Positions 1 through 64,000 of a stretch of DNA of 64,000 bases are shown in pieces. The position numbers and the translations under genes were made by a program. The notes beneath the pieces were generated by a model. It was not told where the DNA came from and did no database searches. It saw only the letters and a list, made by a program, of their open reading frames with translations. Numbering within the stretch: position 1 is the stretch's first letter; each line of letters starts with the position of its first letter. The stretch is from Camelus ferus (taxonomy: Eukaryota): positions 43,030,001 through 43,094,000 of the forward strand of contig NC_045696.1 in assembly GCF_009834535.1 (NCBI RefSeq), in the 5' to 3' direction.

Positions 1-124
1 TGCATGTTTATTCAATTTGTATCATAGTACATAAGAGTGAAATTATAAATCTGAATGAAATCAATGACTATGAGAATCCTTAATTTACCAATGAAAAAAG
101 CACTCCGTTGAATGTTATAAACTC

Positions 125-585
125 AGTTGAATGTGTAGAATCTGAGTTTTTCTCTATTAGCAGGCTAACAAATTAGCCTGACATAGTTTCACGGATGCTG
201 AAAGAGACAAGATCTCCTGGGTTGGAGACAAAAGACTTTACTCCTCACTCCATAGCAAGCAGCATGGGCTCATGTTCATACCAGTTCTCCTTGTCACCCC
301 CAGATCTCACAGGGATAATGGAACACACAGGTACACATTGCACATGTAGAAAACCCCAACCTTTTATAAGGTGCTGCACAAAAACCTCCCCAAACATCGC
401 CCTGATGGGAGGATATTCTGAACATCAAATAAACCTACCTTTTCTCTGGAGGGAGACACTATCTATTTTCCAAGTCTATTTACAAACACTGAAAAGTCAG
501 TGTGGAACAAAAGCTCTTATTGATTTAGTTTACAAAACATGTGGAAACATGACAGACCCAGGCAAAATTCTCCCAGCAATAAATT
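125..585 (-). mobile_element. Ancient ERV-type solo LTR (MER-class), same family as 55455-55913, opposite orientation
   Basis: The reverse complement of 135-245 (ggctaacaaattagcctg...gtttcacggatgctg...ctcctgggttggagacaaaagactttact) aligns by eye to 55788-55895 (agtaataaagg..tttgtctctgacccagaagt..gccagcatttatgaaactgtg..ctagcttgc). Both share the 'gatagtgtctccctc' motif. Ends are approximate. Confidence 0.7.
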
Positions 586-1253
586 TTCCATTTTTAATTG
601 GGTATTTTACATGGTATAATCACAGTGATCTCACTATTCCATCTCATTCCCAATGTGACTTGTTTGTTTTTGCCTCTCCCCCAAAGATCAATATGAAGAT
701 TTCTCACCATCCTCTCACTAGGTTTCCTGAATACTGTAGGAGAGTGTCTACATAGTGTAGTTCCATCAGGCAAAGTCATTTCTGACTTTTAATACTGCAA
801 AGATGTGGAGAAAAACCCCTAATGTTCATACCTTCCCATTAAAGTCACCTAAAAAATGTTATCCTGGCATAGATATATAACACTTTCAATGTTTTTTGTT
901 TGTTTTTTGCTTAAGACAATAGGCCCAATCCAAAGCCAAAATTCTAGAAAGGTAAATATGAAAAATTCTGGAAAGTTAATACCTAGTACAGAATGTATTA
1001 TCACTTGATTTGTTATACTCCTCAGTCATCACAGAATTTTTCCTTTGTTAATCATTAGGACTCGTATTTATTGGGGATCTTCCACTGCCTGGATATTATT
1101 GGCGGTGAGATCACTTTATTTAGAACACACGTGATAGAAAGCATTATGTTAAGCAGCATACCTGACCTCAGAGAGCTTATAGCACATTAGTGAAAGACTA
1201 TTTTACACAAATACACAGTAAAGCAGAGTAAAAAGTGCTGCTTCATTAAAGAC

Positions 1254-1722
1254 TGTATGAGTTTCCTGTTGCTGCTGTAACAAGCTACCCCAATGTAGGG
1301 GCATAAAACAATCGACCTTTATATTCTTGCTGTTCTGGAGGTCAAAAATCTAAAATCACTGGGCTAAACCATGGTGCCTTCCCCCTGGAGGTGCTAAGGG
1401 GAAATTGATTTCTTGCCTTTCCCAGCTTCTAAGGGCTGCCTACCTTTTTTGTCTTGTGACTTCTGGTACTTGCATTACTCCAACTTCTGCTGTCATTGTC
1501 ACATCTCCTCTGACTCTGGCTCTCCTCCTTCCAACTCTTCCCTTATATGGAATCTTGTGATTACATTGGGCTTCAATAGTTAATCCATGATAATTTCCCC
1601 ATCTGAAGGTCATTAACTTAATCACATCAGCCAAGTCACTTTGGCCACATGGGGTAAGATAATCTCTGGTTATAGAAATTAGTATAGATCTACTTGGTGA
1701 AGCCATTTTTCCACCTAATACA
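1254..1722 (-). mobile_element. MaLR (MLT1-type) solo LTR
   Basis: Begins tgtatgagtttcctgttgctgctgtaacaa. Contains ttctggaggtcaaaaatctaaaatc, gattacattgggc..taatccatgataatttccccatct and aacttaatcacatc, the typical antisense MLT1 motifs. Ends ...taataca. Confidence 0.85.
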
Positions 1723-1879
1723 GAAAGGTATATGTCATTGTCATCATTAAGAGTAAAAATCCTACAATTTTAATTAGATACCTGGTTTGGTTTCTGAAGA
1801 AAATCTTACTAATTATTTTTACGAATGATGTAGGTAACATTTATATATTGATTCTTCCCTCAAAAGAAATGCTACTAAA

Positions 1880-4640
1880 ACTAAACTAGGCAATTCAGAA
1901 AGAGAGGCCATGGTCCAGAGAGGGAATATTCAGGAAGAGCCTGAAAATTCCCCAAGGAGATGGAGCAAAGAGTCCAAGCAGGCCAAGGTGGCTCAAGTTT
2001 GAAAAACAGAGTAGAATACAGGAAGGAGCTGCACAGAGAGAATGGCAGAGGTCTGCAGGAGGTCCTCTTCACGTATTCAACCCCGGGTTTTACACACCTG
2101 TGTGAAGAAACTGCCTGAGGCTGGGGAAAGAAATACATGGAGAGTTTAAAAGTAACATTCCTTGATGCTTTACGGTGATGGGAATTGTGCTATTCCCGCC
2201 AGGAATACTGGAAAGCTTCACATTCAGGGAAAACTGAGTAGGGCACACAGAACAGTAGTGCCTCAGTAGAGGGGAATAATTAGCACTCATCTGAGTCCCA
2301 CTTAACAGAATTTAAAGCAGGAATGAAAGGACCAAACTATTTCCAAGAAACCCAACTTCACCCCAGGACTAAGATCAAAATATTTAGAGAAATATAAAAT
2401 AGCCACCACCCTAAAAAGTAAATTCACAATATATTGTATCCTATAAGAAGTTACTAGACATGTGCAGAAGCAGTCAATTAAAACAGACTCATGAGGGCAA
2501 AAATGTTAGCTCTGGGGAAGAGAGAAATGAAAGGAAGTATTATAACTGTATTCCATATGTTCCAAAAGTTAAGGAGATTTTTGAAAAATACTTAAAAGTC
2601 AAACTTCTAGAGATGAAAACTAAAATACTTGATACAGAAAAATATACTAGATGAGATTAATGGTGGATTAGAAATTGCAGAAGAATTAGTGAACTTTAAT
2701 TCATAAGAACAGAAGTTTGACCAAAAGGAAAACAGAGTAAGAATCTGATAAGAATGAGCAGAATATCGGTTAACAGTGGGAAAACTTTAAGTGACATAAT
2801 CTATAGTAATTAGAGTCCCTAAAGTTAAGAAAGGCAAGGGACAGAAAAAAATATTTAAAGAAATGACTGAATTTTTTCCAAATTTGATGAAACTTACAGA
2901 TAGAAGAGCCTGTGCTCCTCAAAGAAAAGAAACATCAAGACAACTACACAGGACATATAGTCAAGTTGCTTGAAACAAAAGATGAAGGAACTTTATAGGC
3001 AACTGGAGAAGACATATTACGAACAGAGGAATAAAAAACAAGGATGATGACATGCAAGGAGAGACTGAAATGCCACCTTTAAAGTTCTCAAGAAACAAAA
3101 GCCTGTCAAAACAATTATTTACCCAACAAAATTTTCTTTCAAGAAAAAAGTAAAAAATAAAGATTTTTCAATGTGCAAAAGATGAAAGAATGTATCACCT
3201 TCAGACTCATACTACAAAGCACTTTTAAAGAGTGTCCTTCAGATAGAAACAAAGTGATATCAGATGGAAATATCTATGTACACAAAGCAATGATGAGAAC
3301 CAGAGTTGGTACCTCCACGAGTGAATATATAAGATTTGTTTATTAGTTCAGATCTTGTAAAATTCCCCTCAATATTAACCCAAAGAAAAGCAGGAAAAGA
3401 AAACCAGAGATACGGAAAACAGAGAACAAGCAGAAAATGAAAAATAAAATGGCAGAGCCATAATATATCAATATTATATTCAGTGTAAATGGTTTAAATA
3501 CACTAAATAAAGCAGATACTGGCAGAATGGATAAAATAAAAGCATGATCCAACTATATGGCATCTAAAAGAAACTCAAAATATAATGATATAGATAAATT
3601 GAAAGTGAAAGGATGGAAAATAATGTATTATGCAAACATTAACCAAAGGAAAGCAGGGATCGCTTTATTATTATCAGGTTAAGTAGAGCAACACAATTTC
3701 TAAAGACAAAGAGCTACAGAAAAATGATGTGTCAATCAACAAGAAGACAGGGCAATTCTAAGTGTTCATACATCAAAGAACAGAGCTTCAAAATATGTTA
3801 AATAAAAGCTGATAGAATTGATAGAGAAAAACAAATACCCATTTTAATTAGAGATTTCAACAGCTTATTACAAATGATAAAACAACTAGACAGAAAAAAG
3901 GAAAGATACAGAATTAAATAACACCATAAACAAATAGGATCTAATCTATATTTATGGAACACTCCAACCAATGGCAGCAAGATACACATTATTTTTAAGC
4001 TTTTATAAAACACATATAAAAATAGATCATATTCTGGCCATAAAATGAACCCCCGCAATTTTAAAAGAATTGCAATCATACTAAAATAGGTGTTTAACCA
4101 CAATAGAAACCAGTAATAGGATAATAGGAAGATCTCTAAGTATTTGGAGACTAAATACATCTATAATAATAAATTCTTAGTAAATTTAAAAGGATTCAGG
4201 TCATGTCAAGTATGTTCTCTGACACGTGGTACTAAAATAGAAGTCAACAGAAAATAAGAGATGTCTAGAATATCCTCAAATATATGAATATGAAATAACA
4301 ATTCTAAATAAAACAGTCAGGTCAAAGAAGTAGTCAAATAGGTCAGAAAGTGTTTCTGACTACATAAAAATGAAAACAAATTATATTAAAAATTTAAGTT
4401 TTCATTAAACTGGTAATTAGAGGATAATTTATAGCACTAAATATATTAGAGAAGAAATACTTACATTAGAGAAGAAGAAATTAGCTCTTTGGTGTGTTCC
4501 TAAAAAAAAGAGAGAGAGAAAGAAAAAAAAAGAAACCCTGAAAACTAACGAAGGGACAAATAAAATTTAAAGTAAATAAAAAACAGAAATTGTAAAAGGA
4601 GAAAAATCAATGACAAAGAAAACAAACAAATCAATAAAAC
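1880..4640 (+). mobile_element. Ancient, heavily decayed L1M: 5' region, ORF1 remnant and ORF2 endonuclease remnant
   Basis: A-rich strand. ORF1-like motifs at about 2600-3250 (gatgagattaatgg..attagaaattgcagaag). ORF2 N-terminal motifs gtaaatggtttaaatacac, ggcagaatggataaaa and gaaagtgaaaggatggaaaa at 3485-3620. No open frame remains. Confidence 0.8.
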
Positions 4641-4644
4641 AGGT

Positions 4645-6590
4645 TTAGATACTTTAGCTATGTATTTTCAGAGGATATAGAACTTTGAATTGTTTATTTT
4701 TTAACCAGGACTTTAAAAATGTCATCCCTTGTCTTACAGCTTGCAGCTCCTGATGAGAAATCTTACATCTGGTGGTTGTTATTGTTTCTCTTTCCCTAAG
4801 TTTCTTTTTACTTGTTTGCTTTCCAGATGTTTTCTTCATCTTTGTTACTCAACATTTTGGCTATTATGTATCAGTCACTTTAAAACTTTTTATTTATGCT
4901 ATTTAGGATTATCTGGATTTCTTGGATCTCTAGTTTATTTTCCATTAACTTTGGAAAATTCTTGGTCATGACCTCATCAAATTTTTCTTGCAGTCCATTC
5001 TTTTTTTTTTTTAATCTAAAAACACAGATGATAGGCTATTATTTATTATCCCACAGTTCTTGGATACTCTGGTTTTATCTTAATTATTATTATTTTCTTT
5101 GTTATATTTCACATAAAATAATTTCTGTCAACATATATTAAAATTCACTTTGTTTCAGCTATACCCAGTCTGCTTTTGAATCCATCACAGGAATTCTTTA
5201 TCTCTGGTATTTTACGTCTACAGGTAGCATCTCCTTTTGACTTTTTGTATAGTTTCTACTTCTTTGCTGAAATTCCTCATCTTTTCACGCATGTTATCCA
5301 CCTTTTCCACTGGATCCTTTGTCATATTAACCATAAATATTTTATAGTGCTACATTTAGCATGTGCATAACCTCTGAATCTAATTCTATTGATTTTTCCT
5401 TGTAAATATGTTTATTTTCTTTTTTGGATATCTTGTAATTTTTAATTTGGTAGCTGATACTGCGTGGAGAGGAGTAGGAAATGAAGTCAGCCACAGTTAT
5501 ACCTGGGTGCACCCCTTCTTCCATCAGGCCACTGAAGAGGACAGGTGCTGCTGGACCGCCCGGAATGGGCCTGCAGTGCTCGAGACTTCTCAGTGTTCCT
5601 GCTCCACTCAGTTTCACCAGCTACTGCCTACATGTACCATGCAGTGGCGATTTCTCTATGATTTTTTTCCCTCCCACTGGAGGTGGACTGTTGTTGCTTG
5701 TTCCACACAGTGGGGCCAGGAAGAGTTCTTTATTCTCCTGGATCAGACTAAGTCTTAGGCAGGCCCTGTGTGCCTTGCCTAAGGGGGAGGGATTCCTCAG
5801 CATTCCTGCCAGACCTCTCCATTGTGACTGGACTCTGTCTTCGACCTGTAGTTGGTCTTCCGTAGGAGGGATGTTTCTGCCCCATCATCAGCAGTACCAG
5901 ATCTCTGCTTGGTACTGGAGTATAATACTGGGTCCAGGGATGGAAGGCATTTTCTTGTTCTTTTACCCTGTCTCATCAGCAGTGAATCATTGCTTGTGTT
6001 GTGAGTTTGGAAGTGTTTTTTGCCCATCTCCCAGAGGCAAACAGGTTTCATATCTTCCATTCCATAAGAAGCAGTGGATTTGTATGAGCCTTGTGGGTGA
6101 CCATCAGCTTAAAGCCTCTACTTCCTGGGAGGGAAGTCTCTAGGGAAACAAGTGGCACATCATGCCTCTGGCACCAAGTGGTGTCTCTCCCCGACTGACC
6201 CACGTCCTGCTCCCAGGCTTTCTTGAGGGCACTGTTGAAAATATCTTCAGATTAATTAGAAACTGCGTTGGTTTCTGGAGCTTCTAGTTATGCCATACTG
6301 ATATGCTAGCCCACACGTGGCCTTTAAGACTCTGTGAAAATATCAGCTGATTTTATCTTATCCTATTTGTGGCAATCAGCTCTTTCTCCCATGCTCTTAA
6401 AAAAGGATGTATACCTTCTCTCCATGGAGAAGATTTTCACCCTTTGAAATACAAGTTTTTAAAATTTTTCTCTGATGAGCTCAAGAAAAATTATGATTTT
6501 TATAGATTGTTTGGTTTTTCTAATTTTTTTATGTTGGGGATAATATTCTCTTAATGTTTTCTACATTGTAAGTGGAAGCAGAACTTTTTT
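4645..6590 (-). mobile_element. Ancient L1M fragment (ORF1 and 5' region) in antisense
   Basis: Abrupt switch from A-rich to T-rich at about 4645. Antisense ORF1 motifs (ggatatagaact, ctgatgagaaatc, ttggaaaattcttggtcat) are followed by a GC-richer 5'UTR-like stretch. Confidence 0.7.
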
Positions 6591-6998
6591 TTATTTTATC
6601 ATTTCCATGGATTTTCAACAGTCTGTGCATAGAAGCAAGACCTTTGCATAGCATATGGACCAAAAATTAGACCATGATTTTAAACAAAATTAGGACCCAT
6701 GAGACATCTGGTGAAAAATTAAAGGGAGCAAGATACTGTTTCGGAGTTAACAGATATTTTTACTGAAGATCATACTTTAGTATGTATGTAGAAGAGTTTG
6801 TGACCGTCTTATGCTTCAGTGTTTTCTTAGCATTGCTTAAATGGAAATAATCTCTAAAACCAATTAAAATCAAATCAAATGAAATCAAAACTTGCTCCAG
6901 CCCCTTCTGTAATTACATACAACTCCAATTGGCAATAATTTTGTAAGCAGTAACTCTTGGCTTCCAAGCTTTATCTTATGTTATGTAATGGGCAATGG

Positions 6999-7002
<4 letters not shown>

Positions 7003-7031
<29 letters not shown>

Positions 7032-7037
7032 CAAAAC
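7003..7037. repeat. (AAAAC)n microsatellite
   Basis: Read directly from the sequence. Confidence 0.95.
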
Positions 7038-7617
7038 CCTGTCTATTTATATAAAGAAACTAACTCAACTTTAGAATTCTCAGGTGATGTTACAGAAGTT
7101 ACCAAATGGCCTCAGTTGTTGTTTAGGTTATCAGTCTGTTTTCACCAACTAGAAATCAAAAGTGATTTTCTTATCAAGGACACATCTGTTTTAATATTCT
7201 TGTCAATTCCATTTTCGTATTACCAGTATAGCAAATAATAGTCAACTCTTTCTCAGTGATAGTTTTGTACATTTAGGGAAATTCTTAGAGTATGTCTTAA
7301 GGAAGATGCAGGTCAACAGTTTATTATTAAAATAAAAAAAATATGTGTAGTATTTGTTTCTCTTTTTCATTAGTCCTCCAAGTAATAATTATTCAGTACT
7401 TCTTTTTGTGCCTGTATCTGTATTAAGTACAAGGCATAAACCAAAGTGCACAAGTAGGCATGGTTGCTATTTACTTGTGCTTGAAGTCTGAGGAGGGGGA
7501 ATGGGTGGGGAAAGGTGTGTGCAGAAACTAACACACCGTAATAAATGCTGCAAAATGGAACATATCTAATCATATGACTATTATTTAGGCAAGGAAACAG
7601 AAAACTTATTTCTTTTT

Positions 7618-9212
7618 TACTATTATTATTGAAATATAGTTGATATACAGCATTATATTAGTTTCAAGTGTACTATATAGTGATTTGACATTTGCATATA
7701 CTATGAAATAATCACTATGATAAATCTAGTAACCATCTGTCCCCATACAAAGTTATGGCAATATTGTTGACCATGTTTCTCATGCTGTGTATTATGTCCC
7801 TGTTACTTACATATTTTGTAAGTTGGGAGTTGTACCTGTTAATCCCCTTCATCTATTTCACCCCCAAACTCCCTCCCCTCTGGCAACCACCCATTTGTTC
7901 TCTGAGTTTTTGTTTTGTTTCTTTTAGATAACACGTATAAATGAGAGCATACTATATTTGCCTTTATCTATCCTTTTGTACATTTTATTTATTTATTTTT
8001 ATTTAAAGTATATCTGATATACAAAATTATATTAGTTTCAGGTGTGCCACATTGTAATTCAGTGTTTTTACAGATTATACTTCATTTAAAATTATAACAG
8101 GATAATGGCTGTAAATCCCTGTGCTGTACAACACACCCTTGTTGCTTATATATTTTATACATAGTAGTTTCAATCTCTTAATCCCATAGCCCTCGTTTGT
8201 CCCTCCCCATTTCCCTCTCCTCTTTGATGACCACTAGTCTGTTGTCCATATCTGTTAATTTGTTTATGTTTTGCATATGTAGTTGTATTATTTTTTAGAT
8301 TCCACATATAAGTGATGTCACATACTATTTGTCTTCTCTAACTTAATTCACAAAGTGTAATATTCTCTAGGTCCATCCATGTTGCTGCAAATGGCAGAAT
8401 TTCATTGTTTTTTATAGCTCAGTAATATTCCATTGTCTATATATATATATATATATGTAGCACATCTTCCTTATCCATTCATCTGTTGATGGGCACATGG
8501 ATTGTTCCCATATCTTGGCTATTGTATTTAGCGCTGCTGTGAACATTGGGGTGCAATGTATCTTTTCAAATTGGTGTTTTCATTTTTCCAGATATATATC
8601 CAGGAGTGGAATTGCTGGATCAAATGGTAGTTCTATTTTTAGTTTTTTGAGGAGGCTTCATGCTGTTTTCCGTAGGGGCTGGGCCAAGTTACGTTTCCTC
8701 CAACAGTCATGAAGTTTCCCTTTTCTTCGTATCCTCTCCTACATTTATTATTTGTAGACTTTTTGATGATAGTCATTCTAACCAACGTGAGGTGATAACT
8801 CATTGTGGTTTTGACTTTCATTTCTCTAATAATTATTTATGTATGTGTGAGCATCTTTCATGTGTCAGTTGGCCATCTATACGTCTTTGGAGAAAATGTC
8901 TATTGTAAGGCCTGAAACCATGAAACTCAGAGGAAAACGTAGACAGTGTGCTCTTTGACATCAGTCTTAGAAATATTTTCTTGTCTCTATCCTCTAAAGC
9001 AAGGGAAACAAAATAAATAAACAAACTGCACTACATCAAACTAAAATGCTTTTGCATGAGGAATGGAACTATCAATAAAATGAAAAGGCCGCCTACTGAA
9101 CGGCAGAAGACATTTGCAAGTAATATATCCTGTTCAGGGTTAGTATATGAAATATACAAGGAACTTATACAACTTTATACCAAAAAAAAAAAAACAGATT
9201 TAAAAAAGATCT
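7618..9212 (-). mobile_element. 5'-truncated, 5'-inverted L1 with two tandem 3' ends
   Basis: Two antisense L1 3' ends (7618-~7965 and ~7985-8905) are followed by a sense ORF2 piece (8905-9212). ORF 8639..8821 resembles the ORF2 Cys-rich domain. Candidate TSD gaaaac(t/g)t(a/g)tttcttttt at 7600-7617 and 9213-9230. Confidence 0.85.
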
Positions 9213-9879
9213 GAAAACGTGTTTCTTTTTGATGGATTCGTAAGTTTGGAGAAATGAACTAAGCACCATGTGCATTATGGGTTTTACTGTCAGTATCTAT
9301 TTTTTTAGATTCTGAAAGTCATGTAACATGAGATAAAAGCTCTGAACTTCATTGGATGGAAGGAAGGTTCTAATTGAAATTTAGCTTGGAGTTACCAATT
9401 TTCTATAAAATACATGTGGTAACCTGTGATGATTAATGTGGAATAGAACTCTTTTCTTTGCTGAATGGACTATATGGTTTATAATGTGTTGAAGGCCAAC
9501 CTCAATCTCAAGAAGCAATCAGTCTAAAAATAAGCAGTGAAGATATGTTAAATATAGTAGCTTGGTCTCAAGTGGAATCACACTTATCAATGCATTGTTT
9601 GTTTTTATTTGTAATAACTAAGCAGTTATGTGATTAACAAGTCCACTTGAAGACAGGCAAACTGAAAAAGGAGTTTCTATCTAGGCTGGAAAGCAGAAGT
9701 TCCCACTTTAGCTTCTGAAGTAAGTAACATACAGTGAGGGTTAATATCAGCCCATAAACAACATCATGGTTTTATACTTTACCAGCTTATTAAGATGAGT
9801 TAATTCACAACGAATTGCAAGGGCATATACTCTGCATCTTTAAATAGTCTCCAAATACAGGGTAAGTTCTTTATGTAAC

Positions 9880-10450
9880 ACTGCTTATTGACACGTTTTT
9901 AGGCTCTGAGGATAAGGTGAATAAATAATTTTCATGATACTGTCATTTATATAAGTGAAAGAAGGACAGCAAATAATGAAAAGAGTAAATAAATTTTAGA
10001 TGGTCGTAAGTGCTGTAAAGAAAATAAAAGCAGGATATTGTGATAAAGAAAAAATATGTTTTGAGCAGGAGCTGAGGTTATTTTTTTAGATACATTGGTC
10101 AGAGAAGATGTCTCTGAAAAAGTGACATTTGAATGGTATTTGAGCAGAGACTTGAGTGATGATCAAAATCCAGCTTCCTGGAGGAAGATCATACCAAGCA
10201 CAGGCATTAAAGTCTATAAAGTCTCTGAACAAGAATGTGCTTAACTTTTCAAATTGACAATAGAAAGCATAATTCAGTGCAAATGTAGAGAACAAAAGAT
10301 AAAGTAGTACAATATTAAGCTGCAGAACTAATTAAAGAATATATCACCTATGACCTTTGAGCGTTTCAAGGAGTTTGGCTCATTCTAATTGCTGAAGGAA
10401 ACCATTTGATATTTTTGGTGAGAGATGAGGTGCTCTGAGTTACAATTTAA
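9880..10450 (-). mobile_element. L2 fragment
   Basis: Antisense L2 3'-region motifs: taggctctgaggataaggtgaataa, taagtgctgtaaagaaaataaaagcagg, ggtcagagaagatgtctctgaaaaagtgacatttga. Confidence 0.7.
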
Positions 10451-11689
10451 GAAACTTATTTTTAATAAACTCCTACTCAGGGCCAGGAATTTTGTGTGAA
10501 GCTAGGGATGTGAAACATATATGGCTTGGACCCTCTCATCAAATAGTTGAGTCTATTAGTCTTTTACTGTCCTTCAAGTAGCCTCAGTGTCCTCCAGATC
10601 ATATGTGAAACTACTGGCCCACACGGGGATCCCCTGCTTATGAACTTGGTTTCCCGGGATGGATCTCAAAGTCATGATTTTTAAGGTAATGTGATTCAGA
10701 CTTTTTAATAGCAGTAATTTCCATCTATTATTGCCTTTGTTACCAGGGAAACTCACAAAACAATTTGTTTCATGGAAATTATTCATGATTATAGATTCAG
10801 AAAGACCAAAAGTTTTATCCTGCTATCAAACTATAATTTTAGTAGGCATTATTATTGATTATTGAGTAAAATAAATTCTAATATCTACTATTTTACTTAT
10901 TCTAGTTTTAAAACAGCTGAATTATTTTTTTTAAGCTAGAGGTATTTTCTAATGGACTGGTTAATTTTTACTGTAAAAGAATCCTTATGCTTCTACTTAA
11001 ATGCTGTGAAATATCTCTCCCTTCTACGTTTTCAGTTTAAAAAATATTTACAAGTGACTCTTACTTTGCATAAGAGTCTCAGTCGCAAAAGGCAAAAAAA
11101 AAATGCTGTATTAATATGCTTCATTTTGGGGGTCTTAGTTTCTTTTAGACAAAGATTTGCTTCATCACAAGAATTTAGAATTTCCTGCAAAGTACAGATA
11201 TAATTCAAATTATATTACTGCTTGTGCTTGTGTTTTAATAATCAAGGAAGAGAATGAAAAAGATGCAGAAAACTTCAGGATAATAACGGGATGTTTCCCC
11301 CGAAGCCATAGAATAACTGAAATTGTGGAGTGAATAAGTGATATTCATCATTTTCTTCCATTGTTATTTTACATCAAGCAGAATATTTATGGAACCTCAA
11401 AGATAGCAGATATGAGATTTAAGGAAATAATATGTTAAATTTAGTTTCCCTTCTCCACTATCACATATCACTGCAGATCTATATATAATCATTTAGTATC
11501 CAGCAATAACTCTTAAGAAAAATGTATTTGTTGTCTAAGGGTTAAACAAAAAGCAAGGTAAACAGACTACACTCTTCTAAGACTGTTGTGCTAAAAGATG
11601 GGAAGATTTCTAAATCCAGCAATGCCAATTAGTCAAATTTAACATGCCTGCTTTGACTATAATTTTACATATAAATGCTTGAGTAGTAT

Positions 11690-12140
11690 AGTGGTGAGAG
11701 AATGTGCCTTTCAGACTCCACAACTACAGAGATCCTAACTGCCAATGGCCACAGCTGCTGGGATCTGAGATCCATCTCTGCATTTGCAGTGAGGCCACTT
11801 CCAGTGGGCTTTCCCCAGCCAATGCCTGAACACCAGAGCTATATTAAAGCAGACATCTCTCTGGAAGACATGGTACTCCTCTGAAGGCAGACTGTGAATG
11901 AAGAATTTCCCAACAGCCCTGCCAAACCTCTCTCAACCTACCCAGCACTCTAGGATGCTTCCACCTATCTCCTTTCCCTTTCCCCTTCACTCAGGCTGAC
12001 ATTTGTACTGCAGTCTGATGGCTACCCCGATCTTCCCCAATCTCCTCCCCATATCCCTCACAGGCATTTCTCTTAGCAGAATCCTTGCATGTTTAATCCT
12101 ATCCTTGTGTCTGCAGAAAAGAGTACTCAGGCTAAAATAA
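11690..12140 (+). mobile_element. ERVL-class (LTR16-like) solo LTR
   Basis: GC-richer island with ccccagccaatg (CCAAT), tatattaaagc, a pyrimidine-rich U5-like segment and aatccttgcatgtttaatcctatccttgtgtctgc. Confidence 0.65.
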
Positions 12141-14714
12141 GTAGTTAGTATTTTAATATGATTTTACATATATGATCAATGTGATCATCATAAAAGTGCT
12201 GTGAGAAAGGCAAAAGAAGAATTATCATCATTTGACAGAGGGAAACAAGAGATGATTCAGTGTGTTCTGAACTTTACATGCAATTCAGAAGTGACAGGTC
12301 ATTGCTAAAAAAGCCACTCTCAGCAATGTGTGACATCTTGTTCAGTCATTGACTATGTTTGACACGAATTAAATACAAAATTGAATGTTCAATTAAAAAT
12401 GAATAAACTCACTGCCCCCAACTTTCTTTATATGGAGAGGAGTTTAAAGAAATGATCTATAGGCACTTCATTTATGAAATGGGATAATAATACAAAGAAA
12501 AATTACAAGAGAAGAAACAGTGTGATACTGCATATAGACATTAAGTCAGTATTTTTCTTGTCAATTCTGTCCTATTTTCAGTAATTTCAATTACCTTTAC
12601 TTATGAGCGGATGACCTATCATATCAATCAACACAGTAACTTCTTTAGGAGAACTTGGTGGGGTTGTCACTGTTGGTAGTCCACTGGGGGATGCCATGGG
12701 GCGGGGCTTCACTGGGTCAGTGACTTCTGATAGGCTTTAAAGGAATTAGCACAAATCCACATGGTGGGTCAGGGAGAAATATACAAATAACATGTATGTG
12801 TACACGTTTCCTATGTTAAAATATACTTAGTTTTATACTCTGCTTATTTTTAATGTAATATATGATGAGTATTTTTTCTGTAACCTTAAATGTTCATTGA
12901 AAATATTTTTTTTTATCCTTTGTGAGAGACAGATGTTCAGGTTAGGTATCCTGATAAGATCACACTGTTAAATAATTATGTGTGTAATATACACGTAAGC
13001 ATTACATTATTTTCACAAATTATTATTGTTAGCTGTGGATGCCACTGCATTCATGTGGTTCTTCACAATGTCCAAGACACCCCAACCAGAGCAAATAAAG
13101 GATAAAGACAGCTGGGTTATTCAGCCACTTACGGGGCAAGATTTGTAGATCTATACCTGTTTGTTGTAATCACTTTTGAGAAAACATAGTCAAATTAACC
13201 ACAGTGTTTCTTCTGTTGCATCATTCCTCTTTTGGAAGATGTTACAGTAGGTTCACTAATAAGATATTATTCTCCTTTTCTATTTAAATAATGTTTTAAA
13301 AGTTTACTTCATGGTATATGTTATTTGAGTCATAAGAGTTTGAGAGTAATGACTATCTCAATGAATTCAATTAGAACCAAATTAGCAATACGAAGAAACA
13401 GAAAATTCTGTTAGTCTCCAGCATACCTTGAGGACTGTATTAAAAAAAAAAAGTATGATGGGAAAATGTGCACATTTTCTGAGTCAGCTTTAGTTACCTT
13501 GTTTAGTCTGAGTTTTACCCACAAGGTGACTGTCATCCTTCAGTGTATAATTATGCTTCTTTGAGGCAGAAGCTGTGTGAGTTTATCTTGTTCTTTCAAG
13601 ATCTGGTTTACTTTTCAGGGTTCACACAGTGCTTCCCCCCATGACCATCTCAACAGTGGGTATTAGATGATAGCATTGTGAAGGTTACTGAAATGATTAG
13701 TGAGATGTCTTTCTCAGTATTAGGCTAACCGGAGCTCATGAGAAATATATAAGACCCAGGGTTGCAGCCAGAGGGAAAGCAGAAGAGGGGCTGGAAAAAG
13801 TAAAGGAAAGGGAGATGAAGGAAGAGAAAAGGGAGGGTAATTGGTGCACAACCCAATGTTGACAGGGACATGTTTCAGTGCTCTCGGTCTGTACAGTTGA
13901 GCAGTGTAGGTACAGTACTGCCCTTGAAACACAGATCAAGTTACTGTGCGAATCTGTTCTCTCCTCTGTCAGATGTGTCACTGATTCTGAATTCTGTGGG
14001 CTGTTTAAGGCTGTCCTACACTGTTAGTTCAGGCCTGTCTTCTTCTGATTAATGAGGAGGAAATGACTAAGATTTTCTTCTTGAGTAAGTGATGCTGGAA
14101 GGACTCTTGCTGCAAGGACTCCTGTCACTCAGTGCCTCAGTATAGGCCCACTTTTCTCCAACTTTCTTTTTCCCGTTTGCATTTGTGCTGTGAAATATTA
14201 ACAATGCCTATACTTGTAGATATTAATTACTCCAATGTGACTGTAAGAGCTGAGCTAACCATTTAAAGATTTAGACAATGACATAGCTTAGGAGAACTTA
14301 ATTTGAATAATTTTCTCTGGAAAAAAAAATCAAGTGCTGTTTTATAGCAATTCTGTTTCTTGAAAATTGAGACTTTTCAGTAAGCTCATTACTAAAACGT
14401 CTTAGTTTAGTTTCTTACATCAGCTTTCAGAAAAATAAATCATTTGACATGGTAGAGAGAGCCAGGAGCTAAGAAACTTAGGTCTGGTCACCATAATGGT
14501 AATTAATTGCATGCCTTTAGGCCAGTTCTGACTCTTTGAGATATTACATTTTGGAGCTAGATTAGCTCATCTCCAGCTTTTAAATTTTAAAATTGTAAAA
14601 TATTATTTCTTACACTTAAAATTATTTTAAAATGTGGGCTGTTACCAGCTGGTAATATAAAAAGCAGACAGTAGCATGACAAATTGAACAAAGTATCAAA
14701 TAAGGAACTTAATA

Positions 14715-14845
14715 CAAGTGACTTTTAGGTCCAGCTCTTTTGCCTACAAAATGGCAAATGAGTCATTTAAAAGTTTCATCCTCATCTATGAAATGTAGGT
14801 AGTATCAGTTTCAGAACTTTGTTGCTAGAGTTGAAATAAGATGCT
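14715..14845 (+). mobile_element. MIR fragment
   Basis: Degenerate MIR core: ggcaaatgagtcatttaa..agtttcatcctcatctatgaaatg..gttgctagagttgaaataagat. Confidence 0.55.
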
Positions 14846-17800
14846 CTAGAGACAAACAAACAACACTCCATGAAGCAAAGCCTTCTGGAGCTGGAAGGTA
14901 TTGATTGCTTTTTCAGTAAAGGACTTAATGTATCTTAAAATCTCACATTTGAATCTTTCCTCCTATTACGTGAATCTTATTCTTTGTAAAATTATAAAGC
15001 ACATCTGCAAGCACACATTTTTCTCCAAGAGTTAGATTGTATGTTTACCTTACTGTTGGATGATTTTTGCCTCTGTCTTTGATTTCCTAGAGGTGGATTA
15101 TTTTTTCTATTATACTTTTACATATTCTAGCCTAATAATTTTAGTTGGTTTCCTAAATATGTCTTCCACTGACTCACCTCCAAATTGCTCTCCTTGCTAC
15201 TCCTATCTCTAATGCTCTCTTTTCCCTTGGTCTACTCCCCCAGTTTCCACATTACAAAATTACACTCAGTTTTGAATTAATACCTACTTTTTCCTTGGTA
15301 CCTTTAATCATTATCCCAGATAATTGTGATATATGCCTCTTCGGACTCCAGTAACTTTTGAGGATTATATCTCTTCACAGCATATCATACTTAATATTGT
15401 ATTTATTAGATTTTTAGAAGTATGTATTTAATACTACAATAATATACTATAATATTTATATGCACATTTTACATACCACTACATATGTAATAACATACTA
15501 TTATACTCTTCTGAACCATGCTTTTAAACTTTTTATTTTGAAGCTATTTTAGAACATCAGTAAGTTACAAAAATAGTAGGTAGTTCCCAGATAACACTCA
15601 CCCATTTTCCCCTAATGTTCACATTTTGTATAATTATAGTACAGTTATCAAAATGAATATATTGAATTGATTTTGCAATATTAACTAAACTATAGAGTTG
15701 ATTTAGATTTTACCATTATTTTCATTAATACATTTTATTTTCTTTTTCAGGACCCAATTCAGTATGCCACACTGCATTCAGTCATTATGTCTCTATTCAC
15801 TTACTTATGTACATCAGTATAGAATCATGAATATCTTAATCTATGAGTTATTATTCAACACCATTTTTATTCATTTTCACATTTAGCCATTGGAAAATCT
15901 TTCTTATTGTTACTATGACCTTTGGACATGCCCAAATTCTTTTTTTGAGTTCTTCCTTACATTTCCAAAACTACAAGTGTTCCAGGCTCACTTTGTGTTT
16001 TCCTGGCCCAGCCTTGGAATCAATTCTTTTCTTAAGGAACCCCAATTCTTAGTATAGGATATTGATATTTAGAAACCAGGATCTGAGTGTTAGGTGTGCT
16101 CATTGCCACTCATATATCATTACTTCTGTGCCCTCTCAGCAAACAAGCTGGGGAATACATGTATGTTACCTGCATGTACACACACATACATCTATGTATG
16201 CTTTATGTTTTTAAATATGCATATTTCAAAGTCACAAGTTCTTAAGATCAGTGATTCCAATTCATTACCACCAGAGAGTTCATTTCTGCCTTCCCTCTTT
16301 CCTTATTTGTAACTCCTTTCTGCAATAAGAAGGAACCTGGGTCACATTATTTATATTTTCTTATTTGTTCAACCTTAGCATATACGGAAAGCATTTTAGA
16401 ATTGTTGCCCCTGATCTCTATGAGAAACAAATTTACTAACTAGAATGTAATATTTGTGTAGAGTCCTTTTAGTCTTCAGTTTTATAGCAAAATACTGTTT
16501 TCTAAGGTACTTTGGTTAGCTTCTTATTTTCTGCTTCCTGTAGTTTGGCTGTTATGGATGGTAACACAGTTAGACTTCATGTTAACAGTTTGTATTCGGT
16601 TCCTCACCTATCATAGTTGATTTTTTAAAAGATAGTAAAATTTACTCATTGTGGTAAATCATCTGTGGGCTTTGACAAAAGCTTAGAGTTCTGTACCCAT
16701 GACCACGATCATAATGAACAGCTGTAACATGCCAAAAATTCCCTCATGCCGCCATCTGTAATCAGCCCCTCTTCTCATCTCAAACCCCTGGCAACCACTG
16801 ATCTGATTTCAGTCCATATAGTCTCGCCTTTTCTAGAAATTAATATCAATGGAATCATATAGCATGTAGCCTCTGAGTCTATCTTCTCTCACTTCTCAAA
16901 ATGCATTTAAGATTCACACCTGTTGCTGCATTCAACAGTTCATTGCTTTTTATTGTTGAGTAGTATTGCATTGTATGGACCTATCATACTCAGCTTCTCT
17001 GTTTACCAGGTTGTTTCCACTTTGGAGCCGCTGTGAAAAAATAACCTGCTATAAACATTTGCATTTTTTGTGTTTACTTTTTATTTCTCTTTAGTAAATA
17101 CCTCACAGTGAGATTGCCAAATCATAAATATAGGTATAAGTTTTTAAGAAACTGGAGAATTATTGTTCATTTATTTATTTACTTATTTAACTTTCAACAT
17201 TTTTTTATTGAGTTATAGTCATTTTACAATATCGTGTCAAATTCTAGTGTACAGCACAATTTTTCAGTTATACCTGAACATATATATATTCATTGTCATA
17301 TTTTTTTTTGCTATGAGCTACCACAAGATCTTATATATATTTCCCTGTGCGATACAGTATAATCTTGTTTATTCTGCATTTTAAAATCCCAGTCTGTCCC
17401 TTCCCAACCCCCTGCTCCCTTGGCAGCCACAAGTTTGTATTCTATGTCTATGAGTCTGTTTCTGTTTTGTATTTATGTTTTGGTTTTTTTTTTTTTTTTT
17501 TTTTTTTTTAGATTCCTCATATGAGCGATCTCATATGGTATTTTTCTTTCTTTTTCTGGCTTACTTCACTCTGAATGACATTCTCCAGGAACATCCATGT
17601 TGCTGCAAATGGTGTTATGTTGTCGGTTTGTGGCTGAATAGTATTCCATCATATAAATATACCACAGCTTCTTTATTCAGTTATCTGTTGATGGACATTT
17701 AGGCTGTATCCATGTCTTGGCTATTGTAAATGGTGCTGCTATGAACTATTGTTGCAGGTGCAGGTGTCATTTTGAAGTAGAGTTCCTTCTGGATATATGC

Positions 17801-18022
17801 CCAGGAGTGGGATTCCTGGGTCCTGTGGTAAGTCTATTCCTAGTCTTTTGAGGAATCTCCATACTGATTTCCACAGTGGCTTTCCTTGCTTCCCTCTCCC
17901 ACTCTTAATGAGTTAAATGTCTTCTTTTACAATTTTGTGTTTATTCTTTTTGCAATTCATGACAGTTATCTCCTTTCCAGTTATGAGTTTCTCATTTTTG
18001 TAGCATCCTGCTTCTTTTCTAT

Positions 18023-18925
18023 TTAGAGTAGACCTGTCAGTATTTCTTTTAGCATGGGTTTAGTGTTGCTAAACTCTTGTAGTTTTTGCTTGTCTGTGAA
18101 GTTCTTTATCTCTCCTTCTATTCTAAAAGATAGCCTTGCTGGATAGAGTATCCTAGGCCGCATCTTTTTTTCATTCAGGACCTTGAATATATCTTGCCAC
18201 TCCCTTCTGGCCTGTATTGTTTGTGTAGAGAAATCAGCTTAGAGCCTTATGGGGGTTCCCTTGCAGCTCACTCTTTGCTTTTCTCTTGCTGCCTTTAGGA
18301 TCATTTCTTTCTCCTTAACTCTGGCCATCTTGATTATGAAATGTCTTGGTGTGGGTCTGTTTGGGTTCTTCCTGTTTGGGACCCTCTGAGCCTCCTGTAC
18401 TTGGATATCTGATTCCTTCTTTAGGTTTGGGAAGTTTTCAGTTATGATTTCTTCAAATACCTTTTAAATCCCTTTTATTCTTTCTTCCCCTTCTGGAACC
18501 TCTATTATGCATACATTGGCACACTTTATATTATCCTGTAAGTCCCTTATATTGTTTTCATTGTTTTTTATTTGTTTTTCTCTCAGCTGTTCTGCTTGGG
18601 TGCTTTCTGTTGTCCTGTCTTCTAGATCACTAATTCGTTCCTCTGCATAATCTAGCCTGCTTTGCACAGCCTTTAGGTCAGCTCTCATCTCAGCAAGTGA
18701 GTTTACTAATTCTACTTGGTTCTTCTTTATAGCTTCTATTTCATTTTTGACATATTTTATATCTCTAAACACTATTTCTTTTAGTTCCTTCAGTACTTTG
18801 ATCAGTCCTTTTTTGAAATCTTGAGCTAGTAAGTTATCAATGTCTATTTCCTTGATCGTGCTTTCAGGGGATTTCTCTTGATCTTTTAATTGGGAGTGGT
18901 TCCTCTGCTTCTTCATATTGCTCAT
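18023..18925 (-). pseudogene. L1 ORF1p (coiled-coil, RRM, CTD) of the half-L1; 301 codons with two premature stops
   Basis: ORF track 18464..18925 is highly similar to ORF1p at 26302..27150. Manual read-through gives TAA at 18464 (GAA in the other copy) and TAA at 18239 (TCA in the other copy). There is no frameshift, and the frame continues through ARREW, ILYPARLSF and KPMLKEILTGLL*. Confidence 0.93.
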
Positions 18926-19107
18926 ATCTCTCTGGCACTGTGCTTAAGGAGTATCAGTTATCTAGTTCTCCTGGAGATGGTGTGCTCTGAATGATTTTAT
19001 TGAGAGGTCTTTGTGTCTTTGCCCTCTTTTGCAAACTCAGCTTGCTGTTTCCAGAGGCCCTCTGTTGGCGCCCTCATCTGTGCTGCTCCCAGTGGCTGTT
19101 GGCTAGC

Positions 19108-19320
19108 AGATCGTGCCCCCTCCCAACACTGGGTCAGGTGCTGAGCTCTTACCTTGTGGGCGGGCGGGTCACTCCCCCTCACGATGCCGCAGTCAGATGC
19201 TGCACTCAGGTGAGGAAGGTGGGCGGATCGTGCCCCCTCCCAGCACTGTGGTCAGGTGCTGCATTCCTGCCAGGAAGGCAGTTGGCTGCCCACCCTCTCC
19301 CGGGGCCAGTTGCTCTGCTG
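19108..19320. repeat. Degenerate ~58-59 bp tandem repeat (3-4 units) in the L1 5'UTR
   Basis: Units start at 19110 (atcgtgccccctcccaacactgggtcaggtgctg), 19168 (gtcactccccctcacgatgccgcagtcagatgctg) and 19227 (atcgtgccccctcccagcactgtggtcaggtgctg), with a weaker unit at about 19285. A homologous array lies at about 27690-27890. Confidence 0.8.
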
Positions 19321-20233
19321 CTCTGTGCAGCTGCCCACTCCACCTCAGATCAGTGCTCCAAAGGCAGGCCTGGGGACAGCCATGGAATGGCCCTGCCCCT
19401 GCTCCGTGCCAAATCTCAGCTCCTTGTTTGTCTTGGCAGTGTGAGTTGTCTGAGGTGCGAGGGCAGAAAGATCCTATCTGCCTTGGGCTGTAAACAAGTC
19501 TCAGTCCTGCCTAGGAGGTTGAGGAGCCCCTGGCTGGGGATTCAGGTCTTGGCCCCGCCCCTATCCAGGCGCTCACACAGGAGATGGCAACTGTGGCTGA
19601 ATCCCGCCTCTCTTCTCTTGAGAAGCGCCAGTAATGGTGATGCAGTTCTGAGGAGACAAAGGCTATGGCGCCCCTCCCCCCAGGGCACACCAGCCAAGTT
19701 GCTTTGCTTTTTTCACAATTTATGGAGGACCAAGGTTGTTCTGCTCCATATCCCCTCCCAGCCACAGAGCGCAGCACCCTGCAGTCCCCTGGGGAGGCAG
19801 CCACCCCAGTCCTCTGCCCAGCTCGGGCGGCCTGTCCTGGCCCCAGCTGCCGGCTCGTGTCTTGGGCTGGGTGTCGCAAGGACCCTCTGTGCCCATTTAA
19901 CTTAGTTCTGTCAGTCAAGGGGTGCTTGGGGCAGATCTGAGCCTAGAGGCTCCCCCTCTGTCCCCCTGGCCTCTCTGTTGGAGAGGGAAGACGCAGCGAC
20001 TGAGCACCAGTCCTCCTTTGCCACTCCCTCCCCATGGGATCAGTCCCGCACTGTTTTGCTTTTTCTTCTTTCTTTTTTCCTCTTCTGCTACCAGATTTTT
20101 GGCGTCTTTGTCTTTTGAAGAGGGCGATATCCTGTCAGAGTTTGGCAGCTGCTCTGGTTGGCTGAGTGAGTACATAGATGTGAGTTTTGGTGTATTTGTG
20201 GGAGAGGGTGAGCTACCAGCGTCCTTCTGCTCT

Positions 20234-20241
20234 GCCATCTT
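20234..20241 (-). promoter_or_regulatory. YY1 site at the 5' end of the half-L1
   Basis: AAGATGGC on the - strand, about 13 nt inside the element start, the canonical position for L1 internal promoters. Confidence 0.75.
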
Positions 20242-20669
20242 GCTTCCTCTCCTTGAGAATTATTTTTCAAAGTGGCTGTACGATTCTGTGTTCTGACCAG
20301 CGATGCATGAATTCTAGGTACTCCACATTCTTTCCAGCTTTTGATATTTTAATTTTCTTTGATATTAGTAATTATAATTAATGCACAGTGGTATCATACT
20401 GTGGCTTCAATTTGCATTTCTCCAACTAATGATATTCAGCATTTTTTCATATGCTTCTTTTCCATGTTGTATATCTTCTGTGGTAAAATGTCTGTTTAGA
20501 TATTTTCCCCATGTTTAATTTTTTTTTTCTTATTTTAGTCTTATTTTTCTGTTATTATAAGAATTCTTTATATAATCTGGATCCAAGTTTCTTGTAAGAA
20601 GTGTGATTTGTAAATGTCTTTTCCTGGTCTGTGGCTAGTCCTTTCATTATCTTAACCATGAATTATGCA

Positions 20670-21260
20670 TTCAGGAAAGCTGGTGAGATGACACTCCTAA
20701 ATCCTGCTGAAGTAGGGCATGCATGGGATGAGAGAATGTGTTGCAAAATCCCCAGTTACAGGTGTGTGGGTGTGTGTGTATGTTTATGGCAGGAGAGTGG
20801 TTCTCTAAAGAAACCACAAGAGTGCTCCACCAAAGAAAAAGGTCAGTTATAAAATCAGCAAGATCAGGCTTCAGACAGTACCTGTAAAGTGAGAGTTGTC
20901 CAGGTAGTCTCTCTTCCCTCCTGACCCTTCAGCCCAGGTGCCTGAATGGGGAAAGATATAAGGAAAAGAGATGACCCAACCTTAATCCCTTACCAGGGAA
21001 CATGCAGTGCAGCAGCAGCCTTTCCTGGAGTTAAAATAACTTTATATTAAGGGAGAAGAGATGGCTATTAGATGGGACTGAACATCTAAGTGTTGAACCA
21101 TAAGTCTGCTTTTTTCTGTAAGTTACCATAGAAGTATTTACAGTCTGTGCATGATTTGAAAATTAGCAAAACCCTCTAAGTTTCAAGTAGGAAAGGGGGA
21201 ATAAATGAATAAATTTTAAAGTGACAGTGGAAGGCATTGTGTTGCTTTGTGAATATAGGT
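20670..21260 (+). mobile_element. Possible ancient LTR fragment
   Basis: Purine-rich island with gatataagg, ggactgaacatctaag and aataaattttaaagtgacagtgg, reminiscent of old mammalian LTRs. Family not determined. Confidence 0.3.
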
Positions 21261-22085
21261 TATGATTCCTATATGTTCAATGTAACTGATGTAATTTCTA
21301 TAAAGAATATCACATTCCTTTTTATGTGTTCCTTTATAATGATGTGTCATAATTGATTTTACTCCTACTCTGTGGGCATTTCGATTATTAGCTACAAATA
21401 ATTCTAAATAATTCTCCTCCTGTGTTTGTCATTTTGAAGGAGACTACATGCAGGAAATATTCTTAGGTATGAAATTGTTGAGGTAGGCATTGCCAAAATT
21501 CTCTCTAAAATTTTGTTGCAATTTGCATTTCTATCATCAGTGTGCCCACTTTGCTGTATCTTATAATGAACAATTTTTGTCAGTCTGATAAGTTTCTTAA
21601 AGGCAATTTTATAATTTCAGTTAACATCACTCTCATTCTGAGAGAATAGAAATTTTTTAGTTTAACAATTAAATTTTTCTGTGAAATATCTTCTGAATAT
21701 TCTCTTTGCATACCTTCCTTATAGTCTTATTCTTACTAGTTTTTAGTAGCTCTTTATATGTTAGAGAACTTAGTTCTCTGAGGCATTAGTGGCAATTATT
21801 TCCCTTTATGATATTTGTAATTTGATTATGATTATGTGCTTTTTTTTTTAGTTTTTTTTTTTGCTATAATTCACCTTTTTCTTTTTTTTAACATTTTTTA
21901 TTGATTTATATTCATTTTACAATGTTGTGTCAAATTCCAGTGTTCAGCACAATTTTTCAGTCATTCATGGACATATACACACTCATCGTCACATTTTTTT
22001 CTCTGTGAGTTATCATAACATTTTGTGTATATTTCCCTGTGCTATACAGTGTAGTCTATTCTACAATTTTGAAATCCCAGACTAT

Positions 22086-22104
22086 CCCTCCCCACCCTCC
22101 ACCC
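22086..22104 (-). other. G-quadruplex-forming polypurine tract in the L1 3'UTR
   Basis: The - strand reads GGGTGGAGGGTGGGGAGGG, four runs of at least 3 G. A G-rich tract is a known L1 3'UTR feature. Confidence 0.7.
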
Positions 22105-22203
22105 TCCTGGTAACCACAAGTCTGTATTCTCTGTCTGTGAGTCTATTTCTGTCCTTTATTTATGCTTTGTTTTTGTTTGTTTGTTTGTTTTTGTTTTTGT
22201 TTT

Positions 22204-25200
22204 TTAGATTCCACATATGAGCAATCTCATATGGTATTTTTCTTTCTCTTTCTGGCTTACTTCACTTAGAATGACATTCTCCAAGAGCATCCATGTTGCT
22301 GCAAATGGCATTATGTTGTCGGTTTTTATGGCTGAGTAGTATTCCATTGTATAAATATACCACCTCTTCTTTATCCAGTCACCTGTTGATGGACATTTAG
22401 GCCTGTTTCCATGTTTTGACTATTGTAAATAGTGCTGCTATGAACATTGGGGTGCAGGTGTCATCCTAAAGTAGATTTCCTTCTGGATACAGGCCCAGGA
22501 GTGGGATTCCTGGGTCATATGATAAGTCTATTCCTAGTCTTTTGAGGAATCTCCACACTGTTTTCCATAGTGGGTGCACCAAACTGCATTCCCACCAGCA
22601 GTGTAAGAGGGTTCCCCTTTCTCCACAGCCTCTCCAGCATTTGTTGTTTGTGGATTTTTGAATGACGGCCATTCTGACTGGTGTGAGGTGATACCTCATT
22701 GTAGTTTTGATTTGCATTTCTCTGATAACTAGTGATATTGAGCATTTTTTCATGTGCTTTTTGCTCATTTGTATGTCTTCCTTGGAGAATTGCTTGTTAA
22801 GGTCTTCTGCCCATTTTTCGATTGGGTTGTTTATTTTTTTCTTATTGAGTCATATGAGCTGCTTATATATTCTGGAGATCAAGGCTTTGTCAGTTTCACT
22901 TGCAAAAATTTTCTCCCATTCCGTAGGTTTTCTTCTTGTTTTACTTCTGGTTTCCTTTGCTGTGCAGAAGCTTGTAAGTTTCATTAGGTCCCATTTGTTT
23001 ATACTTGCTTTTATTTCTTCTAGGAGAAAATTTTTGAAATGTATGTTAGATAATGTTTTGCCTATGTTTTCCTCTAGGAGGTTTATTGTATCTTGTGTTA
23101 TGTTTAAGTCTTTAATCCATTTTGAGTTGATTTTTGTATATGGTGTAAGGGAGTGTTCTAGCTTCATTGTTTTACATGCTGCTGTCCAGTTTTCCCAACA
23201 CCATTTGCTGAAGAGACTGTCTTTATTCCAATGTATATTCTTGACTCCTTTGTCAAAGATCAGTTGACCAAAAGTTTGTGGGTTCATTTCTGGGCTCTCT
23301 ATTCTGTTCCATTGGTCTATATGTCTGTTTTGGTACCAATACCATGCTGTCTTGATGACTGTAGCTCTATAGTATTGTCTGAAGTCTGGGAGAGTTATTT
23401 CTCCAGCCTCTTTCTTTCTCTTCAGTAAAGCTTTGGCAACTCTAGGTTTTTGATGGTTCCATATAAATTTTATTATGATTTGTTCTAGTTCTGTGAAGTA
23501 TGTCCTGGGTAACTGGATAGGGATTGCATTAAATCTGTAGATTGCCTTGGGCAGTGTGACCATTTTAACAATATTGATTCTTCCAATCCAAGAGCATGGA
23601 GTATCTTTCCATTTTTTAAAGTCTTCTTTAATTTCCTTCATCAGTGGTTTATAGTTTTCTGTGTATAATTCTTTCACCTCCTTGGTTAGATTTATTCCCA
23701 GATATTTTATTACTTTGGGTGCTATTTTAAAGGGGATTGTTTCTTTACTTTCTTCTTCTGTTGATTTATCGTTAGTGTAAAGAAATGCAACTGATTTTTG
23801 AACGTTAATGTTGTAACCTGCTACCTTGCTGAATTCTTCAATCAGCTCTAGTAGCTCTTGTGTGGACCTTTTAGGGTTTTCTATATATAGTAACATGTCG
23901 TCGGCATATAGTGACACTTTTACCTCTTCTTTTCCAATTTGGATCCCTTTTATTTCTTTCTCTTGCCTGACTGCTGTGGCTAGGACTTCCAGGACTATGT
24001 TGACTAGGAGTGGTGATATTGGGCATCCTTGTCTTGTCCCAGATTTTAGTGGGAAGCTTTTGAGCTTTTCACCGTTGAGTACTATGCTGGCTGTAGGTTT
24101 GTCATATATAGCTTTTATTATGATGAGGTATGTTCCCTCTATACCCACTTTGGCGAGAGTTTTTATCATAAATGGGTGTTGAATTTTATCAAATGCTTTT
24201 TCTGCATCGATTGAGATGATCATGTGGTTTTTGTCCTTTCTCTTGTTGATGTGATGTATTACACTGATTGATTTGCGTATGTTGAACCAGCCTCGTGTCC
24301 CTGGGATGAACCCCACTTGGTCATGATGTATCATCTTTTTTATGTGTTGTTGGATTCTATTTGCTAAAATTTTGGTGAGGATTTTGGCGTCTATGTTCAT
24401 CAGTGATATTGGCCTATAATTCTCTTTTTTTGTAGTGTCTTTGCCTGGTTTTGGTATCAGGGTGATGGTGGCTTCATAGAATGAGTTTGGGAGTATTCCC
24501 TCCTTTTCAATCGTCTGGAAGAGTTTGAGAAGGACTGGTATGAGTTCTTCTTTGTATGTTTGGTAGAATTCCCCGGTGAAGCGTCCGGTCCTGGACTTTT
24601 ATTTGTAGGGAGGTTTTTAATTGCTATTTCTATTTCCTTTCTAGTGATCGGATTGTTCAAGTGTTCAGATTCTTCTTGATTCAGTTTTGGTGGACAGTAT
24701 GTTTCCAGAAACTTGTCCATCTCCTCTAGGTTATCCAGTTTGGTTCCATATAGTTTTTCATAATATTCTCGTATGATATTCTGTATTTCTATTTTGTTTG
24801 TTGTAATTTCTCCATTTTCCTTTCTTATTTTGCTAATTTGTGCTCTCTCTTTTTTCTTCTTTGTGAGTTTGGCCAGAGGTTTGTCGATTTTATTTACTTT
24901 TTCAAAAAACCAGCTTTTGGTTTGGTTGATTTTTTCTATGGTCTTGTTAATCTCTATTGTATTTAATTCCTCTCTGATCTTTATTATTTCCTTCCTTCTG
25001 CTGCTTTTTGGGGCTTTTTGTTCTTCTTTGTCTAATTCATTCAGGTGGTGGGTTAAATTGTTTATTTGAGATTGTTCTTCTTTTTTTGAGGAAGGCCTGT
25101 ATCGCTATAAACTTCCCTCTTAGCACTGCCTTTGCTGTGTCCCATAGGTTTTGAGTGGTTGTGCTTTCATTCTCATTTGTCTCAAGGTATTTTTTAATTT

Positions 25201-25992
25201 CAGCTTTGATTTCCTCATTGATCCATTGTTTTTTCAATAACATATTGTTTAATCTCCATGCTTTCCTTTTTTTCTCCTTTGTTTCTCTGTTGTTGATTAT
25301 CCAGTTTCATGGCATTGTGGTCAGTAAAGATGCTTGAGATAATTTCTATCTTCTTAAAATTGTTGAGGTTCCTTTTGTGCCCAAGTACATGATCGATCCT
25401 GGAAAATGTTCCATGTGCACTTGAAAAGAATGTATATCCTATTTTTGGGGGGTGTAATGCTCTGAAAATATCCACCAAATCTAGTTTTTCTATTGTAGTA
25501 TTTAATTTCTCTGTTGCCTTGTTTTCTGTCTGGAAGATCTGTCTAGTGATGTTAATGCAGTGTTAAAATCTCCAACTATGATTGTATTCCCATCAATATC
25601 CCCCTTTATCTCTGTTAGTAATTCTTGTATGTACTTAGGTGCTCCTATATTGGGTGCATATATATTAACGAGTGTAATATCCTCATCTTGTATCACTCCT
25701 TTAATCATTATAAAATGTCCTTCTTCTTTATGGCCTTTGTTTTAAAGTCTATTTTGTCTGAAATCAGTACTGCAACACCTGCTTTTTTGGCTTTTCCATT
25801 TGCATGGAATATCCTTTTCCATCCTTTCACTCTCAATCTATATGTGTCCTTCTCCCTAAAGTGGGTCTCTTGTATGCAGCATATTGAAGGTTCTTGCTTT
25901 ATTATCCAGTCTGCCACTCTGTGTCTTTTGACTGGAGCATTTAGTCCATTAACATTTACAGTAATTAATGATAGATGTGTGTTTATTGCCAT
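22204..25992 (-). pseudogene. L1 ORF2p (APE endonuclease, reverse transcriptase, Cys-rich domain), disrupted
   Basis: EN motifs: TVNVNGLN, CCIQETH, NIYAPN, VGDFNT, SRIDHVL, FTDHN. RT motifs: [38 protein letters not shown] knuckle: [18 protein letters not shown]. Lesions: frameshifts near 25725, 25520, 25298, 25085, 24583 and 22402, and stops at 22850 and 22466. Confidence 0.97.
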
Positions 25993-26255
25993 TTTGAACT
26001 TATCTTTGCAGTTGAATTGGTATATCCTCTTTGTTCCTTTCTTCTTCCTTTTGTGGTTTGGTAATTTTCCTTTGTATTATCATGGATTTTATTTAATTTT
26101 TGTGACTCCCTTGTAAATTTTTGGCTTGTGGTTACCCTTTTCTGTAAGTCTATTAGCCCATTACTGTATCTCGAACCCATCCTACTGAGAACAAAAGTTA
26201 TCACCGTCTCCAGTTGTGAGTTTCTCATTTCTGTAGCATCCTGCTGCTTTTCTAT

Positions 26256-27150
26256 TTAGAATAGCCCTTTCAATATTTCTTTTAGCATGGGTTTAGTGTT
26301 GCTAAACTCCTGCAGCTTTTTTTTTGTCTGTGAAACTCTTTATTTCTCCTTCTATCCTCAAGGATAGCCTTGCTGGATAAAGGATCCTAGGCTGCATCTT
26401 TTTTTCATTCAGGGCTTTGAATATATCTTGCCACTCCCTTCTGGCCTGTAGTGTTTGTGTAGAGAAATCAGCTGAGAGCCTTATGGGGGTTCCCTTGTAA
26501 CTTACTCTTTGCTTTTCTCTTGCTGCCTTTAGAATCATTTCTTTCTCCTTGACTCTGGCCATCTTGATTATGATATGTCTTGGTGTGGGTCTATTTGGGT
26601 TCTTCCTGTTTGGGACCCTCTGAGCTTCCTGTACTTGGATATCTGATTCCTTCTTTAAGTTTGGGAAGTGTTCAGTCACGATTTCTTCAAAAACCTTTTC
26701 AATCCCCTTTGATCTTTCTTCTCCTTCTGGGACCCCTATTATGCGAAGATTGGGAAGCTTTATATTATCCCATAGGTCCCTTATGCTATTTTCATTATTT
26801 TTTATTTGCTTATCTTGTAGTTCTTCTGAATGGGTGCTTTCTATTGCCCTGTCTTCTAGATCACTAATTCGTTCCTCTGCATTATCTAGTCGGCTTTGCA
26901 CAGCTATTAGATCATTCCTCATCTCTGTCAATGAGTTTACCCATTCTACTTGGCTCTTCTTTATAGCTTCAATTTCATTTTTGACATATTTTATATCTCT
27001 AAACACTATCTCTTTTAATTCCTTCAGCAATTCGATCACTCTTTTTTTGAAATCTTGATCTAGTAGGCTATCGATGTCTATTTCGTTGATCTTTCTTTCA
27101 GGGGATTTCTCTTGTTCTTTTAATTGGGAAAGGTTTTTCTGCTTCTTCAT
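26256..27150 (-). pseudogene. L1 ORF1p with a single +1 frameshift near the C-terminus
   Basis: The 282-aa ORF has a coiled coil, PRHIIIK, ARREW and ILYPARLS. An A9 run at about 26317-26325 (A8 restores the frame) leads to LQEFSNTKPMLKEILKGLF*. The span is 895 nt = 3n+1. Confidence 0.95.
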
Positions 27151-27599
27151 CTTGCCTCTTTGGCACTGTGGTTTACGGAGTATCAGTTGTTTATTTTGGT
27201 CCTTAAGGATTTTATCTATCTGTTGCCTATTTAGGAATAGAACTTAGGAAAAAAAGAAAAAAAAATAAGAGAGAGAAAGAATTTTAAAAGAAGGGAGAAA
27301 GAGGGTTTGAAAACAGTGTATAATGAATAATAGAAGAGTGAGTTGAAGCAGAGTATTAATCGGGTTGAGACGTCCTTTTAAAACCTTTAGAAAAAAAGGG
27401 GGGTAGATGAATAGATGTATTTGAAACCTGTGTCTAATCAATACCAGGACATCAAAACCCAAGAGAAATAGAAATGAATTAAGAAGTAAAGATTTAGAGA
27501 GTAATAGAAAATAGAACAGGTAAAAACAGATTTAAAAAAAAAAAGGGGGGGGGTGTTCTCCTGGAGTCTGTGTGCTTTTAATGTGAAGTCTTTCTGTCT

Positions 27600-28814
27600 T
27601 CGCCCTGTTTTGGAAGCTCAGCTTGCTGTTTTAAGAGGCCCTCCGTTGGCGCCCTCTTCTGTGCTGCTCCCAGCACCTGTTGGCAAGCTGATCGCGCCTC
27701 CTCCTATCACTGGGTCAGGTGCCGCTCTCTGCTGTGGCCGGGCGGGTCGCTGCCCCTCCGGATGCCATAGTCAGACGTTGCAGACTGGCCAGGTAGGAGG
27801 GCGGGTCTTGCCCCTTCCCAGCACCTCGGTCAGGGGCTGTGTTCCTGCCGGAAAGGCAGGGGGGCCGCTCTCCCTCTACCTGCGCAGCTGGTAGTTCCGC
27901 TCTCTGTGCGGCTGCGCACTCCGCCCTGGTCGGCGCTCCGCAGGTGGGCTCGGGGAAGACCGAGGGACAGCCCTGTCCCTGCTCCGAGCCAGAACCCAGC
28001 TCCTTGTTTGTCTTTGTGGAGCAAGTTCTCTGAGGGACCAGGATGGAAGGATCCTATCTGCCCCAGACTGCAGGCCAGTCTCAGTCTGGCCTTTGAGGCT
28101 GCTAAGCCCTTTGGTGCGGATGCAGGTTTCGCTCCTGCCCCCGCCTGAGTGCTCAGCGCAGAGGATATGGCGGCTGTGCCTGAGCCCCGCCTCTCTTCCC
28201 CCGAAAACTTTCCGCGGGTTTTCAGAGATGGGGGTGTGCACCCTTCCTCCGAGAGCACATCAACCGTGCTGTTTTATGGAGGGCCCAGGTTGTTCTGCCC
28301 TGTGCACCCACAGCCATGGCGGCAGCCCCTTGCGTTCCCCCGGGGCTGCCTCCGTGCAGCCACTTCCGTCCTCCTCCCGGCTTGTGCAGCCTGGCCCTGC
28401 CCGCCGCTGCCGGCCCGCCTCTCAGGCTGGGTGTCGGGGGGACGCTCTGTGCCCGTTTAACTTAGTTCTGTTAGTCAAGGGCTGCTCTGTACAGATCCGA
28501 GCCTCGGAGGCTCCCCCTCCCTCCTGCTGGCCTCTCAGTTGGAGAGAGGAGGCCCAGCTGAGCGAGCGCCAGTCCTCCTTTGCCGCTCCCTCCCCGCGGG
28601 ACCAGTCCGGCGCTGCTTTGCCTTTTGTTCTTTCTTTTTTCCTTTTCTCCTACCAGATTTTTGACGTCTTTATCCTTTGAAGAGGGCGATGTTCTGTCGG
28701 AGTTCCACAGGTGCTCTGGTTGGCTGAGTGGGTCCGTAGATGTGGGTCTTGGTGTATTTGTGGGAGAGGGTGACCTGCGAGCGTCTTTCTACTCCGCCAT
28801 CTTCTCCGTCTCTC
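27600..28814 (-). promoter_or_regulatory. CpG-rich L1 internal promoter with YY1 site (28794-28803)
   Basis: The most CpG-dense stretch in the window. The - strand 5' end reads GAGAGACGGAGAAGATGGCGG, containing the YY1 consensus AAGATGGCGG. Confidence 0.85.
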
Positions 28815-29899
28815 CTTTTTTTTTTAGTTTTTATATAATTGAATTTATCAGTCTGTTATATATAATGGCTCTGGATTCTGCTATAATTAGAAAAACTTCT
28901 TTCCTCTAATATGTATGTATGTATCTATGCATTTATTTGAAAACATGTAAATATATATTGCATACTTTTGTCTAATATTTTAATGTTTATTGTTTACATT
29001 TAAATTTTAGATTCATTTATAATCTGTGTTGCATGGCAAGAAATGTATCTGCCTTTAATTTTTTCAACTATCTGGATTTTTCTTCCCCAAACAATTTCAC
29101 ATGTTGATTTTAAATGAACTTAATTCTGAATTCATTTATCATATATTACATTCCTAAATACATTTAAGTAACTTCTAGACTTTGTCGACTCTTCAGTCTA
29201 TATCTTTATGTATTATTATTGTACTATTATCAATTACTATTTACTTTATAATATAAAAATTCATTTGTACATATAATTTTTAAAGGAAAATCTGGTAAAG
29301 TTAGTACAGCATTTTGATCATATCGGTTACTCTTATTTTTTGGAATTTCACAGATAGTTCTTACTTCTCCACATTAAGATTTGGGCTATTAAAGTCAGGA
29401 ACTGAGACTTAAGACATTTTTATTTAATGCAATGAATAGCACAGTGCCCAATGCCTAAAACAAAGTAAGTGAATCATAGAATATTTGCTGAATTAAATTG
29501 CAATTACTTTAAAATAATAGCACCACAAAACTGGTCTTTCATCTAGGGAATTAGATAGGGGATGCCGATTTGAAATTTTCTGTGCAGATAACACACAACT
29601 GCCAGACAAGAAAGAAGTGAAGGCATGAAATAACAGAAGCCCACAGGACTTGTGGTAGTTTTGATGATGGGAAGGGCAATGACAGCATTTCTGGATAAGT
29701 ATGTTATTTGTATTAATATCATAGTTTGAAACTCACGTAACTCCTTACTAGTAAACTAACCATGAGTATTGTATCCTGTTAGATCACTTGTCAAGGATAG
29801 ACTCTAGAAGAGATTCATTGATCAGCTGAATATGCAAACATTTCTCCTTATCCTGATAACAGGACTCTCACTTTCAAGAATCCTGTTTTCCATCTTCCA

Positions 29900-30343
29900 T
29901 TTGCATGGTTCCCTTGGACCTGATCTAAACCCTCGTTCCAGAGTTGGGTATAAAATCTGGGCTTGTTAATCAGATCCTTACCCCTGTCCACAGTGGATGG
30001 TACTCAATTCAAGGCAGGCTGGTCAGAAGTACTCATTTCAAGTACTTCTAGTGAAACTAAAGAGGAGAGAAATACTTATCTCTCACACACACACTGTGAG
30101 AATGTAGGACTGGAGGGCTGGGGGTCCATCATGTTGCAGGATGTTGTCTGAAAATGAAAGTAAAGCACAAAGAAGGATAAATCAGCCCAGTGGGAGAGGT
30201 TACTGCTCCAGATGTCATCATTTGAACCCCTGGATCCAGCTGTGAGTTTTCATTTATGTATGCCAGTAATGTCCATCAAAAAAGACTCAAGCTTGTACGA
30301 CTTGAATTTTTTTCATTTGCAACTGAACACCTTGACCAATACA
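29900..30343 (+). mobile_element. Old MaLR (MLT1J/K-like) LTR
   Basis: Motifs catcatttgaacccctggatccagctgtg and terminal catttgcaactgaacaccttgaccaataca. Confidence 0.65.
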
Positions 30344-30889
30344 CACCATTCTTAGGATCATGTTTGAAATAGTTCTTGAGCTATTTTGTTCATTCAGGTT
30401 TGTATGTTTGTGTGTGTGTGTGTTTGTTTTCTTTATGGAACAGATTGTATTTTTTCCTAAGTACTCAATAGAGTACTCTGAACATCCTGGCAATGATGTT
30501 GGCTCTGATGGGTTACACAAGATACTTGCCTACATCACTTATTTTAAGAAATTTGTATAGGTTTTCCCTTTTCCCCCCAGAGATTTACATAAACTTTTCA
30601 TATCCCTTATAGGAATTTGATGAAACATAAAGCTGACAATTCACACCTTAAAATTCAACACTGTGAAACTTATCTTTTTTTAGAGTCAATTCTCCAGTTG
30701 GGTGCAGAATAATCTTAAAATATTTAAAAACTTGTTAAAGTCTCCAGAAAATATATATAGCAGCAGCATTCAGGAAAGTATAGAGAGGAGTAGATAAATT
30801 TTCAATCTTATGTATAGAAACCATTCCCACTACCCTTGGCCCATTGGTTGATCTTTCATGCATGGCAACATAAGGAAGGACTAGGGTAA

Positions 30890-30890
<1 letters not shown>

Positions 30891-30921
<31 letters not shown>

Positions 30922-30922
30922 C
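30891..30922. repeat. (AAAAC)n microsatellite
   Basis: Read directly from the sequence. Confidence 0.95.
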
Positions 30923-31529
30923 AGAAAGAGAAGTGAAACTGTACCAGAGATGGTGGCAAAAGAACAGTGTTTGGTGTCTTAAAATCTGACAGCAGTTTAG
31001 AGCAGTACCACATGACTTATGATGGTAGTATGTGTTTTCCATGTGCTGGTGGTCAGAGATTTCTCAAATTTGTTCAACTACATTTACTACTGAGGACTAG
31101 TTGTGCTAGACTGTTACTGCAATGTCCAGGAGACATGTGACTTGTAGGCTGCATAAAAGAATGGCAAAAAAGAAAATGATGGGGCACTTACTAATTTCCA
31201 AAATGGTATGCAAGATATGCAATTAGGAATATGTGTTAAAAACATTATATTTGTTCTTATTTCTGAATCATAAAATACTGCTTTCCTATGACCCTGCCTT
31301 GGTGCTTTTGCTCTCTAGGCAACCTTTTATTCAGTCCCTGTGACAAAGGTACAGACGACATCTGCCATGTTCTTTGAACCAGTAAAAACAGTCATTTGAA
31401 GAAAAAAGGAAATGAAAAATAATGAGCAAGGATGATTGTTTTTTTTTTCCATTATCTTTTGTTTAAAATTTTATTTCCCTTGGTCTCAGGTGCATTGTTT
31501 GCACTATGAAGTAATTCATTCTGTGTCAT

Positions 31530-31680
31530 CAAGTGATAACTGTGCACCTGCCAACTATCATAGCGAAAACAGAGAAGACCCACACCCTACATTAACTGTT
31601 CTCTGACAGATAACCACATCAAATCTTTATTTTATCTTGGACCTGTTTCAGCAAAGAAGCAGTGATTGTGTGGTTCTGTT
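31530..31680. promoter_or_regulatory. Candidate enhancer: GATA/RUNX/KLF/E-box cluster
   Basis: GATA: TGATAA 31534, CTATCA 31555, AGATAA 31608, TTATCT 31632. E-box CACCTG 31545. KLF CCCACACCC 31579. RUNX AACCACA 31612 and TGTGGTT 31669. The region appears to be unique sequence. Confidence 0.4.
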
Positions 31681-32899
31681 TGTGAAAAGTCTGCATTTGT
31701 ATGCTTTAGGGTTTTTGTATGTGCTATTTATACCTTGAAAGCTTACATAGGTAAATTTATATTACAAGTTAAAGATTCCTTAAAAAGTCAGTGTCTTCAC
31801 AGGATGCTCTGTAGACTGTTAATTTTCACTCTTTAATAATTGTATTGTGCTTATAAAGATTTAAAGGATAAAAGTATCATAAGTGAGAAAATTACAACAT
31901 TGAAAGTAGGATACCTTTATAATTATTAGTGAGTCAGTTTTTCTGTTTTAATTTCTTATGCTACCTAGATTGGGAGCACTTTCAAATGAAGGCATGTAGG
32001 AGTAAGTTGGAATTACATGGGGAAAATAAAAGAAGAAGAGCTCCTGTCTATTTAAAGCATTAGAGCATTCTGTCCACTAGGGTTTCCTCCCTGGTCCATA
32101 TTATGATCCTGAGAAATTGTCCCAGGAAAAGGTGTGGTCACAAGAACAAGTCCTCCTTGTTTACAGAAGTGCACGTGCACTTGTCTCATTTCCTCAGGTC
32201 ACCCAATTTTCAGTTATTACTCACTTTCATAAAGTTCATGAAGACTTTCAAAATATTCCAGCTGTGGAAGAGAAAAATGATCTTGACTAAACTAGGAGAA
32301 GATCCACCCTCTATGAGTAATCTCTTTAATAAGGTTTCTTCATTCTGCAGGCACAGTGACTAATACTGAATCCACAGATTTATCTATATGCCAAATGGGA
32401 ATACAAGGGACATAAGAGAAAGACTTATTTTTTTCCTGAGGAGATTCTTTCTTTAGTCTGCTACCAGCAAGCAAAGAAGAGAATGCAGCTGAATCATGAT
32501 CATTTTGGAAGCTCCAAACAAATGCAAACAAACAAAAACCAAAGCAACTATAATTTCTTTTATGAATGCATAGAATAATTTACAGGTAATGGGGAAAATT
32601 TCTTTTTAACCAAGATAAAATTTGAAAAACTGTTAAAGGATTATGTTTATCTTAAGTAATTATAGAAGATGAGTACAGGTTATGCAAAGAAAAAGATTTT
32701 GACTTAGCATTACCTGAAGATTTTTAGCAGGATTGCTCAATGTAAAAAGTAAGTTTCTTGATAGAATTTTTCAAATGTTAGATGGATCAGTCTTCAGAGA
32801 AATGCTCCATGAATTCTTACATGAAATGAGTTGTTTCCTTTAAAAATAAAAGTGCAAATTTCTAATGTTTATTGCATCCCTGCCATGTCCAAAAATATC

Positions 32900-33290
32900 A
32901 TTTAATCAGTTTGTGTAAGTTACCCCAGGCATCCTCCCAACTCCTAGATGTGGTAAGGAATGTACTGAAGAAGAGAAAGAATAGAGATTGGGCAGAGGGG
33001 GGCGCTGGGTTCTGCAATGTCACCACAACACCTGAGCCAACTCTGCGGACTCAAGGTGAGATGGCCCTTTAGATATTCCTGATTTGAGGGAGGGGGCAGC
33101 ATCCATCATTATTACTCCCATGTGGATCACTGGTAAACGGCTATCTCAAGAATGACGCTTGGGGTGGTAGCTTCATTCAGCTCAGGTGACTCCCAGTGGA
33201 GCTTGATGACTGGCACCTGAGTGAATTTATCCCTCAGTCATGAAAGGAGCATCTGACCTTGGTTCACAGGATCCGTGACACTAGCCCAGT
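32900..33290 (-). mobile_element. ERVL-class (LTR16-like) LTR fragment
   Basis: agattgggcagaggg...gatggccctttagatattcctgatttgagg resembles the antisense LTR16 consensus as I recall it. Confidence 0.6.
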
Positions 33291-33659
33291 AGCTTATTGG
33301 TCCACCAAAGTATTGCTGGTCACGTCCTTTCCCCGGACTATCTCAAAGTACATTTCTTTAGCTCTTTTAACCTTAGTTAAAAGAAACCCCCTTAAATTAA
33401 CACTGTATGTTATTGCTGGCTCATTCTTTTTGGTGACATTTCAGGCTGTGTACAGTGAGTATCATAACCTGAGGAGACCTGGTTAAATTTCATCTTTTAG
33501 CTGAGTCTCCTGCCACAGGTTCACTTAACAAATATTTATCAACTCTAAGTGCCAAGTCTTTTCCTAGGCACTAGAAATAGAGGGGTTGGGGGGAATCACG
33601 GACTGTACATCAGTGGTATTTCTTAAGTGACTGAGTGACAGGATGGGGAAATAAATAAC

Positions 33660-33880
33660 ACCTCTACTTTTTTTCATACTTAGTATGAACCAAGCACAGT
33701 TTTGAATTTTTTGCATATATTAATGCTTTCAACTCTTGTAACATTGCTGTGTGACAAGCACTACTAAAATTTAAGAAGCTGGCACCAGAAGGTTATAGAA
33801 CTTCTGGGAACCACTCAGGAAACATGTTGCAGCAGGCATTCAGACTCTTAAGTGTTTGCCTCCGAAGTCTATTCTCTGAT
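33660..33880 (-). mobile_element. MIR fragment
   Basis: Antisense MIR motifs: tacttagtatgaaccaagcacagttttgaa..catatattaa..aactcttgtaacattgctgtg. Confidence 0.5.
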
Positions 33881-35879
33881 CCACACATAACTAATTGTGA
33901 CCAATTATGCTTCACTATGCTTATAAAGGCTTTTGGAAGATGTCAGGAGCTGAGTCCCTCATCCAGAGATGAAAACAAGTGATTTAGCAGGCATTATAAA
34001 ATAATTATTAAAAAAAGAATCCACAGAGTTTTGACTTTTTTTCACAGTATCTGAATAGCTTTATGTAGTTTAACCCATTTATATTAATCATTTATCTCTA
34101 AAAATATTTGGGTGTGATATTTCAGAAAATATTCTGGTTGCCTCATCTGAGACACATGATCGTCTTTTGGTGCTGGGATCTGAGACAGCACAGACACCCC
34201 GAAACTGAGGTCACCTTAGCATGATGCTGCATTAGGGTGAGGAAGTCCTCCTGATTCTTCATGTCTGGGGTTTCCTCATTGTTGGCACTGACAACCCACG
34301 TCCTGGGAACTTCCTCAGTCCAGGGCAAACGAGAATGGTTTCATACTCTCTGCTCTACCTTCATTCTTGTTGCGGGTTTTATTGCCCCTTCCGTCATGGG
34401 GAAGATATTTAAGTCCGGTTGATTGACTTCAAGCAGAAAATGGAGGGGAAGAAGGGATACACTGAGAACTGTCCATTTGGACATCCTTCAGGAAGAGGAG
34501 TTGAGAATGAGGAGGAGGAGGACTTTGGGACCCCCAGGTCCTACACTACAGGCTTTGGGCGCTCCCTGCAGGAGTGTTGGCTGGAGCCCAGCTGAGTGCA
34601 CTCCTGCACCCAGGAATTTCTAGAAATGGCCCATAGCACTTCCTGCTTCCCCACATTTCTCACGCCTCAGTCTTCTAGACTCAAAAAAAAAAAAAAAACA
34701 AAAAACAAATACAACTTAATGATTTTTTTTTTTCCATTTCAGCCTCCTTACTAAGCATCAGTAGTTAGGATTATGCCTGCATTTAATAGTTGGTCAGAAG
34801 TTTTCAGAAAAATAGTTCAGATCATGGGATTTTATAAGCCCTGTTTTATTGGAACTTGCTATATTCAAAATAAAGCAAAAAAACGATGCATTTATTTAAG
34901 CTGTGTGATGTCAAAAATGATTTAATGATTTTAATACCTTATTAAAACATCAAAATGTATTAGGAAACATTCTTGTCAACATAATAGGAATTTTTGTTAA
35001 AGAATGTTGAAAGGAGTGTTTCAAGCCAAAAATCAATAAAAACATAGGAAAGATGAAAGATGACTAATGAGGAAATCAAGCCCTTTACGCTTTGATGAAT
35101 GCCGTTCGAATGTGTCAAAACTTGCAGTGTATTGCCAAATAAAAGAGAGTACGAAACATAAAGAAAACCTCATTAGGGAAAAAACATACAACAATACAGT
35201 CTACTTGAAAATGGCTGATGAGATAATTACATTGAACAGTCAAAGAAGAGCGAAGTTCTGAAGTTTATACTTGTTTGTATCAGTGATCTAAGGAAACTGG
35301 GGACTCATACCAGAATTAGGTACACATTGGAATGTCTTTATTTTAATTTATGTTAAAGAGTAACAGAAGTTCTGCTCTCCTGATAATTTCTCTTAAGCTA
35401 TTATACATGGTTATATTTACTAACTGATGATTTACATATCTTACAGGATAAATGAGTTCAAATACATGTATTTAGCATTGTTCTTTCATTATACTTACAG
35501 ACCAATTGCAGTTGGATGCAGAAGTTATGGGAAATCTGAATGCCTTCCTTACACTAAATCGTTAGAAACACTGTTTTTCTTTTATCATATATTATCATAT
35601 TATTGTCCCACATACAAACAAAATTGTACCTTGGCATTCTCCTCTCTGGTTGCTTCCGAAACGGTATAAACTTTGGCATACACACAATATTCCAGACCGT
35701 CAGGATGACTGTGATATTTTTAATCTTAGATTCTTGATTTTTGGATTCTGGGTCAGCGTAACCTATTTTTCGAGTTTGGCCAGAGTTATGTTCAAGTTCC
35801 TTCTGCCAGTGAGGCTTCAATCTCACTGAAATCTAAGCAAACTATTGAGAGTGTGCTCTGATTTCTTTTTGTCACCTGT

Positions 35880-36882
35880 AGTAAAATGTGAGAGGAAGGA
35901 GATACATGGAGGAAAGAACTGTTAAGCAAAAGAATTGAGACATGACTATTTGGAGACTTCTCAGGTTATCTAGATTGTAAAGCATGAAAAAATTAATTTA
36001 TTATTAGACAAGGATGGAGAGAGTCAGATCTGTGGCTAGACAATTGTTTTATAATGCCTCAGGAGGATTAGAAGTTCAGAGTATTCAGTCACACAAAGGG
36101 CTTTGTGAGATTAGATGTGTAACATACTGATCCTCTCAGCCATCCCAGCAGAAGCTAGGAACACATACAAGATTACTCAGGAAAGGTCTGTGGGAGAAAT
36201 TTTGGTCTAACACAATGAGTTCATGTGAGGATACATGGGAGACACACAAGATATTTGAAATTTTTATAGAAGAAGAAAATACTGCCAACTTGTACTAAAA
36301 GGGACAGAGAGAAGAAGAAATGAAAGAAGTTTGTCAGGCTGTCAAAATTCTGTAGGTAGGAAACAGGATGATAAAATCACTAAACTTCAAACACATTCTC
36401 CCCTTCATTAAAAGGAATAATGACTCTAAGAACAGAACTGTGAGCCCAGTAGGTGGAACCTTCAACAGAAAAGAATTATTCCCAGGCCTTGAAACCTAAT
36501 ACTGTTTTCCCAGCTGGACTTTGAAATTGCTTAAGACAAGTGACTCCTTTTTTCTTTTTGTTTTCTTCCTTTTTGACTGGAAATCTCTGTAACTGTTAAC
36601 CCATTCCTGTACCAACATTCTATTTGGGGAGCAGATAAATTGTTTACGAGACTCACAGGTCCACAAGCAGGGAGAAATTTTTCTTTAAGAATGGATTATA
36701 CCCATACTCTCATCTATACCTAATGTAGTTGAATTAAGTAGTAACATCTGGGACTTTTGATATGAGGTTTAAAACTTGAGCTGATGCTCTAATTGGTTGA
36801 GTCTTTTGGTGTCCTTGGGTGGGATGAGTGTGTTTGCACGTGGGTTGGATGTGAATCTATTTGGTGTCAGATAGTGGATTGC
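35880..36882 (+). mobile_element. MaLR internal sequence (MLT1-int) 3' part
   Basis: Motifs aattattcccaggccttgaaacctaat, ctggactttgaaattgctt, ccattcctgtaccaacattctatttggg and gggatgagtgtgtttgcacgtggg lie immediately upstream of an MLT1 LTR. Confidence 0.7.
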
Positions 36883-37321
36883 TGTAGACACAATAATGGC
36901 CCCATAATATGTCCCTGTCTTACACAGCATTCACAGGTTCTGCTGATTAACATGGCAAAGGGGGGTTAAGTTGGCAAATGGAATTAAGACTGCTAATAAA
37001 TTTATATTAAAATGAAGAGATTATCCTGGATTAAAATGAGGAGGGGGAGGAAGGAGTGTCAGTCATCAGAGTGATGCAATGTAAGAAAGATTCTACCATT
37101 TATTGCTGGCTTTGAAGATATAAAGAGGCCATAAACTAAGGAAGGCAGGGGATTGGATTCTTCTCAAAGCCTTCAGGAGGAATGTGTATTTACCTATAAC
37201 TTCAATTTTAGCTGAGACACCTATTTTGCACTTCTGAACTCCAGGACTATAAGAAAATGTGTGTCATTTAAGTCATCAAGTTTGTGGTAATTTGTTACAG
37301 CAATGATAGGAAACTAGTGCA
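36883..37321 (+). mobile_element. MaLR (MLT1D-like) 3' LTR
   Basis: Begins tgtagacacaataatggcccc. Contains gagattatcctggatt and ttgctggctttgaagat. Ends aagtttgtggtaatttgttacagcaatgataggaaactagtgca. Confidence 0.85.
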
Positions 37322-37469
37322 TGCCGTTCCTACAGTGCTTGGGTTTTGTTTGTTTGTTTTTAATAATTTTCATCAGTTAAATAGTTGTGCCAGTGAGGGG
37401 ATTCGCCAGAGATCCTCACTCTGCTGTTTTAGAAGCCCCTCTCTTGAAATGTATGTCTTCGTGTTTGAA

Positions 37470-39335
37470 AGCTACGTTTGCTGATAAAGAGGTCTAAATA
37501 AACAGTTCCCCCTGCCCTGGCACTCTAACATGCCATTCCATTACCTGGCAAATCCTTCCATTTCTTACTGTTATTGCAAACAGTCTACTATAATTCTGAC
37601 TTCCCTTCTCTGGTGCTTTAAATATATGTTCTTTATCTTTGGCTCTCGAAAGTTTGATAGAAATGTGCTTAGGTGGGGGCGGTGAGGGTGTGTGTGTGTG
37701 TGTGCTGTGTTTATACTTTTGGTGTTTGCTGAGCTACTAGGATTTGTAGTTGGGAGTCTTGGCCATCATCTCTTCAAACAGTTCTTATGCTTTATTCTAT
37801 TTGTCTTTTACTTCTGGGACTTTATTTTCAAATATATTAGGTTGTATCTTGGAACTCATTTTATTTTTCACTTTGTTTTACCTCCTGTGCTTCTCTGTGT
37901 GTTCTTTCTATTGACCTATTTTCACGCTCAGTGATTCTTTACTATGTTGAGTTTATTGATGTGCCCGTCAAAGGTGGTGCACACTTCTATCACCGAGTTT
38001 TTCCTTTTGATTATTTCTTATGTTTCTCTTGCCCCATCTATCTATGCATGTTGCCTGCCTTTTGCTCCACAGACTTTTATGTATTAATCATTAATCAATA
38101 AAAAGAATATAGAGTGATTTAAAATTCTCTGTCTGTTAGTGCCAATATCTGGGTCTTATGAGGCTCGTTCTATTAGTCCCTGAACAGTGTGCTGTGTTTT
38201 GCTTGTATTCTGTATTTCTTGTAGTTTCGACTTGAACACCAGACATCTTGTATAGGAGCACGGAGACTGAGATATAGAGACCTGGAAATGTGAAACTTCT
38301 TTTCTTGCCAGGTTGAGGTTTTCTAGTCAGAAGGTGAACCACGTTGTTGTTGTTATGGTTACCCTTATTGTACCACCAACTTCAAATTTTTCTACCTTTG
38401 CCTTTTGTTTAGTGTGAAGACTGGTTTTCTGGAAGATTTCATCAATGTCTGCTCCATTCTCTGCTTTAGGTCTTCTCTTTGCACTTGTATGTTAGATATT
38501 TCTTCACAGCGTCACCCCTCTCCACATAGTAGACTGCTGTTATCTGTCATGCAGCTCTTGATGATCTGGGAGAGGGAGTGAAAGGCACGGACATTCCCTG
38601 GTGTTTGGGGTCAGCCTTGGTCTTAGGCGGGCAGTGTGCGGCCAGTCTCAAGGATGTAAGGATCTCCTCCTCAGTGATCCTGCTCTTTCCCTGGTGGATA
38701 ATCTCTAATAACACGAGTCCTGAGTGTTTTGTTCCCTTCTGCATAAGTAGAGGTGAGTTTTTATTTCCTACTCCTAGATGCAGGGGTTTTCCACCGATAT
38801 CCTGAGAGCAGTTTATTTTACTACTTTACACCAGGGGCTTAAACTTTTGTTCTAAAGGGACAACAGGGGAGGTTTTGAGTGGGGCTTTATGCCCTTCCTG
38901 CATGAAAGTCCCCTCCCCTTGACACACATCATCAGGGGCTCTCCCTGTCTCTTACTTTGACTAATTTTCCTCATGATCACCTCTTGAGAAAATACTGCAG
39001 ATGGTCATAAATTACCTTTGTGGCTTTCAGCTCCTAGAAGCTCTGGCCTCTCATACTAGCCCATACTCATTATTTAGCAATTGGTTTAAGTTTTAGCTGG
39101 ATTCTTCTTTCTTGCCCTTCAGCTTCTGCATCTGCCCCAGGTAACTAAGTGCTCTGTCCTCTCTCTCTTTGGAAGATCCTATCTTTCCACAGATTTTTGG
39201 TTTGTTGCCCTGTGATCTCAGTTCCCTAATGAGTTCAAGGAAATGTTGGTTTGTAGATCCAGCTTTTTATGTTGTTTTTTTTTGGGAAACAGTGCTCTTT
39301 CTAGTATTGTACATACTAAGTAGAAGCTTAAAATC
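37470..39335 (-). mobile_element. Ancient L1M ORF1/5' region fragment
   Basis: T-rich antisense ORF1-like motifs. The terminal segment (tgccctgtgatctcagttccctaatgagttcaagg..tacatactaagtagaagc) resembles the end of the 4645-6590 element. Confidence 0.65.
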
Positions 39336-39695
39336 CTGTTCCCTTTGTCTGAAAGGTTCTCAGTTTTGGTGTAGAAACATATTTGATTTTTATAGATTGC
39401 TTAGTATTGTGCATCTAAGCTTAAAGCAAACTGTAGGAATCATTCTGCGGAGTTCCTGTCTGTTCAGATAAACACAAAGCAATGTAGGTAATGGTATAAT
39501 ATTACAGTGAGATTCCAGATTCTGCAAAATAGAAACTGATTTCAAGGTGAAAGCAAATAGGCTGGTTATACCAGAAATCCTCTTTGTCTCTGCTTTCAGA
39601 CTGATTTAGTAAAAAGGTTCTCCTTCCTCCCTTGAGAAAGCCTCAATCTATGTAAATTTCTTCCTGCCTTCTTGTTTTTCCCGAGGTAGGGTGGG

Positions 39696-39750
39696 GAGAA
39701 AGAGAGAAAGAAAGAGAAAGAAAGAGAAGGAGAGAGAAAGAGAGAGAGAG
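39696..39750. repeat. GA-rich polypurine simple repeat
   Basis: Read directly from the sequence. Confidence 0.9.
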
Positions 39751-40867
39751 GATGAATCTGATATTCTGGTGTTTGGCAAGCTCTTTTCTAGAGACAGAGA
39801 ATTTAGTTGCAGGTGAGGGGCAAGATCATTGACCTTGCGGAAACTACAGGCTGAAGGTATCCATTATAGTGAAGTACCTCAAATTAGACAGAGTGAAGTG
39901 GCTTATTTAATAACCCCCCTTAAGCTTTGCAGGGTTGTCAAAGAATTTTTTTCAGAAAATTTGAATCATTTTCATCAATATTTTATTATGAGGATATATT
40001 TTGCTGTAAGCTCCCTAAGCGAAGAGACCATCTTCATTTGTTCTTTTCCAGTCTTACAGGGTACATATTGCATACGTATACTGTGTGTGTTCAGTAAGTG
40101 TTCCAGGTTCATTAGATCTTGTGTGTAAGTACCATTCCTACCCAAATATGAGTGTAGCTCACATACTGATGTTCTAAGTTCATTTGTAAGGTTGATTGCT
40201 AAAGTTGAATGCTGATGAATTGATACTAGTTGTGGTAACCTTTTTTTCAGTTTATATTTTTAAATTTCAGTCCTTGAACATTGTACACATTTTGAGTTTC
40301 TGATGGGTAGAAACTGAATTAATATGCTTGAACTCATTTATTCTCCAGTTCAATCCAAAATTGTTGTGCAAATTTGCAACTCATCCAGCCTGTATTGTTT
40401 AAATAGGGTTGCAGCCCCCAAGGTAGTTGTTCATTTGTCAGTGAAGCTTGTGTGTTTGACAAAGTACAGCATAGATGACTAAGTTTTTTTCTCTTGTCCA
40501 GCATCTCACAGCTTTTTGTTACAAACTTTGAGGGGCTTGTCACTGATGCTTTAACTTGCGGAGTTTCCTGATATTATGTCTGAAGTTTGATAATTCTATT
40601 AAAGAATGTTTTTCTATGTCTACATGATGGATTTGATATCAAGTCAAAATTGAGCATTTCTAAGATGCCTCAGTTTTTACTTGCTTAAGGGAATAACGTT
40701 TTAATATAGCAATCTCTTCATTATCCTACCAGGAGAAGAAAGCAGTGCAGATGATTCTGTATTACTAATATTTAAGAGGAAACAAAATAATAGCAGAAGG
40801 CTTCTTGAGGGGTGGAAATAGAAATCTGTTTAGCTTTAACCTGAGTTTCTTCTGTTTCTTCTTATAG

Positions 40868-40959
40868 CCCCCTCATGGCAGGAAATGGACCGTATCTAAA
40901 CTGGCATGCTTGGACCGCCCCTTTTCTACACCTGTTGATTCTCATCCACCACAGGAAAG
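40868..40959 (+). other. Candidate 92-nt internal exon of an unidentified transcript
   Basis: A branch-like ctttaac and the polypyrimidine tract tttcttctgtttcttcttatag precede it; the donor is AAG|gtaggt. It is GC-richer than its flanks. Two frames are open but neither peptide is recognised. Confidence 0.35.
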
Positions 40960-41314
40960 GTAGGTCTTTTTTTGTTGTTGGTTTTTTTTTTTCCTGCTTG
41001 TTTTCTTGTTGTTTTATTTGATAGTCTCTTTCAGCTCTTTGTGGTTTATCATAATAGTCCTGTTCTTATTAACAAAATACAGATTAATCTGACTTTCGAT
41101 CCCAATAGAAACTTGAAAAAATAAGTTGTAATAGTGTGGTAATCTGCAGAAATGAAACTGTAATTAATGCAATTGTAATTAAAATACCAAAGCCTTCTTT
41201 AATTTAAATGGCAGTATATTGGTTAAAATAGCCAGCAATTTAGAGGATTAATGTATAATCCATGGTGTAAATTACAATCTTCTTTTGCCATTTGGATATA
41301 GATTCTTGATACAA

Positions 41315-41520
41315 ACAGGTTCTAGATGCAGAATACCTGGTCTTTAAACGCTGTCTCTACTATTTATTGAGTAAACTCAAATTTTAAAACTCTCTGTCTC
41401 CTCACCTGTAAAATGGGAATATTAGTAGTATCTTCCTCTAAAGGTTATTTTGAGGATGAAATGAGGAAATATTTGTAAATCTAGAGCAATAAGTACAAAA
41501 ATACTATTATTTATTAATAT
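41315..41520 (+). mobile_element. MIR
   Basis: Core ctcacctgtaaaatgggaatattagtagtatcttcctctaaaggttattttgaggatgaaatgagg. Confidence 0.8.
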
Positions 41521-44293
41521 TTTTATGAATTTGAAATAATGACAGCATACTCAACCTTCTCTTAGTCCGTGGCACCCAGGAAAATCTTTTAAAAAGGGAA
41601 CTCTGGTTCAGACCCTTACCATATAATCCACAATAAAAGTCTGCTGCAACCTTTTTGGGTATGGGTATGGGTTTGGGATTTTCAATACAACATCTGGGAT
41701 TTCAGCTAATAAGAATGTAAGTAAGCATCCTTTAGCTATGCTTGTCACAGTGGCTACTTATGTTCTAGCATGCACAGTTCAATATATTTCTGCTATGAGT
41801 TTGTTAGAAAGGTAAGAGATGGCTAGGAAAAAATGGCAGATAGGTCAAGATAATTCTCCAGTTCCACTCCTCTTACTATTCTGGCTGGAAAAGCTGGAAT
41901 CATTTAGATGATCATTTATTTAAATTCATCCTTGATCAGCTTCCTTGTTTCTACGGAGTACATGTAGGAAGTCTATGACACTGATTTGATTTTACAGGTC
42001 AGGAAGAATTTCTCCTGGTGTTACATCATTTTGTACCGGTGACAACACAACATAATTGCTACTTCAGGCAATTCTATAATGCATCAGTTGAAGAGTTAGA
42101 GGGAAGGGTTTGAGCAGTCAAATTAACCCAACTTCCATAACTTAAAAAGCCATTGCTGAATCGTTAGCACAATCCTGGGTGTCTGAATAATATGAAAATG
42201 TAGCTTGGTAAAATAACCCAGAAAAGCTTCTACTCATGTAGCAGATATCTCATAGTATAGAAACTAAGAGACAGACCAATAGAATATTTATTTCTTTTGA
42301 AGATCAGTAAGAATTTACTCTATTTCCTCTTCTGATGGCTCTTCCGACTCTCTCTTTATCTTCTTGTGGATAGAATTATAGTAAGAGTCTGCCAAATTCA
42401 GACTCAGAGAAACACATCTAACTTACGTTTTGATGTGGCTTTTTCTTCTCTATGACGGTGCTCAGTTTGGTTTCCACCCAGCACAAGGTGTTCTAACTGT
42501 CAGTCATACAAAGGGCCAATTAGTTCATCAAGTCAGTTTTTCTACCAGAGTAGGATAGATCTCTGTTAAGTTTTTTTCTTCTATTTTCCCCCAGGCTAGA
42601 ATTGAACATGTTTCTTGCTATTTCTTGAGGGCAAAGAAGATAAAAATCAATAATAAAAGTAGATGTGGGTTTAAGGGGACTAGTGTCTTAAATAAGGAGG
42701 AGGCATTTCACTTAAGCAGTTGCTGAGAACTTTTTATTCCATTGGGTGATAAATGACTTCTCTTTCATTTTTCTTTTACTAGCAAAAAACAAACAAGCAC
42801 TTTATCACCGTGTAAAAGTCAGACCTAGAATTCTATCATTGGCATATATATTTCCCCAGGGAAATACACCTGCACAGAATTCTTCTGATCTGTTGACAAA
42901 TCCTTTGAGATTTCTCTTTTGCTTAAGAAGAATAAGAGTATTTAGAATATTGGATTTCCATATTTGGCTAAGGAAAAGGACGAGAGGGAGAAAGAAAGAG
43001 AGGAACTGGAAAAGTGTGTGTCTATGAATATGTGTAGGAGAGTGTGTATGGTATCTGTGTGTGTAAGTTTGTGTTAGGAAAAATATCAGTTAGATTAAAA
43101 TAATATATGGTTATGGATTTTTCCCCCTCAGAGGACATTAGCATTGGAGTGATGCTTAGAATAGTTGAACTGAACTTTCTAACTTTACATAAAGATTGTT
43201 TTATTTGCCAAGGTTACCAAGGTTACCAAAATAGATTGAAGATGGTTCAGGGCTAAACCAGACTTCCTGATTTCTCGTTAAGTGTTTTCTCCTCTATACT
43301 ACTCTTGTTCAAGATTATTTTTCATTTTCATCAAGAAGAGTGAGATTTCTGAATTATAAGTGATTTAGCCTGCGGCTTAGACCTGAATGACTGAGACCAG
43401 AACAGAGAAGATTTGTTTGTATCTTTAGCTCAGATAGGCTTAGAGAAGTCTCAGCTTCTGCAAGGAATAGTCTTTAAGCCAGAAGAGACTGAGATCTGTT
43501 ATTTAAATCCTGATTCTTATGATGTCAGACGTGTACTCAGACATCAGGCATTTTAGCAAAGAAATGGGGAGAAGTTGGCAGCAGAATCACACCTCAAAAC
43601 TGCATGATGTCTTAATGCAGCATCCTGCCTTTCTGGGACCCTACTGATTAAAACATTAAGAAAATTCATTTCTGAGCCAAATTAATTATAGTAATAGATA
43701 ATGTCCAAATAAATGAAAATAATATATCATAATAATATAATGATGTGTTTTGGACTCTGATTTCATCCAACCCTAATTGTTAAAATTCATCAGTAGTCAG
43801 CACTGGTGAGTCCCTTCTCATATTCTGATTTCTGTAGTAACTGAACAAGTAAGACAAGATTAAAATGAAAAAAGAAATATGTGTCTCTAATGGCAGAATT
43901 ATCTCAGAATTTATATCAGAGTTATGATTCATTCTAAGCTTCATAATTATCCTTTATTATATGTGCTATGTTTTAAGAATGATCTTCTAATAAGGTGTTT
44001 CTATTTGATTATGATCGAGAATAAAGTTTCTGAATACAGAGGCTAAACCAATAAAACTTACAGATATCACAGCTGCTGTTTCTCCCATAAGCACTCTGCC
44101 AACAATAGCAATAATTGCACCAAGAACCTTTTACACTCCCTGAGAGTGTGCGTGGTGCCTGTCTTGGTCAGATGAAGACAGAGGCTTAGAGAAGGTAAGG
44201 TACCTGAATTTGCATACTTAGTAAGTGACAGATCTTAGGAAACCCCGGGAAGACTGACATCAGAATCCACAGCATTAAGCCCCACACCCCAGT

Positions 44294-44345
44294 TGTGTGT
44301 GTGTGTGTGTATGTGTGTGCACACGTGTGTACCGGCGTGTGTGTG
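44294..44345. repeat. Imperfect (TG)n microsatellite
   Basis: Read directly from the sequence. It sits next to an antisense MIR fragment at about 44120-44270 (cagatgaagacagaggcttagagaaggtaag). Confidence 0.9.
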
Positions 44346-47300
44346 AGGCCATGATGCGTGTCAGCACGGAGAGAGGAGATAATGTGAAGGAGAGAATCAG
44401 GAAGTGATCGGGTGACAACAGCAGCATGGCTCTGATCAGTGTTACTTCTCTTGTCATTGAAAAGAAAGAGCTACAGACTGTCTGTATTTAGATGATCAGA
44501 CGTGAGGACCTATTTATATTATTAATACTATAGTATTACTGTTATTTAAAACAGTAGTCAATATCCTGCTTGCAAAATGGCTTGGTTTTTGTTGTTTAAA
44601 ATTTTCTTGGCATTTGATTGAGTTAAAAATAGAGAAAGGGAAATCTAGATGTCTAAAATACCTAATATAAAATGTTAAGCACATAACTGCCATATGTAAA
44701 GTGTTATGTCTACATTTCTGTAATTTCTGGTCTACAGGGACTAGATTTGCACCATCTTTGGCAAAGCTATTTGACAAAATAAGAAATAAAACACTAAAGT
44801 GAACTCATTTTGAAAAAGTAAAATGGAAACAGAGCAGATGTCATTTTGTAAATGGAGAATAAAAAGGTTTCTGTTTGTCAGCATATGAAAAGTTTAAAAT
44901 AATTTCACTTCATGAAGAGTAAGACTTTAAGTGATTATAGAATTGCTAATGGGTGAGAGAAACACAAGTAAATTTACCAAAGTTCTGTCGGTGTCATTTA
45001 CACATTCAGTAGATCATATATTATTTATTTGCTAAGATAATGCATTATGCAATTAGAGCTATTCTTCTATTTTGTATCATTTAAATTCTATATTAAACTG
45101 CATTTAAATAAAATTTCAAACAATTTAGTCTACATCTATCACAACTGAAGATGGCAGGTGTCTGGGGTATAATATACGAGGCTTGATTTATTTCCAGTTT
45201 CTTGCTTGATAAAAATATTCAGAATTAATTATCAATCCAGCCTGAAGAGAACTCTTTAAAATTATATCTTTACAGATAAATGTATCCTTTAAAAATGCTC
45301 CTTTTATCCTCACCTCCACCTCTACATCCCCTAGTCCATTTCCTGTCACTGTCATTGATGAAGCTTTGAATATGTGATTTTCCTAATTCTTAGCTGTAAT
45401 ATTTTTAAGTTGTCAAAATATGAGAATAAATCTACAGCATACATTGGATTTGGTGGCGTTGGGGGTATCAGGCAGCCATGTCTTCTTTTTGATTACAACC
45501 AAGTTTCTTCTTCCTATTCTGTATAGTGTGTTGGGGTTCCTATGTGCACTGTTTTGCCCTTCGCAGTGTTCAGACTCTTGATCCAACCAAAGTCAATTAG
45601 AATCACAAACTTGAGCATGCCATCACAAAAAGATGCAAACACACTTAATTCCACTTAATTCTAGAAGAGGCTGTCAGACTGCATGTCACCTGTCAGAAGA
45701 CCAGTGCCATTACCCTCCAGAATTTCCTGTTTGATTTCAAGCCTCGACCTCCCATCTTACCACCAATTTTGTATTTTTCAAAAACACTTTTAAAATACTT
45801 TTCTTGATTTAGATAAGCTGTAGCCAGTTTCTGTGATTTGCAACAAAAGAACACCAATATTGTAAGATCCTAGCATGTGTCTATATTGTTTTAACTTGGA
45901 AGTACTGTAACATTGAGAGGCAGTGTGTTATCTGCTATCTACTCTCTGTCAAAGTATATCACTGAGTTGTCAAAACATGCTCCCCAAATCTATATCAAAA
46001 TACCTCACTCTGGAGGAATCCCACCCTATTCAGCCTTGATTTGGTATATAGCTTTGTGCCACATAACTCCTCAGGAAGAATGTTTAAATTTTTCGGCAAA
46101 GATTTCATTCTCCAGTATTTATCCAACAAAACAAAAGTGGTATATTTTATAAGGATAAATTTATCATTGCCTGGCAAAACATTGCCAAGGTCTGGAAGTT
46201 TAATGAAGGTCATAATACAATGTATTCCTTAAAATAGATAAATTGGTCACAAATTATGCTACTATGAGGAATGTTGCTTTTTTGTTGCTAATACTGGCTT
46301 CTTTAAATAGTTTTTGGTCTGAAATATTCAGATGATATTTAATAGAGCCTATGATGCAAAGTCAAATATTCTCAGACATTATGCATTGTAGTGACATGAT
46401 TTTATCTTTTAAATAAACAACAACATATGCATCTTTACAAATTGAGAGTACTTCTAGGAAGAGCAAGTATAGAAATTTATGTGAACATTTTTCTTTGAAC
46501 TTTATATCTAAAGACACAAGTTAAAATTACTAGAATTCCCTTGGGTCTTTCCCATCTATATAGTGATCTTAATACTTTGGCTCGTTTGATTGTTTCTAAT
46601 TCATGCTCTTCCGTTAACTTCAAACAGAATCATAGTGTTAAACACAGATTGATTCAGGCCATGTCTCCAGAGAAATAGAGCAAATACTAAGCTAATCCGT
46701 GTAACTATACTGTATGTGTGACCTTCCTAAACTGGAGAGTGGCAGCTAATGAAGACCAACGTGAGAGTGGCTGGCACGCCATATTTTAGCTGTTCAAACA
46801 CATATGTACAGATTGAGTCCTGTTTTGAAGCCAGACGCTATTTTGTTTGTTTTCTGGATGGGGTGGGGGGTGGTACCACCGGCAGTACAACACTGCATGC
46901 AAAACAAATCAGAACGACAACACAAAAACACTTGCTCAGTACGTTTTGCGGTGGTGATGATGTTTACCCTTGTGGGTTTTTTGTGGACCTCACATCTTTG
47001 AGTGTTCTTCCTCTTATAGATGACATCTGAAAATGGTACCTGTTCAATCCATCATGGGATTGTGAAGGTTAATTTTAGAGGAAAATTGCTACATGGACTC
47101 AGAAATTGTTATTATTTTCTTGTTTCTTGTCTGAGGCTTTATCTACCATTCTGAGCTGTCATTTTATAATTCTAAAAAAAATATGAGAGCTGTTATCAGA
47201 AGAGGTGGTTTACCACCAGATATAAAATATAGTTTTTATTATTGTTGTTGGTTGTTTTGTTTTTGTTTTTAACTGAGCACTAAAACTGAGATGCTTTCCG

Positions 47301-47779
47301 TACGTGATAGTTGTGTGGCAGTGGATGAGCTCTGTGATAATTACAGGTTATAACTTATCATCTAGGGGTGATAATATATGGGCAGCAATTCAACACATAG
47401 CCTAGTCAAATACTTCTTATTTCTTCCCCAAATTATTTATTTATTTTTCCAATTAAAAGAAATTTTACCTACATAATTGGGTCAAAAGTGTACTACAATT
47501 GAGATACTTCCACAGTCAAGGGCAGATGCATAATACACCATCCATCAAACTTGCTAGACTCAGAAGCAGAATAGTGGGAAGGAAGAAAAACATCTAAGAC
47601 ATTCACAATTTTCCATCCTGCACTGCACAGGTACATACTCCATCTCTCCCTCATTATCATAGGTTTCCTGAAAGCAGAGGTTTAACAAAACACATTTTGA
47701 TATCCTCACCATCAAATGGCACCTAGAGAGTGAAAACTCTGATATTTTTTATTTAAAGAATAAGCAAGTGATAATCACA

Positions 47780-48020
47780 ACTTTAATAATGACAATAATA
47801 AAAAGATGATTTAGATCTTATGAAAATGGCCATGTGTCACACAATGTTCTGGTAGCTTCAGATTTGTTAACTCCTTTAATCTTCTCAAAAACCCTGTAAA
47901 GTACTCTTATCCCCACTGCACAGGCGGGCAAACACTTGCCAAAGTAACTCATCTAGTAAGAGATGGAAAGAGGATTTCAGTGTAGGCATTCTGGCTCCAT
48001 AGATTTAAAATCTTAACCAT
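47780..48020 (-). mobile_element. MIR
   Basis: Antisense MIR motifs: aactcctttaatcttctcaaaaccctgtaaagtactcttatcccca..acttgccaaagtaactcatctagtaag..tctggctccatag..tcttaacca. Confidence 0.75.
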
Positions 48021-48063
48021 TTTTTCTCTTTAATGAAAACAGTGATTATGGTTGTTTTTGAGC

Positions 48064-49027
48064 TATATTAGTTTTCTATCATTGCTATAATAAATAACCA
48101 CAAATTTAGTGACTTAGTGCAACCCAAACTTACTATCTTACAGTTCTGGGAGTCAGAAGCCATAAAATTAAGGTGTTAACCAGTCTGCTTTCTTTCTGAA
48201 AGCTCTAGGGGGGAATCTGTCTCCGTCCCTTGTGGAGTTTCCAGAGGCTGCTCACATTCCTTGGCTTGTGTCCTCCCAGTGAGCAATGGAATGAGTTCAA
48301 TCCCTGCTCAGTTTTTTGTTTTTTTGTTTTTTAGTATTTTGAGATGTAACTGACATCTACTGTTCCATCAGTTCAAGGTATACAGTGTGTTGGTTTAATA
48401 CACTTATATATTGCAATATGATTACCACTGTAGTATTAGCAGCAATCCCACTCCTGGATATATACCTGAAGGAATTAAAAATCAGTATTTCAAAAAGATA
48501 TCTACACACCCATGTTCATTGCAGCCTTATTCATAATAGCCAAGATATGAAAAAATTAAGTGCCTATCAATAGATGAATTGATAAAAAAAAAGATATGAT
48601 AGATACACATAGACACACACAGACATACAATGGAATGTAATTCAGCCATGAGAAAGAAAGAAATCCTGCTATTTACAGCAACATGATGGACCTTGAGGAT
48701 ATTATGCTAAGTAAGATATGTTATACAGTGAAATATAAATTTATCACTTACACGTCTTATCTAGAAAAGCCAAACTCCTAAAAACAACCTTTGTTTCTGT
48801 GTGGTTTCCTCCTCTAATCCTGACTTTCTTACCACCATCTTTAAGGACCTTTTAATTGCATTGGTCCTACTTGGCTAATCCAGCATAATCTCTCCATCTC
48901 AAAATTTTAAATTAATCAGATCTGCAGAGTCCCTTTTGCACTGTAAGACAACACATTAATGAGTTTGGGGAATTAGAGCGTGGGCATCTCTTCATCCTCT
49001 GAGGAGGTATTTTTCAGCCTACCACCA
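48064..49027 (-). mobile_element. MaLR (MLT1) solo LTR interrupted by an L1 insertion
   Basis: Runs tatattagttttctatcattgctataataaataaccacaaatttagtgactta ... taatccagcataatctctccatctcaa ... cagcctaccacca. The flanks tgagc/tgacc are a 5-bp TSD with one mismatch. Confidence 0.85.
48311..48786 (-). mobile_element. Short 5'-inverted L1 (L1MA-like) nested in the MLT1 LTR
   Basis: A poly-T and antisense 3' end (48311-48440) are fused to a sense ORF2-end/3'UTR piece (agcaatcccactcctggatatatacc...cccatgttcattgcagc...aaactcctaaaaaca). Confidence 0.8.
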
Positions 49028-50749
49028 TGACCAATAAGTATGTAAAAATTTTAGTAATAGCAGTCATGGTCTTACAATATCAACCAAAGCAGAGAAAGAA
49101 TATGCTTCTGTTACCAGAATCAGAATTTCAAGACTTTATGAAAACATTTGAATTTGGGAGAATTCAAATCTTGCTGTCTCCCTTCTGCTCACAAATTAAG
49201 TGATTTGAACTTAATCAAAAGATAAATCAGTAAATTTTTTCCAGAGGTTTAACAACAGGATTGGGACAAAGCCAATTGCAAAAAACTTCAGATATGCTTC
49301 ACCAAAAAATTCTAAAGCTCAATGTCTGATCCTTTTAACTGTTCAGGTCTTATGTCACTTGTTCTCAACACTAATATCACTGCTTAGAAGACAGAACCTT
49401 GTATAAATAGCTGAATACAAAAGCCTGAGTGTCAAATTCTGATGCTACTCAAGGACTTTTCTCAAGAACCCAAAGGAAGCCTTAAGGATGTCATTTTAAT
49501 ACATGATATTGATTATAACACATATATATGCATTAGTCTTTACAAAATGTTTTTACGTTCATTGCCTCTGTCCAACTTCACGGTAAGTCTGTGGGTTCAG
49601 TTAGGTAACTAGTATGTCCATGATCATTTTACAGCCAATAAAATTGTTCACCAATATAGACTCTTATAAGTAAGTAGTTGATCTTAGACTACAACTTATT
49701 TTATGATTCCTATTCTTAGTCAATTCTTAATCAAAGATATTTTGTGACCTTCTGCAATGTAACCTATTTACAAAATTTTCTGTATTTGTTTCGCAAACAA
49801 GGAACTGTTGAATGACTATAGCATAAATGCTTAATTTTGTTTAAAAATATATGCATGATTGAAAAAGCCTTCACTGGGCAAAACAATTACTAATTAAATT
49901 TGACGTAGAGGAGACTCTTGTAGTTATCAGTAACACATGTATCTTTATTTAGATATATACACATGTTTTATATATTAAAATAATGAAGTTCAGAGGAAAA
50001 ACATATTTTTGAATGAAGTATTAACTTCTGACGAAGTTTAAAAAAAATCTAAATGCATCCTTTCCTCCTTTTATTTTCCCTCATTTTCATCCTACCTTGG
50101 ATTTCCCTGTTTCTCCTCTGAGGTGGACCACCCTCGTATCCTAGTACTTCAGCCTTTCCCAAATACTAGCCCATGATTTTTCCTTAATTTCTTTATAATA
50201 GCATTATTATTCAGACAATAAATCAACATGTGTCAAACATTATAGCAAGCTCTGGAGTCCCCGGAGATAGAATGATGAAGGAAGCAGTCCCTGTCCTTCA
50301 AGAATTTATTAGCAACCAGGTGTGATCTACATGTGAACATAGCTGATTACAATAAAAGATAAAATGCAAGTACAGCAGGGGCAGAAAGATATAACTTTTT
50401 TATCATCATTCTTGATTTCTTGTTCTCAGTTACTTATGGGGTGAAGATTTCTGATAGAAGATTTTAAAAAAGAGGTTAAAATTATTTTTATCACTATTAT
50501 TGATATTGACTTACTCTTAACAGAAGGCTTAGTAGAAGAGGACGTATAAAGATGGCTTGATTTAATCTGAGGGCATGAAGTTTCAGGTTTTGCAGGAGAT
50601 TTATAGTAGTCCCGTCCTGTCGTACAGGGAGAAATTCTAGTACTGTTCAAATCACACGATAAAGCTACAGATTGGTAGAAACACCGAGTTCTGTCTATAA
50701 ATTTTTAGCACATGGTCCTAAGAACAGCATCTGATTAAGTAAGGTTAGA

Positions 50750-50921
50750 GCAGTGGTGCAAAAAAACCTCACTGTGCGTTTGAAGCTTGTGGAGTGCTTA
50801 TCAATGACTACAGAGATACCTGCTAGTTAATTTTGTTCATAGGGCTCAGGAATATGCCTTTATGAGAAGCAGTCTAGTCATTCTGACATATGGTTCAAAG
50901 AACTCACTTTGAGGAAAACTG
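50750..50921. mobile_element. MER5-like hAT MITE
   Basis: About 170 bp, bounded by cagtggt... and ...cactttgaggaaaactg, with internal gggctcaggaatatgccttt. Confidence 0.55.
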
Positions 50922-51377
50922 TACTGAATATCCACAGGAATAAAAAAAACAAGTAAAAGTTCTCAATTGTTCTAGCATTATGACCATGTACACATGTATC
51001 TCCTGACAATCCCTAACACATTCAGCAAATTGCCCATTCTATTTAGTCACTCAAATGCCTGCCACGTCTAAGCCAGGAATGAGGTCCTCAGGATCAGCAT
51101 AGTATTATTTGGCCCAGTTCTAAATCCCCTGATTGAGACAGTCATCTATCCGAGGCTGGATTTCCAATTTCCAGGAATTTAAGCTTGGCAGTCACATTGA
51201 TATATCCAGTTCTACATAGAAATTCTAGTGAATACTAAGACAAGCACATTTTCCACCTGAAATTCACCTCAGTCTAATGTAATGCTTGTTTTCCAGTTGA
51301 TTATTGATGGGACTGACAATTTTTTTTTTTTTTTGGCAAAGCCATTTGGATTGAATTCTCTAGGCAGATGGCTTACA

Positions 51378-51440
51378 AATGAGTGACATGTCACCACCTT
51401 CAGAATTTTCAATGAGTGACATGCCATTACCTTCAGATTG
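51378..51440. repeat. 33-bp tandem duplication
   Basis: aatgagtgacatgtcaccaccttcagaattttc is followed by aatgagtgacatgccattaccttcagattgc. Confidence 0.85.
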
Positions 51441-51921
51441 CATATTTTGCACATTTTCAGTCACTCATTCTTTGTCAGTCAATATTGTCCATTATCCATT
51501 ATATATATTTTAACACACACTGGCCTTCTATTGGAAGAAAACAGTATATTATATCCTCAGAGGAAAAAAATCATTTACAAAGAGGCTGAAAAATTCTCCA
51601 TAATTATCTCCAAAAGGTAAACCAGAAAAACCAGTATTGTGCAGCAGAAACAGGTGATGCAAAGAGAGATGGGTGAACAGCTGTTATTTTCCAGTGTTGT
51701 TTCCATTTTACTTTTAAATTCATTCACATGCATTTTAGGGAAATTAAATTTCCTCTATTTCGTATTAGTTTTCACTGACACAGGAAACTTTCATTAGGAC
51801 AACATTTTATGTTTGAAATCGTGCTCCTAGTATTTTGCTAATGAAGCTAATATATGAGTTTGAATTTACGAAGAAGATAGCTGCAGATAATACTAAATGG
51901 TTTTTGAATAGGTTATCTTCT

Positions 51922-52379
51922 CTTTTTAAAATTTTATTTTTTATTGAAGTGTAGTTGATTTACCATGTTAGTTTCAGGTGTACAGCAAAGCAATTCAGTT
52001 ATGCATATGCATACAGATATATTTTTTCTTTTCAGATTTCTTCCATTATGTTATTCTAAGGAATTGAATATAGTTCTGTGCTATGCAGTAGGTCCTTACT
52101 GTTTATATACTTTATATAGTGTAATGCGTATCTGTTAATCCCAAAATCCTAATTTATCCCTCCCCCACCCTTTACCTTTTGGTAACCATAGTTTGTTTTC
52201 TATGTCTGTGAGTCTATTTTTTGTTTGTAAATAAAATTTGTATGATTTTTTTTAGGTTCCACATGTAAGTGATATCATAAGATATTTGTCTTTCTCTGTC
52301 TGACTTACTTAATATAATAATCTCTAGGTCCATCCATGTTGCTGCAAATGGAATTATTTCATTCTTTATGACTGAGTAA
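51922..52379 (-). mobile_element. 5'-truncated L1 3' end (cetartiodactyl-type)
   Basis: ORF 52214..52495 contains the ORF2 tail IIPFAATWMDLEIIILS. TSD ttgaatag(g/a)ttatcttct at 51904-51921 and 52380-52397, followed by aaaa. Confidence 0.9.
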
Positions 52380-54136
52380 TTGAATAGATTATCTTCTAAA
52401 ATAAACAATGATGTGGAGAAAACACATAGAAAAATAAAATTTGAAGAGAAATGGTACCATTTTTTAAAACTTCTTAGTGCAGGAAAATAATCCAATCCAA
52501 TTATTCAGAGGCTGTTAAAATTAGAAAAAGAAGACCTGATTCCTAATATCGAGGAAGTTACAAAACCTTGATGTGATTCATTTTCTATTCTGCAAATAGA
52601 CCTCATAAGGTTTGCACTGTCCAAGTTATCAAGTTGTGCTGAGGATCACTTAAAGTAAGCCACTGTTTCCTGAAATTATCTAATGAGATGTCTCACTTGC
52701 TGTGATTATGGGAGATTTAACTGCCTAGACCCTTTCACTGGAGATTCTGATTTAGAGGGGAAGGAGTGTGACTCCCATGTGTAAATGCTAACATGAGGTC
52801 TGAGTGAATTTTACCATTAGAGGAGTTTAGACGATATTGAAAGGATCATTCCAAATTTTTTACTGGGAGAAAGTAAGCAGCCAAGGGTTAAAGGCAAGGC
52901 TAATACTTAGCCAGAATTGGTTGGCGTGGCCTTAGTGGTTACAATAGTGAAAGACTTCTGATCGTGTTTTCAAATAACCACTCCTGGCAGCAGCCAGTCC
53001 CTCCTCGGACCACAAGATCCTTCTGTTCCCTGTTTCAAACAAAACTGCTGCTGAAGAATTGGTGGCTGTCACAGCAGGTGGCCTGCAGGACTCTGCTCTA
53101 GGCTTTAGCTGCAGTTTTCCTGGATTAGCCAGTACCTGTGCCATATTGGTTGTTAAATATTTTTTATAATATCATGCTTGGATCAAAGCATATGTTTAGT
53201 AAATCCATGGAGAGTTTGTCTAATACGAAGCAAAATTGTGCATGGTTTCTGGAGAATGTAAATAAAGCTTGGAAACAAATGAGCAGCACAAAGACAGAGT
53301 GCTTGTGTTATTTCAGAGGTTTTTGTTTGGGAGCTAGGCTTTTTCCTTCAATTTCAGAACATATTTCAGGGGAAAATTTGTATTATCCTGAATAAATTTA
53401 GTCATAATGACAGCTAATAGGAAAGAAACAGTAGGCGAGAGAGTGTGGAGTCTTCAAGGTAGAACTATCAGCAAAAAGAGACAGACGGACAGACAGAGAC
53501 CTCTTCCTAGAAATACAGAATGACCAAACGTAGGCCAAACAATGAAATATGTGAAGATTGGGATTTATAGGCTATGAGGAATATGCTGTAAAGACAAATG
53601 TATTTTTGAGAAATTGCAGCAAGAGCAACAGAGCCTTCAAATAATTACTGAGTAAATTAAAAGCTTTTGAAACTGTGCTACAATATTGTATCATAAATAT
53701 ACAAGACATGCACAATCACTTTTCTAGAATTTCAGAAGCTTAGAGGTTTCAGAAGGTGGATGTGAACTTAGGCATGGCAGTGCAGTGAATAAGCATCACA
53801 GACAATTTTTAGAGAAGCAGCTGAGTGATCCTGAATTGCAGAAAAAAGAGAGGAAACATGGGAATCAACTGGATGTTGTTCAAAGAAAGTATCGACGTCA
53901 GAGCCTGTAGTCTTGAGACTATAATAAGAGAACTTAGGCCAGGGAGACGGGGTGTAGCATCCAAGAACACCACTTACAGGTTGGTGGGCTGGGAACCCAC
54001 ACAGAGCCTACATGGAAAACCATAGACACAGGAGCTATTGTTTGCAGAATTTTTTCTTTCATAGTCACATATGATTTATTTCCAGTAAAACTTGGGACAT
54101 CGCCATAAGTCATTGTTCAATTAGATCATTTCAGGA

Positions 54137-54355
54137 TTTTTTAAATTTTATTTTTAACTGAAGTGTAGTTGAGTTACAATGTGAGTTTCAGGTGTTCAGC
54201 AAGCAATTCAGTTATATACATACACACATTTTTTTTCAGATTCTTTCCCGTTATATGTTATTACAAGAAGTTGAATATAGTTCTCTCTGCTATACAGTAG
54301 ATCCTTGTTGTTTATCTGTTTTATATATAGTAATGCATATCTGCTGAGCCCAAAC
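54137..54355 (-). mobile_element. Short 5'-truncated L1 3' end, same family as 51922-52379
   Basis: tgaagtgtagttga..gtttcaggtg..gcaattcagttat..ttgaatatagttct..gctat.cagtag.tcctt is shared with 51945-52145. Confidence 0.88.
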
Positions 54356-55454
54356 TTGCAGGAACACTTTAAGACTTTTTTAGGTTTCCTCTGCCATGAC
54401 CTGTGACCGGTTAGAGTGCCAAGGACAAATGAAAAGGGAACATTAATGATCTCTTGCTAACACCCTGTTGAGGAGAATGCAATTGTTAAAGCTCACCTTG
54501 TAACTGAATGTGCCAACAATTAGTTGGGAATTTTAACTTAAATGCTTGGCATTTAATCTGTCCTTAGGTTAATGTGTGACATGATTAAGTTGTTTCCAGA
54601 TTATTCCCCTTTGCTTGTATTTGTAAATAAAGAAAACAAATTAGGTAATACATGAAGTAAAGATGCCTCAGTCTGGAGACCACACGGTTCTCTAACTACT
54701 GCGTTAGGGTCCAGAGTGGGACAGCTTGACTTCAACCACTTCTACCTATTTCTCTGTAAGTAGACCTACAGGTAAATTCGTGCGAAAATAGAAAAGTGTT
54801 AACAGTAAAATTGTTTGATTTCCCTGAGGTTGAGTTGTGCTATTAATGTTCAGATAGCTTTCTTCTCTTCTTTCAGCCTCAATAGCTAAATGCATTTAGT
54901 CGCACAGATCTCAGTTCCAAGTTAAACTGAAACTGCTGATGAAACCTATGTTTACTCACAAACGTGCCTGAGACTCAAGAAAGGAGCACATTTCTTTATG
55001 CTAAATTCGACAACAATATAAGTAGGACTCCTTGCTACTGAGTTCTCATTGTGTGCTCTAATCTATTTTTTGTTTGTTTCATAATTCATCGAGTAATTTG
55101 GGATATGATGTACGCTCATTGAAAATTTTATCTTCTTCCACCTCTTCTTATGGAAAATTGCTTCAGCTTCTAATTTTCTGTAAAGATTGACATTGTTCTG
55201 CTAAATCTCATTCCTATCCAAAGTAAAATATCTCCAAATCTACCCACTTCTGGCAATCCTAATTTACTATCTGTTTGTTTGACCCTACCCTAATTCACTT
55301 TCTCACATACTTCATTTCTCCGCTGTTAGTGAATGTTTTCACTGGATATTGTGTTTTTCTGCTACAAACATTCTAAAGTTTCTCACATGTTAAAGTTTTG
55401 TTTTCCAATCTAATTATAGGGAGACAATTCTCTTCTCCATGGATTTCACATTTC

Positions 55455-55913
55455 TGCATGTCTTACAAGCCAAGCATTGATTGACTTTATTTTGGACTAT
55501 CTTTTCAAGGATGTTTGTACAGCAAATAGCTTTGGAAGAAAGAGATAGTGTCTCCCTCTGGAGCAAAGGGAAAATTTTGTTACCATGCAATATAATAATA
55601 ATAATGTCTCCTTTCATGACAAAGGTCAAACAAGCTTAAGGCCCATTATAGATGGGTTCCCTAAGCTCTAGGCTCTTCCTATCTAATTAAAACCACTCTA
55701 TGTGCAAGCATCTCACCTGACTGTGAGAAGTAGGGCTCAGGGAACTCATGCAAATTACAAGATTCTGCTGATACAGCTACTTCTGTGAGTAATAAAGGTT
55801 TTTGTCTCTGACCCAGAAGTTTGTGTCTTCGGCCAGCATTTATGAAACTGTGAAATGATAACTTACTAGCTTGCAAATAGAGTAAATTCTCAGACCTTTT
55901 ACAGTTCTTGACA
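55455..55913 (+). mobile_element. Ancient ERV-type solo LTR (MER-class)
   Basis: Contains an internal duplicated 'tgtctcc' motif, TATA-like cccattataga and AATAAA at 55791. Ends ...cagttcttgaca. Homologous to 125-585. Confidence 0.75.
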
Positions 55914-56389
55914 GGAACATGCCCTTAAGGTATCATTTCATATTATTCTCTTTTTTTCGCCATCCTAGTCATCAAAGAGTAACCTACGTGCCCTGCTTCC
56001 ATTTGCTCATGCACCATACACTCTTTAACACAGGGAAGTCTAACTGCTTCCCCCTTACCATTGCTGAAATTTTTCTTCAGTGACACAAAATACACATTTT
56101 TTGTTGTATCCAGGGTTCTTTGAACAACTCCTAATAGTCTTTGCTCTTGCTCTGAAGCATTTGTTATGTTGATTATCTTGTACCACTTGAAACTCTTGAT
56201 TGTAGCTCCCCTCTTGGTCTTCTGTCAGTCCCTCTCCGTCGCCATCGCTGACCCCTCTCACTCACATCTCGTTAGAGAGATCATACTTCCCGTGTATGAC
56301 CATAAAGCTCTGGTTTTGATCAGTTCTTTGCTGATAATTCATTAGTAGCTTAAACATCTTCAGCTCAAAACCATATCTCCAAGTTTACC

Positions 56390-57050
56390 TTTTTCAAAGC
56401 CTTATTTTCACATCTGTACACTTGCTCATGACGTCTACCTAAATATCCCTGTCTGCAGTGTCTCAGACTCAGCACATACAAAGTCAGACATCTTTCAGCC
56501 TGAACCACCAAACTTACACATTTCTGGAAAGGATGCTATTATTCACCCAGTTACCCCAGTTTTAATATTGAGAAACATCTTTTATTTCTTTCCATATCTG
56601 TCTCTCTTGCTAATCCTTCATTATTAATTTTTTTTAATGTAGCTCCTTGTTTTTATTTGTTATCTCATTATCTTCAATCATTATCCTTCATTTCATCAAT
56701 CTCATTCTTGGTATATTACATATATTTCAAAACTGGGGATCTGTTTTCTATTTGATGTATTATTAAATTGGTGATGATTTACTTTCCCAAAATACAACCA
56801 CACTTTTTTTCATGTTCCAGCTCAAAAAATATTCTTACCTTTAGATGATAATCATCTGAAGTTGAAAATCATCACAATTATGTCCCAAGTTGCTTCTCCA
56901 TTTTCCTCTCCTACCTCTGCTCTAAATAAACATATTCATCATTCATTCAACAAAAATTGATTATTATCTATTTTTCAGGCATATTACTAGAACTCAGAAA
57001 GCAAAGATGAACATAGTATCTTGCCTATTCTTAAGTACTAAGGAAAATAA
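56390..57050. mobile_element. L2 fragments
   Basis: Sense L2 motifs (gacgtctacctaaatatccc..tctcagactcagcacatacaaa; attcacccagttacccc) and an antisense L2 tail (cattcattcaacaaaaattgatt) at about 56935. Confidence 0.5.
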
Positions 57051-57959
57051 ATACTAAGAAGAAAATTGAACAGGAAATACTATAATGAAATGTTGTAAAA
57101 ACATAGTGGCTTTTTTCATAATCTTGCTCATGTTGCTTTTCTGATACTGAATGTCACCTTTTTTTCTCCTCACTTACGTCTTATAATTTTATTAAGTTCA
57201 ATGTTTAGCTCCAGTTTTATTTCTATATGAGTTTTTCCTTCATGATTAGAGCTCTGTTAATCTCTGTAGTAATTAGTACCAACACCATTCAATTTAAACT
57301 CAGCATGAATGATTTCAATTGTTACTAATCTTTTTCTGTGGCTTTGGTTCTAATATATGTATAAGATTATAAGTATCTCTAGGCAACTACGTTCAACTCT
57401 TAGTAACAAAGAAAGGGTTTATTTTTCTTATGAAGCAGGAAAACTAGAATCGAGGATTTCAAACAGTTGAGTAATCAACTCAGTGATACAGAGGCTGAGA
57501 TGACTGTGATTTTATCAGCCTTTCAGCTATGATCTCAAGATACTACTCCAGCCATAACAAAAATCTTTTCCTTTAGCTAACTAATGGAAGAACAATGTGG
57601 TAGAAAGGTAGTGTCAAAATTAGGAAAAGAAAAATGTGCAGAGAGGAAGAATTCAAAATGTAAACATTTTTAAAAGTTCAGAGATATAAACGAGATTAAT
57701 GGGCCCAAAGTATATCTGGTAGCTATCCTGAGCTGCAAGAATTGTAAAAAATATAAACTGTAACTCGAACATGTTGCTACTCATTGAAAAACTGCATCTA
57801 TGAGGAAAGTGTACATTTGGTAGGTCACTAGTAGGATCTACCACAGAAAGAGTATTTCTGTTCATAACTACTAATATTTGGTCATTGACATTCAGTGTCA
57901 GTCATTAGAAGTGTGTCCTGTATTTTCTACCCTTTACCAGTAGATGTCTGTTTCCGTAG

Positions 57960-58915
57960 TCAAACTACCACAAATATATGTCAAAAGAAAAAATATTGAA
58001 AGCAACCAGAAAAAAAAAAGTTGCATAGTATTTAGGAGAACAATAAGAATTATGGGTGGCTGCTCAGAAAACTAGAGGACAGATGACAAGAAAATTCCAT
58101 TTTTAAAAGTACTGTAAAATATTTTTAAATACCAAAAAACATTTAAACTGTCATGTTGAAACTATCATTCAAAAATGAAAGCATAATAAAGTCATTTTCA
58201 GACAAAAGGTAAGAAAATTTGTCTCTAGCAGACTAATCATAAAAAAATATTAAAGCAACTTCTTCAAGTTACTATCTCTTTAAGACTTTAAAGATAGAAT
58301 GCTAGTTATGTATTGTAAGGTTTGTAAGTTGTAGATGTAAACTCTATGACAACAACACAAAAACTGAGAGACAAATGGAATTATGCCATTTTATATATCT
58401 TATATTACTGATGAGGTATTATAACATTTATTTAAAAATAGAATCTGATAAGTAAAAGATATACATCTAGATATACATCTAGAGAAACCACTAAAAAATT
58501 AGATATAGCTGAAAAGTAAATACAGAGGATGAAAATAGAATTCTGAGAAATAATTCAAAAGAGTGTAAGAATCTCGAAACATTGTGTTGAATGAAAAATC
58601 AAACATGAGTGTATCCTGTACAATTCCATGTATGTAAAGTCCAAAAATTAAGTCATACTTAGTCTAAGCTGGTAGGTATCAGACAGCATAGACCATAGTT
58701 GCCTGGTGGGTAGGGGGGTGGGTAGGGTGTTAGCACATGGGTTTGTGATCAGAAAGGACAAGATACAACCTTCTGGGGGAATGGAAATAATCTATATCTT
58801 GATTTGCATGGTGATAGTATGAATACACAATTGTCAGAAATCATCAAATTGTGCACAATATTTATAATTTCATTATACATAAATTTTATCTCAAAAATCT
58901 GAGTTAAAAAAAAAT
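57960..58915 (+). mobile_element. Ancient L1M fragments (ORF1 end/spacer, then an L1ME-like 3' end)
   Basis: Motifs aaaatattgaaagcaaccaga, aaactatcattcaaaaatgaa and cattttcagacaaa, then caaccttctgggggaatggaaataatctatatcttgatt. Confidence 0.7.
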
Positions 58916-58942
58916 GAGACTCTTTCATCAGCTGTTACAGGC

Positions 58943-59451
58943 TATATTAGTTTCCTATTGCTGTTGTTACAAATTAACACAAATTTAGTGACTTAAAGCA
59001 ACAAATTTATTATCTTATTTTTATAGAGGTCAGAGGTCCGGAATGGATCCACAGGGTAGTGTTCCTTCTGGAGGCTCTAGGGAAGGACCCACTCTTCTGT
59101 CTTTCTCAGCTTCTAGGGGCTCTCACATTTTTGGCTCATGGCCCCTTTCTCCATCTCCAAAGCCATCACTCCAACCTCCTTTTCCATCCTTACATCTCTT
59201 TTTTCTGACTTTTACACCCTTGCCACCCTCTTATAAGAACAATGTGAATTAATACATTGGCTCCCCCCAGTAATCCAAGATAATCTCCCCATGTTAAACT
59301 CCCTAGTTATACCAAATCTTCAAAGTCCCGTTTTGTCATGGAAGGTAATATATTCATGGTTGTTACAGTGATTGGGATCTAGACATCTCTGAGGTGAAGG
59401 CAAGGTCATGGGGGAAAGGCAGTAATGTGTGGCATCGTTCTGTCTACCACA
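58943..59451 (-). mobile_element. MaLR (MLT1) solo LTR
   Basis: Runs tatattagtttcctattgctgttgttacaaattaacacaaatttagtgacttaaagcaac ... ttctgtctaccaca. The flanks caggc/gaggc are a 5-bp TSD with one mismatch. Confidence 0.88.
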
Positions 59452-62400
59452 GAGGCCAAATGATCAGACTAATTAAAGCCATTCCCAGGGTCGCTGACAT
59501 CCACTGGGGAATGAAAACAGCTATGGACAAATCAATCATAACCAGGCTGGTCCAAATATTAGAAACAGAAACTGTCAGCAAAAGTAAAATCTCAGTCTTT
59601 GTCTGATTCTCCCCCAGGGGCTGAGAACGGTATGCCTACATGCAAAAACCTTACGATGTGCAATTCTTGCAGAAAGCAGTACAATCATCCATACTGCTGC
59701 ACTATATCATAGCATAGACACTGTATTCAAAGTGCTGGGTAGGCATGTTCCGGAGGTGATGCCTTTTGTGCATCTTAGTGAAATTGCACTGTGCACCTTC
59801 CTGGTAGCATGCCCTGCATCTCGTTGTGCTCAATAAATATTTGACAGTGACCTCAACAAAGAGAATGACTGTGTTACTAATGACATCCATGAAGTGGACT
59901 CATAGAGACTGGCAGAAGACACGATGCTGTCCTGAGCACATGAGTCACTCCCAGGGGCACCTGGTTTGGGAAATATGGCAAATTAATAATATTTAGTCAA
60001 ATACTCAGGTATTTTACAAAAACCAATATCAAGTCACTATATGAATTCATTATTTTAAAAACAGTTTGTTCTTTCATGGAAACCAACCCTTTCTTATCCC
60101 ACGCTCCTTGCACCCAAATGCATTTTGACTGTAGATACTGATTCCAGGGAGGGTAAAGCCCAATTAATTACTAACTTCTCCAGAATTTACAAGCCCCCTC
60201 AAAGATTATACTCAGCAAATCTTGTTCTGTTAACACTTGGAGTCTGTTAAAACAAGCAAAAAGCTTTCACCATTTCAGTTAAACTAACCTGACCAATTTA
60301 GGAGTTACAGACACATTAGCTCCACAAATTAAGCTTTCTATTCCTATGGGTCTTTTACTGGTCTTATTTATTCAGCTTAGGTTTGTGAGAAGAGTTGTCT
60401 GTCAGCTTGCTCTTCTTTAAACCTATATGTCTCTTGGGGAATTTTATCTTAGAAGCCTTCATATACATAATTACTTATTTTCTTTTCAGAAGCACAAAGC
60501 ATCTAGTCATTTTTTTACTTTTAAGGCAATGTATCATTGCCCTAGTTTTTGCAGTGACAGAACTTTGAATCAACAATTAACTATTTACATCTCTGTACTC
60601 TTTAGTATTTGTGACATAAACATGCCCAAATTACTAGAGAACAGCTGGTTTAAAGAGTATGTTTTTTCTTCTTTGTTTCTCTGTTTCTTTGTTTCTTGGT
60701 TAACCAAAGACAATGACTACAATAACTGCATATTTATGTAATTAAACAGGTCACTAGTGAATTTAAATTGAGGACAATATTAGACTTAAGGGGTCAATTC
60801 TCTAGCAGTCAGTAAAAGAATAGCTTCTTTTGTTGTTGAATCAGGCTCATTAGGATTGAGAAACCAATTATGTTTGACAGGAATTACACGTAAACTAATA
60901 GGAAATTTAAGAGTTTTTTCTCCTACCCTTGGAGAATACTTTGATCATTTTTTTATTAAGAAGTAGTTTGTGGTTCAAAGTGGAGTTTTCTAAGCAATTA
61001 TGAGATCTTCTTATGCATTAGGGAGGATATGGCTTTCTTAATCTACACATGTAATTTCGTGAAAATTGGGCCATCTTTTAAGTGAATTGTGAAAGTACGA
61101 TACAGCAGGTGATTTTCAAAGCTCAACTTAGACCATTGTCTCTCATCCTCTGGCTTCAAATTTTATCACTTCTAAATAAAAGCAGACAGGGAGAAGTTCT
61201 GTCTCATATTCAGAGGACATCCCATGGGCTACGTGAGTAGTTCACTCCAACACTTAACAACCCTCATATTTCCTCCTGTGTACTAATTTCCTCTGGTCTT
61301 GCCGCACTGGAATTAGAAGACAGTATGTCAACATTACTCTGTAATGAATCTCTAAAACTCAAATACTTACAGACCTTGTTTACCCAGCCAAAACTAAATG
61401 GCACCCAGTTTCTTTGTCCTCCTTAAACTAGATCTTATTTTAGGAACTCTTTTAATCAAAATGATGGTTTTCTTTAAGTTTTCCCTGATCTTCTTGGATT
61501 TATTTATTTTATAATTTGCCTATGCCACTTCATCTCCAACTCAATATATCTGAAACTCAAGTAAATACCTAATTTCAAGAAAGATCAGTTTTTCTTCTCT
61601 CTTCTATCTCCTTACTTTTTCCATAAATATGCTATGCTTCTTTTTATTTTATTTTGTATGTTACTCCTATCTGTATGAATTTTCTTATCCACATTATCTC
61701 TCTTCCATTCATGTCTTTTTTAGACCTGAAATATATTTAATCCCCACCCACATCAATTCCCTTACATTTACAAGGCATCCACAGACACTTTTGGACTCAT
61801 TAGTGTCCCTTTTCCAAATGTCTATAGCACTTAAGCCACAAAACTTAAAAGTAAATTATCTTACTGTTACATATAAATATTATGTACAGGGCATCCTGTT
61901 AGTCCTAAGAAGTAAAAATATGATCATAAGCAATACTATGCAGATGGCAATTATGTAAGAGGGCTTGATCTGTAAGTGGGGTACCAGTGGTAGTTACTTT
62001 TAGTAGTAAGAAAAAAGACTCAAAATGGTAACTGACTTGGCCACATTAGATTATATTATAAAAATTTGAGTAAAGAATATTTTAATGATTTTGTGTGTGT
62101 GTTTGGGTGGGGGGAGGCTCCTCTCAAATTCTAAATCAATAGAGAAATGGACAAAGGAGTCCGACGTAAGGAGATCAAACTATTCATTTTATTAGTTGTA
62201 AAGCTGATACCAGAAGAAGACTAGATCTGCTGACACAAGAAGCTATCTGACACTCCCTGCCCTCTTCATTAACCAGACCTGCTCAGGAGCAGGCAAAGCT
62301 GAGCAAAAACAGATTCTCCTTTCACTCAGGGACAGGCTAGTTACTGCAAAGGAGAGGAGAAGGAGTGTAGCTTGAGAGCAGGCTGCTCCCAAGGAGAGAA

Positions 62401-62929
62401 AACTGTAAAGGGACTGAGCCACACCGGCTTATTTCCCTTCCTCAAGATCTCCATCAATCAGGTAAATCACTTTTCCTCTCATGGTGAGGATTCAGTGAAG
62501 GGATGTAGAAAAAAGAGCTAAAAGCCACCTCCAAAATCTTTGACTCCAAGGGAAAATTTTCCTCCCCTCCAGAGAAATATGCAGGTGAGAGATGAACACT
62601 TCCTCTTTCACTGGAAGCTCTCACTGGAGGGTGGAACTGGAGTTGCTTTATAAAGAAGATGTGGAGGAATGTGCGTGGCCTGATCATGGGTGTGGAGGCC
62701 AGGAAATACAGTCAGAGCTTGAGCAGCAAGACTTTGTTGGACTTTTTCTCCAGGAGTGGAGATTTTTGTCTTATTACCCCAGAATTCATGTCTGACATCT
62801 TCATCTGGTTTCCATGAGCCTTTTCCCTACAAACACCATAATTCCACTTATGAACAATAATTATGTCAGGTATTTGAATTTGCTCCTCCGAGAGTCCTAC
62901 ATTAGGATAACGCTCAGTTAATGATGAGT

Positions 62930-63290
62930 CCGTTGATCTGTTTCTTTCTCATCTCTTCAACCCCATACTCTTCTTTTCTAGTCATTTATCAAGGCCTGCC
63001 AGTTTTCCTCCATGGAATTTTACATAACTGTCCTTAACTCTCTTCCAGACCCACCCTCTTCTAATTTAATCAAAGCACCATCAGATCATCCCAAGGCTAC
63101 TGCAATTATCTGCTGATTGAACTCCCTCCCTCAAGACTCTTGGTAATGCAGTCCATTGCATAATGCATTGCCTGATTAATCTTCCTAAAATGGTATCTTG
63201 TTCATGTCAGACCCTGCTTAAAATCTGCACACTTCTCTATAAAATTCTAATTCTTTAGTCCCAAGTGTAAAAGCCTCACAAGTTGGTTGC
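62930..63290 (+). mobile_element. L2 fragment
   Basis: Motifs caaagcaccatc..ggctactgcaattatctgctgattgaactccc..taatcttcctaaaatg..tcatgtcagaccctgcttaaaa. Confidence 0.7.
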
Positions 63291-64000
63291 CACTTGCTTT
63301 CATTCAAAATCTGTTTACTAAGTGCCTAGCACATTAATAAAACCTGGGTACTTTAATTTTCTTTTTTTTTTTAACTTAAAAACTGAATGAAGAGGCTTTT
63401 GCAGTTCAGTCTACACCTTAAACATGTGTCAGCTTTGGTCCTTAGTTCATTCATAGAATTCCATAAAGATGACTTTCTAAGGGAAAAGTGAATATGCAGA
63501 AGTTTCAGTCTCCCCCATCATCAAGGCACATTGGTACAAATCAACTTCATGAGATTAATACTTCTTAAAATACTTATTGCATGTAATGGGAGAATGACCT
63601 ATATCTTCAGTTTCCTCTTGTTTTATGACTGTATATTGATGAAAACACAACAAATAATGCTAAGCAAGAATCACTTATCCATTCAGCCTGTTCTCTTTTG
63701 TTAAGTAACAGAATCTTATAATCTTTAGAAAAATGTATAGATGTTTTCCCATTTTTCATTCCCCAAAAGTATTTACATTAAAAATACAAGGGTCATAGGA
63801 ATCACTGGACACTTAGCCATGTCATGGAAAGAAATATGCAAAAAAAATAGTAATGCAGCCAAATTGACAGCTTTTAAAATAACAACAACAACAAAAAATT
63901 GAGGAAGACAATATAGAAAAACAGTTGTAATATTAATTAGTATTTCTTTGGGGCATATTTTTAAAGCTTTTCTTTTGATTAGGCAAATTAAATTTGCCTC

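Follow-up and report, generated by a model that had tools for sequence, protein, structure and literature searches.

An L1 derivative of 3,085 bp lies at 17170–20254 on the minus strand of the window, by which we mean the whole 64,000-nucleotide stretch of Camelus ferus contig NC_045696.1 that was analysed. Both of its ends and its ORF1 are kept, and nearly all of ORF2 is gone. In our judgement there is about an even chance that it is a copy of a camelid family of non-autonomous, HAL1-like L1 derivatives, and a one-off origin, taken over all its forms, falls somewhat short of even. Half-L1 parasites with this layout have been described before in other mammals. The element is a decayed, dead copy, and we detected no sign of its use by the host.

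Anatomy of the element

The element is bounded as a retrotransposed unit, with a 5′ end, a tail, a TSD and an L1 endonuclease-type site all present (Table 1). The nick context is one mismatch from the L1 endonuclease consensus, and in a null test the TSD length was reached by none of 1000 random window pairs. These boundaries do not establish that the deletion preceded the insertion. The coordinates and anatomy of the original prediction (a 3.1-kb element with a 3′UTR, AATAAA, a tail and a 15-bp TSD with one mismatch) hold, with the qualification that the tail is a decayed TAAA-type repeat. A 26-base A run occupies 17484–17509, in the 3′UTR region.

Table 1. Features of the element, its target and the neighbouring L1 (positions in the window).
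Feature	Position	Strand	Details
Host old L1 ORF2 end, downstream part	16855..17154	-	continuous with 20270-20624
TSD, tail-end copy	17155..17169		15 bp, 1 mismatch to 20255-20269
Decayed A-rich tail, TAAA-type repeat	17170..17191	-	from sequence
L1 3′UTR	17192..17507	-	84% to neighbouring L1's 3′UTR
AATAAA polyadenylation signal	17204..17209	-	from sequence
ORF2 remnant	17508..17879	-	last 372 bp; 2 stops, 2 frameshifts
Spacer/ORF2 junction	17879..17880	-	AG dinucleotide at join assignable to either side
Retained inter-ORF spacer	17880..18022	-	143 bp; alignment to neighbour
ORF1	18023..18925	-	300 codons, nonsense at codons 154 and 229, 0 frameshifts
5′UTR, CpG-decayed	18926..20254	-	74% to neighbouring L1
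YY1-like core near 5′ end	20234..20241	-	from sequence; putative site
TSD, 5′-end copy	20255..20269		nick context TT/GAAA
Host old L1 ORF2, upstream part	20270..20624	-	alignment of rejoined flanks
Neighbouring full-length L1, younger subfamily	21850..28817	-	comparator, outside element

ORF1 contains all three Pfam L1 ORF1 domains. It is dead: it had been described as full-length and frameshift-free with two nonsense changes, and it indeed comprises 300 codons, both nonsense codons being TAA. It is of an older subfamily type, common to P0009, P0043 and P0051, and 125 of the 142 residues at 4–145 are identical to those of P0009. The closest named protein to the element comes from Camelus dromedarius.

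The 5′UTR had been called full, which the comparison with the neighbouring L1 contradicts. The neighbour has a further ~360-bp pyrimidine-rich tract (27196–27555, just before ORF1), which is missing at 18965–18967 of the element. Splicing out of this tract is unlikely, as the neighbour has no GT at its 5′ edge. The CpG o/e in this comparison is 0.26 in the element vs 0.56 in the neighbour. A YY1 site had also been placed at the 5′ end; the core read at 20234–20241 is YY1-like and makes a putative binding site.

The ORF2 remnant begins four codons past the CCHC knuckle and matches camelid ORF2 proteins P0003 and P0056. A loss corresponding to about 22575–26190 of the neighbour, covering EN, RT and the knuckle, had been proposed; the alignment agrees, since 22574–26195 of the neighbour is absent. 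The ORF2 enzyme and cysteine-rich parts that an autonomous L1 requires are therefore missing. Within the retained spacer, 17880–17963 (84 bp) has no counterpart in the neighbour. A meaningful spacer–ORF2 fusion protein was rejected: the spacer frame that continues into the remnant has a stop before the join, and in-frame joins arise one time in three.

The neighbour is not the parent of the element, because it belongs to a different, younger subfamily; its ORF1 is identical to intact P0007 at 291 of 300 positions. The two differ at 21 diagnostic residues in ORF1 4–145, with dS 0.33. The dN/dS values against the neighbour (0.26 for ORF1 and 0.75 for the ORF2 remnant) mix subfamily history with decay.

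The older L1 at the target site

The element was inserted into an older L1, and its flanks, once the element is removed, rejoin as one continuous old L1 (61% to the neighbour over 713 columns, E 3e-37). Host base 20275 is homologous to the junction base of the element, 17879, and lies 6–7 bp from the TSD/nick. Element and host share seven identical bases beginning at the join, where no host-specific bases were found. The window contains 1,972 endonuclease-like sites, and three to four positions would give such closeness of target and junction. Under a family origin this homology would be a coincidence of roughly 0.2–1%, a post hoc estimate, and it leans toward a one-off origin.

Family or single event

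If the element belongs to a HAL1-like family, a master copy would have lost ~90% of ORF2 while retaining the internal promoter, ORF1 and the 3′ end. Transcripts of the deleted master would have been coated by its own ORF1p, and ORF2p taken from full-length L1 would have reverse-transcribed them at new sites. Supply of ORF2p in trans is suggested by the absence of RT and by the target site, and ORF1p would presumably be needed in cis. The deletion would be older than the insertion, and other copies with the same junction would be expected. With these two breakpoints nearly all of ORF2 is removed while ORF1, the 5′ end and the 3′UTR survive, an outcome that we estimate for only ~1–2% of random large deletions. 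The second loss, of ~360 bp of 5′UTR relative to the neighbour, fits a shrinking non-autonomous lineage.

Decay in the two halves was compared in several ways. ORF1 has two disabling lesions in 900 bp and the ORF2 remnant four in ~355 bp (binomial p 0.058); private amino-acid changes number 15/232 and 11/103, respectively (p 0.19). Neither test is significant, and neither is the difference in private decay at replacement sites (~2.7% in ORF1, ~4.5% in the remnant). Together with the second deletion, both tests lean slightly to the family, if weakly. At silent sites ORF1 is more diverged from the neighbour than the remnant is (48/179 vs 9/76, p 0.009), which may mean that the 5′ half has a separate history. 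Against a family, this gap and the shorter 5′UTR may simply be features typical of an older subfamily that was autonomous. The target/junction homology also counts against it, as do the lack of a second junction copy in the collections described below and of a camelid HAL1 in the literature searched; the word HAL1 is missing from the main text of PMC8605555, a camelid TE survey, and of PMC5203782.

No second junction copy was found in collections that show no camelid DNA and few camelid proteins, and this blank therefore weighs little. Searches of plasmids and phages with the junction region gave no match, and the ORF1 of the neighbour retrieved no relative from viral contigs. Matches to a 20-base spacer motif numbered none in viral contigs, four in metagenome contigs and two in prokaryote genomes; all six are chance matches of 20–23 bases, one of them with a further weak 33-base match elsewhere in the window. 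For the junction peptide, all five candidate proteins match the ORF2 half only. Among the best 150 of 5,710 HMMER matches, 13 start before query residue 47, and the spacer peptide was found in none of the 11 inspected. Part of 17520–20700 is contained in 20 of 24 sequencing runs, 16 of which hold at least half its words (highest share in any run 0.54; three organisms); these word shares have no bearing on junction copy number or orthologues.

With one copy, a HAL1-type family and a one-off deletion cannot be told apart; this caution, given in the original prediction, still applies. Spliced L1 retrocopies and template-switch chimeras were not weighed there.

Among one-off origins, a target-guided template switch during insertion is a tentative and, on balance, unlikely explanation. 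The cDNA would have been copied from the 3′ end to the ORF2 position matching the old-L1 target, where it paired and paused; synthesis would then have restarted in the spacer, on the same L1 RNA or a different one, and run to the 5′ end. The closeness of junction and nick and the seven identical bases from the join argue for it, and the silent-site gap would also be accounted for if the switch was made between RNAs from different subfamilies. As far as their available text goes, PMC2912911 presents a model in which reverse transcription ends when the cDNA anneals to the 5′ target site, and PMC11702581 reports two-RNA insertions by template switching in experiments. However, the same portions of these papers imply that such pairing usually gives a 5′-truncated insertion rather than resumed synthesis. 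The switch must still have landed within the 143-bp spacer, the join carries nothing specific to the host, and the 5′UTR loss is left unexplained.

It is improbable that a full-length L1 of the older subfamily underwent a one-off internal deletion by end-joining, unrelated to the target, during or after insertion at 1–2 bases of microhomology. The junction was seen once, ORF1 and the remnant are similar in private decay, and the neighbour likewise has private losses of its own, which makes single-copy deletions common. However, both breakpoints would then have to coincide with those expected of a HAL1, and the homology to the target would have to be fortuitous too.

A retrocopy of a spliced L1 RNA, with a donor in the spacer, an acceptor just past the knuckle and ORF2p in trans, is very improbable; it would recur at several loci without a self-renewing family. 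The join reads AAG followed by the ORF2 restart. An acceptor AG is possible because camelid ORF2 P0056 has Gln at the codon preceding the restart, where the host and another old copy have CAG; however, the neighbour has CAC there, and the pyrimidine tract ahead of the AG is weak. The donor GT is putative, and the neighbour is without the spacer stretch at the breakpoint. Spliced L1 retrocopies (SpIREs) are known in human, although those in the accessible part of PMC5860796 splice the 5′UTR or ORF1, not ORF2. A mis-join in the assembly, skipping the central part of a full-length L1, is hardly credible: long repeats are often mis-assembled, but no N gap is present, both the TSD and the frame of the host are intact, and the 1–2 bases common to both sides are too few for overlap collapse.

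If the HAL1-like family is real, it would be a further example of an already known kind, a useful addition and no surprise. Camelids would join the mammals in which half-L1 lineages arose independently, and the lineage would be a young one, with parent subfamily and breakpoints still readable, in which continued selection on ORF1 after ORF2 loss could be tested cleanly. We consider it rather unlikely that the element is instead a unique snapshot of the birth of a half-L1, in which RT paused at the matching old-L1 position and jumped ORF2. In that case a promoter- and ORF1-bearing, TSD-flanked element would have been made in one step, giving a concrete route to the repeated independent origins of HAL1, and internally deleted L1s nested in older L1s should break near the target-homologous position. 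A target-guided one-off would point to a testable way for half-L1 founders to arise.

Comparison with HAL1 and other L1 derivatives

In the part of Larson et al. 2018 (PMC5860796) available to us, SpIREs resemble the element in their full 5′ end, their TSD and a clean internal loss, which in the element ends at a possible AG. The SpIREs described there lose 5′UTR/ORF1 sequence, whereas the element lost ORF2 and has a putative donor only. Template-switch or chimeric L1 insertions, in the available portions of PMC11702581 and PMC2912911, share with it two collinear pieces, minimal microhomology, one TSD and a cDNA end homologous to the target; synthesis resumed in the spacer to a full 5′ end is not described in those portions.

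A camelid L1 bears the Repbase name L1-2_Vpa in a table of PMC6726744; the element itself is not assigned to a named subfamily. Every part of it is homologous to camelid L1, but EN, RT and the knuckle are lacking, as are ~360 bp of 5′UTR when the neighbour is taken as reference. A C. dromedarius ORF2 fragment, KAB1266627.1, is a further representative of camelid L1.

The sources for HAL1 are reportedly Smit 1999 and Bao & Jurka 2010 (Gene 465:9). According to the accessible text of several papers, HAL1 (half-L1) elements are non-autonomous L1 derivatives made by internal deletion (PMC5753468, PMC5786205, PMC13756887, PMC4161310), and they arose several times in mammals (PMC5753468). The present element is likened to them by the architecture of one copy, no camelid HAL1 with the same junction having appeared in the literature searched, and it differs in keeping a recognizable 372-bp ORF2 end. 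Like a HAL1, it is L1-derived, with ORF1 and its Pfam domains present and the ORF2 enzyme domains absent. Both combine an L1 5′UTR and ORF1, no EN or RT, an L1 3′ end and an A-rich tail with a TSD at an L1-type site.

Anatomy of the element and its insertion site

The ORF1-only element is an L1 derivative flanked by two copies of a 15-bp target site duplication (TSD) with one mismatch, a length reached by 0 of 1000 random window pairs. With the element excised, its flanks rejoin as the end of a single old L1 ORF2 (61% identity to the neighbouring full-length L1 over 713 columns), which marks the element as a genuine insertion into a same-strand L1 of greater age. At the nick, the sequence is one base off the L1 endonuclease consensus. 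In sense order, the element consists of a 5'UTR, ORF1, a spacer, the end of ORF2, a 3'UTR, AATAAA and a decayed tail. ORF1 has stops at codons 154 and 229 and no frameshifts; this copy is no longer able to make ORF1p. Downstream, 143 bp of the inter-ORF spacer, including 84 bp absent from the neighbour, and the last 372 bp of ORF2 are kept, the latter carrying two stops and a pair of frameshifts. Both enzymatic domains (EN and RT) and the CCHC knuckle are missing, and comparison with the neighbour places the end of the knuckle four codons ahead of the ORF2 restart.

This anatomy agrees with the original prediction in its TSD, frameshift-free ORF1 with two stops, and loss of EN, RT and the knuckle. 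The description of the 5'UTR as full does not hold against the neighbour, whose 5'UTR is longer by a pyrimidine-rich tract of ~360 bp before ORF1, whose edges share three bases. Such tracts are common ahead of ORF1 in mammalian L1, and the missing tract would be a second deletion, provided the parent carried it. The element's 5'UTR contains about three decayed 59-bp repeats. The spacer reading frame, with one stop before the join, continues in frame through the junction into the ORF2 remnant; no protein spanning this frame was found in the databases searched.

Features of the element, its insertion site and other L1 copies in the window
Feature	Position	Strand	Remarks
L1 derivative (element)	17170-20254	minus	
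TSD copies	17155-17169, 20255-20269		
ORF1	18925-18023	minus	300 codons, three Pfam ORF1 domains
5'UTR repeats	19109-19279		
Spacer/ORF2 reading frame	17757-18029		
Junction (spacer/ORF2 join)	17879/17880		
Insertion site, old L1	20255-20338, 16855-17169		same strand as element
Neighbouring full-length L1	21850-28817	minus	
Neighbour segment missing from element	22574-26195		EN, RT, CCHC knuckle
Neighbour extra 5'UTR tract	27196-27555		
Older L1 ORF2 end	8259-9207		inverted piece at 8914-9207

Lineage, age and the neighbouring L1

Across ORF1 residues 4-145, 21 positions distinguish the types represented by two L1 ORF1 proteins, P0009 and P0007. The element shares 125/142 residues with P0009 and 112/142 with P0007, and the neighbour matches P0007 at 291/300. 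Judged from these residues, the element's ORF1 is of a multi-copy subfamily different from the neighbour's. Private changes put its decay at ~2.7% of replacement sites, measured against three reference proteins per region that are themselves decayed, and 5'UTR CpG observed/expected is 0.26 in the element versus 0.56 in the neighbour, a greater CpG loss. Taken together, ORF1 type, private decay and CpG loss indicate that the element predates the neighbour and does not descend from it. The sole named match to the junction peptide was a Camelus dromedarius ORF2 fragment (91% across half of the query).

Ten ENA-derived ORF1 fragments (P0011, P0044-P0052) are of the element's subfamily type, all with an identical frameshifted tail, and represent either one locus sampled repeatedly or a frameshifted sub-lineage. 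The neighbour looks young, with its ORF1 close to an intact protein and a 20-bp T-rich TSD (one mismatch). Even so, its ORF1 is frameshifted within an A run and has lost 6 bp at the start, its ORF2 is broken and its spacer is shorter; part of these defects may be assembly error. Elsewhere in the window, the ORF2 end of an older L1 (71% against the neighbour) adjoins an inverted piece of the ORF2 immediately upstream, which is the pattern of a 5'-inverted insertion.

A HAL1-type family or a single event

As a HAL1-type ('half-L1') element, this derivative would be transcribed from its internal promoter into a 3-kb RNA, which its ORF1p would package and the ORF2p of a full L1 would copy after nicking the target. 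We infer the need for ORF1p and the trans step; what is seen directly is the products of such a process. The element may work, or have worked, like a half-L1, with the evidence placing it neither inside nor outside a family.

A family predicts persisting constraint in ORF1 and drift in the ORF2 remnant. Against the neighbour, dS and dN are 0.33 and 0.084 for ORF1 and 0.13 and 0.096 for the remnant, values in which subfamily history and decay are mixed. Disabling lesions (2 in ORF1 versus 4 in the remnant, which is shorter; p 0.058) and private changes (15/232 versus 11/103, p 0.19) are skewed in the predicted direction, neither significantly. With assumed indel ratios, an ORF1 free of indels would arise by chance with a probability of 0.01-0.14. 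At silent sites, the gap between ORF1 and the remnant is significant (p 0.009), which would suit a 5' half with its own history, a two-RNA chimera or an ordinary swap of 5' halves between L1 lineages.

Searches by motif, DNA and protein revealed no other copy of the junction. In the collections covered, camelid proteins were few and camelid DNA was not seen, which makes this blank close to uninformative. Approximately half of the words of 17520-20700 were present in 16 of 24 sequencing runs, a result with no bearing on the junction.

The fact against a family is the homology between target and junction. The insertion site lies in the old L1 beside the junction-homologous position: host base 20275, 6-7 bp from the TSD, is homologous to the junction base, and seven bases starting at the join are identical in host and element. 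With 1,972 endonuclease-like hexamers in the window and 3-4 L1 copies reaching that position, a post hoc estimate gives a chance of ~0.2% for landing within ~10 bp of it, or ~1% allowing other remarkable positions. This match is the aspect most worth pursuing.

The readings were weighed by judgement rather than computation, from rough expected counts per genome: a few hundred full family copies, given a prior near 0.2, were set against guided switches, taken as rare, and chance deletions, taken as rarer still. On this judgement, a HAL1-type family has about an even chance and is slightly ahead. A one-off template switch guided at the target site is a possible but clearly less probable origin. 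Its mechanism exists in outline: reverse transcription can end when the cDNA pairs with the 5' target site (PMC2912911), and RNA-to-RNA template switching is observed (PMC11702581). The scheme is weakest where synthesis must restart within the short spacer rather than end as a truncated copy. A one-off plain deletion is unlikely, a spliced retrocopy improbable and mis-assembly scarcely credible. The internal deletions of tumour insertions are short and accompanied by inversions (10.1101/2024.08.27.596794), unlike the element's internal loss. Human spliced L1 retrocopies are dead ends (PMC5860796).

Relation to known HAL1 elements

HAL1, a derivative of L1 that is non-autonomous and encodes ORF1p only, has several mammalian origins (PMC5753468), is present throughout mammals (PMC13756887) and is grouped with other internal-deletion LINEs that keep ORF1 (PMC5786205); its use of L1 machinery is termed likely (PMC4161310). 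No camelid HAL1 was among the papers listed in a literature search; supplements, Repbase or Dfam may contain this family. The main text of a camelid TE survey (PMC8605555) does not mention HAL1, and the sole HAL1 entry in PMC6726744 is a fragment matched to HAL1-3_ML. At best, the element adds one member to the already known HAL1 kind.
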